Of a stretch of 64,000 nucleotides of DNA, positions 1 to 64,000 are shown in pieces (the stretch's first letter is position 1; the number at the start of each line of letters is the position of its first letter). The notes below the pieces were generated by a model, which searched no databases, was not told the origin of the DNA, and saw only the letters and a list, made by a program, of their open reading frames with translations. This stretch comes from Epithemia pelagica. Taxonomy: Eukaryota > Protista > Bacillariophyta. Location of the stretch: positions 6,014,001 to 6,078,000 of the forward strand of contig OX337228.1 of the NCBI GenBank assembly GCA_946965045.2. The letters run 5' to 3'. Both the position numbers and the translations under genes were made by a program.

Positions 1-177
1 GTCCCGACTGACATTGTCCCCGTGTTGATGTTTGAACGACGAAGAAAGAGACTCTGCTATTGAAGTCTCTTTCCTCCTTGTCCAATGGTGAAGCTGTAAT
101 AACGCCCTGCAATAGGCTGCATGGAAACATGCGATGTAGTAAATGCTAACCCAGTAAAAGCTGAGCGTATTCATCAT
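1..177 (-). CDS. Possible 5' end of a secreted or membrane protein running off the left edge of the window
   Basis: ATG ATG at 177 opens a frame with no stop before base 1: MMNTLSFYWVSIYYIACFHAAYCRALLQLHHWTRRKETSIAESLSSSFKHQHGDNVSRD. The N-terminus is hydrophobic like a signal peptide. No family motif is visible. Confidence 0.35.
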   Translation of the reverse strand, partial: MMNTLSFYWVSIYYIACFHAAYCRALLQLHHWTRRKETSIAESLSSSFKHQHGDNVSRD

Positions 178-912
178 ATTCTATGATGTACAAGATACAT
201 GGTCGTTGGTCGTCTCCCCTCCTGATTTCGTGGAGGATGGAGGTCTCTGTCTGTGTCAACAGCTGCGACGGCTATATCAGCGACCGAAAGTGAAGCCGGC
301 GTGCGAGCCTGGGGACTTCCCGCCACAATCAGAATGGCTCGCGTCTCACAATTAATTCCCAATGTAGCAAATTGCAAATTGCAAGTTTACTCCTACTCCT
401 ATGATTGGGATTTGGGATGTGATGATCCTACGTGTTCCTTAGAACGAGACAGTCCTTAAGATTAAAGTGGCATCTGCAATTCGTACCATCCCTTTCGTTA
501 GCTGCTTCTGTTCGTGAGATGAGATACTTAGGGGTAAGATTCTATGGAATGGAACTACCGGTCTGTGTTGACCATTTGGACTTTCGACAAGTGCAAGGGA
601 TGTGGAATACCCCTGTCCTGCGGTTCGAAATCCTTAAGACCTCTAAAAAGTACTCCTACTTCTTCGAGAGCAGTACGATATTGGCGAAACGAATCTCATA
701 GAAGCTACTACTCTAGGAGTACTTGTAGCTCTAGCGAATAGAGTAATATGTCGTGTGTTATGTGCTCGTACAATAGCTAGCAAGGGACGCAAGTAAATAA
801 TCAGCGACTGCGAAGCCAAAAAAAAATTTCCAAAAAATATCCTTGCTTTTCGCATAATTTTCATAATAGTTCCTTGTTGCTGTTGTGGTTGTCCTCCTTG
901 TCATTGCAGAGG

Positions 913-3230
913 ATGACGTCCTATGAGAGCCTCCTTGGCCGGCTTAAAGAGAATGTGGAAACAAGAGGAGACAAAACAGCCGTGACTTTTCTGGAACCAG
1001 GAGTTAATGGTGGCAAGGTTCAGAAATCCTTTACGTATGCTGAATTATGGGCCGAGACAAGTAAAGTTGCCTTGACGATCAAGGATCAAGGATTGAAAAA
1101 AGGAGACAAAGCTGTGTTGGTGTATCCTCCATCGTTGGATTTTATGATTGCATTTCTTTCATGTCTGTAAGTGTTCACATTCTTGATTGACGATGATTTT
1201 GGAGCAGTTGTCTGAAACATGGCTATAGAAAGCTTTCTGTCATTGCTGTACCTGTTTTCCCTCCCAATCCGAACCGACGAGACACTCTTCAAATGTTCTC
1301 CAAGATTGTGCAAGCATGTGAACCCCAAATTGTTCTGACAAATAAAGAATACAATCATCTGAAGAAACTTTCGGGTATCCGTGACGCCTTTTCTTCGTTC
1401 AAACGAAGACCTAGTGATTGGCCTGAGCACTTGAAATGGGCCATCACAGACGCCCCGCAAAGTGGAAAGTCAAGTCTCAGCGATATCGAGGATCTTCCTT
1501 CCGACACTAGTGACGTTGCATTTCTTCAATTCACCTCTGGATCGACAAGTGAACCAAAGGGTGTGATGATCACTCATGACAACTTAGCACACAACTTAAC
1601 AATCATTACAAACGAGCTCGAAGCGTCTGACGACACTGTTGTAGTATCGTGGCTCCCACAGTACCACGATATGGGATTGATTGGATCTTATCTCGGAGTG
1701 CTTTATTGTGGAGGATCAGGCTACTATATGTCTCCTCTCTCATTCTTGCAGCGACCAATGCTTTGGATGGAGGCCGTGAGCAAATATCGAGCGACTCATT
1801 TGCAGGCCCCCAATTTCGCCTTTAAACTCACGTCTCGGAAATTTATTCCCTCAGACTACTCTAGGGAGTCTCTGGATTTGTCGTCAGTCAGACATGTCAT
1901 CAATGCGGCGGAACCTGTTGATGAGGAAAGTATCGAATCATTCTATAAGCAGTTTCGACCGTTTGGCTTTCAGGAAGTCATTTTCCCCACATATGGTCTT
2001 GCGGAACACACAGTTTTTGTTTGCTCAGGAGGAAAACAACGTATGACCGCTGATAAAGAAACGCTGGAGACAAATGGGGAAGTAGTCGTTGTCCAATCGG
2101 AAGGCGACGTTTCGAAGAATCAAAACGTTTCCCGGTTGATCGGCTGTGGATACCCCGCCAGGCAAGGAGTTGATGTTCGGATCGTCGAAGTTGAGACAGA
2201 AAAGGAACTGGAAGAAGGAAAAGTTGGAGAAATCTGGATCCAATCTCCAAGCAAAGCTGCCGGGTACTACAACAAATCTGAAGAGACAAAAAAGGACTTT
2301 CACGGTGAATTGAAAGGGTGCGAAGACGAAGATGGTTACCTAAAAACGGGGGATCTTGGTTTTCTTCACAACAAAGAACTTTTTATCACAGGGAGAATAA
2401 AGGACTTGATCATTGTGGGTGGGCGCAACTACTATCCCCAAGATATTGAAGGAACTGCTGAATCAACGTCACCCTCGCTCCGGCCCGGGTGTTCGGCAGC
2501 GTTCACTATTGATCAGACCCAAGCAGGCGGTGAGGAAGTAGCACTCATCTTGGAACTTAAAGAGGTCCCTCCTCACAAGGATGTCAAAACTGTTTGTGAA
2601 TCCCTGGCAAACGAGATCAAGTCGGCAGTGAATCAAGAACACTCTCTTGGACTTGCTGAAATTGTGTTACTCCAGCCTCGGACAGTTCCCAAAACTAGCA
2701 GTGGAAAGATTGCGCGTTCATGGTGTAAAAAGGCGTTCATTGCAGGTACTCTCAGTGTAGTTTTCCGAAAAAATTATTCCACTGAAAAAGCATCGTTGGA
2801 GATTGACTCAAGCAATGTCGTCGATCAACCTCGACCTATATCCTCTGTAGACGCTGACGCAATCAGGGCTTTAACCAAGAATGAGCTCGTGACGAAACTG
2901 ATTGCAGACGTCGCACGTGTTGGCTCAGTTCCCCCTGAGTCTATTGACAAAAATGCCCCAATTGTAACCATACTCAACTCTCTTGATATCTCACAATTCA
3001 AGGGTTTGTACGAATCAAAGTATGCCTGCAAGATTTCGGATGAATACATGTTTCGCGAAAGCACTACAGTTTCCAAGCTAGCTGACATTGCCAAACTTGG
3101 GCAAGCTCCAGATGACGACGGGAACAATGTATCACAGAAGGCGCAAGACAGTACAATTGTTGAAGGGAATGCAGGTGGACTTGCTGGGTGTCTTGGATGT
3201 CCACCAGGGGTGCGATGCACAATACTGTAG
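913..3230 (+). CDS. Fatty acyl-AMP ligase (FAAL)-like adenylation enzyme with C-terminal acyl-carrier-like domain and CaaX tail; 2 exons (913-1166, 1229-3230)
   Basis: Intron 1167-1228 (gtaagt...ctatag) joins FLSCL to KLSVIAVPVFPP. FAAL-type motifs: FLQFTSGSTSEPKGVMITH, SWLPQYHDMGLIG, APNFAF, NAAEPV, YGLAEHTVFV, TGDLGF, GRIKDLIIVGGRNYYPQDIE, PKTSSGKIAR. ACP-like segment with LNSL at about 2883-3100. Ends in CTIL*. Confidence 0.9.
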
Positions 3231-3350
3231 GTTATAAGTAGTTCAATTCTTTCTAAGAATAATTTAAGTTTATTCACGAAGTGGTACACATCTTGAGCTT
3301 CAGCTCAGTGCCCACGAAACGGTTCTTGAGTTCTGGGGGGTCTCTGCGGC

Positions 3351-4906
3351 TTAGGCCCAGACCCACAACCAATCCTCGTCGCTTCCATCTTGCGGAGCAG
3401 AGGATGATTCTGTACCGCGATGGTCAAGTCCCAGAACCGCAATAAAGCCACCGGGATGACGCTCAATCAACTCGAAACCTTCTTCGGCTCCTTCATACAA
3501 ATCTTTCTGGCTGGCAGATTCAGAAGACTTGTCGGCAAAGGAGTGCCAACTCAAAGCTCGCTGTGCCTTGATTTCCTTGTGAAGCTCCTCTCGAGCATAT
3601 CGGTAAAGCAGAAAAAGTCCAATCACAGCAAACAAAACACCGCCAACCATCAATGCGATGTAGAAAACGTATTCTCCAGTGTCATCTGCTTCAGTCCTTC
3701 GAATATGGTCAGTTGTTGCTCCAACCAACACCCACAGAACGATAGTTGGGATTATTCCAATCAAGGCAAAAGTATATTCTTCGAGCGAAATCTGGGTAAT
3801 GCCTCCAACATGGTTTAACGCATTGAAGGGTATGATTGGACAAAGGCGTAGCAGGGTCATGGCCCTAAAACCCTGTGTACGCATGGCCTCATCCAGGCAT
3901 TTGACAATGGGAAATCGCTTCGAAAAAAGTTCGACGAGGTCACGCATCATGTATCGACTCCGTAGAAAAGCTAAAATAGCACCCAAGCTCGAACCAATAA
4001 AACAGACAACGATTCCGGCGACGAGCCCGCCCCAGAAACCAGCGACATCACAGAACGCGTATCCAGCTCCAAAATATAAGATGGTCGGAGGAACAAAGAA
4101 CAGCGTTGCAAGCACAAAAAAGCCTGAAAGGTTGAAATTAACGCACGTTGTCAACAAGAACCGCTCCATAGAAAAGTCACTTCCACGTTCATAGATCTAC
4201 GTACCAAGAAAACATATAACTGCACCAGCAGGGTGCTCCGTCATCCACTCCAAAAACTTAGTGATGAGGGTCATAATGTATCCTAGAAAGAGAGAGGAAT
4301 GAGCTCGAGCAGTGGGTAGTTCCTTCGACCTCACAGCATATACGCTTACGTACCGAGAAAAATCAGATCAATGATCACATACATACTTATACACACAATA
4401 AGTGCACTGAGATGGAACGACGTCCACAAGAAAAAAGACACGAGATATCAGAGAATCAAACTTGTACAAAACATGTGACCAAAAGTCCTCATTGGTACCT
4501 ACGTCATGACCTTTTTCTTCCAGCTTCTGTTCTTGGCAAATCTAAGCAGCTCCCAGAAGAAAGCAACGTCTTCCTCCTGATTGCTGTCCTGTGGGGTATC
4601 GGTTTTCGAACCCTGTTGATTGTTCTCCACAGATTGTTCGCCTGCTGTCTGTTCTTCCATAGATACATAGTCGGAAGGGGCTTCGCCCGCCATGGACTTG
4701 GTAGATTTGCCCATTCTCATAAGGCCCGCTTTTTCTTTTCGTTCTCTGATTTGAATAGTCCTGTTCAAGTCGTCTATATCCGCGAGAAAGTCTTGGTGAG
4801 GATTTCTTCGGGTATTCTTCTTCTGTTTGGCTTTATCCACCTTATCCTGAACATAATTAGAAATAGACGAGCAAGATTTGCTAAAGAAGCCAAAGGGTCC
4901 TCTCAT
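3351..4906 (-). CDS. SNARE-associated Golgi / TVP38-TMEM64 (VTT/DedA superfamily) membrane protein; 4 exons, 5' end uncertain
   Basis: ORF 4499-4906 splices through two small exons (..WKKKVMT|ALIVCISMYVIIDLIFLG|YIMTLITKFLEWMTEHPAGAVICFLG|FFVLATLFFVPP..) into the 3351 ORF. Family motifs GSSLGAILAFLRSRY and LLRLCPIIPFNALN are present. Confidence 0.85.
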
Positions 4907-5400
4907 CGATCGAGACTTTCTTTTCTCCGGATGACGTGATCTTGATGGAGTATATGAATGATTGCCGTTGTCAATTGGAGAAAGGATAAGGATTACCGGT
5001 ACTAACAGGGGACACAGGGGACCAGAGACCAGAGTTCCAGATATTGAGAATTAAGACGACAAATTTTTGGTGGGGACGACTGGCTTGGACTATTCGACGG
5101 TCCAACTCGGGATGAGATACAACGCCATGCAGTTTTCCATCGTTATCGTTATGTCTTGCATGTGCTTTCTCGATTTGGCGCACGTCTCCAACTCCTACCA
5201 CCATGACGATCCAACTCTGACTTTCGCGCTCCCGCCGGCGTGTTCGGCCACCGTTTACAATCGCGCATCGTCCCTCCAGCGCACCTCTTTTCTTGCGCAG
5301 TCATAACGACCCATATGCGACCGGATGGATTTCCGCTCGCCCAAACCCAAGCGGTCATCCGACGCGTGACACATGATCCCACTCTCATGCTATACAAGAA

Positions 5401-6774
5401 ATGACCATGGTCGGCAAGAGACCGTCTCCAGAATCTGGTACCGAAAGCAACAAACGCATCATGACCGACTCTAAACCAATGACAAAGGTCCTTATCTATG
5501 GTGGAAAGACGGGATGGATTGGTGGACTGATGAATAACCTTTGCAAGGAAAAGGGTGAGTCAGCAATGAATCACGTCCATTGTTGCATTGGTGATCTGAT
5601 GATTGGCCTACGCTGGATCCCACCATGTAGTCTAATAGTTATTTTCTTTCAGGGATTGAATGTTATAACTCCGAAGTACGCATTGAAAATCGTGCCGACG
5701 TCGAAGAAGAACTTGATCGCATCAAGCCGTCTCATGTTCTCATGTCTGCGGGGATTACTGGCCGCCCCAACATTGATTGGTGCGAAGAACACAAACCCGA
5801 AACTATCCGAACCAACGTGATTGGAACGTTGAATGGTAGGTGAATGAAATAGATCGGTGCTGCACAGAGTCGCGCTTTTATTTTTGTTCTATCGGTTGGA
5901 TTGAGAAAATCTCATCATTTTCATCCATTGTCGATGCTATTGTTCAGTCGCCGACCTTACCTTCTTGAAGGGTATTCACTGCACGGTTTACGCTACGGGT
6001 TGTATTTTCAAGTACGACGAAACCCATCCCTTGGGATCAGGAAAAGGCTTTACGGAAGAGGATAAGCCTAACTTTGATGGATCATTCTACAGTCAGACAA
6101 AGGGATACATGGAACCCATGCTCAAGACCTACAGCAACTGTTTGATTTTGCGTGTTCGCATGCCCATTTCGGATGATTTGATTCAGTAAGTTCATGTCTA
6201 ACGGTAGCATGAGAGCAATGCCAGTGAGCGAATGATGAGGAGCATTATGGTGTCATTGGCCTCACAAGTTTTCGCCAATCCTTTGTAACATTTATTTTGT
6301 TCCATACACAGCCGTAGCTTTGTGACAAAGATTGCAAAGTATGAAAAGGTTGTCAACATTCCAAACTCCATGACGATTTTGCACGAAATGCTTCCAGCCT
6401 CTCTTGCCATGGCACAAGCTGCCCTTACCGGTGTCTACAACTTTACGAACCCAGGAGTTATTTCCCACAACGAAGTATTGGACCTCTTCAAAAAGTACAT
6501 TGATCCCACGTTTGAGTACAGCAACTTTACGATTGAAGAACAGGCAAAGATTCTCAAGGCTGCTCGTTCCAACAACGAGCTTGATGCCACCAAGCTTTTG
6601 AGAGATATGCCCGAGGGTGTTGTGATCAATGATATCAAGACTGCTTTTGATTTGTGTTTCCAGCGCATGAAAGCAAATCTTGAAAAAGAAGGCATTCTAC
6701 CCGATAATCTTCCCGCTGAATTCAATCATAAAGTCAATGGGGGAACCGGAAAACCGGTAACCAAGGCTTCGTAG
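5401..6774 (+). CDS. Nucleotide-rhamnose synthase/epimerase-reductase (NRS/ER, UER1-like 3,5-epimerase/4-reductase); 4 exons
   Basis: Motifs KVLIYGGKTGWIGG, ENRADVEEELDRIKPSHVLMSAGITGRPNIDWCE, ATGCIF, SFYSQTK, LRVRMPIS, VNIPNSMTIL, GVYNFTNPGVISHNEVL. Three GT-AG introns (starting about 5555, 5836, 6186) restore the frame. Confidence 0.93.
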
Positions 6775-7994
6775 ATGATCATCTGATTTTAGAAAGAATA
6801 TGAGAATTTAAAGTTTCTGATCATTCTGTTTGTTTGCCCGACTCCTTGAAACATTAGTCAGCGCGTTTCATCACAGGCTAGGAGGAGCCATATCGACGTT
6901 GTTGCAATGTTTCATTAACAAATGTGTCAAGCAGCAAGCTACGTCCATTGCCGCATTTCTTTCTCTTCCATGGCGTCAAACCTCCCAAGATCTATGTCGG
7001 ACTTCCCTGGGAGTGTATGGGACATGGGTGATCCAAGAACGTTTCTGTCAATGTCCCCGCTTCTTTATTTTTTTAGAATGACGTTCCATCGCGTACAATC
7101 CTTCCCGATTATTGTCATTTTGTATGCGTCAAACTCGTTGTATACGGCTGCGTGGGACATGACCATGTCGCACGGTTCATACACGTAAGTCGGACCTTTA
7201 ATCTGGTGTGAAGCTTGCGTTGTCATCAAGTAGAGGACATCTGCCTCAAGGCCAGAGAATTCTCGGAAGGAGTTTTGGTTATATGGGGTTCAGAATTCAG
7301 AACATGAAATACCAAAGAAGCCAAGTCACTGAGTGCCTGTGTGGATGTATAGAAAGGGGAATTTTCTCCGTAGACACTCAGGAATATGAAAGATAGTTGA
7401 ATCAGTGTATATGGTAGAAGTGCATCGATAGCATTCAACCACAGTGTCCCATAATATTAAGTTTTAGGGTCGGTGTGTGGCCCATCTGCCACACGCATTT
7501 GGTATCCCCTTGTTCGGATTTGACAATTCTGAACTGAAATAACTGTTGTCCGACAGAGATTCGATGCTTTCTTTCCATATAGCGGTGCATGGAACAAAGC
7601 CGTTTCTTCAGGTCCTTCTTCTGGAGTGGTGACGGACATGACGACCGCCATATTGCATTGGATGGGTCTGGCGAGCTAGGTAGTATGTACTCCTTCCCCG
7701 ACAAAGTCAGATTGGTTACACTGATGGACCAAAGGTGCGTTCCATTAAACCCTGGATCAACGCCCAAGCATCACAATCAGGATGGATGTCGAAAATCGGT
7801 GGATACCATCATCATATCCTAAGATCTTCTGGGTATATCCAAAATCCAAAATCCAAATGCGAAACAGATTGTACGTTTTATATGCGACCTTAATGTACAG
7901 TCTTTCCGTCGCTCGTGACTACTTCGTTTGCCATCGTCGCCGTCGGTTAAGGTTACCTGCAAATCTCAACCCATTGCAATCACAAGAATCTCCC

Positions 7995-9795
7995 ATGTAT
8001 CAAAGAGGTCGTCATCCCGATGATCGTCGCTTCACCAGAGGCGGAGGTGGACGCATGCCTCCAGGTAGTTGGGCCCGGGGTGGTGGTGGAAGAGGTCGAG
8101 GTCGAGGTCGAGGTGGCGGCCGTCATCATCATGAGAATCGACAACACCCGCCCGTAAAACAGTCCATTGATCAAGATCAAACAGTGATTGAAGAAATTCC
8201 TTCTCCCAATGGGAACAGCAGCCCTGCAGTCCGTATAGCAATTGAAGGATGCTGTCATGGGGAACTAGAAGCAGTCTACAGCCGTCTTCAACGGCACGAG
8301 GCCGATACACAACCAATAGACCTGCTACTATGCTGTGGAGATTTTGAAACCTTGCGAAACTTGTCCGATCTCCACACCATTGCGGTCCCTCCCAAATACC
8401 GGTCAATGGGTTCATTTTACAAATACTACAATGGTGAACTGGTTGCGCCTTATCTTACCATTTTTGTGTCAGGTTCGTTCGTAGAACGTCTCACAACCGA
8501 AACAAGTACCAACCATGATATTTCTCTCATACTGTCCTCTTTTTCCGTTCTCGTCCATCGAAGGCAACCATGAGGCATCACAGGCACTCAGTGAGCTATA
8601 CTACGGTGGATGGGTAGCGCCCAACATTTATTACCTTGGCGCGGCGGGTGTTGTCAACTTCTGTGGCTTGCGAATTGGAGGGATAAGTGGGATATACAAA
8701 CGTTGCGACTACCCATTCGGAAGATATGAGATACCACCTTACGATAGAGACACTCTTCGGAGTGTTTATCATGTTCGGAATGTTGACGTGTATCGCCTCT
8801 TGTCGCTGTCGAAAAGTAGCATGATGGAAGAGTCGAAAGAAAAACCTCTTCTCGACGTGTTTTTAAGTCATGATTGGCCGCTGGGGATAGAGCAACACGG
8901 CGATACAAAAGACTTGTTGCGTCGTAAACCCTTTTTTAGAGAAGAAGTGGACCAGAACTGTCTTGGGAGTCCTCCCAACATGGAAATCCTGTCCAGTTTG
9001 AAACCGAAATGGTGGTTCGCAGCTCACATGCATGTGAAATTTAAGGCCATCGTCACGCATGACAAGAATCCGTCCAGGAATCCGGTTTCGAAGAAAGGAT
9101 CTGAATCCCAGGACCTTAAAGCGATAACTCAGATTCGACCCTCTTCAACTGTCACGTCTGAAACGAAGAAAAGGAAATCAGTGGACTCTGACGACGTGCA
9201 GGAAGAAAACGCAGAAGATACCGCTGGCCAAGAAGACAAACCAACTACCACACAATTTCTGTCCACGGAAGGAGGAAATGATCCTTGCAGTGTCCCTGAC
9301 CTAACCGAGCAAATGACGAAATTTCTATCGTTGGACAAGTGTCTTCCTCGACGCCATTTCCTCACAATTGTGAACATTCCCATTCCGACTCGCCCAGATA
9401 AACCAAAACTCCAATACGATGTCAAATGGCTCTCAATTCTGCGGAAAACTCACGGACTGTCATCAAGATCAAAGAAGCGGGTCGATCTTCCATCCGATTT
9501 TGCTACGGTTGATGAAGAAGACATGGAATGGGTACATCAAAAGTTTTCGTCACTTGAGATACCAGAGAATTTTGTTCAAACTGTTCCTCCAGTGGCCAAA
9601 GGTAGTTCGATAGTAATCCTGCCACACCCATTGCCGCCTCCCTTGAGTCAAATGGGAAATCCACAGACGGATGATCTGTTGCGTATACTTGAGCTCGATC
9701 ACATTGTCACAATTCCCTACAGTCTTGGACCACAAGAATTGGACGTTGACGATCGAGATGAAATCAACATTGAACTCAGCGACGATGATACGTGA
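7995..9795 (+). CDS. DBR1: RNA lariat debranching enzyme; 2 exons (intron 8473-8563)
   Basis: Metallophosphoesterase motifs IAIEGCCHGEL, LLCCGDF, VPPKY, G|NHEAS, YYGGWVAPNIYYLG, IGGISGIY, LSHDWP, WFAAHMH, TKFLSLDKCLPRRHFL. RG-rich N-terminal extension. Confidence 0.96.
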
Positions 9796-9977
9796 TGTTA
9801 CAGTTAGTTGTTTCTACTTTTGGTCACCATAATGCCTTATTTAGTAGATATAGGGGGCGATACTTCCGTACGGTTTCCAGGGAACACAGAGAGTTATAGA
9901 ATTAATGTATCATTTGCTTCTACATTCAAACAAGTGATGAAACGACAGAAACTCATACGATGTGTGAAGAAAGCTGC

Positions 9978-12178
9978 TTAATCGTCGTCTTGACCCAGGA
10001 CAGAAAGGTCGTCAATGAAATCTTTTGGATTAATCAATGTTGTTCCACCCATAACAATTTCTCGGCCCATGTTCCTGGCGACTTCACGACCATGACGAAG
10101 CTCGCCGAAAGACAAGCCACCCAACATGAAAACAATGCAGCGTCCTCCCGTGAATTTTGTTTCTCCTAAATCATCACCGCGATCATCGGAAGAGGATTTC
10201 GCCCACTTCGATGACGCACCACCTTTTTTCCTCACACTAGCAGCAGCACCACCCCTAGCCGATCCCTCTTTGCCCTTTGATCGGCCCGACCGGCTCGACC
10301 GACTACTTGTCGCCGCTGTGCTCGGGGCCATGTCGGGCATTGGCATCACACTTGGATAGTCTTCCAAACTCAACGAATTCGACGCCAGATCCTCCATAAT
10401 AGTCTTGATTGGTGGGACATATCGACTGGCAGCATATTCGGCGTCTTCATCTGTGTCGCCACTCGACTGGTTCCTGTGATATTTAGAGAGGTAACAAAAG
10501 CAGTGAGGAATCGACCAAAGTACATCTATCACGTTTGACAATAGCAAGCACTTACACGAACATCGAAACAATACTCTTTTTCACATCCGCGGCAGCACCA
10601 GAGCTGACGATCGAAAGTCCCAGAAGTTCCAGGCTGTTGATGGTTCTAATGTGCTTCCGCGAAAAGTCTGCAGAGTTCATGAGACGCTTTCGATCTTGAG
10701 AGCGCAATCCTCCTTGACTGATGGTAGCAATAAGGAAAAGACGAAGCCTGTCTTTAGAACTCTTCATTCGGACAAGCTGGTCATCCACTTGATCCATCAT
10801 ATCACTAAGCGAAGGTGAGCGTCCTTCGTCATCTTTTCCTGTCGCCAAGGTTTGTTCGAGTTCTGAGAGGTCCAGTAGGTGCTGCTTCTTGAAAATCTCC
10901 ATGCATTCATGCGAAAGGTGCATATGCTGAGAGAGTTTGCTCATGACTTCGCGGTATTCAGGCAAAGCTTTCAGGGCAGATGCCATCTGTGAAAGAGACA
11001 TGTTTCCACCTCCACCTTTGTTGCCTAGATTCTTCCCCGAACTGGAGTTCATGATATCACGAATGCGATTTGATAGAGTTTCGATTACTGCTGCAATGTG
11101 CTTGCCCCGAATCTCAACCCAGAGCCTATCTCGTTCATCCAACAGTACGTCCTTGGTTTCAGAATCAGATGGATCACTAGCCGTATCATTTTTATAAGAA
11201 ATGCGATCACCATCCATCTTGAGTAGGTCATGGACCATGGACTGGTACGTGAAATCATGCATAAGAGGCGTGAGACAATCATTAGCACGATCCAGGAGCA
11301 GTAGCGTTCCTCGCTCACTCTTGGCGGAGCCTGAACTGGAGGACTTCGACGGCCCACCGTGGTACCACCAGTTAGGATTCTGTGAGACAAAGTCATCCAT
11401 CTTTTTATGGAAAAGTTTAGCAATCTTGCTCCCCACTTTCGAGCTCTCTGGGTATCGAATGTGGGGATATTCGTTCAGAGTGGCACAAACTGTAACAAGC
11501 CGATCTGCCACTTTAGTTTCAACAAGACTGCTTCCTTTTTTCACATGGAAAGCAGTAAAAGCATTCTTCATGTCAAGGGTAAACGCTCTTTCTTCCTTGG
11601 CCAGAAAGTCAACATTAATTTCGACAAGACCCTTGATTCGCTTCAAGAGTGGCTTGCAGTTCTTGATCTGATCAAGAAGACTATCGGACAAACGACCAAG
11701 GAAATATATGAAAACGGCATTTCCATAGAGAACTTTATCTCCACTGAAATCCTCGATCAACTTTGCAACGCTTTTCTTCCTTGGTTCCAGTAAATATATG
11801 GCTGCCATATCTGGGAATGGAGCACGCTTCTTATCGATCGACTCCACAATCGTGACTTTGCGCTCCATGATTTCGTACATACCCACGGCCGCGGATATTA
11901 CTTTCATCGCTGGGTCATCGACAATCAACACTTTCCATCCTGGATGTTTTTCTGTACAAAAGGAAAGAAATCCCAATCAGCGATCAAGACATCACAGATA
12001 TCATCAGTGACTGCGTCAAAGAAAGTCCACTGTACATACCACTTGCAGATCCAAACACGTCGTCAAGGATACGCTTCTGAACCAAGCGACGCAATCCAGG
12101 TTGTTCTCCGCTTAAACGGTCTGGAGATTTCGAAGCATTTCGGGACGAACTGCGGCGTGAAGATCGAGCGGACGACAT
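9978..12178 (-). CDS. SEC1: Sec1/Munc18-family syntaxin-binding protein (SEC1/KEULE-like); 3 exons
   Basis: Exon 1 (12178-12040) LRRLVQKRILDDVF joins WKVLIVD...VESIDKKRAPFPDMAAIYLLEP. Also EYPHIRY, LLLLDRANDCLTPLMHDFTYQSMVHDLL, HMHLSHECM, EQTLATG, SRYVPPIKTIME, FMLGGLSFGELR. Confidence 0.95.
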
Positions 12179-12472
12179 GGCGCTGGGATTGTATTGCTGA
12201 CTTTATGTTCGCAACGAACTCAAAGGCATACCATTCACACACGACTTGTGAAGAAGCGGGGAGGGTGGAGGGAGATGCCCGCGAAGAATGCAGCGGAACG
12301 GCCAATTTTTTGGAAATCCCGCTTGAAATTTTTGGGATCGACAGTCGACAAATGTCGTAAAGATTTCCGCGACTAAATTTTTTCGCACAATCCGAAGTCC
12401 AAAATCCAAAAGAAAAAAAGAAAAAATACAAATAATGGCAAAAGGTCCGACCTCATCAACATCAACGACACA

Positions 12473-13180
12473 ATGGCGGCGTACCCTTCAAACGAAGATC
12501 TCGAGGATGACCCGAGGCCTCCGAAAGAAACAAGGGATTTTGTTTATAAAGTCATAGACAGCTGTATTCGAGTTACTCTGGCTAGTTTTGGTGGAGCTCT
12601 GGCAGGATATGGCGTTGGAGCTCGCAGAGAAGAAATGAGGGTACAGGGATTCACAAACGCCCAGACAAAACTAGCACTTCCAGACCGAAGTCTTTCACCA
12701 AGTACAAGGATGGAGCTGTCCACCAAAACTCATGCACGTCAGGCACCGCCCATGAAACCGCAAGATCTCCCATCACCGAAAAAGATATTGGCACGGAGTT
12801 GGGGGATGTCGTGTTTCTTGTTCGCCTTTCTTCTGGAAACCTCGCGCATTGCCTCTCCAACAACTGTTTTATTCAAGGAAATGGATATGTTGACATTAAG
12901 GGGAGAAGACGATGTAGAGAGGCTGATGTTGAGGAAAGGACTCGCAGCAGTAGGAGATTACGCTTTGGGTGGAACTTTGGCAGGAATTTCCGGAGCAAGA
13001 GCTTGGACTACAGGTTATGCTAGGGTCCTACCATCCCTTCTTCGGGGAGCATTTTACGGAACGTTGTTGGGTATCGCAGGTGGTCTGGTTCAAGCAGGCA
13101 TTGATGTAATTGAAGTAATGGAGGAGCACCAACCTGAATCTCCAGAGTCGAAAGAGCCACCAGGCTACATGATGACATAG
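12473..13180 (+). CDS. Putative Tim17/Tim22/Tim23/PMP24-like membrane protein
   Basis: Gly-rich transmembrane segments (FGGALAGYGVG; ALGGTLAGISG; GAFYGTLLGIAGGLVQAG) with Tim17-like spacing. Overall similarity is weak. Confidence 0.5.
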   Translation: MAAYPSNEDLEDDPRPPKETRDFVYKVIDSCIRVTLASFGGALAGYGVGARREEMRVQGFTNAQTKLALPDRSLSPSTRMELSTKTHARQAPPMKPQDLPSPKKILARSWGMSCFLFAFLLETSRIASPTTVLFKEMDMLTLRGEDDVERLMLRKGLAAVGDYALGGTLAGISGARAWTTGYARVLPSLLRGAFYGTLLGIAGGLVQAGIDVIEVMEEHQPESPESKEPPGYMMT

Positions 13181-13446
13181 ATGACTTTGTGGAATAAAAG
13201 CATTTGTTGGAAATACAGTTACCATCCAACTTAATGCTTTCCGCGATCTTCTCATTGTTGTCTCCGATCCCGACTATGACACTATACCTGGAAGTGACTA
13301 CCTATGCTAAGTTGCCTAGGAGTACCTACTCCTAATCTACCTAGAGAATGTACTCCTCTGTAGTTGATCTACCTAGTGAGGTCTGAACAAAATTCCTTGG
13401 AGGTTTTGTCAATCAGCCCTCTTGGTTGGACAAGGAACAAGGAACA

Positions 13447-14807
13447 TGAACGACGACAAAGACACTACTGCAAGACCCGGTCAACAAGCTCACTCCAAGG
13501 CACTGACTTCACAAGGACCGCCCATTGATGTGAAGGACCTTGGTCGGAAGGCAAGGGCTCGACTTGCTCATGAACGTAGCAAACGTGCCGAAATTGTCCG
13601 TATTTCCCCTGACGAAGCGACACTGCTGGAGAAGCAACAGCAACAAGATAAGCAGCAAACAACAATCAAATCGGGTAGCAACAAACGATCAATACGGGAT
13701 AATTCTCTTAACGAAAAGAAATCGTCGAGAAAGCGCGGCCGTGGACAAACGAAAGGATCGTACACCTTTCCCGAGAATGCAGATATGTGGATGCCCGATA
13801 TATCTCATCTTCCGAGGTATTCGAGTAAAGAAAAACGTTCAAGCTTAGTGCGACTTCATGGTCTACCGTGTGGAACAAATGCGTTACAGATCAAAAAGTT
13901 TTTCTCCGGTCTTGAGATCCAATCGATCGCAGTGCTACTTTCCTGTGATGCAACTATTGCTGAGTGGGATGCAATTGAGGAAGTGAACAAGGATACATCA
14001 AGGTCCAAACTTTGCCATCAACGACTTTCTCCACTGGTGAAGAGACATTCTCCTCGATTCCGTGTGGTGGTCAAGTTTGACTCAGCGCCCACAGCCGAGT
14101 TGGCAGTCGATAGATCGGGGGAAACAATCAATGTTGTAAAGGAGCAAAACACGGTCACTGGTGGGAACCCTTCTCAAGTTTCTATTGTCCGTGCTTCCGT
14201 TGGAGTCTCGCTTGTTCTCAAGCCGGATGACACGTTGATTCTGCAATCCCTTGCCATTGATGCCATATCCTCTGACGCGACCCCTCGTGCGATTTACGAA
14301 ATAGGCACAAGCGTGGAGAAGAATTTACTGCCCGATGTAGACCGTATTCTATGGATGGATGCTCAGTTTCAGCTGAAATTGACTTTTAAAACGCCACATC
14401 AATGGAGAAGGAACTTCAAAGAAACTCATAACTCCATCGAAGACGATCGCCAAAATCAAAAGTACTTGGAGGCACCAGAGGCCTTGAACAGTATATTGAA
14501 CCCACCATCACATGAAACTGTTGAAGCATTGACTCGACAAAGAGAAATTTTGTTCGAGGCTCGTAGGCAGATGCTTGAAGCATCTCCGTTTCCTTCGACC
14601 GAGTTGCTTGATCCAGTACTGGGTGAAGACGACCCTGCTCTTCGATTAGCCTGTCAAGCGTGTCGTGTCCTTCGCAAGCGGTCACGGCTTATCGACGAAA
14701 AACTGTTAGAGATCCACAGAAGGCCACTCCTGATGAAGAAGTTCAGCTGTAAGCCACCGACACCCATCGAAAGGGAACCGTTTGGTTCGACTACATATGA
14801 TAACTGA
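13447..14807 (+). CDS. RNA-binding protein with a quasi-RRM (hnRNP F/H, ESRP-like) domain
   Basis: SLVRLHGLPCGTNALQIKKFFSGLEI...VVVKFDSAPTAELAVDRSG matches the qRRM pattern VRLRGLP..F.GL.I...V.F.S. The N-terminus is basic. The ORF is 461 aa from the TTG; the first ATG is at 13447. Confidence 0.65.
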
Positions 14808-14886
14808 TACACTATAGATAGGTCTATAAAACGTATACCCTGAGAGTACATGGCAATTCAGGTGGATGCGACATGGTTTCAAAGTT

Positions 14887-16176
14887 CTACCAGTCCGCTC
14901 TGCCGTATTCACCCATATTAGGAAGCTTGACGACCTCTCCCTCCATAGGATCTTCAACATCTCTGTTCGCATGGGCTTGCGCAAGATGGACAAGTTGATA
15001 GCAGGCTGTTGAAATCTTCTTGAAGGCCCTTTCATCCACCATACGACCATCCCGATCAAAAACATGGAAACTGTTTCCGATCGAAGTGTTTCCTGGAACA
15101 ACAATGGCCCCCATATCTTGCATCATTTGCTGCAAGGATCGCAACATTCTCATTCCGCCCATGGCGCCTGGACTTGTTGACATGAGAGATACCACCTTGT
15201 TCTTGAATCCAGCGTACATGCGACCTTCTCCTCGAGTAGCCCATGTGATTGCATTCAGCAACAACGGTGAAAGCAACCCGTTGTATTCAGGAGAAGCAAT
15301 TAGAATCCCATCTGCCGCAATCAAGTCGTTCTTGAGATTATGTGCCGATGCCGGAAAATTTTCACTTTCCAAATCTGGATCGTAAAGTGGGAGATCCAGT
15401 AACTTGAGATCAATGTCTACGACAATCGCTCCCTCTTCTGTTAACCTTTCCATTGCAGCGTCTCGCAACATTTTGTTGAAAGAGCCCACACGTTGGCTAC
15501 CGCATATACAGGCAATGGTGGGCTGTCGAGAGGCATTCTGCGATATCTTCTGCTTCTTGCGCTTTCCTTGTCTCGCGCTTGTTGGTATTGACGCTGCTGG
15601 TTTCTTAATGGGCGCCTCCTGACCTGCAGCACGATGGACATCTGCCGAACCCGATTTCGCAGCCAACATTTCCCGCACTTCAATGGGGCAACTAGGACAT
15701 CCTTTCTTCCCCTGGTCTACTAAATGTTTGCACCAGAATGTCGTCTGAAGCTGCTTCGACGTCTTCGTCTTGCCGCAGTAATTGCATGTTTGCCTATTCG
15801 TGCCATCCGGATTCCCCGAAACAGAGATATGGCTCCATACAAGTTGACTCAACGATTTTCTGGATCGATCACTCTTCACGGATTCCGTGGATTGGTCCAA
15901 CGGTGGAAGCACTGGGTTCGAGGCCGAAGATTCGTTCAACACTCGGAGAAGAGGGTTTGTGGCCGAACCAGAGATTGTGTTTTCGAGCGACTCTGACGAA
16001 AGAGGGAGGCTATCGTTGGTTGTAAGCCGTCCGTTTGTAGCAACCGATTCCGAGACTCCTTTCGCAATTTGTTGCAAAATTCCATTATTACTGGTCATTT
16101 TTGCGAGGCACCGAAAGCTGTGGATATCAATATGGTTCTCAAGTCGATTATTCGGTATGGTGAATCCTTTGTCCAA
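14887..16176 (-). CDS. BED zinc finger - NADPH-dependent FMN reductase (flavodoxin-like, ChrR/YhdA type) fusion; likely start ATG 16098
   Basis: One uninterrupted ORF. BED-like part: VWSHI...CNYC...KHL..GC. Basic linker: RQGKRKKQK. Reductase part: GSQRVGSFN, DLPLYDPD, ADGILIASPEYNG, LLNAITWATR, STSPGAMGG. Confidence 0.88.
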   Translation of the reverse strand: MDKGFTIPNNRLENHIDIHSFRCLAKMTSNNGILQQIAKGVSESVATNGRLTTNDSLPLSSESLENTISGSATNPLLRVLNESSASNPVLPPLDQSTESVKSDRSRKSLSQLVWSHISVSGNPDGTNRQTCNYCGKTKTSKQLQTTFWCKHLVDQGKKGCPSCPIEVREMLAAKSGSADVHRAAGQEAPIKKPAASIPTSARQGKRKKQKISQNASRQPTIACICGSQRVGSFNKMLRDAAMERLTEEGAIVVDIDLKLLDLPLYDPDLESENFPASAHNLKNDLIAADGILIASPEYNGLLSPLLLNAITWATRGEGRMYAGFKNKVVSLMSTSPGAMGGMRMLRSLQQMMQDMGAIVVPGNTSIGNSFHVFDRDGRMVDERAFKKISTACYQLVHLAQAHANRDVEDPMEGEVVKLPNMGEYGRADW

Positions 16177-17128
16177 ACAGAGTTTATTGAAAGACGAAGA
16201 ATAGCATATTCATTTCCAATTGCATTTGCATAATATCTTCAATCTTCATTCGATCCGAAGCCTGGGTCCAACCGACCATCAACAACATGAGCGAGCAAGC
16301 CCGCGCTCGCCAGCTGCTTAATTGAGCGCGTGCCTCAATAAGTGCCCCATGCTATGCTGGCGTATGTACTAAGACAAGACTAAAAGATCTGGTCTTGATA
16401 ATGCATGCGACAAAGGCATATTCGAAAGCTACTCGATAATTATACTTGCGATAAATATTCGAATACGCGATGTCGGCAACGAGTATTAGTGCTCAATATC
16501 GATCCTCATCATGTACCGATGATCACCTACCCATGCTATGGCTCCAAGCTCCAAGGACATTGGGAATAGTCTACTCCTAGAGAAGAGAGCAATAGGAATT
16601 TAAGGACATGTTGATATTCTCCATACTAGCAAATCAAAGAGGAACAAAGTTGGCATAACACGACAATGATTGACTTATAGCATGTCCATTTACGGATACC
16701 TCGCCATTCGCCGCATTCTAGGGGACTTACCATTTACCATTATCGGTAATTCAAGAGGATTTGTTCTTGTCTTGGAAGAGACCAACGGAGACTTCGTCTT
16801 CTCCTGATGGGACTTCCGTAACATGTTTACACCTGGTAATTGATCGGAGTTCTCGGTCCAGAATCTTCATAGAGCTGGATTCAGAACTCGCTACTGACTT
16901 CGGAAGTCGACTTTAATAATGTTCAACGTGTTGTTCCTAATAATTTTAAGTTTAATCTTATCGTTGCTCGCACAAATCTTGTATCTTGTATTACACCACA
17001 CCTGGTCATAACCATCAGTGAGAATCCGTGATCGACATGCATAGGATGATGCTACGGTTCCACCGGAACGACTGGTGTGTACGGCTCGAGAGGATATTCA
17101 TAATGTCCCAATCCCATATGTAAACCAT

Positions 17129-17455
17129 CTATTTCCGAGCTGGTTGCCGAGCTCCAGCTTGTTTCGCGGCGAGGGCTTTTTTCTTCTGCTGTTCGGCGTA
17201 GTGTTGAGCCCGAGCAGCTTCGTAGGCAGCAGCAGCAAATCCTCCCACCAACGGACGGTGGTTGGGTCCACCAGCTCCGGTCCCGTTGTTGGAGGGAGCG
17301 GGAGCCTTAGGAGGAGGAGCCTGCTGCGGCGTTTCTTCTTCTGATTCGTAATCCGAGTCGTCGAAATCAACAAGACCAATTCCGCCGGCCATTGGTTGAC
17401 CACCGCCTTGTCCACCAGCTCCAGCAGTGAAGATAGAAGATCCACGACGTGACAT
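17129..17455 (-). CDS. Small (108 aa) hypothetical protein with an acidic patch and a RPLVGGFAAAAYEAAR helix
   Basis: ATG at 17455 in an acaaccATG context. Protein-like composition: GGIGLVDFDDSDYESEEE...HRPLVGGFAAAAYEAARAQHY followed by a basic tail. Confidence 0.75.
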   Translation of the reverse strand: MSRRGSSIFTAGAGGQGGGQPMAGGIGLVDFDDSDYESEEETPQQAPPPKAPAPSNNGTGAGGPNHRPLVGGFAAAAYEAARAQHYAEQQKKKALAAKQAGARQPARK

Positions 17456-17901
17456 GGTTGTGCTAAGAAATGAAGAAGCTGATTCGTTGGCGAGAAAAAC
17501 CTTGGGTTCACAACAAAAAGGGAACAACCTTTTTGCTTATTCGTCGAAGCGCGAAGATGGGATTACTATTACTTGTAGTATTCCCTTTGTTGGAGTTGAG
17601 GATGGGGAAGTTGTGGGATGAAGATGTGACTTCTGGTTGTTTGGTCCTCCTGGTCATGATAACAGTGAAGAAAAGTGTATTGAGTCATTCCTTCCCCATT
17701 AGCAGTCATTCCTTCTACACGCAAAATTCGTTGGGAGTTTGACTTTGACCGGTTTGTTCGCGCGACGCGGAGCGCGGACAGACGCCAGCAGCAGATTGTC
17801 TCGAAGTCGAATGCACGAATAGCGAATAGAGATTCAGGATTGAGGTAGCAAGGGTAACCTCTTAGGAGTAGGAGCGGCAGCTCCTCTAGAGGAAATCCGG
17901 G

Positions 17902-18858
17902 ATGACCAAAAATATGACAATGTTGTTTCAAGTATGGCGATTCATTGTTGCTCCTAGCTTCTTGTGCTCTCTGATATATGCGAGAATTCCAATTGGCGAG
18001 AGACACTCGTATTCCTTAACAACCTTTGATACAGACGGAAAATTGGGACAAGTGGATTGGGCATGTCAAGCTGCCGCAATGGGGGCTCCGCTAGTTGCAG
18101 TGGTGGTCGTCGACGACAAGGATGACAATGGTGCAGGAACGACTGGAAATCATATGAAAAGAGAGAATTGCGGCATTCTAATGGCATCGCTGCAAAGACT
18201 GCCCTCAATGCTGATGGAAGATGACGGAACCTCTCGGTTTGCTCGTATTTCGTCAGAAATTGTCGTAGCCCATTCAGGTTTGTCGGCTGACGGACGTGTT
18301 GTGGTAGCCGCTGCACAACGACTCGCAATCCAGCATGAGTATACCTTTGATGAGGAAATTCCTATTGGCGTTTTTCTACAGGAATTATCTCTTTTCTTTC
18401 AAGAACACACGATGAAACCAGCCACACGACCTTTTGGCGTCATTCTGATGATTGCATATGTTCCCAAGATCCGTCTTTCGACAGCCAACCAAAATCACAA
18501 AACACAGTTATTCCGCTTAGATCCCTCTGGTTCAATTTCCGGTCTGGGGTCAAGCGCAATCATCAACGGCAAAGACCTCAACAATCATGAACTGGAGCAA
18601 CTTTTTCAGCGAACCACAAAGGAATCAGAAAGCGACGAGGAAAAGTTTGTTGACGACTCAAATCAAGTTCCTAGTCACAAGAGAATTGCTTCGTTTCTTC
18701 GTCATGCCTTGCAACGGCAAACCCAGATGCAAGGACAGGAAAAGACTCTTGACAATGAGACTATCGTGTCTGCCGTCCTATCTCAGTCCGTGGGCTTTTC
18801 AGTTCGTCGGCATCCAATGGTATCTCATCCACAACATGCGGAAGATGCCATCAGATGA
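17902..18858 (+). CDS. Divergent 20S proteasome alpha subunit (alpha-2-like) with hydrophobic N-terminal extension
   Basis: ERHSYSLTTFDTDGKLGQVDWA resembles the alpha-2 N-terminus YSFSLTTFSPSGKL.QIEYA. Also HSGLSADGRVVV, RPFGVILMIAY, LFRLDPSGS. About 30 extra N-terminal residues. Confidence 0.85.
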   Translation: MTKNMTMLFQVWRFIVAPSFLCSLIYARIPIGERHSYSLTTFDTDGKLGQVDWACQAAAMGAPLVAVVVVDDKDDNGAGTTGNHMKRENCGILMASLQRLPSMLMEDDGTSRFARISSEIVVAHSGLSADGRVVVAAAQRLAIQHEYTFDEEIPIGVFLQELSLFFQEHTMKPATRPFGVILMIAYVPKIRLSTANQNHKTQLFRLDPSGSISGLGSSAIINGKDLNNHELEQLFQRTTKESESDEEKFVDDSNQVPSHKRIASFLRHALQRQTQMQGQEKTLDNETIVSAVLSQSVGFSVRRHPMVSHPQHAEDAIR

Positions 18859-18925
18859 TACCCTTTCCGGTCAAACTGAATGATGTCAAAAGGAAATTTA
18901 GCGTTCGATCAGCCACCAGCTGGTT

Positions 18926-19870
18926 TTACTTTCTCTTTTTGTTTTTCTTCTTTTCCTTGAGCTGTTGTTTCTTATGCCGTTGCTTATCGGCTTCATCTTG
19001 CTTTTGCAAAATTGATGTGGATGGTGACTTTCCACTTTCGGATGCAGTGAGGGCATTCGTCTTCCATGTTTCAACTGTCATCGCCTGTTTTTCCGTAAAA
19101 TGCAACATGGAGGTCGCTTCGTCTGACGTTGCCACGATTTCGCACAAGAATGCATGCACCATCGTAGCTAGTTCACTGCCACAACGTTTGAAATAGCCAG
19201 GTTTTGAACCCGATAATGGACCAGATTGCAAAGCATGCTGAAGTAGCTCAAACAAGGCCTGACCAACTTGTATCTTGTGCGAGAGGGACACCACAGGTTG
19301 TTGATTTTCTTCTTTGACATCTTTCTCGTAGTGACGAACAATGCTTTTCCATTCATCGACACAGTTTCGAACCGCATTCAAAACGTTGGCTTGAAATGAA
19401 TCCGTACTAAACAAGCCGTCTTTGCTGGAAGAAAAGGATTGGCGATTGTTCTGAATTCGTTTCAATAAATGTTGAACATTGGCTTGAACATTTGGATTTG
19501 ATGTTTCTTCTTGACATTGAATCAAAGGAGAAGAGATGGACACAATATCGTCTTCGGTGTCATCACTAATCCTTGATTCTTTGCTACTGTCAACTTCATC
19601 AACTTGACAACTTTGGACTGTGTCCTCATGGTCAATTAATATTTCTGGCTCAGGTCCTTCCACCTCAAGGCGTTGTTCAATGTGTGATTCCCCAGTACTG
19701 TTGTTGTCGGTGCTAGCGGCAGAGTTCAAAAGGGCGAAATCTTGAGTAGAAACAGGAGGAGAAGTTGTCTGGGTTCGCCGCCGTCTGGCGTTGTATTTCG
19801 GCAACCGTCGGTCGTTGGGACCTCCTCGGCCACGAAAGATTCGACGCTGCTGCGGGTGCTGAGAGCTCAT
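18926..19870 (-). CDS. Hypothetical protein (disordered N-terminal half, helical C-terminal half, lysine-rich tail)
   Basis: 314-aa open frame with a structured-looking segment LFELLQHALQSGPLSGSKPGYFKRCG. No recognised family. Confidence 0.7.
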   Translation of the reverse strand: MSSQHPQQRRIFRGRGGPNDRRLPKYNARRRRTQTTSPPVSTQDFALLNSAASTDNNSTGESHIEQRLEVEGPEPEILIDHEDTVQSCQVDEVDSSKESRISDDTEDDIVSISSPLIQCQEETSNPNVQANVQHLLKRIQNNRQSFSSSKDGLFSTDSFQANVLNAVRNCVDEWKSIVRHYEKDVKEENQQPVVSLSHKIQVGQALFELLQHALQSGPLSGSKPGYFKRCGSELATMVHAFLCEIVATSDEATSMLHFTEKQAMTVETWKTNALTASESGKSPSTSILQKQDEADKQRHKKQQLKEKKKNKKRK

Positions 19871-20123
19871 CTTATGCCATTCACATTGAAAATGTTCGTG
19901 TCGTGTCGTCGTTGCACTTCTCGATTACATACATGTGGAGTCGGCACGTCCCTTGTAGACAGTCAGTAGGTATCACGATGAACTAAGCAAAATCCAACTA
20001 AGCACCCAAGCGAGGATCCACCATAGCGAGCATGGGCTATCATATCCTGGACGTGTACGGCAGAAGAAAACATTCTCTGATCGATATTACTCTGATCGAT
20101 AAACTTTGAATGCAACCCCAGGG

Positions 20124-21130
20124 ATGGACAACTACAAAGTGATAAGAACATTAGGTCAAGGGACATGGGGTGTGGTGCGCATGGCGGAACAGATTGGCAC
20201 GGGAAGAATTGTAGCTATTAAAAAGATCAAATCGGAACGACCCGAAGAGGGAGTCAACTTCACAGCCGTACGAGAGATCAAGTTGTTGAGAGAGTTCAAG
20301 CATGAAAACATTATCGAATTAGTGGATTGTTTCACCACACCAGACCAAGCCATGTGTTTGGTATATGAATGTGCCTCGACCGACTTGGAAAAGATTCTTG
20401 GCAACAAGGCCATCCCCATATCCTTGGCTGATATTAAAAGCCACATGTCCGCTTTACTTTCGGCAATATCAGCGTGCCACGATCGCTGGATATTACATAG
20501 AGATCTTAAGCCAGACAATATGCTGTATTTGAAGGATGGGACGATGAAATTGGCAGATTTCGGATTGGCTCGTAAGTACGGAACTCCAAAGACTAGATTG
20601 TCGCCCGAGGCCATTACTTTATGGTGAGTTTCGTTAGTTGGATGTCCACACGCTTATACTTTTCTAAATCATTTTTTCTAACCATGTCTGAATGCCAATG
20701 GCACTCACGAAGGTACAAACCACCGGAACTGCTATTGGGAGCATCAGAGTATTCTTCAGCCGCCGATATGTGGAGTGTAGGATGTATATTTGCTGAGTTG
20801 TTGTTACGAAGACCGTTTTTGCAAGGAAAGAACAGTGACATATCACAACTAGATACAATCTTCACTGTCTTTGGAACCCCTAATGAAACCAACTGGCCAG
20901 ATCATCAAGCATTACCATTATGTGCGCGGGGCCTCGAATGGGATGAAACCACCGCCATTCCGTTCGATGAAATTTTTACAGCAGCTCCCAAAGATGCTAT
21001 ATCATTACTCCGATCCATATTGGTACTAGACCCCAACATGAGATTCAGCGCATCCCAGTCCTTGAGCCACCCATACTTGACAAACGATCCGCCACCAACG
21101 CCCAAGGAAAATCTCGTCTTGTCGGCCTGA
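20124..21130 (+). CDS. CDK7: CDK-activating kinase CDK7/CDKD; 2 exons (intron 20624-20712)
   Basis: LGQGTWGVV, VAIKKIK, EGVNFTAVREIKLL (NRTALRE/NFTALRE cyclin-binding signature), HRDLKPDN, LADFGLAR, TLW|YKPPELLLG, DMWSVGCIFAELL. Confidence 0.95.
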
Positions 21131-21277
21131 AAAGCAGGGTAATCTTTACAGAGCCGGTACGGTGTCGTGCTCTTCGCCGAAAGAATGCTGCAAGAGAGAG
21201 CCTGCTTTTCTTCACCGTGTCTTGTTTGGAGGCTTGGTTCTTGACTATGCACACGACGTAACTTATCAGTTGCCCTT

Positions 21278-23452
21278 CTAAATACCAAACACTGGTTTTC
21301 GTTTGCCCGAAGATTTGTGTTTCATACTAAACTCTCCCTTTTTGTGCCTTTGTTTCCATTTATTTCTCCCAGCGGTACTTCGGCCCTGCTTCGTATTTGC
21401 ATAAATTCGTGGATCCTTGTCAACCTTTTGTTTCTTGCTGCTCTCGGCGTTCTCTTCTTCTTCGTCCTCCATGAATTCAGCAAAAGGATCATCTCCTTCT
21501 CCGCCATCTCCTTCACTTGATCCAATTGCATTATCAAATGATTTCAATGGGTCTTTGGCATCCATACTGGCACGATCGACTTTTTTCCGGACGTTTTTGC
21601 GTTTCTTCTTTCGGAGCTTGGCCACTTGCATCCCTTGAGGTAGCAAATACTTTGGGACATGGCCCATGTGATCCTGGATGCGAGAAGAGTGTGTGCTAAC
21701 TCTATCGTGTTGCAAAACTTGTAGATCTACAGGGTTCTCCTCAAAATGATCTTGTAAGCGTTCTGAATTCAACACTTCTGCTCGCAATTCTGCCGCTCGG
21801 GCCTCCCGCACAGCCGTTTTCGTTACGGCCCGAGAAACATCCTCGACACGGTAACGAAACCCCTCAATTTCGCTCAAATCAAAGTCCAGAGGTGTGGGCT
21901 GTGGCTGTTCTCTAGGCAGAACACTTGCCTCCGTGCTAGAATTTTGTGGCGCATTTCCGACCGGAGAATGACCCGATGCTCCCGGAGTGGAATGTTTGGT
22001 GGAGGAAGAAGATGCCGCATGGAGAGTGTCGGTTGATGCCCCAACGAGTGGAATTGTTGGTTGATCGTCTTGAACTGCCTCGAGTGTCTGCAATTGCTCC
22101 GAGGATTCTGCTTCCACCAAACTCAGTGCCACCCCCACTGCTCCTCCTCGAGCGGTCCGACCAACGCGATGAGCGTAGGAACGTGGATTGGGTGGGAAAT
22201 CGACATTCAAAACAAAGGACACGTGTCGGAAATCCAAACCGCGTGCCACACCATACTCTTGATCCCTTTTGGTTATAGATTGTCTTGTTGTTGTTGTTGA
22301 CAGTTTCATGGGCTTGTCGTCGTCACCGTGGTCATCCTCCTTATGATCGTTAGGTGCATCGTCGTCATCCTCCTCCTCCTGTTTCTCTCTCAATGAGTCT
22401 GGAACATCAGTACTGCTATCGGTGGCGATCAAATAGTCAAAATTTCCCATATTAAACTGATCGAGAATGTCCATTCGACTTCGAAACGGTAGCTCGGCGT
22501 TCAGTACAGCCGACCGAATATGAACTTGTTCCAAAAACAACTTGAGACGATAGCCTCCATCGGTGGAGTTGACAAAAAATAATCCTTTGCCTTTTAACAG
22601 CCCCAATTTGAGAAAGACATAAATGACAAGATTTTTATCAGTTTTTGGCAGTGTCAAGTAAAACTGTTTGAGTTTTCGGCCCATTTGTTTTTCGTCATCT
22701 TGGAGCTTGAGTACAACCGGTGAGTTTAACATAATGTCTTTAAGAGAGTCCACTTCGGGTGATAAGGTGGCCGACATGAGGAATCCTTGACATATTCTGG
22801 GCAATGCTTTGACAATTTCGGCAATTTCATTGGAATAACCAAAGGAGAGTACGAGATCGGCTTCATCCACAACTAGGGTTTCTACCGAGGACTCCAAGGA
22901 GACTTTTCCACTCCGAATATGGCGCAAAAGTCCGGCTGGTGTAGCCACCAGGACTGAGGGATTGTCTCGAAGCATGGATTCTTGCCATTGCAGTTCGTGT
23001 TTGGACGTTTCTCCTCGTGCTTGTCCTACCGACAAGACGGCCAACGACAGGACTTCGTCGCAATAATAGGTCAACGCCTGGATGGTCTTTTGTACTTGGA
23101 AACATAACTCTCGGGTGGGTACCAAAATGACAGCACCAACACTGGACCGCTTGGATTCGTCTCGTACCAAGAGTTTGTGCAACAAGGGTATGGCATAGGC
23201 CAAGGTTTTGCCGGACCCCGTCTTGGCCCGAACCAGCAAATCACGGCCCGATGACAGAGCGAGGGGAAGGCATTTGGATTGGACCAAGGTTGGTTTCACA
23301 TAGCCCAATCGTGAAATGGCTTTTCGGAGACGCTGGTCCAGACCCACCTTAACCGATAAGGACTGGAAGGTGTCGTCGGGGTCCAACAACAGTGGCGGCA
23401 TGGTGGATGGTGGTTTATGGGAGACTTTGGCCACAACACGAAAACTGTGCAA
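21278..23452 (-). CDS. DBP9: DEAD-box RNA helicase DBP9/DDX56 (60S biogenesis); likely start ATG 23401
   Basis: PTLVQ, AKTGSGKTLAY, LVPTRELC, VDEADLVLSFGY, SATLS, LNAELPFRSR, EYGVARGLDF, YAHRVGRTAR, IEGFRYRVED, DHFEENPVDL. Confidence 0.95.
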   Translation of the reverse strand: MHSFRVVAKVSHKPPSTMPPLLLDPDDTFQSLSVKVGLDQRLRKAISRLGYVKPTLVQSKCLPLALSSGRDLLVRAKTGSGKTLAYAIPLLHKLLVRDESKRSSVGAVILVPTRELCFQVQKTIQALTYYCDEVLSLAVLSVGQARGETSKHELQWQESMLRDNPSVLVATPAGLLRHIRSGKVSLESSVETLVVDEADLVLSFGYSNEIAEIVKALPRICQGFLMSATLSPEVDSLKDIMLNSPVVLKLQDDEKQMGRKLKQFYLTLPKTDKNLVIYVFLKLGLLKGKGLFFVNSTDGGYRLKLFLEQVHIRSAVLNAELPFRSRMDILDQFNMGNFDYLIATDSSTDVPDSLREKQEEEDDDDAPNDHKEDDHGDDDKPMKLSTTTTRQSITKRDQEYGVARGLDFRHVSFVLNVDFPPNPRSYAHRVGRTARGGAVGVALSLVEAESSEQLQTLEAVQDDQPTIPLVGASTDTLHAASSSSTKHSTPGASGHSPVGNAPQNSSTEASVLPREQPQPTPLDFDLSEIEGFRYRVEDVSRAVTKTAVREARAAELRAEVLNSERLQDHFEENPVDLQVLQHDRVSTHSSRIQDHMGHVPKYLLPQGMQVAKLRKKKRKNVRKKVDRASMDAKDPLKSFDNAIGSSEGDGGEGDDPFAEFMEDEEEENAESSKKQKVDKDPRIYANTKQGRSTAGRNKWKQRHKKGEFSMKHKSSGKRKPVFGI

Positions 23453-24488
23453 TTCATTGGTGTTGAATGAGTCGCAGTTACAGTATGTCCGTCTACACTG
23501 ACTGGGGCGCGGACTGGTCGACTATTGCCTAATGTTACTTAGAGATGGCGATATCCCCCAACCAACCAATCCACAGGTTTTGGGGGTGTGATGGTTTGTG
23601 TAGGGTACACCCCACACGTACTATGTGACTGGCATTCGGTACCGATGGAGTGAGATCTTCCGTCCGAGCGAGGAGGAGGGGACGGCGATTGGGATACGAT
23701 GGGGGAATTTATGGTCGGAGTGACCACCCTCCAATCCGTTTTGGTGTCTAAGTAACCCAATGAATAACGTCTTTCCATGCGGTCGTTGGTAATCCTTGTA
23801 CTATCATCACGCTGGCACGCTTGCGGGGTGCAGCTCTGAGACTGATACTCCACCCCCTTCAGTCTTTTGGACAGAACAAAAGATCGAGAATCGAGAATAG
23901 CGTGCGCAGTGCGCAGTCACTCTCACGTTTCCGCCCATAAACTCATCGCTCTGCGAAGCGGCCGGTCATCTCTCCTGCTCCTGCCTGGCGCAAGGTACAT
24001 AGAACAAACACGAGAGAGCGACAGCAACGAACGGACACATTGGCAAGCAAGATCGACAGCGAGTGAGCGAGAGCTGTTGGTGGTTGTTTTTCTGTGGTGG
24101 CCGTACAAAACCTCACACACGACACGCTGGGACCTACTACTATAGAGGGAGGACAAGCAGCACTAGAGAGAGAGGGAGCAGCGGCGCTCAGAGACGGACG
24201 TTTGTGTGTGTGTTGTGAGTGAAGAGAGCGACGAGAGAGTGAAGGGGAGAGAGAGTTTGTTGGCTTGGGTGCGCCGCTTGTCTCTAGGAGTTTGCTGGAG
24301 AAGAGAGAGGGGGGTTTTGTTTGGATATAGTAGAACGAGTGAAAGAATTTTGCGGGAACACACACACACAAGCGAGTTGGTGAGCTGGGGGAACAAGAGG
24401 CAAAAGAAGAAAGAGGGTTTGACTTTGTGAAGAAAGAGGGGACGTATAGTGGTGGTTGGTTTGTCAAATTGTTGGGTTTGTTTGGCCA

Positions 24489-27400
24489 ATGAAAAGTTCA
24501 TTGGAGGATTCTCGTTCGACACGACGACGGGTGCAGCGGAGCAGAATTATTGCTACATCATCATCATCAACAACAGCAGCAAATAATACAGTATCATCAT
24601 CATCTCCAGGGGCAAAACAAGACGAAGACGAAGAAGAGGACGCTGGTGGAATTGCAGGAACCAACAATACGAATAGGTCTGGCTCCTTCGCGACTACCGA
24701 GCCAACAACGCCTCAGGAAGTGGCGACAGAGCAAGAATTAATCTCTCATACCGCTGGATGGAATCCTCATGATAGTTTTTCCGAGGAACCCTTCCTCCCA
24801 CCCGCCATACCACATGCAGGTTCCTGGGAGGAATCGCATTCCTTTGATAGCAGTCACCATCCTCGACCTCACCATCAGCGAGATCAACGCAAAAATTATG
24901 ATACAACAACTCCCACATTGGTGGATGAAGAAGATGCCGAGGAGGAAGAGGAAGAAGGAAGAGATGCTGGCTTGGAGCACGAGGAGGAAGATGAGGAGGA
25001 TGAAGAATTGGCTTCAGCCTCTCGAGGAGCAACGACTGAAGAATTCTTGTCCTTGCAACCGCAGCTTAGTTCCTCGAGTAGCAGTCGACTGCGAAGGACA
25101 CCAGGGGCCAGTCAAATGCATCAATCTGCATCTGCTGGTTCGCCACAACAACGACAAACACCACAGCAATGGCGTTCTTTTGCATCTCCAGGGGAAGGAG
25201 AGAGAGAGGGGGAAGATCAAAGTACTTCTGGAGGTGAACCGGTGGAACATGCTGCTGCTTCTTCTTCGCATCACACGAACATTACCACGCGACCGCCCTT
25301 GGCTCCCAGTGGGGGAACGACAAGCACAACAGCTGGAGGAGGAGAAACACCGATTGCTGTAACAACGGCACGTTTGGCAGACGTGAGGGGGCCATTTGCC
25401 TTTACGCCATGGGCGAAGCAACAAAGACAGCAGCAGCAGCAACAACGACAACAGCAGCAGCAGACTCCATCCTCGAATGCAGCTGCTACTCCCTCCAGTG
25501 CCACCCAATCGGGAAGCAATAGTAGTGGTGGTGGTAACAACAATGGAACAGCCGGTGGAAGAGCATTTTCTCCCAATATCTTGCGTCTTACGGAAGATAT
25601 CGGGAATTTATTGCAAGAAGATGAAGATGACGATGATTACGCAATTGAAATACCAAGTGTATTTCGTGGGGGACAACAACAGCAAGGGGTTAGTACGGGT
25701 GGGACGGTAGGATTGACTGCAGGGGGAGGGAGAGGGACCAGTAGTAGTAGCAACACCATGGGAGGAGGACGCCGAGGAGGATCTTCGGACAATAACACTT
25801 CTACTGGATTTGGGGGAAGTACGACAGATGATGGAGGCGATTGGACGGGGTCCTATGTATTTGATCAAAATATTCAACATCAACAACATCATCAGGCAAA
25901 GTTTGGAACGTCCGGTCATTATCATTTTAACAGCCGACGGGGAGGGACAGTGCAACGTCCCAATACATCATTGAAAGATAGCAAGGCACGACGAAGATCG
26001 AATCATCACAACTATCACTACAACCAACACGTTGGTGGGGGAGGAGGAGGAGGAGGAGGGGGGTTTGCCTCTGGACATGCGGCACAACCGCAACAACCAC
26101 AATTCCATCCAGTGGGTTCCTCTTCCTTCTTTTTCCCCATTTCGAATACCATGCAGCCAAAGCCACGACATGTGAGCGAGACGCACCCGGTGTTTGAGTT
26201 TGGGAAACAGCAACATGCTGCGCCGGGGACACCAGGGATGGTAGGGGGCGAACAGGGGAGTATTCATTTTGGTGGGGCCTTTGTACCACCGTCCAAAGAG
26301 CTACTGCATCAGGATCACCATCCACAACATCCTCATGAATCACAGAGCCAGGCCATGGTTGAACCACCACCACCACAATCCCAACCTCCACCACCGCAAC
26401 AACATCAACAGCCACCGCCATCCATGTTTTTGCGTCCCGTTACGTCTCCTCCGGGTAATGCAGCGTTTTTGTCACCCTTTCAGCATTTAACACCAACGCC
26501 ACCACCACAGCAGGTGATGGAAGGGGCTCCTCCCACTTTTGGGATGCCACCTTCTACATTTGGTTCGTTTCAAAACAGCAGTCATCCACCACGAGTTGTG
26601 GACGGGTCGGCAACTGGGTTAATTCATCCAGTTCCGAGCCATCCCTTTGTTGTTTATGGGGCACCACCACAAGGTGATGGACCACCATTTATGGTTCCAC
26701 ATGTTGCTGGAGTTCAATACCATCCCAGCCAACAGGACCAGCATCATTCGGAAATGCATGCGACAGCACAAGAGTTCGTACCAATGTCCACAAGAAGTAC
26801 GACACCTCCATTCATGGGAACTGATCAACGGTGGCAACCTCACCCTGTCCCTGTTCCCCTGGGCTTTGACCAGCCCCCACCAGGAGTTGTAGACGCAGGG
26901 AATTGGCATCATGTAGAGGCCGCTTCCAATTATCCTATGAGCCCATCCTCAGTCTTCAACATACCTCCACAGTCGTATGGTGGCGACCCTACCGGAAGGG
27001 CAACCATGACTCCATCTCCACACTTTCAGTCATGGCAACCCCCTCCACCTCTGGCTCCACCATTGCAGACAGACCCGGCTCATTACGGTATGCCTCCTCC
27101 ACCTCAATCAAACAATCCCGTCGAAGTTCCTCAGTTAAGTCGTCCACAATCAGCACCAAGTCAGAATGCGGTGTCAGCCCCTTCCCCTGATATTTCACAG
27201 GGGAACCGGAGCAAGAAGGAGAGTCGACGGAGCACGAGGGGGAGGAAGAAGAAACCAAAAGCCGCAGAAAAATCTGTAGCCATTGCAAGTGCAAGTAACA
27301 CTTCTAGTAAGAGAAAGGGAAAGGACGGAACTCGGTCGGCGTCCGTTGCAAGCAACGTTGCAAGCAACGAGGGAGCTGCTGACGATTTGGCAGTATCCGT

Positions 27401-29603
27401 CTCGGAGGATCCTGCGGATTTGAAGAGGGCCGAGCTGGAAGAAAGTCCTGCGACGAGAATTGCCTTCAAAGACTTTTATCGGGCCTTCCGTTTGGAAGAA
27501 AGGCATTCGTTTCAAAAGGCCGAAGACCTTGCGCAACAAGTGCTGAGCGATGGCTCGTTACCTGAATCAATTCACTGGAGGGTGTACCTGGAACTTGCCG
27601 ATTTGGCAAGGCGGTCAAACCGATACATTGAAGCGCGAAGATTATATCAAAAAGTGTGTCAACTTCAACCATTTGCGAGTCAGGGGTGGCTCGAATACAG
27701 TAAGTTGGAGGAAGATTGCGGTTTCATGAATCGTGTGTCAAATATTCTTCATGCAGGCCTTGAATACTGTGAATATAGTGAGACATTGCTCACTCGGGCC
27801 GTGAAGCACCAAGAAAAAATGGGGAATCTTTTCAGCGCTCGGGGAATTCTCGCTCGTTTAAAACATGTAGGTATTGATAAAGTCTGGCGGACAGTTCTGG
27901 AGGGAGCTCTCCTGGAATCGCGTGCAGGGCACTATGACATGGCCCGTCGTGTCTTGAAGTATTTGATGCACCATGTTCCTTGGTATGGTCCTTTATATCT
28001 TGAAGCCTATAAGTTAGAAAGGGATCAGGGGCATCCTATTGACGCAATGCAAATTGTGGAGCGAGGACTTACGACTCTCCCTCGCTACGGACCACTCTGG
28101 TTCGGTGCTTTTCGGCTTTACGAGGAAATGGATATCACAGAAAGGCAGTATCACCTTCCAAGAACCATGGTGATGATTGAGCGAGCAAAGTGTACGATCA
28201 GCAAGGAGCTTGTGTGGAAACTTCACCTTGAAGCAGCCCAAATGCTTGAACGAACCGCCCTTGCCTTTGTCGAAGAATCTGGATTAGATCTGGGCTTTTA
28301 CTTGTCTCCTGTACGACGTCGCCTCGTCCTCACAATCTTAACTTGTCCACAAAATCTACGGTGGAAAGTTTGGTTGTCAGCGGGGCGAATGGAACTTGTC
28401 GTGGGAAATGTAGACATTGCCCATGCCCTCTTCCAGCGAGCACATTATTGTGTTCAACAGAAGAGTAAGTCTGCGACCGTTCTTGACTGTGCTCGCCTTG
28501 CCGAATTCAAAGGTGACGTCGACCTTGCTCGCGCAATACTGGCCAAAGCTCGTTCGTACTATGGTAACGACTGGAAAGTTTGGTTCGAGAGTGTCTTGGT
28601 TGAGATTCGCAACGACAATCACAATAGAGGATACGAAATTGCATTGAACGGTCTTGAGCTCCACACTGGGAGTGGGAGACTCTGGGCAACACTCGTTCAA
28701 CTGGGACAGTACGTACAAGGTGATGAAATACAAATATCTGCACTTGAGCGGGCTCTCAGTGCTGTCCCGAAGAGTGGTGAAGTGTGGTGCGAAGGGGCTC
28801 GCATCCATTTGAACCCGTTCTCGTGTACATTTGATCTTCATCGATCACGGCGATATCTCCACTTTGCTGCCAGATTCACTCCGCAATTTGGTGACAGCTT
28901 TATCGAGTCAATTCGGTTGGAGGTTTTGTCGCAATGGCTCTTTCCAATCGCCAAGTACATATGGAAGAAAACTAAGCGAAGCTTCAACAACACTGAAACA
29001 AAAAATGGGGATCTAGGGAAGTACATTGCAGATGTGTTTTTGGCTATCGCTGTTGCTCGAAGGAACGACGCGGACAACCAAGCAAAAGTTCCCGAAACAA
29101 AGTTTAGGGAGATTGTGAGCACGCTGAGAAGGAAATTGAAAGTAGACAATCTCCGTTCATCTATTGACTTGACGGACTTGCGACTTGCTTGCACAAACGC
29201 GGACCCGAATTACGGTTCATTGTGGTTTCACTGCAGGAGACTCCCGATGTACACACCGCGACGTGTGATTGAGCATGCGGCAGAGGATATTGCTAACGAG
29301 ATCTTCAAATATGCGAATATCTACTTGGCGGCAATGATACGCCGAATGGCTGTGCTCGCTACTGCTGATCAAGAGATGCCTGAGGGGGCAGAAGGCGTCA
29401 TTGAAACAAACGAGACGGCAATTATAAACTGGGAAAATTATATTGACAAGAAACTAAGAGGTGCTACTTCCTTGCAAGACATCCTGACGGACCCACCTAC
29501 AGGGTTGGTGCTTTTGGAGAGTGCCATAGGTGGATCCGTCTTTATTACGGGCCTTTCAAAGTTAAACAGATACAGGCCTCTTGCGTCGATGGACGCTACT
29601 TGA
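24489..29603 (+). CDS. Large protein with ~950-aa low-complexity Q/P/G/S-rich N-terminus and C-terminal HAT/TPR repeat array (PRP6/crooked-neck-like RNA-processing fold)
   Basis: Repeated HAT-like helices such as WRVYLELADLARR..ARRLYQKVCQLQP, WLEYSKLEE, VWRTVLEGALLE, WKVWLSAGRME, WKVWFESVLVE, KSGEVWCEGARI. Single long ORF. Confidence 0.85.
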   Translation: MKSSLEDSRSTRRRVQRSRIIATSSSSTTAANNTVSSSSPGAKQDEDEEEDAGGIAGTNNTNRSGSFATTEPTTPQEVATEQELISHTAGWNPHDSFSEEPFLPPAIPHAGSWEESHSFDSSHHPRPHHQRDQRKNYDTTTPTLVDEEDAEEEEEEGRDAGLEHEEEDEEDEELASASRGATTEEFLSLQPQLSSSSSSRLRRTPGASQMHQSASAGSPQQRQTPQQWRSFASPGEGEREGEDQSTSGGEPVEHAAASSSHHTNITTRPPLAPSGGTTSTTAGGGETPIAVTTARLADVRGPFAFTPWAKQQRQQQQQQRQQQQQTPSSNAAATPSSATQSGSNSSGGGNNNGTAGGRAFSPNILRLTEDIGNLLQEDEDDDDYAIEIPSVFRGGQQQQGVSTGGTVGLTAGGGRGTSSSSNTMGGGRRGGSSDNNTSTGFGGSTTDDGGDWTGSYVFDQNIQHQQHHQAKFGTSGHYHFNSRRGGTVQRPNTSLKDSKARRRSNHHNYHYNQHVGGGGGGGGGGFASGHAAQPQQPQFHPVGSSSFFFPISNTMQPKPRHVSETHPVFEFGKQQHAAPGTPGMVGGEQGSIHFGGAFVPPSKELLHQDHHPQHPHESQSQAMVEPPPPQSQPPPPQQHQQPPPSMFLRPVTSPPGNAAFLSPFQHLTPTPPPQQVMEGAPPTFGMPPSTFGSFQNSSHPPRVVDGSATGLIHPVPSHPFVVYGAPPQGDGPPFMVPHVAGVQYHPSQQDQHHSEMHATAQEFVPMSTRSTTPPFMGTDQRWQPHPVPVPLGFDQPPPGVVDAGNWHHVEAASNYPMSPSSVFNIPPQSYGGDPTGRATMTPSPHFQSWQPPPPLAPPLQTDPAHYGMPPPPQSNNPVEVPQLSRPQSAPSQNAVSAPSPDISQGNRSKKESRRSTRGRKKKPKAAEKSVAIASASNTSSKRKGKDGTRSASVASNVASNEGAADDLAVSVSEDPADLKRAELEESPATRIAFKDFYRAFRLEERHSFQKAEDLAQQVLSDGSLPESIHWRVYLELADLARRSNRYIEARRLYQKVCQLQPFASQGWLEYSKLEEDCGFMNRVSNILHAGLEYCEYSETLLTRAVKHQEKMGNLFSARGILARLKHVGIDKVWRTVLEGALLESRAGHYDMARRVLKYLMHHVPWYGPLYLEAYKLERDQGHPIDAMQIVERGLTTLPRYGPLWFGAFRLYEEMDITERQYHLPRTMVMIERAKCTISKELVWKLHLEAAQMLERTALAFVEESGLDLGFYLSPVRRRLVLTILTCPQNLRWKVWLSAGRMELVVGNVDIAHALFQRAHYCVQQKSKSATVLDCARLAEFKGDVDLARAILAKARSYYGNDWKVWFESVLVEIRNDNHNRGYEIALNGLELHTGSGRLWATLVQLGQYVQGDEIQISALERALSAVPKSGEVWCEGARIHLNPFSCTFDLHRSRRYLHFAARFTPQFGDSFIESIRLEVLSQWLFPIAKYIWKKTKRSFNNTETKNGDLGKYIADVFLAIAVARRNDADNQAKVPETKFREIVSTLRRKLKVDNLRSSIDLTDLRLACTNADPNYGSLWFHCRRLPMYTPRRVIEHAAEDIANEIFKYANIYLAAMIRRMAVLATADQEMPEGAEGVIETNETAIINWENYIDKKLRGATSLQDILTDPPTGLVLLESAIGGSVFITGLSKLNRYRPLASMDAT

Positions 29604-29792
29604 GAGGAGAAGGGCTTTGTTTGGGACAGACGCCCTTTTCCCGTGATGCGACCTTGTATCTTGGGAAATGCAGGAATTGATTTTGTTGGAAAGAATCGCG
29701 GCTCGAAGCTTTCTTTTGCAAATAGAGAACTGTTGAATTAATAGAAACTTATTACAAAATACCTGACGCAACCCATCACTTGAAACATTCGC

Positions 29793-32700
29793 TCAAGTGC
29801 CATTCGGCTCTATCGTCGTGTCCCGTTCGGGTGAAGGTGGTGCCAACACGTAGCGCTTGTCCCAATTCATGAACCCACGGCAATTTCTTGTGCCACAATG
29901 ACATGGGATTCGTTTTGATGGATCATATTCAAGGGGGAACTTGTAGTCATAACAAAGCTCGTCTCCTTCGCGAATATCCTTCTTGGCGTAAATGACAATG
30001 CGCTTGTTACCCTCGACCGTAATAATCTTCGTGTAGCAGTTCGGATCACAGCTGGCATTGATGAAACGGGCCACGTTTCCAAGCTTGGTCGCATCACAAA
30101 CTGTGTCCTTGTCAATTCGGAACATGTAGTCGCTTCCAATTTTTGCCCGTTCGTATTCCTTTTCTCGCTTCTCAGCTCGAATATTGCCAATGATTTCTCC
30201 CCGATATTCAACAATCAGATCACCCACACAAATGTCACTATCGGCAAACACTCCCCAGTTGTGAATACCGCTGCGGCCAAATCGAAGTTGCGATTCTCTG
30301 CTTGCCAACATGTCAAGGCCAAGTCCGGACAAATTCGAAACGCCTTTGATGATTCTTCGTTGTTTAGCTCTTGCGGCTCTATTTTCACTGGACTTATCAC
30401 CATGATCCGTCTCAAGTTTTCGACGAGCTTCTCGGATATTTCTAGGAATATCGGTCGCTTCGGAGGGGATGAAGCTCATGGGACGCCTCATGAGCCTCTG
30501 AGCATCAAAGGCAGCTTCGCGAGCACACGTGGGCTTGAAAACAGTGAGGTCCTCCTCGGGCTTGGCCAAAGCCTCAGTTATTTCCGCCGAATCATCTTTT
30601 TTATTCTCAGCCTTTTTCGCCTTTCGTCGGAGCCACTTTTTTAGTCCCTTGTCTTTTACTTTGACTCGTTTGATAGCAGTGGAAGACGGCAATGGTAACT
30701 TTGCAGCATCAAGAAGGCTTTCGCTATCCACAGCGAAATCCACAGCGTTGCAGGAGCTCACAGCCAATGACGCCATTCCAAAAAACTTGTTGGTGCTTTC
30801 AATGTCTTTCATCATAGCTTGTTTGCGTCTCTTTTTTGCCTGAGTTCGAAAAGCTTCCTCCAAATTCCTCGTGACCTGGCTTTGACAATGTTCACAGTCA
30901 CACATTCCCGCGCAACACGGAAGCTCAGGCGACAAATCAGGATCTTTAACGGAGGGCCAAGAGCAGGACTGCACACAAGACAAACACCAACGAGGTCCCG
31001 CATCCGTGTCATCCACTAGACATGACAAGTTTCTGCAGGTGATGAGTCTCTTTCCCGGTAGCCCACACCGATGGCATGTAACAGCCTTGTCGCATTCCGA
31101 TCCCTCTTCCTCTCTATGTTCCATTCTGTCGAGGCTCGCTGAGGTCGATCTATAGATCCCATTGTCATATGTGTAGTTGACAAATAAGTTGACGATAGAA
31201 TCCTGTGTGCTTTCTTCATCTCCGTGTTTTACGCTCCATCCCAGAACGATCAACTCCTCAATGGGGACAACATATTGAACACGGTTCTGTTGTCGGCATT
31301 GAAATACTTCGAATTTGGTATGATGAGGCAACCTGCCCGTCTTTGTCTGCTGAGGAAGAAAGAGTCGATTCAACGTCACCAATGCCAATGTCGTGGTGGC
31401 TGCGTCTGGTTGTTCTACCTTGACCACTTCACCAATCAATCCATGCGTACCAATGGCATAATCTTCCATGGAAGCATGGTTGCTATTTGATTCGTCATTC
31501 TGTGTATCGATACTAAAGTATTTGCCAGCAAGCCACCTCCAATTGGATACTTGCTGCTGGACCGAATCATTGCCGTCCCCCATATGCCGAATCTGTGCTT
31601 GCGAAGATGATGGCGTATTTCTTGGACGCTTGCGCGATGGTGTGTTATTGTTGTTGTTCCCTGTAGACAAACGCGTTGTATGATTAGGTCCCTGCTTAGC
31701 AGAAACAGGAGAAGCCTGATTGGTTTCACCATTTGTTTGAGTCTGCAAAGACTCCAGTTCCCCATTCGCCCCCGATTCCCCATTTTCAATTGTCCCCTGC
31801 TTCCCCTGCAACGGCCTTTTCTTAATTCCATTGCTTGTCGAATTATTGTTGTTTTGTTGAAAAAGTTTGGCTGGAACTCGTTTCTGAATCACCCATTGTA
31901 CGCTATTGCTTGTTGTGGTTCCTCCTCCCAGGTGGCCCCCCTTGGAACCAGGATGCAACAGACGCATCTTGACAACCACACGATCTTTGCCTCCTCGTAT
32001 ACGCAGCTCATTACGATAATTTCGACGAGCCTTGTCATTGGCAAGTTTGGTCACGTCTACATCTTGATCCACCCGGGTCAAAAAGGAAAAGTATTGAAGC
32101 ATGTCACGTTCAACCAAGAGTTCGACCTTCCACGGTTTACCAGGTTTTCGTTTCCAATAGTCGACAAGGGCAATCACCTCGCCTTCTAATACACGGCGTT
32201 GCTGTTGCTGATCATTGAGAATGTGCTTGGGAAAATGACATCGAATTCGTTTCCCCACCAAGGCCAAGCCATCGTCACGACCGGCAATTGGATCGACCCA
32301 CACACTCAAAAGCTTATCATTTGGCAAAATTGGTCGGCTCATACTTGCTGCAGTGGGTATACCTGGCTTTATTTCTTCCTTTTCGTGTGGTTGCTGTTTG
32401 ACAACATGGTTTCCTGAGGAATTGTGCCGAAGGGCGACGACGCATCCAACCTTGATGCGAAAGGGGCTAGGCCGTTTGCCAAGTTTCTTTGTTGTTGAAG
32501 CTCCATTGCTGTCCAGTTTAGTTTGTGGCATGGAGGTCACCGTTTTCGTGGAATCCTTTTGTGTTGTTCGATGTGGAGTGCTGTCCGCTGAGGGACGTTT
32601 CTTGATACTGCTGGGTTTGGATGGACGATTGGCAAGAGCCGTTGTGGACCGGTTCGCACTATTGTTGCCAGGATTGTCCTCGTCCTGGAAGCGCAGACTC

Positions 32701-32909
32701 CCACCATTGGCACGAGCCTTGGATGACGTGTTGCTGCTTGGCGGAGGTCCCTGTACGACCGTACTACTCATGGTAGGACTTATTGTCGTAGTGTCGAACG
32801 ACCAATGCAGAAAGAAGGACACACGAATGGCGTCTTGTGTGTGTAATTCTCGAAGGCAGTTGGTTCGTGAGTCCCTTCCACCAGCGCTAATAGTGTCCTT
32901 CCAAAACAA
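29793..32909 (-). CDS. SET1/ATXR7-like histone H3K4 methyltransferase (C-terminal SET + post-SET, upstream Cys cluster); likely start ATG 32771
   Basis: [79 protein letters not shown]. Cys-rich region CHRC...CRNLSC...CLSC...[11 protein letters not shown]. Confidence 0.9.
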   Translation of the reverse strand: [1038 protein letters not shown]

Positions 32910-33258
32910 CCAACGGAATCAGAATACTAATGATGAAAGAGCAAGAACCATGAAGAGATCATGGCATGACAAAGACACGCTCCATGGTCAATCTCTGGGG
33001 TCAAAGGTAATTTTCTTTGTCGAAGAAGCAAGAGAACTGTTGTCAAAATCTTAGCGCCCTTAGCTTGAGTGCACTTTGAAAAAGCAAGACCACATCATGT
33101 CGTGACCGCGCGGTTGGACTATGGAGAGGTAAGCTTATATTCCTCTAGCTAGAGTAATCTACCTAGGATATGCAATGCTTTCGGATAACGATGACTTTAG
33201 TCTACGAAAAAGCCAGCAAAACACTCCGAAATGGATTTAGACAGCCGCCATTGAGTTT

Positions 33259-34500
33259 CTATACTTGTCGTTCGGCATTGTTGTTGTCAGTGGGTATCGC
33301 TTGAGTCTGACGTTCCAAGGCTTGCAATCGCGCAGCTCTGGTTTCGGCCGCCGTGTTTCCACTACTATTCATGTGGTTGTTGTTATTGTCGCCACTCGGA
33401 GCCGATCGTCGCGTTCGTGAGGACGACGAAGAACCTCCAGTTCCCAGTGTGCGGCCGGAAGAGGCCGGAAAACTGGGTTCCGCATTGGCAGTGTTGCTGC
33501 GAGTTCCCGTTCGGAATACGGATCCAGCTCGACTGCCACTGCTTGTGTCTCCATTCCTTCCTGTTGAAGTGCTGCTGGAGCCACCATTTCCCCCCAAGGT
33601 TGGTATAGACTGTATTGGGTACAGAAAAAAACCACGGGTTTACTGAGAATAAATAAAGAGGTTCACAAGGAGTTGATTCGTTTCCGTCTAGATACTTACA
33701 ATACCAGCAGAAGCGGCATCGTGCCAGGCATCACTGCCAGTTGCGGCATGGCTAGCAATCCAGCCCTCACGTCGTACATAGTTCGACAAAATTGTGTCCT
33801 CCCATTGTTTGGCCTTGGACTGGTTTAGTTTCAAAACTTTGTCCAAGTAGCCAAAGCCACCGGCGTACCCCACACCCATAGAAACCAAATAGGATAACGA
33901 AAAGTCTCCTCCCAACAGAGAAAAGAAAAAGAAGAGCACCAAGGGATAGTAAATCACCGGGACCGCAAAAAACAAAAAGGCTCTTTGGGTATTGCGTGGC
34001 GCTTGGACACATTCCATGGCAATAATGCCAAAAATAATCGTCCAAAGTCCATCCGCTGAGGAAAACAAGAAACTTTCATCAAATCCTCGTAGAAAGGAAA
34101 GTACAAAGCTGATCAAGACAAACCCAACATTTGTCAAGAGACCAATTGAAAGACACAACCAACCAAAGGCAGTAGACCCCAAGGACTGCTCCAAACGTCG
34201 TCCATGATCCGAGAAACTTAGAAAGGCAAAGATACAGGAGAATATTCTTGTATTGACCAACGGACTCAGCACAAGACGGTAGAACTCGAATCTCAGAACC
34301 ACATAATAGGGAATGGTCGCCAAGGCGAAATCCAAATTGATGAACCAACTAGTAAGATACGAAAGCGTCTGGATAGTAAGGATCGAGCGAGTCACCAACG
34401 GTGTGCGTTGCGCCCAGCCCTCATAGGCCGTGAGCATGGGGTTCGGAGGAGGTGGTTCATTGCTGCTGTTGTTGTTCGAAGAAGTCGTTGTGGGCAACAT
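33259..34500 (-). CDS. Rhomboid/Derlin-like multi-pass pseudoprotease (RBL15/RHBDD-like); 2 exons
   Basis: TPLVTRSIL, FEFYRLVLSPL, GRRLEQSLGS, VPVIYYPLVL, YLVSMGVGY. An intron (att|gtaagt...atacag|tct) joins a Ser/Gly-rich tail ending AAETRAARLQALERQ. No GxSG catalytic motif. Confidence 0.8.
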
Positions 34501-34703
34501 GTCTTTTCGACGACAATGAAACCAATTCGCCGTGCGACCATTTTGCGAAAGATGAGCTATGCATAGTCTATGTCATCGCGCATTCCCCGCGCACTTCTCC
34601 GATCGATAGCGTGGGGAGAAGGTCCACCCGTTTTCAGTCACGCTGCTCATTGTCTCATTTCAAGTGTTAGGAGTAAGAAGGACCGTCAAGACTCAAGACG
34701 ACG

Positions 34704-37700
34704 ATGGAGGCAACCGGTGAGAGCAGTGTTCCCTTGTCCGCAGAGGAGAAAAAGCGAAAGCGTCTGTTGGCATGGAAGCGAAGGCAGGAGCAACAACAAC
34801 AAGCGCAACAGCAAAAAGCCAAGCCTAAAATATCTCTCTCACTGGCTCAGCCCAAGAAGAAGAAAAAAGTTGGTCCTAATGCCTCCAATCCAACCAAACA
34901 GATTAACCCTTTCGGCGTGGTTGAGAGAGAAGGTGAGGATATGGATGAGAGTCCAGCAATCGTTCGGAAGCGAAGCCGCCCTGAGGAACTTATGGAGGAG
35001 AAGTTACCCAAGCGTGCGAGGGGATCTAGGAGATGGGACAGTGTCCCCAAAGTCCCTGAAAAAGACGCTCTCGATCAGTTCATGGAAAAATTAGAGGCTG
35101 GCGCAGTGGGAACTGTCACTGTTAAAGATGGTAACACCCTAAGTGGAGATGGAACTTTATCGGTACACGTTGGCGCTTCTATGATGACGAAAAAATCGCC
35201 CACAGATTCACTCCGTATTGCTCCCCCGCCATCAAACAATGTGATTACAGCGAAGGAGGTTCTCCATGGTAGCAAAAAGACTGACGAGGCGACGGCCTCG
35301 ACCCCTGAGTACGGTCCAAAGGATTGGCTCAGTGATGCTGTTGATACGGATGACGAAGAACAAGAAGAGAAAGGACGGCGAGCTTTGATTGAGGCTTTGG
35401 CCGCTTCTTCCACAGCAACAGCCGTTGCTTCTGCTTCAGAAGGAGACGTGAATGATTCGCATCAGCCGGCCCAGTTGGCGGCGCAAGTCAAATCTGAAAA
35501 GAATCGTCGGAAACAAAGGTTGGAGGAACTGGAGCGACAAGCGGAAGAAGCCCGACAATCGGCACAAGCTGCAGCGGAACCAGAAGTTGGAAGGTATTAC
35601 AATGATGCTGTAGAAGAAGGAGTTATGGAAGAAGCTGAGCGGAACTTGGAAGCTGCGAAGGCCACTCCCGATGCCCTAACTGTTTTGGCCGAATTGAACA
35701 AGAAGAAAGAACTGAAAGCCGTTGATCATTCAAAGATTGATTACCTTCCGTTCCAGAAAAACCTGTACATCGTTCCCCGGTCCCTGGCATCGTTGACAAA
35801 TGATGAAGTTATTAGTCGCCGTGCCAAGCTCAAAGTGAGAGTGCGTGGACAAGGGTCCCCTGCTCCAGTATCGACTTTCGAAGAGTGTGGGCTTTCAGAA
35901 CGCATTTTATCAATTTTGTCGAAGCAGGGTATTACGACGCCCTATCCAGTTCAGGCGCAATGTATCCCCTGCGCCATGGCTGGACGTGACGTGATTGGGA
36001 TTGCAAAAACGGGCAGTGGGAAGACTCTGGCATATCTGCTGCCATTGCTGCGGCACATTTTGATTCAGCCGCCCTTAGAAGTTGGTGAATCTGGTCCAAT
36101 TGGTCTCATTGTCGCACCGGCCCGTGAACTCGCTTTTCAAATCAATTCGGTTTGCAAGACTTTTGCAAGACAACTTGGATTGAAGTAAGTACTCATTACA
36201 GCAATAGTCTTTATTGTGACGCCAGCAGCAGGTTGTTCCTCACTGCGTGTTGTATATATTTGCCCGGAATCAACAAGCGTGCTCTTGCGTGGTGCCGTTT
36301 CCATGGCTCAGAATGAAAGGCGCATAGAGGATGGATGTGTTTGTTTTCACTGAACTAACAAATTGTCTCTTTCTGTGTTTTTTCTTTACAGATCGACAGT
36401 TGTGTACGGCGGAGCAGGGGTGGCGGAGCAAATTGGTGATCTCAAAAGAGGGGCTCACATTGTCGTTGCAACTCCAGGCCGTCTGATTGATATCTTGACC
36501 ATGCAGTCAGGCAAGATTTTGAGCATGAAGCGCGTTACTTTTGTTGTTCTGGACGAAGCGGATCGAATGTATGATATGGGATTTGAGCCTCAGATTTCCG
36601 CCGTTCTTGGTGCGGTTCGTCCTGATCGACAGACGCTTTGCTTTTCCGCCACATTCCCAAAGGCTGTTGAAAGTCTTGCACGGAAATCTCTGAAGTATCC
36701 TGTCGAGGTGATTGTTGGTGGACGGTCCGTGGCATCAGATAGTGTGACGCAGTATGCGGAGCTTGTTGAGGAAGACGAAAAGTTCCTTCGCCTTTTACAA
36801 GTTTTGGGCGAAAATGTCGAAGGCACAGCAAAGTGCATTGTGTTCGTGGACACTCAGGTCCGCGCGGACAATCTGTTCTCGATGCTTGTTCGTAACGGAT
36901 ACCCTTCTTTGTCACTGCATGGTGGGAAGGAACAGGAGGACCGAGATTCGACAATATCTGATTTTAAGGGGAAAGATGGACCCAATGTTCTTGTTGCCAC
37001 AGGTGTGGCTGGACGCGGATTGGATGTTCCGTCGTGTTGCTGTGTAGTGAACTATTCTGCACCGAATCATCTTGAGGCGTACATCCATCAAGTGGGGAGA
37101 ACAGGGCGTGCTGGAAAATCGGGCGTCGCTTATACATTTGTCAGTTCCTCGGATGAAGAGAAGTATGCGCCTATTGTGACACGGGCATTGAGTGAAGCTG
37201 GCCAAGCTGAGAACATTTCTAGCGATCTCAAAAAGTTGTCGGACGACTTCAAAGCTAAGGTCGAGAAAGGTGAAGCCCGATACGCGGGATCCGGATTTAA
37301 AGGGAAAGGCTACAGCTACGACTCATCAGAGATGACCGAAGCTCAGCGCCTTGCGAAAGCGGAGAAGCGACAAGCTCTCATCGAAGCTGGGTTATTGGAT
37401 CCTGATGACGAAGACACCGATCTTCCGTCGCAGTCAGTTGCAACAGCCGAACCAACCAAGAAAGAAGTTGATCGTAAGGAAAAGCAGACTGAGAGCGGGC
37501 TCGAAATTCCGAAGAATCTGACTCCTGAGCTTCTGGCCTTACCAGGAATGAAGGAAGCGCTTCTACGGAAAGCTGGGATTGTCTCTTCTTCGGAAGGTGA
37601 AAAGCCCCAGAAGGGTGAAATGTCGATGGGACAGCCTCTCCGGCAATCTGATAATCACTGGTTACAAGACTTTGATATCAATGACTATCCACGCGAAGCA

Positions 37701-37967
37701 CGATGGAAGGTCACTCAGAAGGAGACCACTTCAAGAATGCAAGAGGAATTTAGAACTGCTGTCACTCTCAAGGGGTCCTACTTGCCTCCAGGCAAGGAAC
37801 CAGGACCCGGTGAACGTCGTTTGTACTTGCATTTGGAAGCCACGAGTGAGACTATTCTACGTAATGCCGTTCTCGAAATTCAACGTCTGCTGAACGAGGA
37901 GACACTCAAAGTTAGTGCCAAGGCTTCAGGAACCACCGGTTCCCACAGGTACAATGTCCTCGGCTAG
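34704..37967 (+). CDS. PRP5: Spliceosomal DEAD-box helicase PRP5/DDX46; 2 exons (intron 36185-36391)
   Basis: VDHSKIDYLPFQKNLY, PYPVQAQCIP, AKTGSGKTLAY, PARELAFQI, VLDEADRMYDMGFEPQI, HGGKEQEDR, GRTGRAG, GSGFKGKG. C-terminal KH-like INDYPREARWKVT...RRLYLHLE. Confidence 0.96.
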
Positions 37968-38143
37968 TATTTCGCTTGACATGCGCTCACATTCCTTGAT
38001 CATCGTTGGACCCGATTCCAACTCACACGTAATTCTGTAGTATGTATCTGGATTTGGTGATAAGGACTCTTAGAATAAAATCGTTTATACCCGGAAAACT
38101 TTTATCAAATCCCAAGCAAGCTAAAGCTCCTGGGCCACACCAG

Positions 38144-38657
38144 CTAATATTCTTGCAAAACCGACTTTGTCTTGGCCGCATCGTTGGCTATTGGTTCATT
38201 TTCCTGTTTTTGCTGTTGCTGGAACCATTCATCGCTCGTCCAAATAGCTGTATTTGTGCGGGTTGTTTGATGTAACTTGTTCAACTGATTTTGCTGTGCC
38301 AAGGAAACTCTAATAGTGCGAGAGAGCAATTCTGCACCATCCATGTTAAAGATAGCTTCACTGGCATCCTCTGGTTCGTCCATTTCGACAAACGCAAACC
38401 CTCTATGGGTACCAGCGACATAGTCCATTGGCTAAATGAGTTTCATAAAAGAAAGACTTATGGGTAAGGCCTTACTCCTCCATCGGATGCTCTCGGGGAA
38501 AATCAAAACACTAACATACCAGATAAACGTTGGATATGTTGCCAAAGGGCACAAAGGCTGCCCTTATCAAATCTTCATTTGCATTGTCAGGAATACCGCC
38601 AACATAAATAACTCTCTTAGAATTCAATGCCGAGGAGGTCGTAGCCGCAATGTCCAT
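38144..38657 (-). CDS. Single-RRM protein of the cyclophilin E (PPIE/Cyp33) N-terminal type, no PPIase domain; 2 exons
   Basis: KRVIYVGGI...AAFVPFGNISNVYL|PMDYVAGTHRGFAFVEMDEPEDASEAIFNMDGAELLSRTIRVSLA. The intron ctg|gtatgt...ttag|cca restores the frame. Confidence 0.9.
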
Positions 38658-39089
38658 TGTGTTCAGTCTCCGATTTCGTTCTACGGCAGAATCCCATCGT
38701 AATCGTAAGATTACCTCGATTCTCTGTCGGGTTTTCCGGTCGCTTTTCTCTGCAAGCGCGAGCAAGCCACGTTTCGAGCGGGCCGGTGCAAGAGCTGTCC
38801 CGCGAGCCCAGAACCCTCACTTTTTATCTCGACCTGTCAGTCCACAATCGCGACGGTGCTCCTGGTTTTCCCGAAGACCACGAAACAATCCCGGCGCTTC
38901 AAGGACCTTGTCGATAATACAAGGAGACGACGAGAACACTGTGGTATCTTGTGAGTGACGGAGCAGTCGAAAAAGGTCTTCTTGGGTGTGCCCTAACAAA
39001 ATATCCAAGTCCTCTTTAGCCTGGCGGAAAACCATCAAGACTTGCGTCCTTCAAAAACGGAGAAAGAAAGAACCAAGGAATAACGAGAA

Positions 39090-40052
39090 ATGAGTGGCCA
39101 TCTGAAAGGTGTTGCTGTAAGCCGCTCGTCTGAGAGCCAGAAAGCGAGGCAATGCGAAGGAAGCGCCCGTCGTTCCCACGGAAACTCGAGGATTCTTTCC
39201 GAGATTCAAGTCCATTCAATGCGGAACCAAGTGGCATTGGAGGATCCCGATAATGCGAACTGCCGCCGCATTTCTTCAATTGGTCGAGGAAGACATGCGA
39301 CTTTGCCAGCATGGAAAACTAGAGAACTGAATTTGGCTCGTTCGACATTGGTGGAACCGGCTGGCGAGAACAATGCTACTCCTAGTAGTAGTACTTGGGG
39401 TTGCCACAACATCTCGTCCATTGGTCGAGGTAAGCATGCCACATTGCCAGCATGGAAGACCAGAGAACTCAATATTGCTGGCTCGACAACGGTAGATCCG
39501 TCTGCGGGAATAACAGGTCCAAGAGCTACAGAGGGCTGCCACAAGATTTCGTCCATTGGTCGAGGAAGACATGCAACCTTGCCAGCATGGAAGACCAGAG
39601 AACTCAACATAATTAGTTCGACGGTGGATCCGCCAGGGTCCATAAAAGACCCAAGCGCTACAGAGTACCGCGAGATTTCGTCCATTGGTCGAGGACGACA
39701 TGCAACCTTGCCAGCATGGAAAACTAGAGAACTTGATGAAGGTTCAGCACGTACTGGTAGTAGTGGCATCCATCGTTCCATGAGAGGTTCCGATACCGTA
39801 GCTGACGCTGTTGTTGATACATCCCCACCCAGTGCAAAGATACATTCTGAAGCCCAACATCGTAAACGGAAACGCCGTCCATTTGACGATGAGGACGAAA
39901 CGGGCGATAGTCGTCATTCGGAACAACGTCTGCCGAAAGCGTCTCATTCTCTGGTGGATCTCGATAATGGTTCCTCAAGAAAAGCCTCAATGCCTTCCCC
40001 ATTGCCTGGAAACCACAGCGTTGTGGACGACCACGTAATCGAAATTTTGTGA
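39090..40052 (+). CDS. Hypothetical protein with four ISSIGRG(R/K)HATLPAWKTREL repeats
   Basis: Repeats start at 39270, 39411, 39546 and 39675, all in frame. Nucleotide differences within the core are almost all synonymous in this frame. NLS-like RKRKRR follows. Confidence 0.75.
   Translation: MSGHLKGVAVSRSSESQKARQCEGSARRSHGNSRILSEIQVHSMRNQVALEDPDNANCRRISSIGRGRHATLPAWKTRELNLARSTLVEPAGENNATPSSSTWGCHNISSIGRGKHATLPAWKTRELNIAGSTTVDPSAGITGPRATEGCHKISSIGRGRHATLPAWKTRELNIISSTVDPPGSIKDPSATEYREISSIGRGRHATLPAWKTRELDEGSARTGSSGIHRSMRGSDTVADAVVDTSPPSAKIHSEAQHRKRKRRPFDDEDETGDSRHSEQRLPKASHSLVDLDNGSSRKASMPSPLPGNHSVVDDHVIEIL
39270..39734 (+). repeat. Four dispersed-tandem 60-nt coding repeats, spacing 141/135/129 nt
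   Basis: Near-identical cores such as tccattggtcgaggaagacatgcaaccttgccagcatggaagaccagagaact. Confidence 0.95.
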
Positions 40053-40262
40053 TGTTGGTTTTCCCAATTGCCACATGAACTCAAGTGAGTGGTAGTGCCA
40101 CAGCCTTGTAGCCACAGACAAAAGCAGCTTAGAAATCATAAAGAAAAAAGTCAGAATTTTTAGCTTGAATTATCGTAGTTTGCGTATATTCCCATTGGAT
40201 CTCTTGTTCTCACACGAGAGATCAAGGCGAGCTTTGGTGTTGCTGGGGAGGCAGAGAGCTTT

Positions 40263-41469
40263 CTATCTTATTTTTCGTCGATTGTCGTTCTCCTCCAAGG
40301 AACTATCAGAAGAGGTAGAAACAGCCGTGCCAACACTGTCATCCTCGGTGCCGTCGTTTGATTGTGACTCAATCTTTCTGGTGGCGCCAACATTCTGGCT
40401 TTGATTGTTGCTGCTCTTTTTGCCCTTGCTGTACGTTTTGCGATAAAACGCCATGAACAAAACAAACAAACTCGTCATCTCAAATACTTGAACAGCATGG
40501 GCAATGTAGTGTTCCGAACCCATCTTTTCCTGGCTGATAAAGACGGTCGCAAACGAGAATATGACAACAGAGGTAAATTGGATCAACTGGGCTTGTGTCA
40601 AATATCTTTTCCAGGGGCATGGAATCTTCATCAACGCCATGCCATAATAAGAGTACATAAGCACATGAATGAACGAGTTAAGAAGTGCTCCAAAATAGGC
40701 ATCTCCTCCTGGGTACAGTCTCAAACCAATCCACCATGCTATAGAAATCGAAGTATGATGGTAAACGTGAAGAAAAGAAACCTGGAAGACCGAGAGAAAA
40801 TCCCTTGTTAGCATGAGGTCGAAACTTCTGTACTGAGTTTCCATTAATGTCTTTTTCACGTACCTGATCCATTCTTCCTCGTAGGACCATGAAGTACGTG
40901 TCCATATATTCCAAATACTTGTTGCAGTAGTGAACCCACACCGCATACGTTACCCCTGTTTCCACCATATCTTTTCCACCACCAATAAAGGGATGAGCCC
41001 CTGACGCTACCGGAACAATGAAGGAGCACACCATCCAGAAGTTCACAAGTACTTGGCCAACATTGTAAATGAGCATTGCCTCTTTGAGCAAACTTTTCAC
41101 ATCGACCGCTTTTGAAAGATACCTGTCCGTGAACAACCGCAAAAGCGGCAAACTGACGAGATAAGCAATATTCATCATCACGGGAAACTTCCAGCTGTGA
41201 AGAGGAGATGTTCCTCCTGGAACGCCGTCTGTGACAAACGTAAGCTTCGCCCATACGGCAAATATTGCCGTCATGATCGAAGCGCACGTGAGACGAGATG
41301 TTATGCTAGCTTCATGTGAACCACTTTCCAATGGTTCCGAAGCAGGCTTTGAAGTTGTCGACTTAGAGTGGTCCGATGAGGGGAGTTCCTCAGCACCATC
41401 ATTGCATTGTCCCTGTCGGCTTGTCGTCGTCGACCTAAGTTCTGCTTTCTGAACGGAAACTGGAGCCAT
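40263..41469 (-). CDS. ELO/GNS1/SUR4-family PUFA elongase, delta-5 (C20) elongase-like; 2 exons (intron 40863-40782)
   Basis: WVHYCNKYLEYMDTYFMVLRGRMDQ|VSFLHVYHHTS, PGGDAYFGALLNSFIHVLMYSYY, CPWKRYLTQAQLIQF. Pattern is typical of diatom delta-5 elongases. Confidence 0.93.
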
Positions 41470-42129
41470 GCTTGATCTGGTCAGGGTTCTTGATTGATGA
41501 CGAACTGGAGTGCTTGTTATGTATCAGATCCTTTTAAATAAGGATCGTAATAACTGTAATGGTCTCTTTGGTTGGCCCTTTACAAGTACAAAGATTCGAA
41601 GGCGAAGATTGAGATGATGATATCGGAAAGTGTGTGGCGAGTGGTGGCAATGGCCAAAAAAGTGCGGTCGCTAGTCGCTACGCACGACGGCAAGTGCGTT
41701 CGCGCATTCCCAACGTAGAGACCAAAGTACAAGAAGTACAATAAGGACTGTGACGTGTACATGCAGGTGCCAATTGATGACTCGGACGGATAGATGAGAG
41801 GGCGGGACTGTCATTCTCATTTAGTGGGGGAGATACGCTTGCGCGGAACCAAAATCAATCCTCCCCCACAAAATGTCTCAAGACAAGATACCTTCAAACA
41901 CGAATCTGAATCTGGGAATGGAACAACGAAGCTACTCCTACTATGCTATGTTTCGCTTTTCCCTGTGTAAGAATGGAAAAGGCCGATAGCCAACAAAACG
42001 TTCCATATAAAGTGCTCCGATCGTTCTTGTCCCACACCATAAACTGCTCGAGAACCCGCACTACAGGTCAACATTAGAATAAAACAACGCAAAAGAAGAA
42101 GGCATTGTATAACTGTTGATTAGATAGTC

Positions 42130-43872
42130 TTAGGCCTGTGCAAATTGCTGTGCTTGTGCCTTCAAGCCCTTCGGTCCGTCGGCACGAGCAATGATTTCAT
42201 CGGCCACCATAAGGCCCGAACGAGTGGCTCCTTCCATTGAATCCAGATAATCTTGATAAGTGTATGACCCTGCCATGAAAAAGTTGGGAATGGGTGTGGC
42301 CTGTTTAGGTCGGAACTTATCCTGTCCTGGTTTCTCTCGGTACAAAGCCTGGCCCAACTTTACGACAGATGACCACGTGCATTTAAGCTTCCTGGAAGAA
42401 GGGAAAATGTTGTTCAGCTGTTTAATACAGTCCTCCACAAGTTGCTCGTTCGATCGACTAAAGGCACGTTCATCGAAAACCGCTTGGATAAGACTGCCCT
42501 CTCCGGGCTTGTAGTATTCTCCTGGACTTGTCAAGGCCAAATCGGCAAAGCACGAAAACTCGGTATCAACACTGTACAGCAAGTTGTCAATTCCAGCTCC
42601 TTTACCATCACTCTGGTCTCCCGAGACATCCATCATTCGTACATCGTCATTCATTTCAGTTACCCAACCATCGAAACGGACCTGAACCGTGGCAATGGGC
42701 ACCGTATCCAAGTTGTAGATTTTATCGAAAAAGTCGTACTTGCGGAATGTGTCTGGCAAAAGCTTCTTAATACCTGGAACATCTGTGGCAGCAACGACGA
42801 CATCGAACTCACGAAATTCTTCCTGTGGACCAACCTTCAGTCCCCGAACGCGAGTAGGCAACCCCGTTTCTGGGTCCACGTCGTGGACAACGTCTCTCAC
42901 TGGCATTTTCAAGTTAACCTTTACATCGCGATCATCCAGATATTTGAGAATAGGATCATGGAGTCCAGATTGGGGACTTCCTTCAAGCATACGCAAGACA
43001 CTGGCTTCTGTGCGGATTGCGAACAACATAAATATTGTCAACATACATCGGGCACTGATGCTATCACAATCCAAGAATCCCAAGGCGTAAGCAATCGCAT
43101 CCCACATTCGATCCAAACTTCCTCGCTTGCCACCCCAGTAAGTGAACCACTCGGTGAAACTAATATCATCTAGCTCGCGGACCATGTCCATGCCGCCATC
43201 GAAATCAACCAAAGCACGAACAATCGGAGACGTTCCCAAGCGGACCGCATTGTGGAACTTGTCCTCCACGCCCAGCTGCTCTGTGCGGGCAAAGGCTTGC
43301 AACCCAGAAACAGGGGCACCAATTGGGAATCTAAAGTCCAGAGCTCCCAATTTGCCACCTTCGTTGACAAATGTGTGAACGTGTTCTTTGATGCGCAAAT
43401 TCTCATCAAATCCACCAGTTCGTTTCATGATTCCAAACAAGTTATAGTAGCATCCAAAGAAAACGTGCAATCCCATTTCGATATGGTTGCCGTCTTTGTC
43501 TTTCCAAGAACTTACTTTACCTCCGACATAGGGTCGGACTTCAAAGATTTCCACCTTGTGGCCAGCATCAGCTAAATCCATGGCAGCAATCATTCCAGCC
43601 AATCCAGCACCAACGATCCCGATATTAAGGGACTCCTTATTTTTTGTACCAGGTCCATTTTCGGCCCGGGCCATAAGATTCTGGTTCAGAAAGGCATCAT
43701 TCCCTACCTGACGCTTCGCGTCCTCCGAAGTGAACGTTGGCTCATCCACGAGGGTGCTTTCCCTCAACGAAGAGGGCCTTGTTGCAAATCCAGCAGACGA
43801 CAAGGCCGAGGGAACAAACGCTTCTGATTGCGCTGCTATGGAAAGCAAAGTCAAAGCTCCAAGTAATCTCAT
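42130..43872 (-). CDS. ZDS: Zeta-carotene desaturase, plastid-targeted
   Basis: Bipartite presequence MRLLGALTLLSIAAQSEA-FVP. Motifs GAGLAG, GGKVSSWKDKDGNHIEMGLHVFFGCY, ISARCMLTIF, EASVLRMLEGSP, FFMAGSYTYQDYLDSMEGAT. Confidence 0.96.
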   Translation of the reverse strand: MRLLGALTLLSIAAQSEAFVPSALSSAGFATRPSSLRESTLVDEPTFTSEDAKRQVGNDAFLNQNLMARAENGPGTKNKESLNIGIVGAGLAGMIAAMDLADAGHKVEIFEVRPYVGGKVSSWKDKDGNHIEMGLHVFFGCYYNLFGIMKRTGGFDENLRIKEHVHTFVNEGGKLGALDFRFPIGAPVSGLQAFARTEQLGVEDKFHNAVRLGTSPIVRALVDFDGGMDMVRELDDISFTEWFTYWGGKRGSLDRMWDAIAYALGFLDCDSISARCMLTIFMLFAIRTEASVLRMLEGSPQSGLHDPILKYLDDRDVKVNLKMPVRDVVHDVDPETGLPTRVRGLKVGPQEEFREFDVVVAATDVPGIKKLLPDTFRKYDFFDKIYNLDTVPIATVQVRFDGWVTEMNDDVRMMDVSGDQSDGKGAGIDNLLYSVDTEFSCFADLALTSPGEYYKPGEGSLIQAVFDERAFSRSNEQLVEDCIKQLNNIFPSSRKLKCTWSSVVKLGQALYREKPGQDKFRPKQATPIPNFFMAGSYTYQDYLDSMEGATRSGLMVADEIIARADGPKGLKAQAQQFAQA

Positions 43873-44532
43873 TCTTCTGACTCTATTGTTGTTAAGGCAA
43901 GAGCAGTTTCCATCAACACATCACCTTCGCCTTCGATAGGTTCTTTCTTCCTTTGTGCGTGTGCGTGTGCGTCAGGTTTGGGTCACGAATTGCCCAGTCC
44001 TGCGATCTTTCCGATTCAATCACCGCCGGTCGCTGTTTAGCAGTTGCTATGGGGATAGTTTGATAGGCGGATAGGGGGTAATCAAATTTTTGACAAAGAC
44101 AAATTGACTTACTCCTACAAGATCATCCCCATTGTCGGCAGGTTTGCGATTGCATTATTTTGATCAAGAGCCTCTCCAGGGAAAGCAGAAGCATTTGCGA
44201 GTGGTAGCTGGGTTGATTTAACCCAAGGCGGTTTGGAAAAGTCGAGATCATCTTCTTTGGCTCGATTGTTGGCTGACTCCAATGTGAGTATTCACGATAT
44301 GGATAATCTCACACATTAGAGAGATCATTATCGCTTTATCCAGTCTTCCCTAAAAAGTGTAGAGCAGTCCAACTCAATGAAGACTGCAATTCCTTGTTGA
44401 AAGAGCATCACGAACTCTTTGGTTGTTCTTTTGCATGGGCGAATATCAAGCTTGCTTGGGGTGAATCATCGAGTAGAATGGCAAAATCCAAATGCAGCAG
44501 ACACTGGGCTTGTTTGACAGGACGAAGACGAG

Positions 44533-45582
44533 CTACGGCTGGGAGGCCACTTCAGGAGGAGTAGGAGATTTTAGCTTCGGCGCTGGATACGATGATGTTG
44601 ATGAAGAAAGTATAAAGCCTCTTGTCGATGTCTTTATGGCGGTTCGGTTTCTTGGGTTGTCCAAAAATGTCAACAACCTGTTTTTCAAGATGCGATCAAG
44701 ATTCGACTGTTGTCCAAGAATGATATTCACCAAAGCTCTCTCTGTACGCGGATAGATAAGCTCAGGAACTCTGCATGCCCATGGTAGAGCCGCCTTGTAG
44801 ACTGCAGGCAAAGGTAGCAATTGGCGAGAGACGACATTCGCCACCTGTGTGTAACCCAGCGCACTTTTGTCGTACGGTAACGTTGATGGGGGAAAGGGTT
44901 CAACAGACTTCTCAGATTGTGGCAAGAGATTTGCCAACGATGACAGAGTACTCCTCGTTGTCAAGGATTGACGCTTTCCTTCCTTTGAAGTGTTCTCAGC
45001 GTTGGAAGGAAGTTCTGATACTTGTTGCTTGGATCGTTTCTCGGCAGCCATTTTTGCATAGTCTCTGCCGACAAGATATTGGTCTCTTTGAAACTCGATC
45101 AATTTCTTTGCATTCTTGTACACTCGTGACTGTCTCAATCCATCCGTATCCTCTGGTATTTCTTTACTTATCCATTGAACAGCAGACTGCAGTGCCTTTG
45201 CCTCGGTTTCTTTGCGGCGTTCTTCATTTTTCTCGTTCTCTACAAATTTTCCATCCGTAGCCTCAATGGCTTTCGACTCGGAACCTGATGTTGAACCCTC
45301 CTCTTTGTCCGATTTTATAGTGGAGGTAGAATCGCTTGAAATGTTAAAAAGTAGAGACCCAACCATAACCGCCAAACGAGCTTCTTCTCGTTGTCGAGGA
45401 GAACTGGACTCTCTCAAAGAACGGTGAGCTTTTAGTTGAATTGGCCGTGCCGCAGACGACACATCAGTATCTTGGATTCTCTTAGAAATACCAAGGTTTC
45501 CACCACCCTCATTATGGCTTTGTTCAGCGGACGATGCCGCCGCATTCCTGTCAGAAACATTATCTCCTGGTTGTTTCCCCAT
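44533..45582 (-). CDS. Hypothetical protein
   Basis: 349-aa ORF with a disordered N-terminus and an ordered-looking C-terminal block (LPWACRVPELIYPRTERALVNIILG...LLTFLDNPRNR). No family recognised. Confidence 0.7.
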   Translation of the reverse strand: MGKQPGDNVSDRNAAASSAEQSHNEGGGNLGISKRIQDTDVSSAARPIQLKAHRSLRESSSPRQREEARLAVMVGSLLFNISSDSTSTIKSDKEEGSTSGSESKAIEATDGKFVENEKNEERRKETEAKALQSAVQWISKEIPEDTDGLRQSRVYKNAKKLIEFQRDQYLVGRDYAKMAAEKRSKQQVSELPSNAENTSKEGKRQSLTTRSTLSSLANLLPQSEKSVEPFPPSTLPYDKSALGYTQVANVVSRQLLPLPAVYKAALPWACRVPELIYPRTERALVNIILGQQSNLDRILKNRLLTFLDNPRNRTAIKTSTRGFILSSSTSSYPAPKLKSPTPPEVASQP

Positions 45583-45820
45583 GGTTTATTGGGATATTGA
45601 TTTGTGGATTCGTCTGTGGACAAACTGGTCGCTTTTTGGATCGAATCTCGATCGCGATTGACCAATCCAGTCCCACAGGACTGAAGTACCTTTCCTATTT
45701 TTCCAACTGATGAATGACGTGAATCAGCTACTCCTACTCCTATGACAAAGGAGTAGGTACGAATTACGAATGCTCAAGGCTCTTCTTTAGGGTTCACTTT
45801 ATTGTTTTCTAGTTGGCCAC

Positions 45821-48478
45821 CTAGTCAATGGTTTCGGTGGTTATGTTGTTTGTCCGAGCTCGCTCGTTCCTAGCTTTCTCCATTTCTAGTTCGGCTTGCA
45901 ATTTTGCCGTGGTCTTTTCGCTCTCCATGGACTTTTCCAATAAGGAGGCAATGGCTGAATTGGAATCATGCAAACGAGATCTTAAATCTTCCATCATGCT
46001 TTTGTTCGCTTTCTCCAGACTGGAAATGATCATTTTGGCATTGGCCAAAGATTCCTTTTCTGTTTTCAGTTCCTTGAGGGCTCGCTCTTTTTCAAGCCGA
46101 GCTTGTGTTAGCTCTCCCTTCAGTTTTTCATCCGAGACTGGGTGTTCATTGGGAGGCGACGCAGGTTGCTGCTTCCCGGCGTGCGCCAAGATCGTTGCCA
46201 AAGCCTCGACCTGAGATGTGGTGTAGCTCGAAGTTGTGGAGGGCGGTGGAGGAGGTGTTGCTCCAGTTTCTTCATCTTCGTCATCGTCTTCGGCGTCATC
46301 GGATATGTAACCGACCTCCTCCTCTTTGAGACTGTCGCGCAAAACTACGAGTTCACGTTCTTTTTTCGTCAAAACTTCCATGTTGGTCGAGCATTCCAAT
46401 CTCAACATTTCAATTTCTGCGCTCATATTTTTGACTTCGTTTTCTCGATGCTTTTCCACACGCTCTGCCTCCAAGCGATAATGTAGGGATTCCTCCTTTA
46501 GTTTTCGAATCTCTTCTTGCATCGATTTAGTCTCCGCTTCCGATGGTGCTTGATCTCTTTGATACACAACCATCTGTCGTTGTTGAGCCGACTTTCCATC
46601 GTCATCGTCACCATTTGCTTCGTTGAAATGGTCGAGACTTCGTTTGAGCGCTTCACCGCAATCCGCAAAGAGTTCCACTAAATTTTGGACCGATGAAGGG
46701 TCGTGGGTAGTTTCTAAAATCACCGAGGCAGACCGTAGATCTGCGAGTGATGCTTCAATAATACCCGAAAGTTCCGACCGATCTTGGTATAGCTGATGCT
46801 TGTAATCATCGGATTCTGCCGACACACGTTGGACCTCCCGCAATTCGGTGGCCAGTGTGTCCCTCGTCTTCTTGCATTGATGCAAATCCATCTTTAGACT
46901 CGCAATTTCCATATCCTTGGCTTTGAGCTTGACACGTGTGTCGGAGGCCATATCGCCACTGGCGTTCTCTAAGGAGGTGATAATCATTTTGGCATTCTCC
47001 AACTGCGAGGATTTCTCGTCGAGCTGTCGTTTTAGTTTCTCTGGATCTTCAGATGGGTCTCCCTTTCTTTGCATATGTAAATGCCTCTTCAGTTTGGCCA
47101 CTTGCTTTCTTTGAGAATCCAACTCACTCTCGGAAGCATCCTTGACTGCCTTGAGTTCCGAGTAGCGCTCCTGAACCTCGGCCAATTCTTGCCGCAACGA
47201 ACGAATCTCGTAGTCCCTGCCTCTTCCGACATGTTCTGCTTCCTTCTTTTCCTCGGTATCATCAATTGCAGCGTCGAGAGAGGCCATGGCCTTGTCACGC
47301 TCGTGCGTCACATCGGCAAGGACTCGTTGAATCGCACGCATCGCTCCGTCCTGTTCCTCTTGTTGCTCCAGGAGCTTCTCTTGGAGCTGTGTGACTTCGT
47401 CTTGTCGCTCATTCAAGAGTGTTTGAATGGTATCCCACAATTGCTTTTCCTCCGGGGTAAGACGATGAAGCGTGGGAGTCTTGGCGCGGAGTCCGGCAAT
47501 CATGGCACCGATATTGGTCTCTTCGACACCACCCAAACTGCTCACATCGTCGTCGGCAGAGGTCGCTGGAACAATCGCCGTCGAGGTGGTTTGGTTCAAA
47601 GTCATGTGGTTGCCACCCGGACCATGCGACCGTGAAACATTGACACTGGGAGGCAACGCAGGTCCTCCGGTTCGCGTGTTGGAAGAATAGCCAGAAGGCC
47701 CATGAAAGGACCGAATATCGGCAGACCGTTCATCCATGGGAATGTCCTCGCCATCTTCTCCTCCCATTGGAGGTTCCCCGTTGATTTGATTGACACTCCT
47801 CCTGTACGGAGGTTGGTTGTTTCGGCTCGCATGGTTCCGTTTTCGCATACTGCGACTGGCACCCGTACCATCGGCCACCAAACAAGAGTCACTGGCCACG
47901 GAAAGATTGGAAGAATCCGCGTACGGTTGGTGTGTGGGAGAGTGTTGTCGGTTGGACTGTGGGGAAGGTCCCCATTCGGACGAGACGGATCGATCCGAGG
48001 ACGAATTCAATCGGCCCAGGGCGTTGCTGCTGTGATTCATGGTGTGATCGGGCGGTTCATCCCAGGACAAGGAGCCTCCCATTGCCAGTGGCAGATGCTG
48101 TTGTTTCAACGGTGGACGGATCACTGGATTTCGAGATCTTCGCGAGGGAGAACTACCATGATTGTCCTCGAATTGAGGAGAGGAGGGAGGCGATGAGCTG
48201 CTGGTAAGATTGGTGTTGTTGTTGGTGTTGCCACTCTTTAAGGTGGACGGAGAGGGAGGTCGTTGTCGTCCAAACATTCCTGGATTGGCACCATTGTTAC
48301 CATTGTTTTCGGAGCCCTCTCTTCTTTGTCGAGTTCTCCGCACGTCACGAGCGCGGCTCGACAGCGATGGTCGGCCGTTGCCAGGGCCAGATTGATGAGT
48401 GAGCATAGTTATTTCCAATTTGGAGGAAACTTGAGAAGATTGTTTCAGACCGTTTGCTTGCAAAAATGCTTCCAACAA
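45821..48478 (-). CDS. Large coiled-coil protein with disordered N-terminus; likely start near 48403
   Basis: Long E/K/L/Q heptad-rich segments. Internal repeat LENAKMIITSLENA / LANAKMIISSLEKA. Confidence 0.8.
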   Translation of the reverse strand: MLEAFLQANGLKQSSQVSSKLEITMLTHQSGPGNGRPSLSSRARDVRRTRQRREGSENNGNNGANPGMFGRQRPPSPSTLKSGNTNNNTNLTSSSSPPSSPQFEDNHGSSPSRRSRNPVIRPPLKQQHLPLAMGGSLSWDEPPDHTMNHSSNALGRLNSSSDRSVSSEWGPSPQSNRQHSPTHQPYADSSNLSVASDSCLVADGTGASRSMRKRNHASRNNQPPYRRSVNQINGEPPMGGEDGEDIPMDERSADIRSFHGPSGYSSNTRTGGPALPPSVNVSRSHGPGGNHMTLNQTTSTAIVPATSADDDVSSLGGVEETNIGAMIAGLRAKTPTLHRLTPEEKQLWDTIQTLLNERQDEVTQLQEKLLEQQEEQDGAMRAIQRVLADVTHERDKAMASLDAAIDDTEEKKEAEHVGRGRDYEIRSLRQELAEVQERYSELKAVKDASESELDSQRKQVAKLKRHLHMQRKGDPSEDPEKLKRQLDEKSSQLENAKMIITSLENASGDMASDTRVKLKAKDMEIASLKMDLHQCKKTRDTLATELREVQRVSAESDDYKHQLYQDRSELSGIIEASLADLRSASVILETTHDPSSVQNLVELFADCGEALKRSLDHFNEANGDDDDGKSAQQRQMVVYQRDQAPSEAETKSMQEEIRKLKEESLHYRLEAERVEKHRENEVKNMSAEIEMLRLECSTNMEVLTKKERELVVLRDSLKEEEVGYISDDAEDDDEDEETGATPPPPPSTTSSYTTSQVEALATILAHAGKQQPASPPNEHPVSDEKLKGELTQARLEKERALKELKTEKESLANAKMIISSLEKANKSMMEDLRSRLHDSNSAIASLLEKSMESEKTTAKLQAELEMEKARNERARTNNITTETID

Positions 48479-49294
48479 TGAAAGAACCTTACTCCAATCT
48501 TCTGAGGACTGCGCAATGGGACGTTAGCCTAACCTCTCTTTCGCGACAAATTGTTGTCCTTTGTTGAAAGAGACCGATGCACAGGGTGTCCATTCAGATT
48601 CGAGTTATGGATCGTCCTCCATATGCGATGACAAGGAACTTGTTGCCTGTCCACTGTTTAGGCGAGAGAAGGGAACGCGATGTGCCAAATCGTTCGAACC
48701 CTGCTTTGGTGGATGGGTGGAGCTTTCTCGTCTTCTAGTAAAAATTACGGCCTCAATCTTTTTCCAAATCGTTTAAAAGGCTCGCAGTCCCGTGGGCCAG
48801 GCATCCAAAATACTGCTCCTCACCCGACGTTGTCCGCGCCCGGACTGGAGAATGACTTTTTCCTTTCTTTTTTCCCGCGCCCGTCTGTACACAATCCGCG
48901 CCAACTGGCTGGAACTGATGGAATAGGACGCGGAGTTGCATCCAATCACATAATTCTTACATCCTAAATAGACAGACGGACAGACAGACAGTAAACGTCA
49001 ACGGACACTCAATAGCAGTGTACTGGTACTGGTACAGCATCTTATTTTGTTCTCCCCCCTGCCTCAAATAAATCATCCCCCCCAAAAGAAACGAGAATTC
49101 TGAACTTTCCCCTTCTTTTCTTCCATGGACCACCTCATTGGTTTGACCTTTGACCTCATCAACCTTTTTTCTGACGAACATCATTCGCTCTTCCCTGTTG
49201 ACGACAAACATCTTCCTCCAGTAACAACCAATCAATCAGCATCTCAACAGAAAAAGAGGACTTACCCCTTTCTGTGGGTGTGAGAGCATCGAAA

Positions 49295-50194
49295 ATGGCA
49301 ACATCGAAAATGGCAACAGAGAATACCTCTTTGCTGGCTACGAATGGTTCTGCGAACGGATCGACCCCCACGATGAATGCACGGGAGGCTTTTGAAGGTG
49401 CTAATGCCGACGCATCGCGAGCCTATCATCAAACGAAATCTGCCAGAGAAGGACACAAAACGGAAGGTGGCTTGTTGAAACCTGTCATATTCGGTGGTCT
49501 GGATGGAATATTGACTTCGTTTGCGATTGTGGCCGGGGCAGCCGGAGGGAACTTGTCCCCCCAAGTGGTTCTCATTCTAGGATTTTCCAATATACTGGCC
49601 GATGCCTTGTCCATGGGCGTGGGAGAGTTTCTTTCTTCGAAAGCCGACAATGAATGGATCTTGTCAGAACGAAGAAGAGAAGAATGGGAAGTCGAGTCCT
49701 ATCCAGAAGGTGAAATCAAGGAGATGATAGAAATCTTTGAATCCAAAGGAATGAGTCACAAAGACGCCGTAGTTGTGATTGAAACCATGGCCAAATACAA
49801 GGATTTGTTTGTGGATATCATGATGAACCAGGAATTGGAGCTGCAAGTTCCAGAAGACGATCACGTGGTGGAGAGTATGAAGGAGGGCTTTGTTATGTTC
49901 TGTGCCTTTGCCATCTTTGGATCGCTGCCCTTGTTGGGCTATGTGATCATCCCTTCGGCCTTCCCCGACTTGGGGTCGGAAGTATTGTTCTGGTCAGCAT
50001 GTTGCGTCACAGCTCTTGTACTATTTGGCCTAGGCTCTGTCAAATCTCTCTTTACGACACAACACTGGGTATGTAGTGGAGCGGAAACCTTGTGTCTGGG
50101 TGGAGTATGTGCCTTTGTGGCATTTTCAGTGGGCCAAGTGGTTCAACAAGGTCTTGACTACAGTGAGGACGATCTTTTAACGATGCATGAGTAA
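49295..50194 (+). CDS. VIT1: VIT1/CCC1-family vacuolar iron/manganese transporter
   Basis: VIFGGLDGILTSFAIVAGAAG, LGFSNILADALSMGVGEFLSSKA, ERRREEWE, EIKEMIEIF, FVDIMM..ELEL, FAIFGSLPLLGY, LFGLGSVKS. Confidence 0.93.
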   Translation: MATSKMATENTSLLATNGSANGSTPTMNAREAFEGANADASRAYHQTKSAREGHKTEGGLLKPVIFGGLDGILTSFAIVAGAAGGNLSPQVVLILGFSNILADALSMGVGEFLSSKADNEWILSERRREEWEVESYPEGEIKEMIEIFESKGMSHKDAVVVIETMAKYKDLFVDIMMNQELELQVPEDDHVVESMKEGFVMFCAFAIFGSLPLLGYVIIPSAFPDLGSEVLFWSACCVTALVLFGLGSVKSLFTTQHWVCSGAETLCLGGVCAFVAFSVGQVVQQGLDYSEDDLLTMHE

Positions 50195-50504
50195 CTGTGG
50201 AACGTGTGTTCCGTCGATGAACAACTGCGAGGCTTGTGGAGAGGTTGACAATGGAGAACTGGGACAAGAAATACTCAGTACCAGCCCCTGACGACCAGAA
50301 TGAGAACGAAGACGAGATACATTCGCATTAAGGCTACGTATCGAGAGATGCGCAGAGATATATAATTCTTAGCTTCTGGCATTTTCGGGCCCTTTACAAT
50401 TGCGCATCTTAACTTTTCGTTAGTTGTCAACACGAATTCAGTCTTTTCCCTTGTACTCTCTAAAAATTACATGAGAAGAAATTGTAAACAGGCAGGGGCA
50501 TGAT

Positions 50505-50743
50505 AAACTGTCTAGTTTCTTGGAATCACGAAAATATTGTCGGCGTCTTGTTCGCCCAACTGTTTGGCAACCCAGTTTGATTGGAAACTGTCTAGTTTCT
50601 TGGAATCAAGAAAACATCGCGGGGTCTTGTTCGCCCAAACGTTTGGCAACCTATTGATTGGAAACTGTCTAGTTTCTTGGAATCAAGAAAACATCGTCAG
50701 GGTCTTGTTCGCCCAACCGTTTGGCAACCCACTGGTTGGAAAC
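50505..50743. repeat. Three ~78-bp tandem copies of the 3' end (last ~22 codons + stop) of the 50669-51779 gene
   Basis: Units start at 50505, 50585 and 50662, each aaactgtctagtttcttggaatca.gaaaa.at.g...gg.gtcttgttcgcccaa..gtttggcaacc...ttgg. The third unit contains the functional stop (50669-50671, minus strand). Confidence 0.95.
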
Positions 50744-51779
50744 AACACGAATTTCTCTCATCCCCATGAATCGGTCTAGTTTCACCACCATCTTTTGAGA
50801 TCCATCGGGGTATTGACCAATGAGAATGCCCGTCTTTCCTTTTTCTGGTCCTTTAATCAACACAACCAAATCGCGAACCAAAGGTGGGTCTTTGATCGGA
50901 TCCGAAAATATCAGAGCATCATCGCTAATGTCTTTAAAGTACGGTTCCGTGGATATCGAATCATCGTAGTAGCTGTACAAGCCCCCAACGTGGAGATAGC
51001 GATCGAAATGGAGACTCATGTCCGCATAAGCAATATAAGCTTCGTCTAGTGCTTTTCGCGTGGTGGCCAGTTTCAATCGTTGCACCGAGGCAAAGAAGCG
51101 ACCAACCTCGTATCGCAAGGCAACTCGCAAGCCCTTATCAGTGGGTGCATCGGTCGGAAAGGCAGAATCTGTATAGGTCGTAAAAACAGGAACAAACGAT
51201 CTGAGCTGAGCAGGATATTGTTCAACGAGATCCCACCGTTCTTGCATAAGATCCCGCTGGAGTTCATCCTTTTTGGAGTAAATGGTCGGACCAAATGAAC
51301 GGAAACAGGATCATGTCAGATACCATATCAGAAGCCGACACTTCACGTTCTCATGCCAATCAAATAATTTCTCGTACCATGATACGCCCTACTTTTCGGA
51401 TCTTGGAGGGAAGTCCTCCCATTCGTCGACTCGATGGAGTTTGCATGGGCACAGCGGAGGGATAATTGTTGTTGTTCATGTTACCACCATTCGTCACATC
51501 AGCAACAGCCGGTCTAGGGGCCAAAGACGAGACCGGCATCAGAGCTGAACCAATCGCCAATAAATTTCCTCCGACGAATCGCCGTCTTTCGACTGAGTAG
51601 AACTCGGAATCGTCGTTGCTCTGCCAGAGGAGCGTGTTTGTCGCATCATACGAATCTGGTGTTCTGTGAATTGCAATCTCGCGGTTTTTCCTGCCTTTGG
51701 AGAATGGCGTAGGACATAAAGGAAATGACAAAGCAGCCCCTAACAAAATCAAGAAGCACGATGTATGAAACAAACTCAT
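50669..51779 (-). CDS. Putative thylakoid-lumen protein (signal + transit + twin-arginine peptide; helical domain + KOW-like motif); 2 exons (intron 51377-51269)
   Basis: MSLFHTSCFLILLGAALS-F..., then ERRRFVGGNLLAIGSALMPVSSLAPRPAVA|D. Mature part GGLPSKIRKVGRIM|DELQRDLMQERW...LRYEVGRFF...HFDRYL, then DLVVLIKGPEKGKTGILIG. Confidence 0.75.
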
Positions 51780-52032
51780 CCTTGGAGTCTGATGATCTGG
51801 GTTCGTTGTTTGCACTTTTGAAGTTGACAGATCTATCCAAATCCACTGATAGATAGGTAGACTTGAGCGCTGTTTTGACGACCAAAATGCGATCAATGGA
51901 ATTTGTAAATTCGATGAAAGCTTCTACGGCTAACGGCTAGGCCCAGTGCAATTACAATGAAACTGACTTAAGGGGAATAGGAGTAGTTGTTAAAAGGTAA
52001 AAGGAGAAAGGAGGACGCCAGGATGAGAGAAG

Positions 52033-52977
52033 TTACAATTCATCCTTAGCAGCCTTGGCCTTGGAGGCCTTGACAGATTTCAAAAGACCAAGTCCAGAAT
52101 CCTTGACGGCGGCAATGGCGGCGTCCTTGTCTTCTGAAAGCTTCTGGTAGGCTTCCTGGAGCTTAGAGACCTCTGCCTTGAAATCCTCTTCGGCCTTGGT
52201 AAGCTTGGCTTCTTCGGTGGAGATCATACTGTCCAAATCAGCATCGCTCATTGCCAAGAAATTTTCGATTTGTGCCTTCTTCTCGTCGTCGCACAATTCA
52301 ATGTTGGAGACGGAGCAGATAGGTTTCAAGTTTTCCTTGGCGAACTTGGAGAGATCGGTGAAGCTTCGGCTGCCTTGGTAATCATCAAGGGCAGTGGGGT
52401 CACCGTACTTGAGGGTGGGGAAACCACGCACGCCATTGGCGTCACAGAGAGGCTTGCCTTCGGCGGTACAGTCAACTTCGGCGACAAGACCGCTATCACT
52501 TCCGCTCCATTCCTCCGCAAGCTTTTCCCAATCAGGTGCCATCTTTTTGCAGTGACCACACTATAGAAATTCAAAGAACAAGAAATTGTCAGCGTCAGAC
52601 TCCAATAACGATTTTAGGACGGCCGATGTGCCCAACATGTACAACGTCGACGAGCAGTGGAGGTGCAACGTCGATGATCTGAATACATCTTCCAGGATGT
52701 TTCTCAATCTTTGATATCCATCGGTCACTTCCATCCAAATCTAACCAAATTTCGACAAGTCAAATTCCTTGACGCTCCAAACACGTCTTTCCCCGTGGCG
52801 GTCATTGTTATCATTCGAGTTTCGGCGCGATAGAAATCTTACCCAAGGAGCAAAGAATTTGATGAAGACGGTCTTTCCTCCGGTCATATCATCGTAGTTA
52901 TCGGGAGTCAAGCTGGGAACTGTACCGCCAGCGACAGCAGCAATAACAGAAAGGAGAACGGCGACAGAGAGCTTCAT
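52033..52977 (-). CDS. ER protein-disulfide-isomerase-like protein (single thioredoxin domain WCGHC, coiled-coil, KDEL); 2 exons (intron 52842-52561)
   Basis: Signal peptide MKLSVAVLLSVIAAVAG, FIKFFAPW|CGHCKKMAPDW, VDCT, VRGFPTLKYG, DYQGSRS, C-terminal KDEL. Confidence 0.93.
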
Positions 52978-53307
52978 GGTGGGATAGTGAGATTGGGAGT
53001 CCGGTCTTTGGGTTGTTTTGATATCGTCGCAAAGATTTGGGTGGATGCCTTTCGAACCATACGCCGGCAGGCAAATCGCTCGAGGTCACAAGGCTGTCTG
53101 TGACATGTATACTTAAGGTCGCGTGGCCATCCGTGACAAAATAATTAATGAAAAAACTGTCTTTCAATTGTCTTACATTCCTCCATTAGAAGACCCCATG
53201 TCCAAACGAGAAATGCCACGTGTTAGAGCGAAAAAGAAAATCGTTGGTTTTATATCGTCGGTACACCACTATTTGACGATGTCGGCTGCGTACCAATCGA
53301 TGATGTC

Positions 53308-53393
53308 GGCTGCGTGGCGCAATGGTAGCGCGTGTCCCTCCTACGCTGAACGGACGCAGGACAAGGTTGTGGGTTCGAGTCCCACCGCGGTCG
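53308..53393 (+). tRNA. tRNA-Arg(CCT) with 14-nt intron at canonical position 37/38
   Basis: Acceptor stem ggctgcg/cgcggtc; D arm gcgc-aatggta-gcgc; anticodon stem tgtcc/ggaca with ct-CCT-a (53340-53342); intron 53344-53357; T arm gtggg-ttcgagt-cccac; followed by a TTTT Pol III terminator. Confidence 0.93.
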
Positions 53394-54071
53394 TTTTGCT
53401 TCGGTGTATTTGGTTGTCGTACCATGACCCAATCACCTGTCTTTACCATTGGAACTATGGTAGGTATCAGAAGCTGACATAGGGAGGAAGTGGAAAGTGA
53501 CGATCAATGCTCTCCAAAGCAGGATTTTGTGTGTCGGGACTAGTTTCAACTGAGGGCGAATTGATTTGATATTTGATACAACATGGATTTTCTCCTTAGT
53601 GTAAGATTGTCGTACCTAGTTTTTGAGCCTTGACTCCCAAGGACGCAAATGAGAATGTATCGCAAATGATGATGAGTACTCCTACTTCTATTCCTAACCA
53701 ACTCGTCTTCTTGTTCCTTTTTTCTGGATGGTCCTCTGTAGATTGAGGGTTGAGGGTTGAGGGGGTAGTACAAGTATGGGACTTACAATAGAACATGGGG
53801 ATATCTCAGTCTGGAGTCTGGATTATTTATTTTTCATACCCGCACCTCTATCGAAATCATAACGCGGGCCGCCCTTGCCACGCACGAAATTTACAGAGCG
53901 CCCGTCCGTGTCCACCCAAAAATGTCCCAAAGCTTGAGACAACCCCCACTTCCAATTGCGTCACTTTTCTGATGCCCTTTGCATCAGTTGTTGCTACCAA
54001 AGATTCGTAGTGGACCCATCGACGATCGACTTGAGTCTATTTGAAGCACTTTTTGGAACCAAGACGACATT

Positions 54072-55468
54072 ATGAAAATTGTATCAACAATTGTGCTCAC
54101 CACCCTTTGCTATGCCTCGGCATTTGGTCTTAATGGACGAGCCGTCAACCGTGGGTTGAAGTCGGCCTCCATCTTCACCAATCCTACGGTCAAGCCTGTC
54201 ATTGAACCCGTTGATATCACTGGAAACCGCATCCAGGAAACCGTAAGTAAATATTGTATCTGGAACAACAACCTCTGAGCAGTTTGCTCGTGTTTCGCCT
54301 GCAATTGACGAGTTTGATGATTGGTTGGCATGCGAGAGCTGCCAATGCTGTCAAGCTTTGAAATCGGAGGTGTCAAGCTTTGAAGTTCCCTGTGATACGT
54401 GATTTGTACACGCAAAGACGGAATCTGACATGATGTGTATCTTACCTTGACACTTGTTCAAATCCATGCATATCCTAGGCCCTTCGCAGCAGTGAGACAG
54501 CTGAAATCCGTGGTGGATCCACCCCCTCGAAAGGTTCTGCTATTGACGTTGGTCTTTTGATTTACTTTGCTCTATGGTACCTTGGAAACTACTATTACAA
54601 CATCACCAACAAACTTGCTTTGACCGCTGCTGGTGGCAAGACTGGTTTCCCCATGACCATCTCTGGACTCCAACTAGGTGTTGGATGTTTGTACGGAATC
54701 TTCTTGTGGCTTGCACCTGATGCTCGTACCAAACCCACTGTCACGATGTCCGACTTGGTCAAGATGCTCCCCGTTGCTTTCTGCTTCATGGGGGCCCACT
54801 CTGCTTCTGTCTTTGCCATGGGTATGGGTGCTGTGTCGTTTGCACAGATTGTCAAGGCCGCCGAACCCGCCTTTGCTGCCGTCCTTTCTCAATTTGTCTA
54901 CGGAAAGAAGATTTCCAAGGCCAAGTGGCTTTGCTTGCCCATTGTCATTGGTGGAGTCGTATTGGCCTCTGTGAAGGAACTTGACTTTGCCTGGTCGGCC
55001 CTTATCTCGGCCTGCATTGCCAACATGTTTGCGGCCGTTCGTGGTAACGAAAACAAGAAGCTCATGGAGACTGAAGGACTCAAGGAACGTATCGGCTCCA
55101 TTGGAAACCAGTTTGCCTTGACTTCCATTCTTGGATTCATTCTCAGTATCCCCCTTATCATTGCCCGGGAAGGTTCTCGTTTCGGTGAATTCGTCCAAAT
55201 GGCCAAGACCACTCCTGCTATCTGGGTCAACTTGGTTGCTTCCGGATTGTTCTTCTACGGATACAACGAACTTGCCACCATGACACTCAAGAAGACTAAC
55301 GCTGTGACACAGTCGGTCGCCAACACCGCCAAGCGTGTCATTGTTATTGTCGGTGTGGCCTTGGTGTTGGGAGAATCCCTCTCCCCCATCAAATTGCTCG
55401 GTTGCTCAATTGGTATCGGTGGAGTCTTCCTTTACTCCATCATCGACAACCTTGTCAAGAGCAAGTAA
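54072..55468 (+). CDS. TPT: Plastid triose-phosphate/phosphate translocator; 2 exons (intron about 54244-54480)
   Basis: Bipartite presequence MKIVSTIVLTTLCYASA-FG. Motifs YFALWYLGNYYYNITNK, GAVSFAQIVKAAEPAF, LASVKELDFAW, LFFYGYNE, VTQSVANTAKRVIVI. Confidence 0.95.
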
Positions 55469-55565
55469 ACGTCATTGTTCATTATAATTGAAGAGATCAG
55501 GTAATGGTAGTCGACACGATCAAGAGTGGCTAACATTGCATAATGTGATCCGTTGTAACTCCTGC

Positions 55566-57854
55566 TCAATTTAGTTGTAGTTCTGCCTTGCTTCCTGGTT
55601 CAGCGGATATTCCTTGAGGAAAGGAGACTTTGCACTTACCAGCTTTTCCGAAAGGAGCAAGGATCTGGCCTACCTCTTTTGTTGATGGGATTCGAACTGT
55701 AGCACCAGCTCTCTCTTTGATGTTAACTTCCATGGAAAAGAAGCCGCTAATGATAGCAACGGTATGCTTCCCAGTCTCAAGCAAATCCCCCTTGAGAGCA
55801 ACAACCTCTCCGTAGGGCTTGATTCCCTTAGGAAAGGTCTGCTTTTTGGACTTTTTCGATGCGCTCTCTATCCGTGTACCCGGCCTAGCCTCCGCCAATA
55901 CCAAATCTTGATGCATCGCCTTGGTCGTATCGTGTAAATAACGCTTAAACTGCATTATGAGTCCTTCTCCTTCCCTCGCCTCGGTGCCGCCAGGAAAGAA
56001 GACACGAAAATGACCCTCCGTACCGAACGAAGATTTGATTTCACCAATATCACCAGTGTGTTCGGTTCGTACTTTCATACCCATAAAAACCTTCATGTTG
56101 GTCTCTTTCTTGAAGAGATTGGCACCAACAATTTCGTATCGGACAACAGTGTTGTCGTCGTTTCTTTTGTGTGGATCTCCAAGTTTGAGAATGACCCCTC
56201 GTCGCTCCTTCACAGTGTACAACCGAATCTTCTCGACGTCCCCATGTTCCAGGTCAACACTTGCCATGAGACGACCGGCAAATGCCAAACGGCAGGATGT
56301 GACCGTGCCTGTATCGCCTCCCGCACTGGCTATAGTATCTGAAATATCTAACCGAGATCCAATGACCAAGCTTTCCATTGGGCAGTAAATTGGTGTCAGG
56401 AACTCTAAGAGTGCCCAATGTAGTGGGTCTGCCTGACCATCAATGACTTCGAGCAAGTTCTCTTGTTGCAAAAAGTCATCTTCGAATGAAAACGCAATCC
56501 TTGGTAGACCCGCCAAATTTGCATCACCACCCAAAGAAGAGGATCCGACAAAGGTTTTGTTTGAGTTTTGCGTCTGCTCTGTTTGATCTGTCTCTGTGTC
56601 TGCTTGGGACAGTTTCCTGTTCAACAGTTCCTTACCACCCCAAAACGTCACCGTGGCCATTACCGTGGTGTGTCCCACCGATACATGGAATTTTGAGCCA
56701 GATTTCAATGCCCCTGCCGTATAGTGTTGAATCTTTCGAACCACTGCAATCGCACCTGTTAACAATCGTACCTTTCCCGGAGTTGCAGCTGTTCCACGCT
56801 CAATTAACTTGGCATCCAAGTTTCCAACACAAATCCCTGCTCGATCGCCCTGGACAATCGTAGGCACTTGTCGTTTGAACATTTGCATGGATTTAACTTT
56901 TCGTTGAAGACCCAGTGAAGGGAACTCAATGACATCGTTGACAGAAACAGAACCGTTGAGGACGGTACCCGTCAGGACCGTGCCTCTCCCCCGTATTGGA
57001 AAGCAGTGATCAATGCTAAAATAGAAAGGTTGTCCATCACCCTTCTTTGTTCCATTTGATATCTGGTCACGAACAGGAGGCCTTAATGAATTACGAAGTA
57101 CTTCCACAAGGACGTCCACGTTGTATGTTTCGTTTCGCCCTGATCGACGGATAGAAGTGTTTCCACCATCTTCCGTGGTATCCGCGGCGACTTTTTCGCC
57201 ACCAATACAAGCCGATACACCTACCGCAGGAGCCTGGGCAAAGCGTGTTCCCTTGAGTCTCTCCCATACCATCTTCTTTGCGTGCTCTATTCTCTCGTCG
57301 CGCTCTTCCTCTAAGAACTGATCCACCTTATTCAGAGCAATCACAACATTTGGAGACGTCAGTTCTGCCAACACCAAGCATTCTGTTGTCTGAGCTTGCC
57401 AGCCTTTGACAGCATCCACAACCAACAGAACCATATCGATGATTTGAGCCCCACCAATGATCGACCGAATAAGACTTGCGTGGCCTGGACAGTCGACGAG
57501 CGTGATTTGAACTTTGTTCTTTTCCTCGTTGTCATCAGGAAAGGACCCTTTCAGTTGAGCAGGAACTTTATCGAGGAAGAAACAGGAAAATCCCAAATCG
57601 AGAGTCATTCCCCTTTGTCGAGACTGTTTTGATTTGTCTAATGCCGCAGTTGAAAGCAGAGTTGACAACGCTTTGACTAGTGATGTCTTGCCAGAATCCA
57701 CATGGCCAAGGACGCCTACGTTGATGTTGAGAACATTTTCAATGCCAAGGAACTCGTTTGCGGCCTGAGATCGGTCACCAGTGGTCTCTGCATGCTGTGA
57801 TTTCTTGTTCTCTTTCTCACCCGTGTCGGAGGAGGACGCCATGGTTAACATCAT
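55566..57854 (-). CDS. EEFSEC: Selenocysteine-specific elongation factor (eEFSec/SelB)
   Basis: NINVGVLGHVDSGKTSL, RGMTLDLGFS, TLVDCPGHASLIRSIIGGAQIID, QAQTTECL, LNKVD, IDHCFPIRGRGTVLTGT, KVKSMQMF, QGDRAGIC, KFHVSVGH, CRLAFAG. Confidence 0.95.
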   Translation of the reverse strand: MMLTMASSSDTGEKENKKSQHAETTGDRSQAANEFLGIENVLNINVGVLGHVDSGKTSLVKALSTLLSTAALDKSKQSRQRGMTLDLGFSCFFLDKVPAQLKGSFPDDNEEKNKVQITLVDCPGHASLIRSIIGGAQIIDMVLLVVDAVKGWQAQTTECLVLAELTSPNVVIALNKVDQFLEEERDERIEHAKKMVWERLKGTRFAQAPAVGVSACIGGEKVAADTTEDGGNTSIRRSGRNETYNVDVLVEVLRNSLRPPVRDQISNGTKKGDGQPFYFSIDHCFPIRGRGTVLTGTVLNGSVSVNDVIEFPSLGLQRKVKSMQMFKRQVPTIVQGDRAGICVGNLDAKLIERGTAATPGKVRLLTGAIAVVRKIQHYTAGALKSGSKFHVSVGHTTVMATVTFWGGKELLNRKLSQADTETDQTEQTQNSNKTFVGSSSLGGDANLAGLPRIAFSFEDDFLQQENLLEVIDGQADPLHWALLEFLTPIYCPMESLVIGSRLDISDTIASAGGDTGTVTSCRLAFAGRLMASVDLEHGDVEKIRLYTVKERRGVILKLGDPHKRNDDNTVVRYEIVGANLFKKETNMKVFMGMKVRTEHTGDIGEIKSSFGTEGHFRVFFPGGTEAREGEGLIMQFKRYLHDTTKAMHQDLVLAEARPGTRIESASKKSKKQTFPKGIKPYGEVVALKGDLLETGKHTVAIISGFFSMEVNIKERAGATVRIPSTKEVGQILAPFGKAGKCKVSFPQGISAEPGSKAELQLN

Positions 57855-58117
57855 TTCTGGATCTCTCGGCGGACGAACACAACATAATGCGACTGAGAGC
57901 GACTAATCACTCGGATCCAACGTTCGTCCGTCGGTCCCTTCTTGGCGACCGGGGGCGCTTACGAAATGCGAGACGTGCACGCAAAATCTGGAGAAAAGAA
58001 AGAATCAGAAAAGCGAAAAGCTCAATTAGATCCACTATTATTTAAGACACGTCACTTTTTCAGAGCAAATTGGAGAACGATGAATGTATTCCTTGCCTTC
58101 GTTAAAGATGGAGATCG

Positions 58118-59071
58118 ATGACGAAAGAGCATTCTCACTCCATCGAATCGCCTCTCGACATCATTCCTCAAGCTTCGAGCGAACCAAAAAATGATTCTTC
58201 GGCCATCCGCCTGTCCCTGAATCCAGTCCCCTTTCTCAATTGCCATCCTCTATCCTCCGTTCCATTTTCCAGATTGATGGCACAATTTCTCAATGGCCTT
58301 TCTCATCACTCTGCTTTGTCAAGTCATTCCAAACCAATGTCGAAAACCCAGACACCAGCCATGTTTCTCAGGCAGATGCAAGAGGCGACGTTCAGCTCCT
58401 CCGTACTCATTTGGCAAAGGCAGTACTTCCAAGCATGTGGATTGTTGGGTTCTGTCTGCTGTGCACTCGTCGAAGGCGAAATGATGAGACCACGCAGAAC
58501 GCACTCTCCGAGTCAACTTCCAAGTGAATGTCGACGCACGCATGATTTCTCGGTTGTACCAGTCTCAAAGGATTGCAACATTTCCAGTCCGGAATGGCAC
58601 GAGGAATTTTTCAGTTACCCGTTCATGATACTGGTTGCCAACAGCCAAGAGACGGCAACAGAGGGAACAATCACTAATGAGATTGTCTCGACATGCAAGG
58701 CAACCTGTCTCTTTAATTTGGGCCTCACCTACCATTTGGCCGCTATGCGGGAAGGCTTGAACTCTACGGACCTCCTCAGAAAGGCCTGTGTCTTTTATGG
58801 CCATGCGTGGACGAGACTTCGAAATTTCATGGATGACTTGATTGATGGTGATGGCAGCACAAAATTTCTCCTGATGGCCATATGCACAAACCTCGCCAAA
58901 TGTTACTATCATCTTGGTCATTGGAATGCCTCCCATGAATCCATGGCGTCTCTGGACGAACTATTGAAATACTCTTCCATCGATGACAATGGACTCACCA
59001 TCGGACTCCACGACTTTTTTATCATGAAATCTGCCATTGGCACGGGGTTCTTTGCAGCGGGAGCGGCTTAG
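58118..59071 (+). CDS. Hypothetical helical (TPR-like) protein ending in an AGAA motif
   Basis: CLFNLGLTYHL...LRKACVFYGHAW...LLMAICTNLAKCYYHLG helical-repeat pattern, of the kind common among diatom hypothetical proteins. Confidence 0.7.
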   Translation: MTKEHSHSIESPLDIIPQASSEPKNDSSAIRLSLNPVPFLNCHPLSSVPFSRLMAQFLNGLSHHSALSSHSKPMSKTQTPAMFLRQMQEATFSSSVLIWQRQYFQACGLLGSVCCALVEGEMMRPRRTHSPSQLPSECRRTHDFSVVPVSKDCNISSPEWHEEFFSYPFMILVANSQETATEGTITNEIVSTCKATCLFNLGLTYHLAAMREGLNSTDLLRKACVFYGHAWTRLRNFMDDLIDGDGSTKFLLMAICTNLAKCYYHLGHWNASHESMASLDELLKYSSIDDNGLTIGLHDFFIMKSAIGTGFFAAGAA

Positions 59072-59255
59072 GGTATATGCCCTCCTTCTGGGAGAACGAA
59101 TGTGTGCTGGTTTAGATCAATCTCAGATTTGTACAGTTGTAAATAATCAGAGGAACACTGGTACCTTTTCTTGAAACCAATCTTTAACTTTTCTTTTCTC
59201 CCATAGTTCCAATGGGGTCGTGAACTCGAGAGGATTTGCCAGGGAGTGCGTAGAG

Positions 59256-59277
59256 GTACTCCTACTCCTAGGAGTAG
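59256..59277. promoter_or_regulatory. Perfect 16-bp palindrome CTACTCCTAGGAGTAG (59262-59277), strongest instance of a recurrent intergenic TACTCCTA motif
   Basis: Read directly from the sequence. The same octamer occurs at about 15 intergenic loci in this window. A regulatory role is inferred only. Confidence 0.45.
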
Positions 59278-59450
59278 TCGATATTGTCCTTTGTTATGGT
59301 TTTTGTTTGATGAAAAGGATAGCTGACCTAAATTCACGTGCGATTATGAGAGACTTAGCTGCGACTGATTGAAATTCGACAAATCAATGAGAGAGCATGT
59401 CGATGTCAATGGGATATTCTCACATCTCATTCTCAATAAGGGACGGCATC

Positions 59451-60773
59451 ATGTCTGACCTTAAGAACAATGTTCGAATTCTTTGTCTCCACGAAGAGGG
59501 ATCGAATGCTCTGGAGCTGAAACAGAAACTCCGTAAGCTTGGAGATAGACTTTACTTGGAACATGAGATTGACCTAGTTTATGTGAATGCACCACTGGTC
59601 AAGTCGACCGAAAGTGCCTCCAAGCATCCCGATACCGGCTCGGTAAGCCATTCATTCCGTACCAACTCCACAAGTTCAGCAGAAGTCGATAACAACGACA
59701 AGCGAGTATGGTGGGACGAAGACATGAAAATGCCGAGCAACCCAATGACGGCACAATCGTTGTACGATGACGACGAGGCCGAAGACCCATTTCAGTCTTC
59801 TTCCACCCAAGAGGTATCAAACGAGAACGGCCGAATGGCCGTTCCACATGACAAGGTCTATGAGTCTCAGGGTGCCAATTCTGGCAGCAGCAAAGACTTT
59901 GTGGGTTTGGATGCGTCTCTTTTGTTGCTGAAGCAAGTGTGGAGGTCTTCGTCCACCATTGGAATTTTGGGCGTAGGTCAAGGTGCTTCGATGGGAGCAT
60001 TGTTGACTCTCGTTCTTCAGCAAGAATCTGCCTTGACTGGAAAGTTGATACCACCGCAATTTGCATTATTTATCAATGCGCACTCATCTCTGCTGCCAAC
60101 TGATTTTTCGGAGGCTTCCATTCTCAATCACTCTCCTCGTCCACAATTTATGCACTTGTTCTCGGATGCGCTAGGAGAAAGCAGTTCTAGTGCAACTGCC
60201 AGTAGCACCCCGTCCAAAAACTGTGATAGAGGACCCCAAAAAGAAGCATCATTACTCTTTCAACAACTGGGTGGAGAATGGCACCATCACAACAACGGCA
60301 TTTCGTCTACCACTCTTGATGAGAACAATGGAGACCACCGGAGACATTGGAGACCAAGCACAATCGATCTGAACCTTGTTGGACGGTTTTTGGTCCGACA
60401 GAAGAACCGCATTGGTAAATTTCATTTCAATCCTGATCTGAACAGTACTACTAGTGAGGGAATCGTGGAAGCTCAAGAGTCGGCTGGGTTGGTCGCTTTG
60501 CAGCAAGCATTGCATCAAACAGAACATGAAGCCTCGTCTTTGATTGCCAGCGAAATAGCAGCAAATCCACCCAAGGCTCTCATGGCAATTATTCAACCGT
60601 CCCTCGTCTCGGGAAGACCATGGGACTCCATGGATCGACCACCTGGGGGTGGAGCGCCGTGTCCATCGGAATTCTTGTTGAAGCGAGAAAAGCGTGAAAC
60701 GTCCAACGGAATGGCGGGACCTAGCCGTGAACATCCTTCAAACAGCAACGGAAGTTCAACGGATAGCACATAG
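59451..60773 (+). CDS. FSH1/OVCA2-like alpha/beta-hydrolase homolog lacking the catalytic serine
   Basis: VRILCLHEEGSNA (cf. LHG..QN), LVYVNAP, GLDASLLLLKQVW, GILGVGQGA (cf. G.LGFSQGA), PQFALFI. C-terminal extension. Confidence 0.75.
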   Translation: MSDLKNNVRILCLHEEGSNALELKQKLRKLGDRLYLEHEIDLVYVNAPLVKSTESASKHPDTGSVSHSFRTNSTSSAEVDNNDKRVWWDEDMKMPSNPMTAQSLYDDDEAEDPFQSSSTQEVSNENGRMAVPHDKVYESQGANSGSSKDFVGLDASLLLLKQVWRSSSTIGILGVGQGASMGALLTLVLQQESALTGKLIPPQFALFINAHSSLLPTDFSEASILNHSPRPQFMHLFSDALGESSSSATASSTPSKNCDRGPQKEASLLFQQLGGEWHHHNNGISSTTLDENNGDHRRHWRPSTIDLNLVGRFLVRQKNRIGKFHFNPDLNSTTSEGIVEAQESAGLVALQQALHQTEHEASSLIASEIAANPPKALMAIIQPSLVSGRPWDSMDRPPGGGAPCPSEFLLKREKRETSNGMAGPSREHPSNSNGSSTDST

Positions 60774-60876
60774 AGTTCATGTCCAAAGATTCATCACGTA
60801 GAATTCATGTACTCCTACACTCACATAGAGTCAGCAAGTAGAGATCATGTCCACTATGCTTGTATTTTAATTGCTC

Positions 60877-62827
60877 CTAGTTCTTTGTGGAAGGGCAGTA
60901 CTCACGACAGTAGGACGGAAGCCGTTTCTGCAGCTCATCGCGATCAAGTTCATTGGAAAAGTTGACTGATACAACGTCGCCTCCAGGGCAATCGACTTCG
61001 AGATGGACGTATGGCTGGCTAACAATAGAAGCAGTGACAGTGTTACAATCGTCACAATACCACCACTTGTTTGCCTGGTCCTCCCAAGGAGGGAACGGAA
61101 CGCATGACAACCACGTACAATCCGGACAAACGGAAGACGTAGGTTCCATGTTGAGGAGAATCGCCAAAGTGACCGAGATCGATAGTAAGGAAAAAATGAG
61201 CCCAAAGAATCGAATCACAAAGTGCTTCACTTGAGTCCAGACAGTATCTTCCATGCCGAAAAAGTCTGTGGACAATCGCTCCATAGTGCTCAACCCGCAT
61301 AAAAATCCATATGCCATTCCTCCCAAGTGAGTAAAGTTGTCCACGTAGGGTCTACCGGTGAAATCAAACGGTCAGTTCTTTCGCGATGAATACAGAAAGG
61401 TACGACGAGAGCAACTTACGTTAATCCAATTATTGAGTTGAGCGCAATATCCAGAAGGAGGACAACAAAAACCCAAATATGGCGGTGCTTTTTCCCGTTT
61501 TCAGTGACAAAGTCGCAAAAGAGAAGGTTCCAGTTCATAATAATATCCGCGATGCATGCTCCGATAAAACCAAAGATTCCACCAGATGCTCCAACTGTGA
61601 TATAGTCAGGGAGGAAGATTCCACTTAAAATGGTTCCACCGACGGCCGAAATGCAGAAAATGATCATGGCAGCAAACCAGCCATGGCTCGTTTCAATCGC
61701 TCCTCCTACGGACCACAGCGCCAGCATGTTGATAAGGAAATGGACCAAACCAGCGTGAAGAACTGTCGCACTGAGAAGTCGCCAACCCTCATCCTCTTCA
61801 ATGATCTTGGTTGTATCTTTGGCACCCATTTTGATGAGCGTTTCTGCACTTGGACCAATCATTGGGTTTACGTCCAAAGGCTCGACTTTCCAATCGTTCA
61901 CGGCGATTGATGCAATCATGATAATCGTGCAAACAAACAAAAGAAAATACGTAAAGAAAGGTCGGTTGTATCCCTTTCTTTTGTTCTTGTCAAAGTCTGC
62001 CCAGGACTGATAGGATTCGTTGTTGGCACGTCGCCAAGCAGCATCTTCGGCCCACTCCACGTCTGTTCGAATAGCCGACAAAAAGTCGTAGAGGCCCAAA
62101 ATTCCCCAGGGTCTCTCGTCTCCATACTTTTTGCGGCGGCGGTCCTGAGCCCATTGGAAATCACGGATTCTTCGAGCTAGTTCTGGAGCCATAAAATCGG
62201 AACCCTTCCAGTCCGCCGATAGCTTTCCAGCCACTAGTCGAAGCTGGGCAATGTCATCCTCTCGGTTTTCCATATTGGGATGGATGTCACCAGGAGCAAT
62301 AAATGTAGAACGACCTGGCGTGATGGGAACAATTTCTTCGATTTCATCTTCATAACTGAACGATAAATCAAGTGGGCAATGGAAATTAGGGAAATTTTGA
62401 TTAAAACTCTCTCTCGATGTTCCTGTGACAGACGTACGTACCTATCAAGGGGCGAATTGTCATCTTGGTCAACAAGGACCGCAGCGATATGTAGGTTATT
62501 GCTGTTTGCCCGAATTGAAATTGGAACGGCTTGAGCATCATTGTCGTAGCTTGAGGGATTGCTGTGTTGCATTATACCCATTGGAGTTTGTGTCGTGTAT
62601 GGGTTCGTGGCAGGTGGACGTGCATTCGAGTTTTGGTCCAAACTATCTTCCGTGGTATACAAACTTCGAGTTGTGAGCGGATTCATCGCTGGTGGCCGAG
62701 CGTTCGAGTTCTGATCCATGCTGTCTTCGGCAGTATACAAACTCGCCTCCTCAGGCGTTGGCGTCCGTGGCTCCAGGCTCACTGGGAGTCCACCATTGAT
62801 GGTTCCTTTATGTGGAGTCGCAACCAT
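60877..62827 (-). CDS. Active-type rhomboid intramembrane serine protease; 3 exons
   Basis: NPMIGPSAETL, EGWRLLSATVLHAGLVHFLINM, catalytic TVGASGGIFG, GLT|PYVDNFTHLGG (catalytic His). Cys-rich C-terminus CPDCTWLSCVPFPPW. Introns near 62440-62357 and 61419-61352. Confidence 0.93.
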
Positions 62828-63525
62828 CTCCGAATGTCTTTGAGTAAGGCGTCAGAAACTGAGATTGAAAGAGTTGACCTTCTCCAGCCCGAAGCACTTG
62901 TTAAGGCTTGTAACGTTTGTCGTACTCCTATTACAAGTTGTCGATAAAGGGATGGATTTCCAAGTTTCGTTGGTTGTACTCCTATGACGAGTTGTAGTTG
63001 TCGATTGACTCCACGCACCTTTGTCCTTCTGGAGTGACAAAGAAAAAATGAGTGGGCGTTCCTGCTTATGCTCGACAGGCTCAGAGCGGGACTCGGTAAC
63101 GAGTCTATTTATGTCATGTGGAGAAAATAACCGTTAAATTTGTCGCTGGATGTGCACGACGGACGATCGCCGTGACGAATATTCCTTGATTTCGCCATAC
63201 CGGCGCGCAATAGGATATGGCCGTTTAATGAGCGTTACGATTCGCTTGCTACTAAGGATGAACGTCTGGCCGTGCACCGTACCCGCGGAACTTGGCGCAT
63301 TGGAAATTGGAAATCGGGATCTTCCCGGACACGTCCAATGGAAACCATGGCTTTCAAGCAGGAAATCAAAGACTTCTTTTCATGGAATATCCTAGAGTTG
63401 ATTATCATGCTATCGTCGAATACGTTGTGCTGTCAAGCTCTGCAAGTCACAAAGATATTACATGAGTTCCTCGTCGGAACGAAAAACGCAAAGCAGGCGA
63501 GCTGTTGACCATGACAGGAATGGAA

Positions 63526-63813
63526 CTACTTGCTGGACCGGGCTCCACTGGGAGAGGTGTACGTCGAAGATCCATTGCCATTGTTGTAGTAGGTCGAGCC
63601 GTTGTCATTGCTGTAGTAGTAGGAACCGTTTGAGTTGGAGTCTGCACAGAAAAAAAGATATGAGGTCAGCATCGAAAAGACAACAATGAATGATGTAATA
63701 TCAGTCTTCTTGCAACAAGATGATTACTCACAATGGTAGGAGGAACCTGTGTTGGAGTTGCTTCCTCCCGGAGTGTTGTAGTGGTTGCCTTGGCTGTTTG
63801 TCCCGGACGGCAT
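63526..63813 (-). CDS. 65-aa Ser/Asn/Gly/Tyr-rich microprotein; 2 exons (63813-63732, 63641-63526); not in the ORF track
   Basis: Spliced translation: MPSGTNSQGNHYNTPGGSNSNTGSSYHYSNSNGSYYYSNDNGSTYYNNGNGSSTYTSPSGARSSK*. The 90-nt intron has a gtgagt donor, a ctgac branch point, a T-rich tract and a cag acceptor, and the phase is preserved. Confidence 0.85.
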
Positions 63814-64000
63814 TGTCAATGTTTGCTATAGGATATGAGAAATCGAATTGCTCTCAGAGAAATAATGAGAGACGAAAGACATCTAAATTCAAAAGTTCCA
63901 TCCGACAGAGACAGATGGGATCTGGAATTGGTTGGTAGAAAATGTACCAAGATTCTACGTACGGGTGAAATCTACGAGCTCAACGAGGACGCGCGCAACG

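Follow-up and report, generated by a model that had tools for sequence, protein, structure and literature searches.

The window analyzed here, a stretch of 64,000 nucleotides from the diatom Epithemia pelagica, carries on its forward strand a two-exon gene (913..3230) whose product joins a FAAL-type adenylation domain to a carrier domain and a cysteine-containing tail ending in a CaaX box. Exon 1 (913..1166) opens with the ATG at 913, comprises 84 codons plus two bases, and encodes the N-terminus of the adenylation domain; a 62-nt GT..AG intron (1167..1228) separates it from exon 2 (1229..3230), an open frame for the remaining FAAL part, the carrier domain, a linker, and the Cys/CaaX tail, closed by the stop codon at 3228-3230. 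Splicing restores FLSCLKLSVIAVPVFPPNP at the junction, the orthologue consensus at that point. An earlier note on this DNA, made from the letters alone, had described the adenylation motifs, the carrier serine, and the CaaX terminus; all were located where it had placed them, although the intron had gone unmentioned there. The joint 1166/1229 is present in a contig of 3844 nt from the public run X4, which starts at 872, omits exactly positions 1167-1228, shows no second joint, and is colinear with the genome from 1229 through the stop to beyond 3600. The library kind of this run is unrecorded, and it was taken as RNA because the contig lacks the intron, on that ground alone; in this sense the gene is expressed, the spliced contig being transcript-like only. 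Because the contig remains colinear past the stop, the CaaX-ending 3′ exon is the one contained in this transcript-like assembly.

No upstream ATG was found in the X4 contig from its start at 872, residue 5 of exon 1 already corresponds to position 3 of the FAAL model, and the orthologues begin at the same point. Judged from these sequence comparisons, an N-terminal targeting extension or presequence is absent, which would leave the C-terminus on the cytosolic side. A search of its own genome detected a single copy of the gene at E 1e-10 or better and no paralogue. The two exons were analyzed separately throughout, and profile searches were not made on the joined two-exon protein.

The exon 1 product matches PF00501 over residues 12-84 (E 2e-10) and positions 3-80 of the FAAL profile NF004509, and the motifs LPQYHDMGLIG, NAAEPV, and YGLAEHTVFV all lie in the exon 2 product. 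The large N-terminal, AMP-binding subdomain spans 1236..2270 (PF00501, E 1.3e-48; 7R7E and 3KXW are the best solved relatives), and the small C-terminal adenylase subdomain spans 2403..2759 (residues 392-510), matching PF23024 (AMP-dom_DIP2-like) with 29.8 bits; the alignment with 7R7E reaches exon 2 residue 511, at 36% identity over about 520 residues, in the same fold. The NCBIfam FAAL models NF004509, FadD32, and NF009124 score 340.8, 323.9, and 318.8 bits, respectively, about 200 bits ahead of the best non-FAAL-like model named as a CoA ligase (NF004837, generic long-chain, 124 bits). These scores stay below the curated full-length cut-offs because only part of the protein, exon 2, went into the comparison and because its source is a eukaryote. 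In a sequence search of the PDB, FAALs take the first 12 places, which comprise every match at E 1e-55 or better, the closest being the olefin-synthase FAAL 7R7E (E 5e-96), followed by 3KXW and FadD32; a Foldseek search with the predicted model likewise returned FAALs as the top 28 matches, with a probability of 1.00. The segment at 2022..2144 (exon 2 residues about 265-305), which follows YGLAEHT, stands at what we take to be the location of the FAAL-specific insertion; it aligns to 7R7E with a single one-residue gap, YGLAE and GEIWI lie about 78 residues apart, and the predicted model folds it as strand-strand-helix, though no acyl-CoA ligase was aligned as a contrast.

The elements by which EcFAAL rejects CoA have been assigned to W224, P226, M231, F279, and a FAAL-specific helix at 252-258 (PMC8460268). 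Counterparts with EcFAAL-like spacing occur within 1236..2270 in the SWLPQYHDMGLIG motif (W141, P143, and M148), at F196, and in a helix at 169-174, the offsets from W141 being +2, +7, and +55 for the residues and +28 to +33 for the helix, as in EcFAAL; the match rests on this residue spacing and not on a printed alignment to 3PBK. Alignment A1 shows no variation at P143, M148, or F196 and very little at W141. By these signs, the blocked canonical CoA pocket (W/M/F), the FAAL-specific helix, and the Pro of the alternative pocket are present, the rejection of CoA itself being inferred. The view that the adenylase is of the FAAL rather than the CoA-ligase type is thus the one best matched by family models, solved structures, and predicted fold alike; the formation of acyl-AMP and its transfer to a holo-carrier remain inferences.

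The carrier-protein (ACP-like) domain at 2847..3113 was recognized as a four-helix bundle from the family profile A2 and the predicted model. Compared with solved carrier proteins, this profile gives E 1.6e-14 and aligns Ser584 (exon 2 numbering; codon 2979..2981, in the context I-L-N-S-L) with their DSL serine, making it the predicted 4′-phosphopantetheine site. PF00550 is matched by 25 of 27 aligned family members (best E 3.4e-13), whereas the window copy taken alone scores 15.8 bits, under the cut-off of 20.8 bits. The serine is the sole invariant column of the stramenopile ACP alignment of 27 sequences and is also invariant in A1; the residue before it is Asn in the window protein versus Asp (D-S-L) in most orthologues. 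Helices are predicted at 550-565, 584-597, 604-607, and 614-623, within a block of pLDDT 70-91, and Ser584 opens the second of them. The C-terminal domain is accordingly classed as a carrier protein on the strength of homology and of its invariant Ser, whereas its phosphopantetheinylation is inferred.

Beyond the carrier domain, a variable linker (3114..3176) is predicted to be disordered, with pLDDT below 50 at residues 629-649, and the orthologues cannot be aligned over the 25-30 residues preceding GCP[PA][GH]. The 17 residues following the linker form the conserved tail NAGGLAGCLGCPPGVRCTIL (3177..3227), which includes Cys657 of GCPPG (3198-3200), a candidate S-acylation site, and the CaaX box C-T-I-L (3216..3227), with Cys663 as its cysteine and a Leu in the X position as in GGTase-I substrates. 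The protein terminates in GLAGCLGCPPGVRCTIL, the codons TGC ACA ATA CTG TAG occupying 3216-3230, and tail and linker are unstructured in the predicted model. A cysteine stands at position -4 in 118 of 119 diatom orthologues, a degree of conservation beyond chance, the single exception being a truncated sequence; the CaaX consensus is C[TSAVIN][IV][QLMSI], with X being Q in 57, L in 32, M in 22, S in 6, and I in 1. GCP[PA][GH], mostly GCPPG, is found in all 120 search sequences (the window product included), neither C657 nor P658 varies in A1, and CPxGx(1-3)C occurs within the final 16 residues of 118 of the 119 orthologues. The CaaX terminus pointed out in the earlier note is hence conserved across diatoms and recurs in the bolidophyte Triparma, and the alignment of orthologues proposed there as a check retained both the ACP serine and the terminal cysteine; its carrier-like domain with Ser in LNSL also held, the family profile matching ACPs and the Ser being invariant across the stramenopile family. 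While conservation of the CaaX/Cys tail is read directly from the alignments, actual prenylation and palmitoylation are inferred.

The protein belongs to a wider stramenopile family. Besides Triparma, a Thalassiosira paralogue bears a CaaX box, the Phytophthora terminus FCGCIAC is CaaX-like, and other stramenopile relatives have Cys-rich or polybasic C-termini. Stand-alone, full-length members of the clade with a seemingly intact C-terminus contain 2-8 terminal Cys, often as CP-x4-CC together with a polybasic run, so far as sequences can tell making a lipidation-type Cys tail a family-wide trait of the stramenopile clade, with lipidation itself inferred. On the diatom profile, the clade members score 590-890 bits versus 330-570 bits for megasynthase FAALs, and the nearest relatives beyond the clade are FAAL domains heading megasynthases. 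A distant FAAL-ACP, P0124, is fused to a class I/II aminotransferase and falls in the outgroup.

Nested within the same 46-row clade (FastTree support 99) is a subclade of fusions, in which transmembrane helices and a DAGAT domain (PF03982, E 1e-10 to 3e-39) take the place of the tail. They include P0157 from the chrysophyte Chromulina nebulosa, the named member, and the metagenomic or transcriptomic sequences P0128, P0145, P0149, and P0156; their FAAL-ACP part is 44-49% identical to the window protein and shares the carrier Ser. The exon products of the window protein gave no match to PF03982, making it a relative of the fusions and not a member. The xPHG catalytic motif is retained in only two of six fusions (P0156 and P0149), and a fused domain lacking it may be mainly an anchor. 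When the ACP of P0156 was docked against its own DGAT2 domain, the score was 0.36, the best of three controls reaching 0.01; the runs agreed in at least 82% of contacts, and the pLDDT of the partner was at least 77. Of 78 solved complexes, 51 cleared the docking mark, as did 2 of 108 mismatched pairs, but a passing score no higher than 0.60 is wrong more often than it is right when the pairing was not already likely; docking thus lends the predicted ACP-DGAT2 pairing in P0156 only weak backing. The pelagophyte relatives P0159, P0199, and P0266 carry a different C-terminal extension without a Pfam match, for which comparison with DGAT2 as a divergent homolog gave E 0.11 in BLASTP and E 0.009, at just 4.5% probability, in hhalign.

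The genome encodes much of the machinery that the predicted modifications would call upon: the β subunits of FTase (L004), RabGGTase (L005), and GGTase-I (L006), the shared α subunit having been left out of the search, ICMT (L008), Rce1-like proteases, and a PptT/Sfp-type PPTase; for a second PPTase-like locus (L003), no solved relative was found. An exon-wise search of the genome detected neither an NRPS condensation domain nor a large PKS or any large frame bearing a KS; its KS matches were confined to open frames 161-687 aa long, consistent with stand-alone enzymes of fatty-acid synthesis. The lack of a PKS/NRPS partner, which the earlier note had remarked for the window, thereby extends to the genome within the reach of such a search. 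Nine DGAT2-like loci with xPHG motifs are present, none of them a clear orthologue of the fused DGAT2 domains, which form a separate clade; this separate branching does not allow a specific DGAT2 partner in this genome to be named. No conserved gene neighbor hinting at a partner was found. The convergent VTT/DedA-domain gene at 3351-4169 was considered as a clue and set aside, as it is not a neighbor in two other diatoms, and the other neighbors (ankyrin, inositol monophosphatase, SPT16, DBR1, and Sec1) have no tie to lipid metabolism.

With a probability that we put at roughly 60%, the gene encodes a cytosolic, prenylated FAAL-ACP that loads free fatty acids for a membrane acyltransferase, likeliest of the DGAT2 family, the biochemical steps being inferred. 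In the predicted mechanism, the FAAL domain would adenylate a free long-chain fatty acid, and the acyl group would then be received not by coenzyme A but by the phosphopantetheine arm that Ser584 bears in the carrier domain of the same protein. The CTIL terminus would be geranylgeranylated by GGTase-I and afterwards trimmed and methylated (orthologues with Q, M, or S in the X position would be farnesylated instead), and the invariant Cys of GCPPG would probably be S-acylated as a second signal. The acyl-loaded carrier domain, tethered to the membrane via the flexible linker of about 30 residues, could then act in trans, giving up its acyl chain to an acyltransferase integral to that membrane, for which the DGAT2 family is the likeliest source; free fatty acid would in this way enter neutral or membrane lipid without CoA. 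The acceptor class is suggested by clade members that are themselves natural FAAL-ACP-DGAT2 fusions. Prenylation, palmitoylation, phosphopantetheinylation, rejection of CoA, the identity of the acceptor, and the membrane used are all inferred in this scheme; the membrane-targeted acyl-loading unit envisaged in the earlier note is supported as a whole at the level of sequence, its prenylation, phosphopantetheinylation, and rejection of CoA being inferences.

The acceptor is where this scheme is most readily disputed. The same anchored FAAL-ACP might serve an enzyme not of the DGAT2 type, in Aas-like re-acylation of lysophospholipids, with a serine-palmitoyltransferase-like α-oxoamine synthase, or in N-/O-acylation of proteins or metabolites at a membrane, a possibility that we consider unlikely and yet keep in earnest, because the genome has no evident orthologue of the fused DGAT2 domain, the catalytic motif is missing from some of the fused domains, the pelagophyte extension is of another kind without a Pfam match, the distant P0124 carries an aminotransferase, and bacterial FAAL-LPLAT/AGPAT fusions have been reported (PMC12820801, PMC8460268). 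However, DAGAT is the sole acceptor domain fused within the same clade, the aminotransferase fusion sits in the outgroup, and the Aas model NF006386 falls far short of its cut-off, with 95 bits where 1221 are required. A more conventional destination, in which the protein would be an in-trans loading module for a PKS/NRPS like the bacterial FAAL-ACP didomains, might be argued from the megasynthase FAAL domains that are its nearest relatives outside the clade and from FAAL-PKS arrangements reported in Bacillariophyta (PMC12820801); it finds no condensation domain and only the short KS frames in this genome, the clade members score well above the megasynthase FAALs on the diatom profile, and loading modules are not characterized by a conserved lipid anchor, which together render it very improbable.

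Other doubts concern the tail and the adenylase themselves. Were the Cys-rich C-terminus a metal-binding, redox-sensitive, or docking peptide of a soluble protein, this would agree with CP-x4-C(C), not CaaX, being the most widely shared motif and with prenylation having been inferred without measurement; we nevertheless give this little credence, as 118 of 119 diatom orthologues have the Cys at precisely -4, followed by aliphatic a1/a2 residues and by one of just five residues (Q, L, M, S, or I) as X, the Cys cluster of relatives is accompanied by the hydrophobic and polybasic stretches usual in S-acylated anchors or their tail gives way to transmembrane helices, and the tail is unstructured in the predicted model. 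It is also conceivable, if only faintly so, that the Cys cluster is anchor and acceptor at once, the acyl thioester on the arm being passed to the invariant tail cysteines at the end of the flexible linker of about 30 residues, so that the protein would be a self-S-acylating fatty-acid sensor or gate feeding DGAT2-type enzymes when fatty acids are abundant; membrane residence would then report the supply of free fatty acids. Nothing in the evidence excludes or supports such self-acylation. The name that source annotations give the orthologues, acyl-CoA synthetase, would make the protein an ordinary membrane-associated enzyme of that kind with a relic of a carrier domain, as the Asn replacing Asp before the Ser in Epithemia pelagica might also suggest. 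This we find barely credible, since FAAL models and structures fit better by about 200 bits, the residues blocking the CoA pocket are conserved, and oomycetes and diatoms alike keep the Ser without exception, which would be unexpected for a relic.

Eukaryotic lipid synthesis outside the organelles is taught as acyl-CoA-dependent. A FAAL-ACP that has been kept from oomycetes to diatoms, and is in every case tied to the membrane either via a prenyl/Cys tail (lipidation inferred) or via a DGAT2-type fusion, suggests that free fatty acids may also reach glycerolipids or storage lipids through a parallel channel that does without CoA. The findings point to a CoA-independent supply of fatty acids to membrane lipid-making enzymes, undescribed in diatoms and their relatives; the literature yielded no description of such a pathway in diatoms, in line with the earlier remark that none was known. 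The group concerned dominates primary production in the sea, and oils and EPA are targets of its engineering. Our literature searches turned up neither an adenylate-forming enzyme nor a carrier protein described as prenylated, and nothing on the FAAL-ACP-CaaX design or FAAL-ACP-DGAT2 fusions; if the proposal is true, this would be, as far as the literature found, the first known enzyme with a carrier protein to be anchored via CaaX. The gene is a concrete, clonable candidate, the natural fusion points to its likely acceptor, and the tests are simple.

The protein is worth comparing with other systems for acyl loading and membrane attachment. Bacterial FAAL-ACP didomains, such as HapA of hapalosin, NocH of nocuolin A, and the loading part of cyanobacterial olefin synthase, have the same order, FAAL followed by carrier, and the chemistry established for such didomains, from fatty acid via acyl-AMP to acyl-S-phosphopantetheine (PMC11837247), is expected for the window protein as well. 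However, the bacterial didomains are soluble, adjoin PKS/NRPS genes, and supply megasynthases, whereas the window protein is eukaryotic, cytosolic, and unclustered, has a conserved CaaX/Cys tail, and comes from a genome in which no PKS/NRPS was found. The eukaryotic FAAL-like adenylases DIP2 and fungal CPS1, from animals and fungi, are thought to serve lipid metabolism without CoA (PMC8460268). A likeness to DIP2 is seen in the match of PF23024 to the small C-terminal subdomain, but DIP2 consists of a DMAP1-binding domain and two tandem FAAL-like domains without a carrier or CaaX; having a single adenylation domain, the window protein does not meet this architecture and is much closer to bacterial FAALs. 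Bacterial FAAL-LPLAT fusions (PMC12820801, PMC8460268) share with the scheme proposed here, as E. coli Aas does, the idea of a membrane-located adenylating enzyme whose acyl-loaded carrier supplies a lipid acyltransferase without CoA. The stramenopile FAAL-ACP-DGAT2 fusions, members of the same clade, are attached to the membrane on the C-terminal side, as is inferred for the window protein, but via transmembrane helices and DAGAT. In E. coli, Aas (acyl-ACP synthetase/2-acylglycerophosphoethanolamine acyltransferase) is a membrane adenylating enzyme that loads a fatty acid on a carrier and then transfers it to lipid by acyltransferase activity, without CoA; it differs from the window protein in being an integral membrane protein with a separate ACP and a PlsC-type domain. 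Finally, the two-signal anchors of Ras and Rho also place a CaaX box after a disordered hypervariable linker, with a conserved Cys upstream, and the polybasic and Cys tails of the relatives of the window protein resemble the variants known from that family. In clear contrast, the cargo of those anchors is a small GTPase, whereas here it is a metabolic enzyme of 750 residues with a carrier domain.

The fatty acyl-AMP ligase–acyl carrier protein (FAAL–ACP) gene is a single gene on the + strand, whose frame opens with an ATG at 913, reaches a GT at 1167, reopens past an AG at 1228, and closes with the stop codon TAG at 3228–3230. The 62-nt GT..AG intron (1167–1228, +) is precisely absent from a 3844-nt contig of the public sequencing run X4, which starts at 872 and is colinear from 1229 to past 3600, with this single joint only. 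Because this contig lacks the intron, whereas unspliced DNA is present in the other three runs, it is taken as transcript-derived, the kind of the X4 library not being on record. Both the stop codon and the bases coding for the CaaX box lie in the spliced molecule, so that the 3′ part ending in a CaaX box, as read in the earlier note, is the one present in this transcript-like contig. The contig extends ~1.2 kb into the convergent neighbor gene and is therefore uninformative on the mRNA 3′ end. This neighbor encodes a VTT-domain (DedA/TVP38-type) membrane protein (3351–4169, −), its ORF ending 121 bases past the FAAL–ACP stop codon; since the single X4 contig spans both genes, a 3′-end overlap of the two transcripts is probable. 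Single-base differences between assemblies of same-study samples at 752 (C>T), 2045 (G>A), and 2272 (A>G), probably alleles or strain differences, leave the codon of the carrier-domain serine and the tail untouched. The exons were searched separately (exon 1, 913–1164; exon 2, 1230–3227, 666 aa), and residues are numbered on the exon-2 product.

The adenylation domain is of the FAAL type and not of the CoA-ligase type, as the motifs had suggested. Pfam places AMP-binding matches on both exons together with a DIP2-like C-terminal subdomain, and the top NCBIfam models are fatty-acid–AMP ligases (341, 324, and 319 bits) versus 124 bits for the highest-scoring generic model of long-chain acyl-CoA ligases. 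The closest solved protein is the FAAL domain of the Synechococcus olefin synthase (7R7E, E 5e-96), further ones being Legionella FAAL (3KXW), FadD32, FadD23, and E. coli FAAL (EcFAAL), and these FAAL structures are also the first structural matches of an AlphaFold model (42 sequences, mean pLDDT 74.7). The elements blocking the CoA pocket of EcFAAL, namely W224, P226, M231, F279, and the FAAL-specific helix 252–258 (Patil et al., PMC8460268), are found at identical spacing here as W141, P143, M148, F196, and helix 169–174, the four residues being invariant or near-invariant among orthologs. The segment following YGLAEHT aligns almost without gaps to its 7R7E counterpart and may thus fit the FAAL-specific insertion, with no CoA ligase aligned for direct contrast. 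Without an enzyme assay, FAAL–ACP chemistry is inferred, and very likely.

A carrier protein forms the C-terminal domain, with phosphopantetheinylation of Ser584 (codon 2979–2981) inferred. PF00550 scores 15.8 bits against the window copy alone, under the 20.8-bit cut-off; it matches 25 of the 27 aligned family members, and the profile of these 27 finds solved carrier proteins (E 1.6e-14), including mupirocin ACPs, Pks13 ACPs, and mycosubtilin synthase. Ser584, the sole invariant column of the alignment, stands at the start of helix 2 in a confidently modeled four-helix bundle, preceded by Asn in the window protein, by Asp in ~90% of orthologs, and in relatives also by Gly or Ser. The carrier-like domain with its conserved serine is thereby borne out. 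Two PPTase-family loci occur in the genome, one related to PptT/Sfp/EntD.

The linker before the tail is disordered in the model and unalignable among orthologs; the last 17 residues are conserved as GLAGxLGCPPGVxC(C)aaX. Cys is kept at −4 in 118 of 119 diatom orthologs (54–74% identity), the lone exception being truncated, and MMETSP transcripts marked complete have the same ending. The boxes (CVIQ, CVIL, CTIL, CVIM, CIIQ, and similar, with Q (57 orthologs), L (32), M (22), S (6), or I (1) as the final residue) are, judged by sequence, canonical farnesyl-type or geranylgeranyl-type, the window CTIL being a predicted GGTase-I box; prenylation itself is inferred. The genome encodes FTase β, GGTase-I β, and RabGGTase β (distinguished by their best solved relatives), ICMT, and Rce1-like proteases. 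As residue 5 of exon 1 aligns to FAAL model position 3, there is no presequence, and the protein should therefore encounter the cytosolic prenylation machinery. We put the probability of membrane anchoring at about 0.8, lipidation itself remaining an inference.

Searching 1.8 billion cluster representatives exhaustively shows that the lipid-anchor-type tail, judged by the sequence of the termini, is older and wider than diatoms. The bolidophyte Triparma ends in ...PPGLCCSVM, a Thalassiosira paralog in ...GCCGCVVM, and Phytophthora in ...KLFCGCIAC, and Chrysoparadoxa and many unnamed relatives carry C-terminal clusters such as NCPCLLLCCPKLIRKKKK, LCPWFVCCY, and KKKKKGFFSICGC. The stramenopile relatives score 590–890 bits against the diatom profile, versus 330–570 bits for megasynthase-attached FAALs, and in a FastTree phylogeny of 83 rows these stramenopile proteins group in a single clade with 46 rows (support 99). 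Inside it, loss of the tail marks one subclade (support 98), where hydrophobic helices and a DGAT2-family (DAGAT) domain stand in its place, PF03982 being detected in five of the six members (E 1e-10 to 3e-39), one of the five from the chrysophyte Chromulina. These FAAL–ACP–transmembrane–DGAT2 fusions (P0128, P0145, P0149, P0156, P0157, and P0178) come from chrysophyte-type stramenopiles. The xPHG catalytic motif survives in just two of them, P0156 and P0149; in the remaining ones, deletions are seen within the DGAT2 part, which may be degenerate or reflect incomplete gene models. The pelagophyte proteins P0159, P0199, and P0266 (Pelagophyceae sp. CCMP2097, Chrysophaeum taylorii) have a C-terminal extension of ~270–330 residues with a hydrophobic stretch, no Pfam match, and a likeness to the SGAQLVP block of DGAT2 too faint to reach significance. 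Clade rows without any anchor look truncated, and therefore every complete C-terminus ties the carrier domain to a membrane, either through a CaaX box or a Cys cluster, the latter sometimes joined by a basic patch (lipidation being inferred), or through a transmembrane acyltransferase domain. A distant relative, P0124 (2624 aa), has in its N-terminal part (residues 1–1200) the order FAAL, ACP, class I/II aminotransferase (α-oxoamine-synthase-like), with a second FAAL following, which is another mode of linking FAAL–ACP to a lipid-building enzyme.

As to the acceptor, the absence of a PKS/NRPS partner from the window, already remarked, extends to the genome: no NRPS condensation domain was found in it, and ketosynthase matches are confined to frames of 161–687 aa, as expected for stand-alone fatty-acid synthase enzymes. 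Since, moreover, a paralog search of the genome found only one FAAL of this kind, and the gene neighbors are unrelated and not conserved, a role as a classical PKS/NRPS loader is unlikely. The VTT-domain gene does not adjoin the ortholog in two other diatoms. In Pseudo-nitzschia multistriata, the second gene upstream of the ortholog encodes a pantothenate-kinase domain (locus L023, 1806–4174), probably by coincidence, because none was found among the ORFs scanned 2–12 kb upstream of the window. Downstream of the ortholog in the two other diatoms examined lies an RmlD/epimerase-type gene (L023, 13923–15145; L024, 5420–5770); the ORF in the corresponding place of the window (5401–5820, +) is similar by eye and has no Pfam match, and this microsynteny is therefore not established.

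Because natural FAAL–ACP–DGAT2 fusions exist, a DGAT2-type acyltransferase is favored as the acceptor, a leading and unproven option to which we give somewhat less than even odds. Nine DGAT2-like loci, all with xPHG motifs, occur in the genome, including two adjacent tandem genes with HPHG motifs in both (L019/L022, G000:C3:3016862–3019039) and one on the contig of the window, ~155 kb away from it (L015). The fused DGAT2 domains group apart in a clade of their own, and none of these loci is a clear ortholog. Docking of the P0156 ACP to its own DGAT2 domain scored 0.36 (best control, 0.01), with at least 82% of contacts shared between runs and a partner pLDDT of at least 77. Of 78 solved complexes, 51 attain the docking mark, as do 2 of 108 mismatched pairs, but passes at or below 0.60 are wrong in most cases if the guess was not already a likely one; the predicted ACP–DGAT2 contact thus gains only weak support.

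Taken as a whole, the earlier observation is confirmed and its interpretation supported, with prenylation and phosphopantetheinylation inferred: the product is supported as a lipid-anchored eukaryotic FAAL–ACP, its anchoring inferred and the fusions giving a lead to the acceptor. FAAL–ACP didomains are well known from bacteria (PMC11837247), FAAL counts have been published for diatoms (2.9 per genome) and oomycetes (PMC12820801), and eukaryotic FAAL-like proteins such as DIP2 have been discussed as CoA-independent lipid enzymes (PMC8460268). No published FAAL or carrier protein with a CaaX or Cys-cluster tail, and no published FAAL–ACP–DGAT2 fusion, was found, an absence that is not proof, subscription journals being mostly uncovered. 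The nearest functional analogues are bacterial FAAL–LPLAT fusions and E. coli Aas.

What the first reader, a model, noticed from the sequence alone, without database searches (positions are those of the whole stretch)
14887..16098. BED zinc finger + NLS fused to an NADPH-dependent FMN reductase: candidate redox-sensing DNA-binding protein
Seen in sequence: one intron-less ORF contains a BED-type finger (VWSHI at ~15835, CNYC at ~15780, KHL..GC at ~15720-15690), a basic linker RQGKRKKQK, and a complete flavodoxin-fold reductase with intact FMN/NADPH motifs (GSQRVGSFN, SPEYNG, SPGAMGG; ~15520-14960). Established: BED fingers are DNA-binding modules typical of hAT transposases and their domesticated transcription factors. 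ChrR/YhdA/Lot6-type FMN reductases reduce quinones, chromate and ferric chelates and form oligomers. Inference: a transposon-derived DNA-binding domain has been coupled to a flavoenzyme, giving a nuclear one-component sensor of NAD(P)H, quinone or metal stress. I do not recognise this architecture from known families.
Basis: partly seen in the sequence, partly recalled or inferred. Interest (0 to 1): 0.78.

Follow-up and report, generated by a model that had tools for sequence, protein, structure and literature searches.

The report
BED finger fused to flavin reductase
A diatom gene joins a transposon-type zinc finger and a nuclear-import-like basic stretch to a working-looking flavin quinone reductase; the fusion is expressed and conserved in a small group of diatoms, so it is a real, undescribed protein design whose role is untested.

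Summary
Window 14887-16098 (-) is one intron-less 403-aa ORF with five parts:
- a disordered N-terminus;
- a folded Cys2-His-Cys finger (res 79-160);
- a disordered basic linker holding KRKK;
- a ChrR/YieF-class FMN_red domain (Pfam E 1.7e-31);
- a conserved tail.

On its own the finger misses Pfam's zf-BED cut-off (13.3 vs 20.6 bits). A profile of it, however, retrieves bona fide zf-BED and DUF659 (hAT-type) proteins. The nearest shapes to its AF2 model (pLDDT 86) in the ESM Atlas are BED/hAT clusters.

The same fusion occurs in Epithemia clementina (syntenic), two Entomoneis transcriptomes, another ENA assembly, and a metagenome scaffold where a 106-nt intron joins the two halves. All fused proteins form one clade nested among unfused algal reductases.

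The finger is under purifying selection: pN is 0.15-0.17, against about 0.5 in the N-terminus, with pS saturated. An RNA-like run covers the whole ORF without joints.

The transposon origin and the reality of the fusion are supported. Nuclear location, DNA binding and redox sensing remain inference.

It is a new domain architecture built from known parts, present in databases only as "hypothetical protein".

The parts
14887..16098 (-). Complete intron-less CDS, 403 aa plus stop (14887-14889)
   Evidence: ORF list and translation. The start is conserved with orthologues. The RNA-like contig covers it without joints.
16099..16172 (-). 5' leader, at least 74 nt, with no ATG upstream of the start
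   Evidence: X6 contig record 12 ends at 16172 and intergenic 16198-16779 is uncovered in X6. Sequence read.
15865..16098 (-). Residues 1-78: poorly conserved, predicted disordered N-terminus
   Evidence: pLDDT below 50. aa identity 0.32-0.36 and pN 0.48-0.51 between the three closest fused genes.
15619..15864 (-). Residues 79-160: BED-type zinc finger module. Proposed ligands are C105, C108, H125 and C134. Two following helices are conserved in the subfamily.
   Evidence: Invariant Cys and His columns. AF2 pLDDT 85.8. Atlas nearest shapes are BED/hAT clusters. The profile reaches bona fide zf-BED proteins. pN 0.15-0.17.
15523..15618 (-). Residues 161-192: disordered basic linker. The KRKK cluster (RQGKRKKQK, 15547-15573) is NLS-like.
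   Evidence: pLDDT below 50 for residues 161-186. A K/R cluster is present at this place in all fused proteins although the linker is otherwise poorly conserved.
14938..15522 (-). Residues 193-387: flavodoxin-fold NAD(P)H-dependent FMN reductase of the ChrR/YieF/PA1204 class
   Evidence: Pfam FMN_red E 1.7e-31. PDB sequence hits 1rtt, 3svl and 4hs4. Foldseek TM 0.88-0.91, rmsd about 1.9. Motif residues invariant.
14890..14937 (-). Residues 388-403: C-terminal tail with NMGEYGxxDW, shared with unfused algal relatives
   Evidence: E397, Y398 and G399 are invariant in 18 sequences. The nearest bacterial relatives are shorter (about 190 aa) and match only 72-87% of the query, so they appear to lack it. 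Low pLDDT.

Best explanation
Shown:
- This is a real, transcribed, single-exon diatom gene.
- Its product has two independently folded domains on a flexible string: a Cys2-His-Cys BED-type zinc finger of a subfamily otherwise carried by hAT-like transposase-sized proteins, and a ChrR/YieF-class NAD(P)H-dependent FMN quinone reductase with all flavin-binding motifs intact. A disordered basic linker with a KRKK cluster joins them.
- The fusion arose once, in the ancestor of the Epithemia-like and Entomoneis diatoms. A transposon-type finger was placed in front of a short, mostly leaderless algal reductase. One relative still has an intron at the junction.
- Both halves have been kept under purifying selection since.

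Inferred mechanism:
- The basic cluster imports the protein into the nucleus.
- The finger, multiplied by the dimer or tetramer that this reductase class forms, tethers it to DNA or chromatin.
- There the still-active flavoenzyme uses NAD(P)H to reduce quinones or similar electrophiles.
- This places the activity, or a read-out of flavin redox state, at the genome.

Whether the output is local protection or gene regulation is not decided by the evidence.
For: Architecture:
- Pfam FMN_red at 109 bits.
- The finger profile retrieves 40 representatives, including DUF659 proteins of about 900 aa and proteins scoring 37-117 bits on zf-BED.
- zf-BED is the top family among the aligned finger segments: 4 of 5 orthologues at E up to 10 and 9 of 43 members at E up to 0.01.
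- AF2 finger model: pLDDT 85.8, pTM 0.71.
- Atlas nearest shapes are zf-BED, zf-BED_2, DUF659 and Dimer_Tnp_hAT clusters, TM 0.5-0.64.
- The full-length model shows two folded domains separated by disordered residues 161-186.
- The reductase half superposes on 1rtt, 3svl and 3s2y at TM 0.88-0.91, with GSxRxGSFN, PEYN and SPGxMGG conserved.

Conservation:
- Fused orthologues occur in Epithemia clementina, two Entomoneis strains (complete transcript ORFs) and ENA assemblies.
- The convergent neighbour gene is also conserved in Epithemia.
- L001 carries the same fusion through a 106-nt GT..AG in-frame intron.
- The fused proteins form one clade, SH-aLRT 99, nested within unfused algal proteins.

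Selection: finger pN 0.15-0.17, against 0.48-0.51 in the N-terminus and 0.08-0.10 in the reductase, with pS 0.66-0.82, which is saturated.

Expression:
- The X6 contig 13414-16172 covers the whole ORF plus 74 nt, with no joints. Its holes fall only in intergenic DNA.
- A metatranscriptome contig (X1) lies on 15735-15958, inside the N-terminal/finger part.
Against: - The window protein's own zf-BED score is below Pfam's cut-off.
- The His-to-Cys spacing (H-x8-C) is longer than in most BED fingers.
- Solved BED structures match only weakly: ZBED2 and ZBED1 at Z 2.6, and nothing significant by Foldseek.
- The AT-hook-like GRP that precedes the finger in transposase-like relatives is degenerate here: RKS in the window protein, GKP in Entomoneis.
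- No tool tested localisation, zinc, DNA binding or catalysis.
- X6 is only inferred to be RNA. Contigs cannot exclude an extra internal start that would give a finger-less isoform.
- Some BED fingers (ZBED3) act as protein-binding modules.
Confidence: 0.55

Rival explanations
1. Redox-sensing transcription factor. The flavin's redox state or NAD(P)H occupancy changes the conformation or oligomeric state of the reductase. That switches BED-finger DNA binding on or off, as a eukaryotic one-component sensor analogous to PutA or the Lot6p-Yap4 switch.
For: - A DNA-binding-type domain and a cofactor-binding domain sit in one conserved polypeptide.
- Both are under purifying selection.
- There is precedent that FMN quinone reductases act as redox switches for transcription factors: Lot6p/Yap4 (PMC6545440).
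- There is precedent that a flavoenzyme with an N-terminal DNA-binding domain is an autorepressor: PutA (PMC5293562).
Against: - The two domains are joined by a disordered linker of about 30 residues, and no contact between them is predicted. That gives no obvious path for allostery.
- The catalytic motifs are as conserved as in unfused enzymes, which fits plain catalysis equally well.
- No target sites or regulon are known.
Confidence: 0.3
2. The finger is a protein- or RNA-binding adaptor rather than a DNA binder. It docks the reductase onto a partner complex, for example the proteasome, an RNA-processing complex or a chromatin protein. The basic cluster serves that interaction or import.
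For: - The best, though weak, solved-structure matches include the Serrate/ARS2 zinc-finger region (Z 3.8) and ZBED3 in a protein complex.
- The AT-hook-like GRP of transposase-like relatives is lost in the fused proteins.
Against: - All of these structural matches are below meaningful Z.
- The subfamily's other members are transposase-like proteins, where BED fingers bind DNA. This rests on established knowledge of hAT elements, and DUF659 co-occurrence is seen.
Confidence: 0.12
3. Annotation artefact. Only the reductase is made, from an internal start, and the upstream open frame with the finger is a leader or a decaying transposon remnant.
For: - Contigs cannot show transcript starts.
- An in-frame Met (residue 143) lies after the finger.
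Against: - The finger has pN 0.15-0.17 with saturated pS.
- Cys and His ligands are invariant across genera.
- Two Entomoneis transcriptomes hold complete fused ORFs.
- Splicing is needed to join the halves in L001.
- RNA-like coverage reaches 74 nt upstream of the first ATG.
Confidence: 0.03

Closest known systems
ChrR/YieF (E. coli), PA1204 (1rtt), Gh-ChrR and FerB: class I NAD(P)H-dependent FMN quinone/chromate reductases
   Same: - Same fold: TM 0.84-0.91.
- Same FMN-binding motifs: GSxRxGSFN, PEYN and the Gly-rich loop.
- 26-28% identity.
- Pfam FMN_red well above cut-off.
   Different: - Those are bacterial enzymes of about 190 aa without extensions.
- This protein carries a 192-residue N-terminal extension (disordered region, BED finger, basic linker).
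- It also carries a C-terminal tail (NMGEYGxxDW) shared only with algal relatives.
BED fingers of hAT transposases and their domesticated derivatives (ZBED proteins, DAYSLEEPER, DREF/BEAF)
   Same: - VW.H aromatic signature, CxxC hairpin and a helix carrying His, with a Cys as last ligand.
- Relatives carry DUF659.
- Atlas shape neighbours are hAT/BED clusters.
   Different: - No transposase core or hAT dimerisation domain is present.
- The partner is a flavoenzyme.
- The H-to-C spacing is longer.
- Two extra helices follow the finger.
- It scores below the Pfam cut-off on its own.
PutA, the trifunctional proline utilisation flavoenzyme
   Same: An N-terminal DNA-binding domain is fused to a flavoenzyme in one chain. 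PutA moonlights as a transcriptional repressor (PMC5293562).
   Different: - PutA is bacterial, with a ribbon-helix-helix domain, FAD and proline dehydrogenase activity.
- There is no homology to either half of this protein.
- The analogy is functional only and is untested here.
Lot6p-Yap4 (yeast) and NQO1-p53 (mammals)
   Same: Lot6p is a member of the same FMN_red superfamily (1t0i appears). The redox state of its flavin controls the fate of a transcription factor (PMC6545440).
   Different: There the regulator is a separate protein and the proteasome mediates the effect. Here a nucleic-acid-binding-type finger is fused in cis.

Membership tests
zf-BED (PF02892) | Pfam profile match above the gathering score | tested here: not met
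   The window protein scores 13.3 bits against a cut-off of 20.6, E 0.085. The best orthologue finger reaches E 8.5e-5.
zf-BED (PF02892) | Homology to bona fide BED fingers shown by a profile search | tested here: met
   The profile of the five fused fingers retrieves, at whole-library E of 7.6e-4 or better, proteins that score 23-117 bits on zf-BED: P0038, P0043, P0051, P0053, P0057 and P0056.
zf-BED (PF02892) | Cx2C ... H-x(3-5)-[H/C] zinc ligands with an upstream aromatic signature | tested here: inconclusive
   C105, C108, H125 and C134 are invariant or at least 90% conserved over 43 fingers, and VW.H lies upstream. The H-to-C spacing is 8 in the window protein. In most aligned relatives the fourth-ligand Cys lies only a few residues after the His. 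Zinc binding was not tested.
zf-BED (PF02892) | BED fold: beta-hairpin plus helix | tested here: met
   AF2 pLDDT 85.8, with three strands followed by a helix ending at the His. Atlas nearest shapes are BED/hAT clusters, TM 0.5-0.64. Solved BED entries match only at Z 2.0-2.6.
zf-BED (PF02892) | Binds DNA | not testable with these tools
   Needs EMSA, DAP-seq or ChIP.
FMN_red (PF03358), ChrR/YieF class | Pfam profile match above the gathering score | tested here: met
   109.3 bits against a cut-off of 24, residues 194-341.
FMN_red (PF03358), ChrR/YieF class | FMN-binding motifs: GSxRxxSxN loop, PEYN and the Gly-rich loop | tested here: met
   S201, R203, S206, N208, P270, E271, N273, S309, P310, G311, G314 and G315 are invariant in 18 sequences (G200 is nearly invariant). 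They align to the same motifs in 1rtt, 3u7r and 3svl.
FMN_red (PF03358), ChrR/YieF class | Flavodoxin-like fold superposable on solved members | tested here: met
   TM by target 0.88-0.91, rmsd 1.8-2.1, to 1rtt, 3svl and 3s2y.
FMN_red (PF03358), ChrR/YieF class | NAD(P)H-dependent quinone/chromate reductase activity; dimer or tetramer | not testable with these tools
   Needs an enzyme assay and SEC-MALS. No multimer prediction was available.
ArsH (TIGR02690) | NCBIfam equivalog cut-off | tested here: not met
   44.8 bits against a cut-off of 292.
hAT transposase | DDE/RNase-H core (DUF659 region) and hAT dimerisation domain | tested here: not met
   No such Pfam hit in the 403-aa protein. Only the finger is shared with DUF659 proteins.
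One-component redox-sensing DNA-binding regulators (PutA- or Rex-like, by function) | DNA binding that changes with cofactor redox state | not testable with these tools
   Only the architecture is established: a finger and a flavin domain in one chain.

The most novel reading that the evidence does not exclude
A eukaryotic one-polypeptide redox switch. The FMN/NAD(P)H state of a quinone reductase controls DNA binding by a domesticated transposon BED finger. This would give raphid diatoms of the Epithemia-Entomoneis group a direct line from cellular redox or quinone stress to transcription, as a cis-fused counterpart of Lot6p-Yap4 or PutA.
Probability: 0.22. Interest if true: 0.75.

Novelty: new variant of a known kind. 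Interest (0 to 1): 0.52.

Why it matters
Both halves belong to well-known families. Their union is not described in any paper I could find, and in databases it is labelled only "hypothetical protein", with the finger undetected.

It is a clean, datable case of a transposon finger captured by a metabolic enzyme gene. The capture happened once, an intron is still at the seam in one lineage, and both halves have been kept under selection.

If the finger does bind DNA, the protein would be a compact test case for how flavoenzymes are wired to the genome in eukaryotes. The two candidate roles are local protection against quinone or oxidant damage, and a direct redox-to-transcription switch.

The experiments are straightforward: localisation, EMSA with and without NAD(P)H, and enzyme assays.

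Tried and rejected
1. Foldseek of the finger model against the PDB gave nothing at E 0.001 or better; the top rows were unrelated KatG fragments.
2. VIA-align over 48,161 chains gave a best Z of 3.8. ZBED1, ZBED2 and ZBED3 came in only at Z 2.0-2.6, too weak to count alone.
3. The finger profile against PDB sequences found nothing (E of 1 or worse).
4. ArsH and SsuE membership was rejected on NCBIfam cut-offs.
5. A second copy of the finger or the reductase in the 64-kb window: none found by tblastn. The donor transposon is therefore not nearby.
6. A bacterial origin of the reductase half:
   - The nearest non-algal relatives are bacterial proteins of about 190 aa, 36-45% identical, many of them cyanobacterial.
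   - The quick, midpoint-rooted tree only shows a long branch between the algal and bacterial groups, so the donor is not resolved.
   - The careful tree search did not finish in the time allowed.
7. dN/dS proper could not be computed for several regions because synonymous sites are saturated. pN and pS are reported instead.
8. Paper searches for zf-BED plus FMN reductase found 0 papers. BED zinc finger plus diatom found only a gene-family expansion note in Nitzschia.
9. The scan's own notes held nothing on this feature.

Full report
**1. What is in the sequence**

On the minus strand an ORF is open from 16176 to 14887. The first ATG is at 16098 and gives a 403-aa protein.

Pfam finds FMN_red (PF03358) at E 1.7e-31, 109 bits, residues 194-341. 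It finds zf-BED only at E 0.085, 13.3 bits against a gathering score of 20.6. The reductase half is therefore certain, while the BED call needed further work.

**2. The finger is a BED finger of a divergent, transposase-associated subfamily**

Five full-length relatives share the N-terminal module. The invariant pattern is VW.H ... C.YC.K.K.SKQLQTTFW..H.VD...KGCP.CP, followed by a conserved helix.

- Scanned singly, four of the five fingers list zf-BED, the best at E 8.5e-5.
- A profile of the five fingers, searched against 1.84 billion representatives, found 40 proteins at E 0.001 or better, of 89-1518 aa, often with 2-5 finger copies.
- Several members of about 900 aa carry DUF659, the domain that accompanies BED fingers in hAT transposases.
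- The more distant hits are bona fide BED proteins by Pfam: P0043 at 116.9 bits, P0038 at 67.9, P0051 at 59.7, P0053 at 54.0 (with DUF659) and P0057 at 36.9.
- In a 43-finger alignment, C105 and C108 are invariant, and H125 and C134 are at least 90% conserved (window protein numbering). This gives a CCHC site. The His-to-Cys spacing is 8 here, longer than in most aligned relatives.
- AlphaFold2 with that alignment gives a confident model: pLDDT 85.8, pTM 0.71, a short helix, three strands, a helix ending at the His, then two more helices.
- Solved structures match only weakly: no Foldseek hit at E 0.001 or better, a best VIA-align Z of 3.8, and ZBED2 and ZBED1 at Z 2.6.
- The nearest shapes in the ESM Atlas are almost all clusters carrying BED-type domains, zf-BED_2, DUF659 or Dimer_Tnp_hAT, with TM by query 0.5-0.64 over 63-80 residues.

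Together this supports "BED-type finger of hAT-like origin". The caveat is that the window protein alone would not pass Pfam.

**3. The reductase half**

By sequence, the closest solved chains are PA1204 (1rtt), E. coli YieF/ChrR (3svl), Gluconacetobacter chromate reductase (4hs4, 3s2y) and FerB (3u7r). The full-length AF2 model superposes on them at TM 0.84-0.91 and rmsd 1.8-2.8.

The flavin-binding loop, the PEYN motif and the Gly-rich loop are invariant in 18 aligned sequences. They align to the same motifs in the solved enzymes. ArsH and SsuE equivalog cut-offs are missed by a wide margin.

The C-terminal tail NMGEYGxxDW is shared with unfused algal relatives. The nearest bacterial relatives are shorter (about 190 aa) and match only 72-87% of the query, so they appear to lack it.

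**4. Domain layout**

The full-length model shows:
- residues 1-78 disordered;
- 79-160 folded (pLDDT 80-96);
- 161-186 disordered, holding the KRKK cluster;
- about 190-387 folded;
- the last 16 residues uncertain.

No contact between finger and reductase is predicted.

A K/R cluster (KRKK, RRKKK or RRRKK) stands at the same place in all fused proteins, although the rest of the linker is only 28-58% identical. I read it as a monopartite nuclear import signal. This is inferred from the K-K/R-x-K/R consensus, not tested.

**5. The fusion is real, expressed and conserved**

*Relatives.* The same architecture occurs in:
- Epithemia clementina (P0002, 71% identical overall);
- an ENA assembly (P0003);
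- Entomoneis sp. CCMP2396 and CCMP467, both complete ORFs from MMETSP transcriptomes.

*Synteny.* In Epithemia the convergent downstream neighbour is also conserved: 45% identity, E 7e-102.

*An intron at the seam.*
- On metagenome scaffold L001 the finger and the reductase were called as two genes.
- They are joined in frame by a 106-nt GT..AG intron (3018-3123), between ...SSDVH and RAASQISDQ...
- The splice restores exactly the linker seen in Entomoneis.
- In that organism the two halves can therefore be joined only by splicing.
- An intron at this junction would fit exon capture as the origin.

*Tree.* A quick maximum-likelihood tree of the reductase halves puts all fused proteins, including the mis-split L001 gene, in one clade with SH-aLRT 99. 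That clade is nested inside unfused algal proteins, which are themselves separated from bacterial ones by a long, supported branch. This is the quick tree, rooted at the midpoint. Every second bacterial hit was left out, and the careful search did not finish.

*Selection.* Synonymous sites are saturated everywhere (pS 0.58-0.84).

| Region | pN among the three closest genes |
|---|---|
| Finger | 0.15-0.17 |
| N-terminus | 0.48-0.51 |
| Reductase | 0.08-0.10 |

*Expression.*
- Run X6 behaves as RNA, although its kind is not on record.
- Its holes coincide with intergenic DNA. One neighbouring locus has 40-100 times more depth, an excess that the Hi-C run X5 does not show.
- X6 has one contig over 13414-16172. 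This covers both convergent genes, including the whole ORF and 74 nt upstream of the ATG, with no joints.
- A metatranscriptome contig from another study (X1, 224 nt, 3 differences) lies on 15735-15958, inside the N-terminal/finger part.
- Contigs cannot show starts or exclude an additional internal start.
- X3 holds the whole stretch near-identically and may be the source assembly, so it is not independent support.

**6. How it most likely works**

Shown: a two-domain protein in which both domains are conserved, the flavin motifs are intact, and the finger is of transposase type.

Inferred:
- nuclear import through the basic cluster;
- tethering to DNA or chromatin by the finger, probably multivalent because ChrR-class enzymes are dimers or tetramers (established knowledge of that family, not tested here);
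- NAD(P)H-driven two-electron reduction of quinones or similar acceptors at that location.

The evidence does not separate a protective role from a regulatory one.
- Regulatory precedents exist. The Lot6p flavin state controls Yap4 (PMC6545440). PutA carries a DNA-binding domain on a flavoenzyme (PMC5293562).
- The long disordered linker, with no predicted interdomain contact, argues mildly against tight allostery.
- Most unfused relatives are short and leaderless, and two have signal-peptide-like N-termini. The fusion therefore probably changed the enzyme's address.
- In transposase-like relatives the finger is preceded by a GRP, an AT-hook-like core. This is degenerate in the fused proteins, which weakens a simple "same DNA-binding mode" argument.

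**7. Comparison and novelty**

- Each half is a member of a known family. Membership is firm for FMN_red and indirect but consistent for BED.
- The protein is not a transposase, having no DUF659 or hAT dimerisation domain. It is not ArsH.
- I found no paper containing both zf-BED and FMN reductase. The public copies are unnamed or "hypothetical protein", with only FMN_red precomputed.
- I rate it a new variant of a known kind: a new, lineage-restricted domain architecture.
- An unrelated BED plus DsbA-like fusion in Amoebidium (P0056) hints that BED fingers have been joined to redox enzymes more than once.

**8. Verdict**

- The fusion is real and conserved (about 0.9).
- That it is a nuclear, nucleic-acid-tethered active reductase is likely (about 0.55).
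- A true redox-sensing regulator is possible (about 0.2-0.3).
- Interest is moderate, at 0.52.

Noticed in passing
window 16965-17578: In the RNA-like run X6, contig depth here is 3,000-19,000, against about 185 for neighbouring genes. The Hi-C run X5 shows no excess. This points to a very highly expressed small gene. The 132-aa ORF 17129..17527 (-) has no Pfam hit.
   Followed up: partly
window 13446-14804 (+): The convergent neighbour (453 aa) has no Pfam hit. It is 45% identical to the gene at the same position beside the Epithemia clementina orthologue. It holds a 'VRLHGLPxGT..QIKKFFSGL' stretch that resembles a quasi-RRM motif; this is from memory and untested.
   Followed up: partly
L001 2649-3891: On this metagenome scaffold the fused gene was called as two genes (P0019 and P0007/P0062). 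A 106-nt GT..AG intron (3018-3123) joins them in frame at the finger/linker seam.
   Followed up: yes
P0056 (Amoebidium parasiticum transcript, 313 aa): zf-BED (22.9 bits) fused to a DSBA-like thioredoxin domain. This is another BED plus redox-enzyme fusion, in an unrelated eukaryote.
   Followed up: no
P0021, P0028-P0030, P0032, P0036, P0039, P0047, P0049 (finger relatives): In transposase-like relatives the finger is preceded by a GRP, an AT-hook-like core ('GGRPxxxxVWxH'). The fused proteins have GKP or RKS there.
   Followed up: no
P0006 (239 aa, 939-nt Logan contig): This is the sister of the fused clade in the tree. It starts 'MKRKISDQ', like the '..ISDQT' linker of the Entomoneis fusions. 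It may be a fused gene cut off by the contig end, so the fusion could be slightly wider than counted.
   Followed up: no
L003 8556-9227: A DDE_Tnp_1_7 (piggyBac-type) transposase gene lies about 3 kb downstream of the fused gene in the ENA assembly that holds P0003.
   Followed up: no
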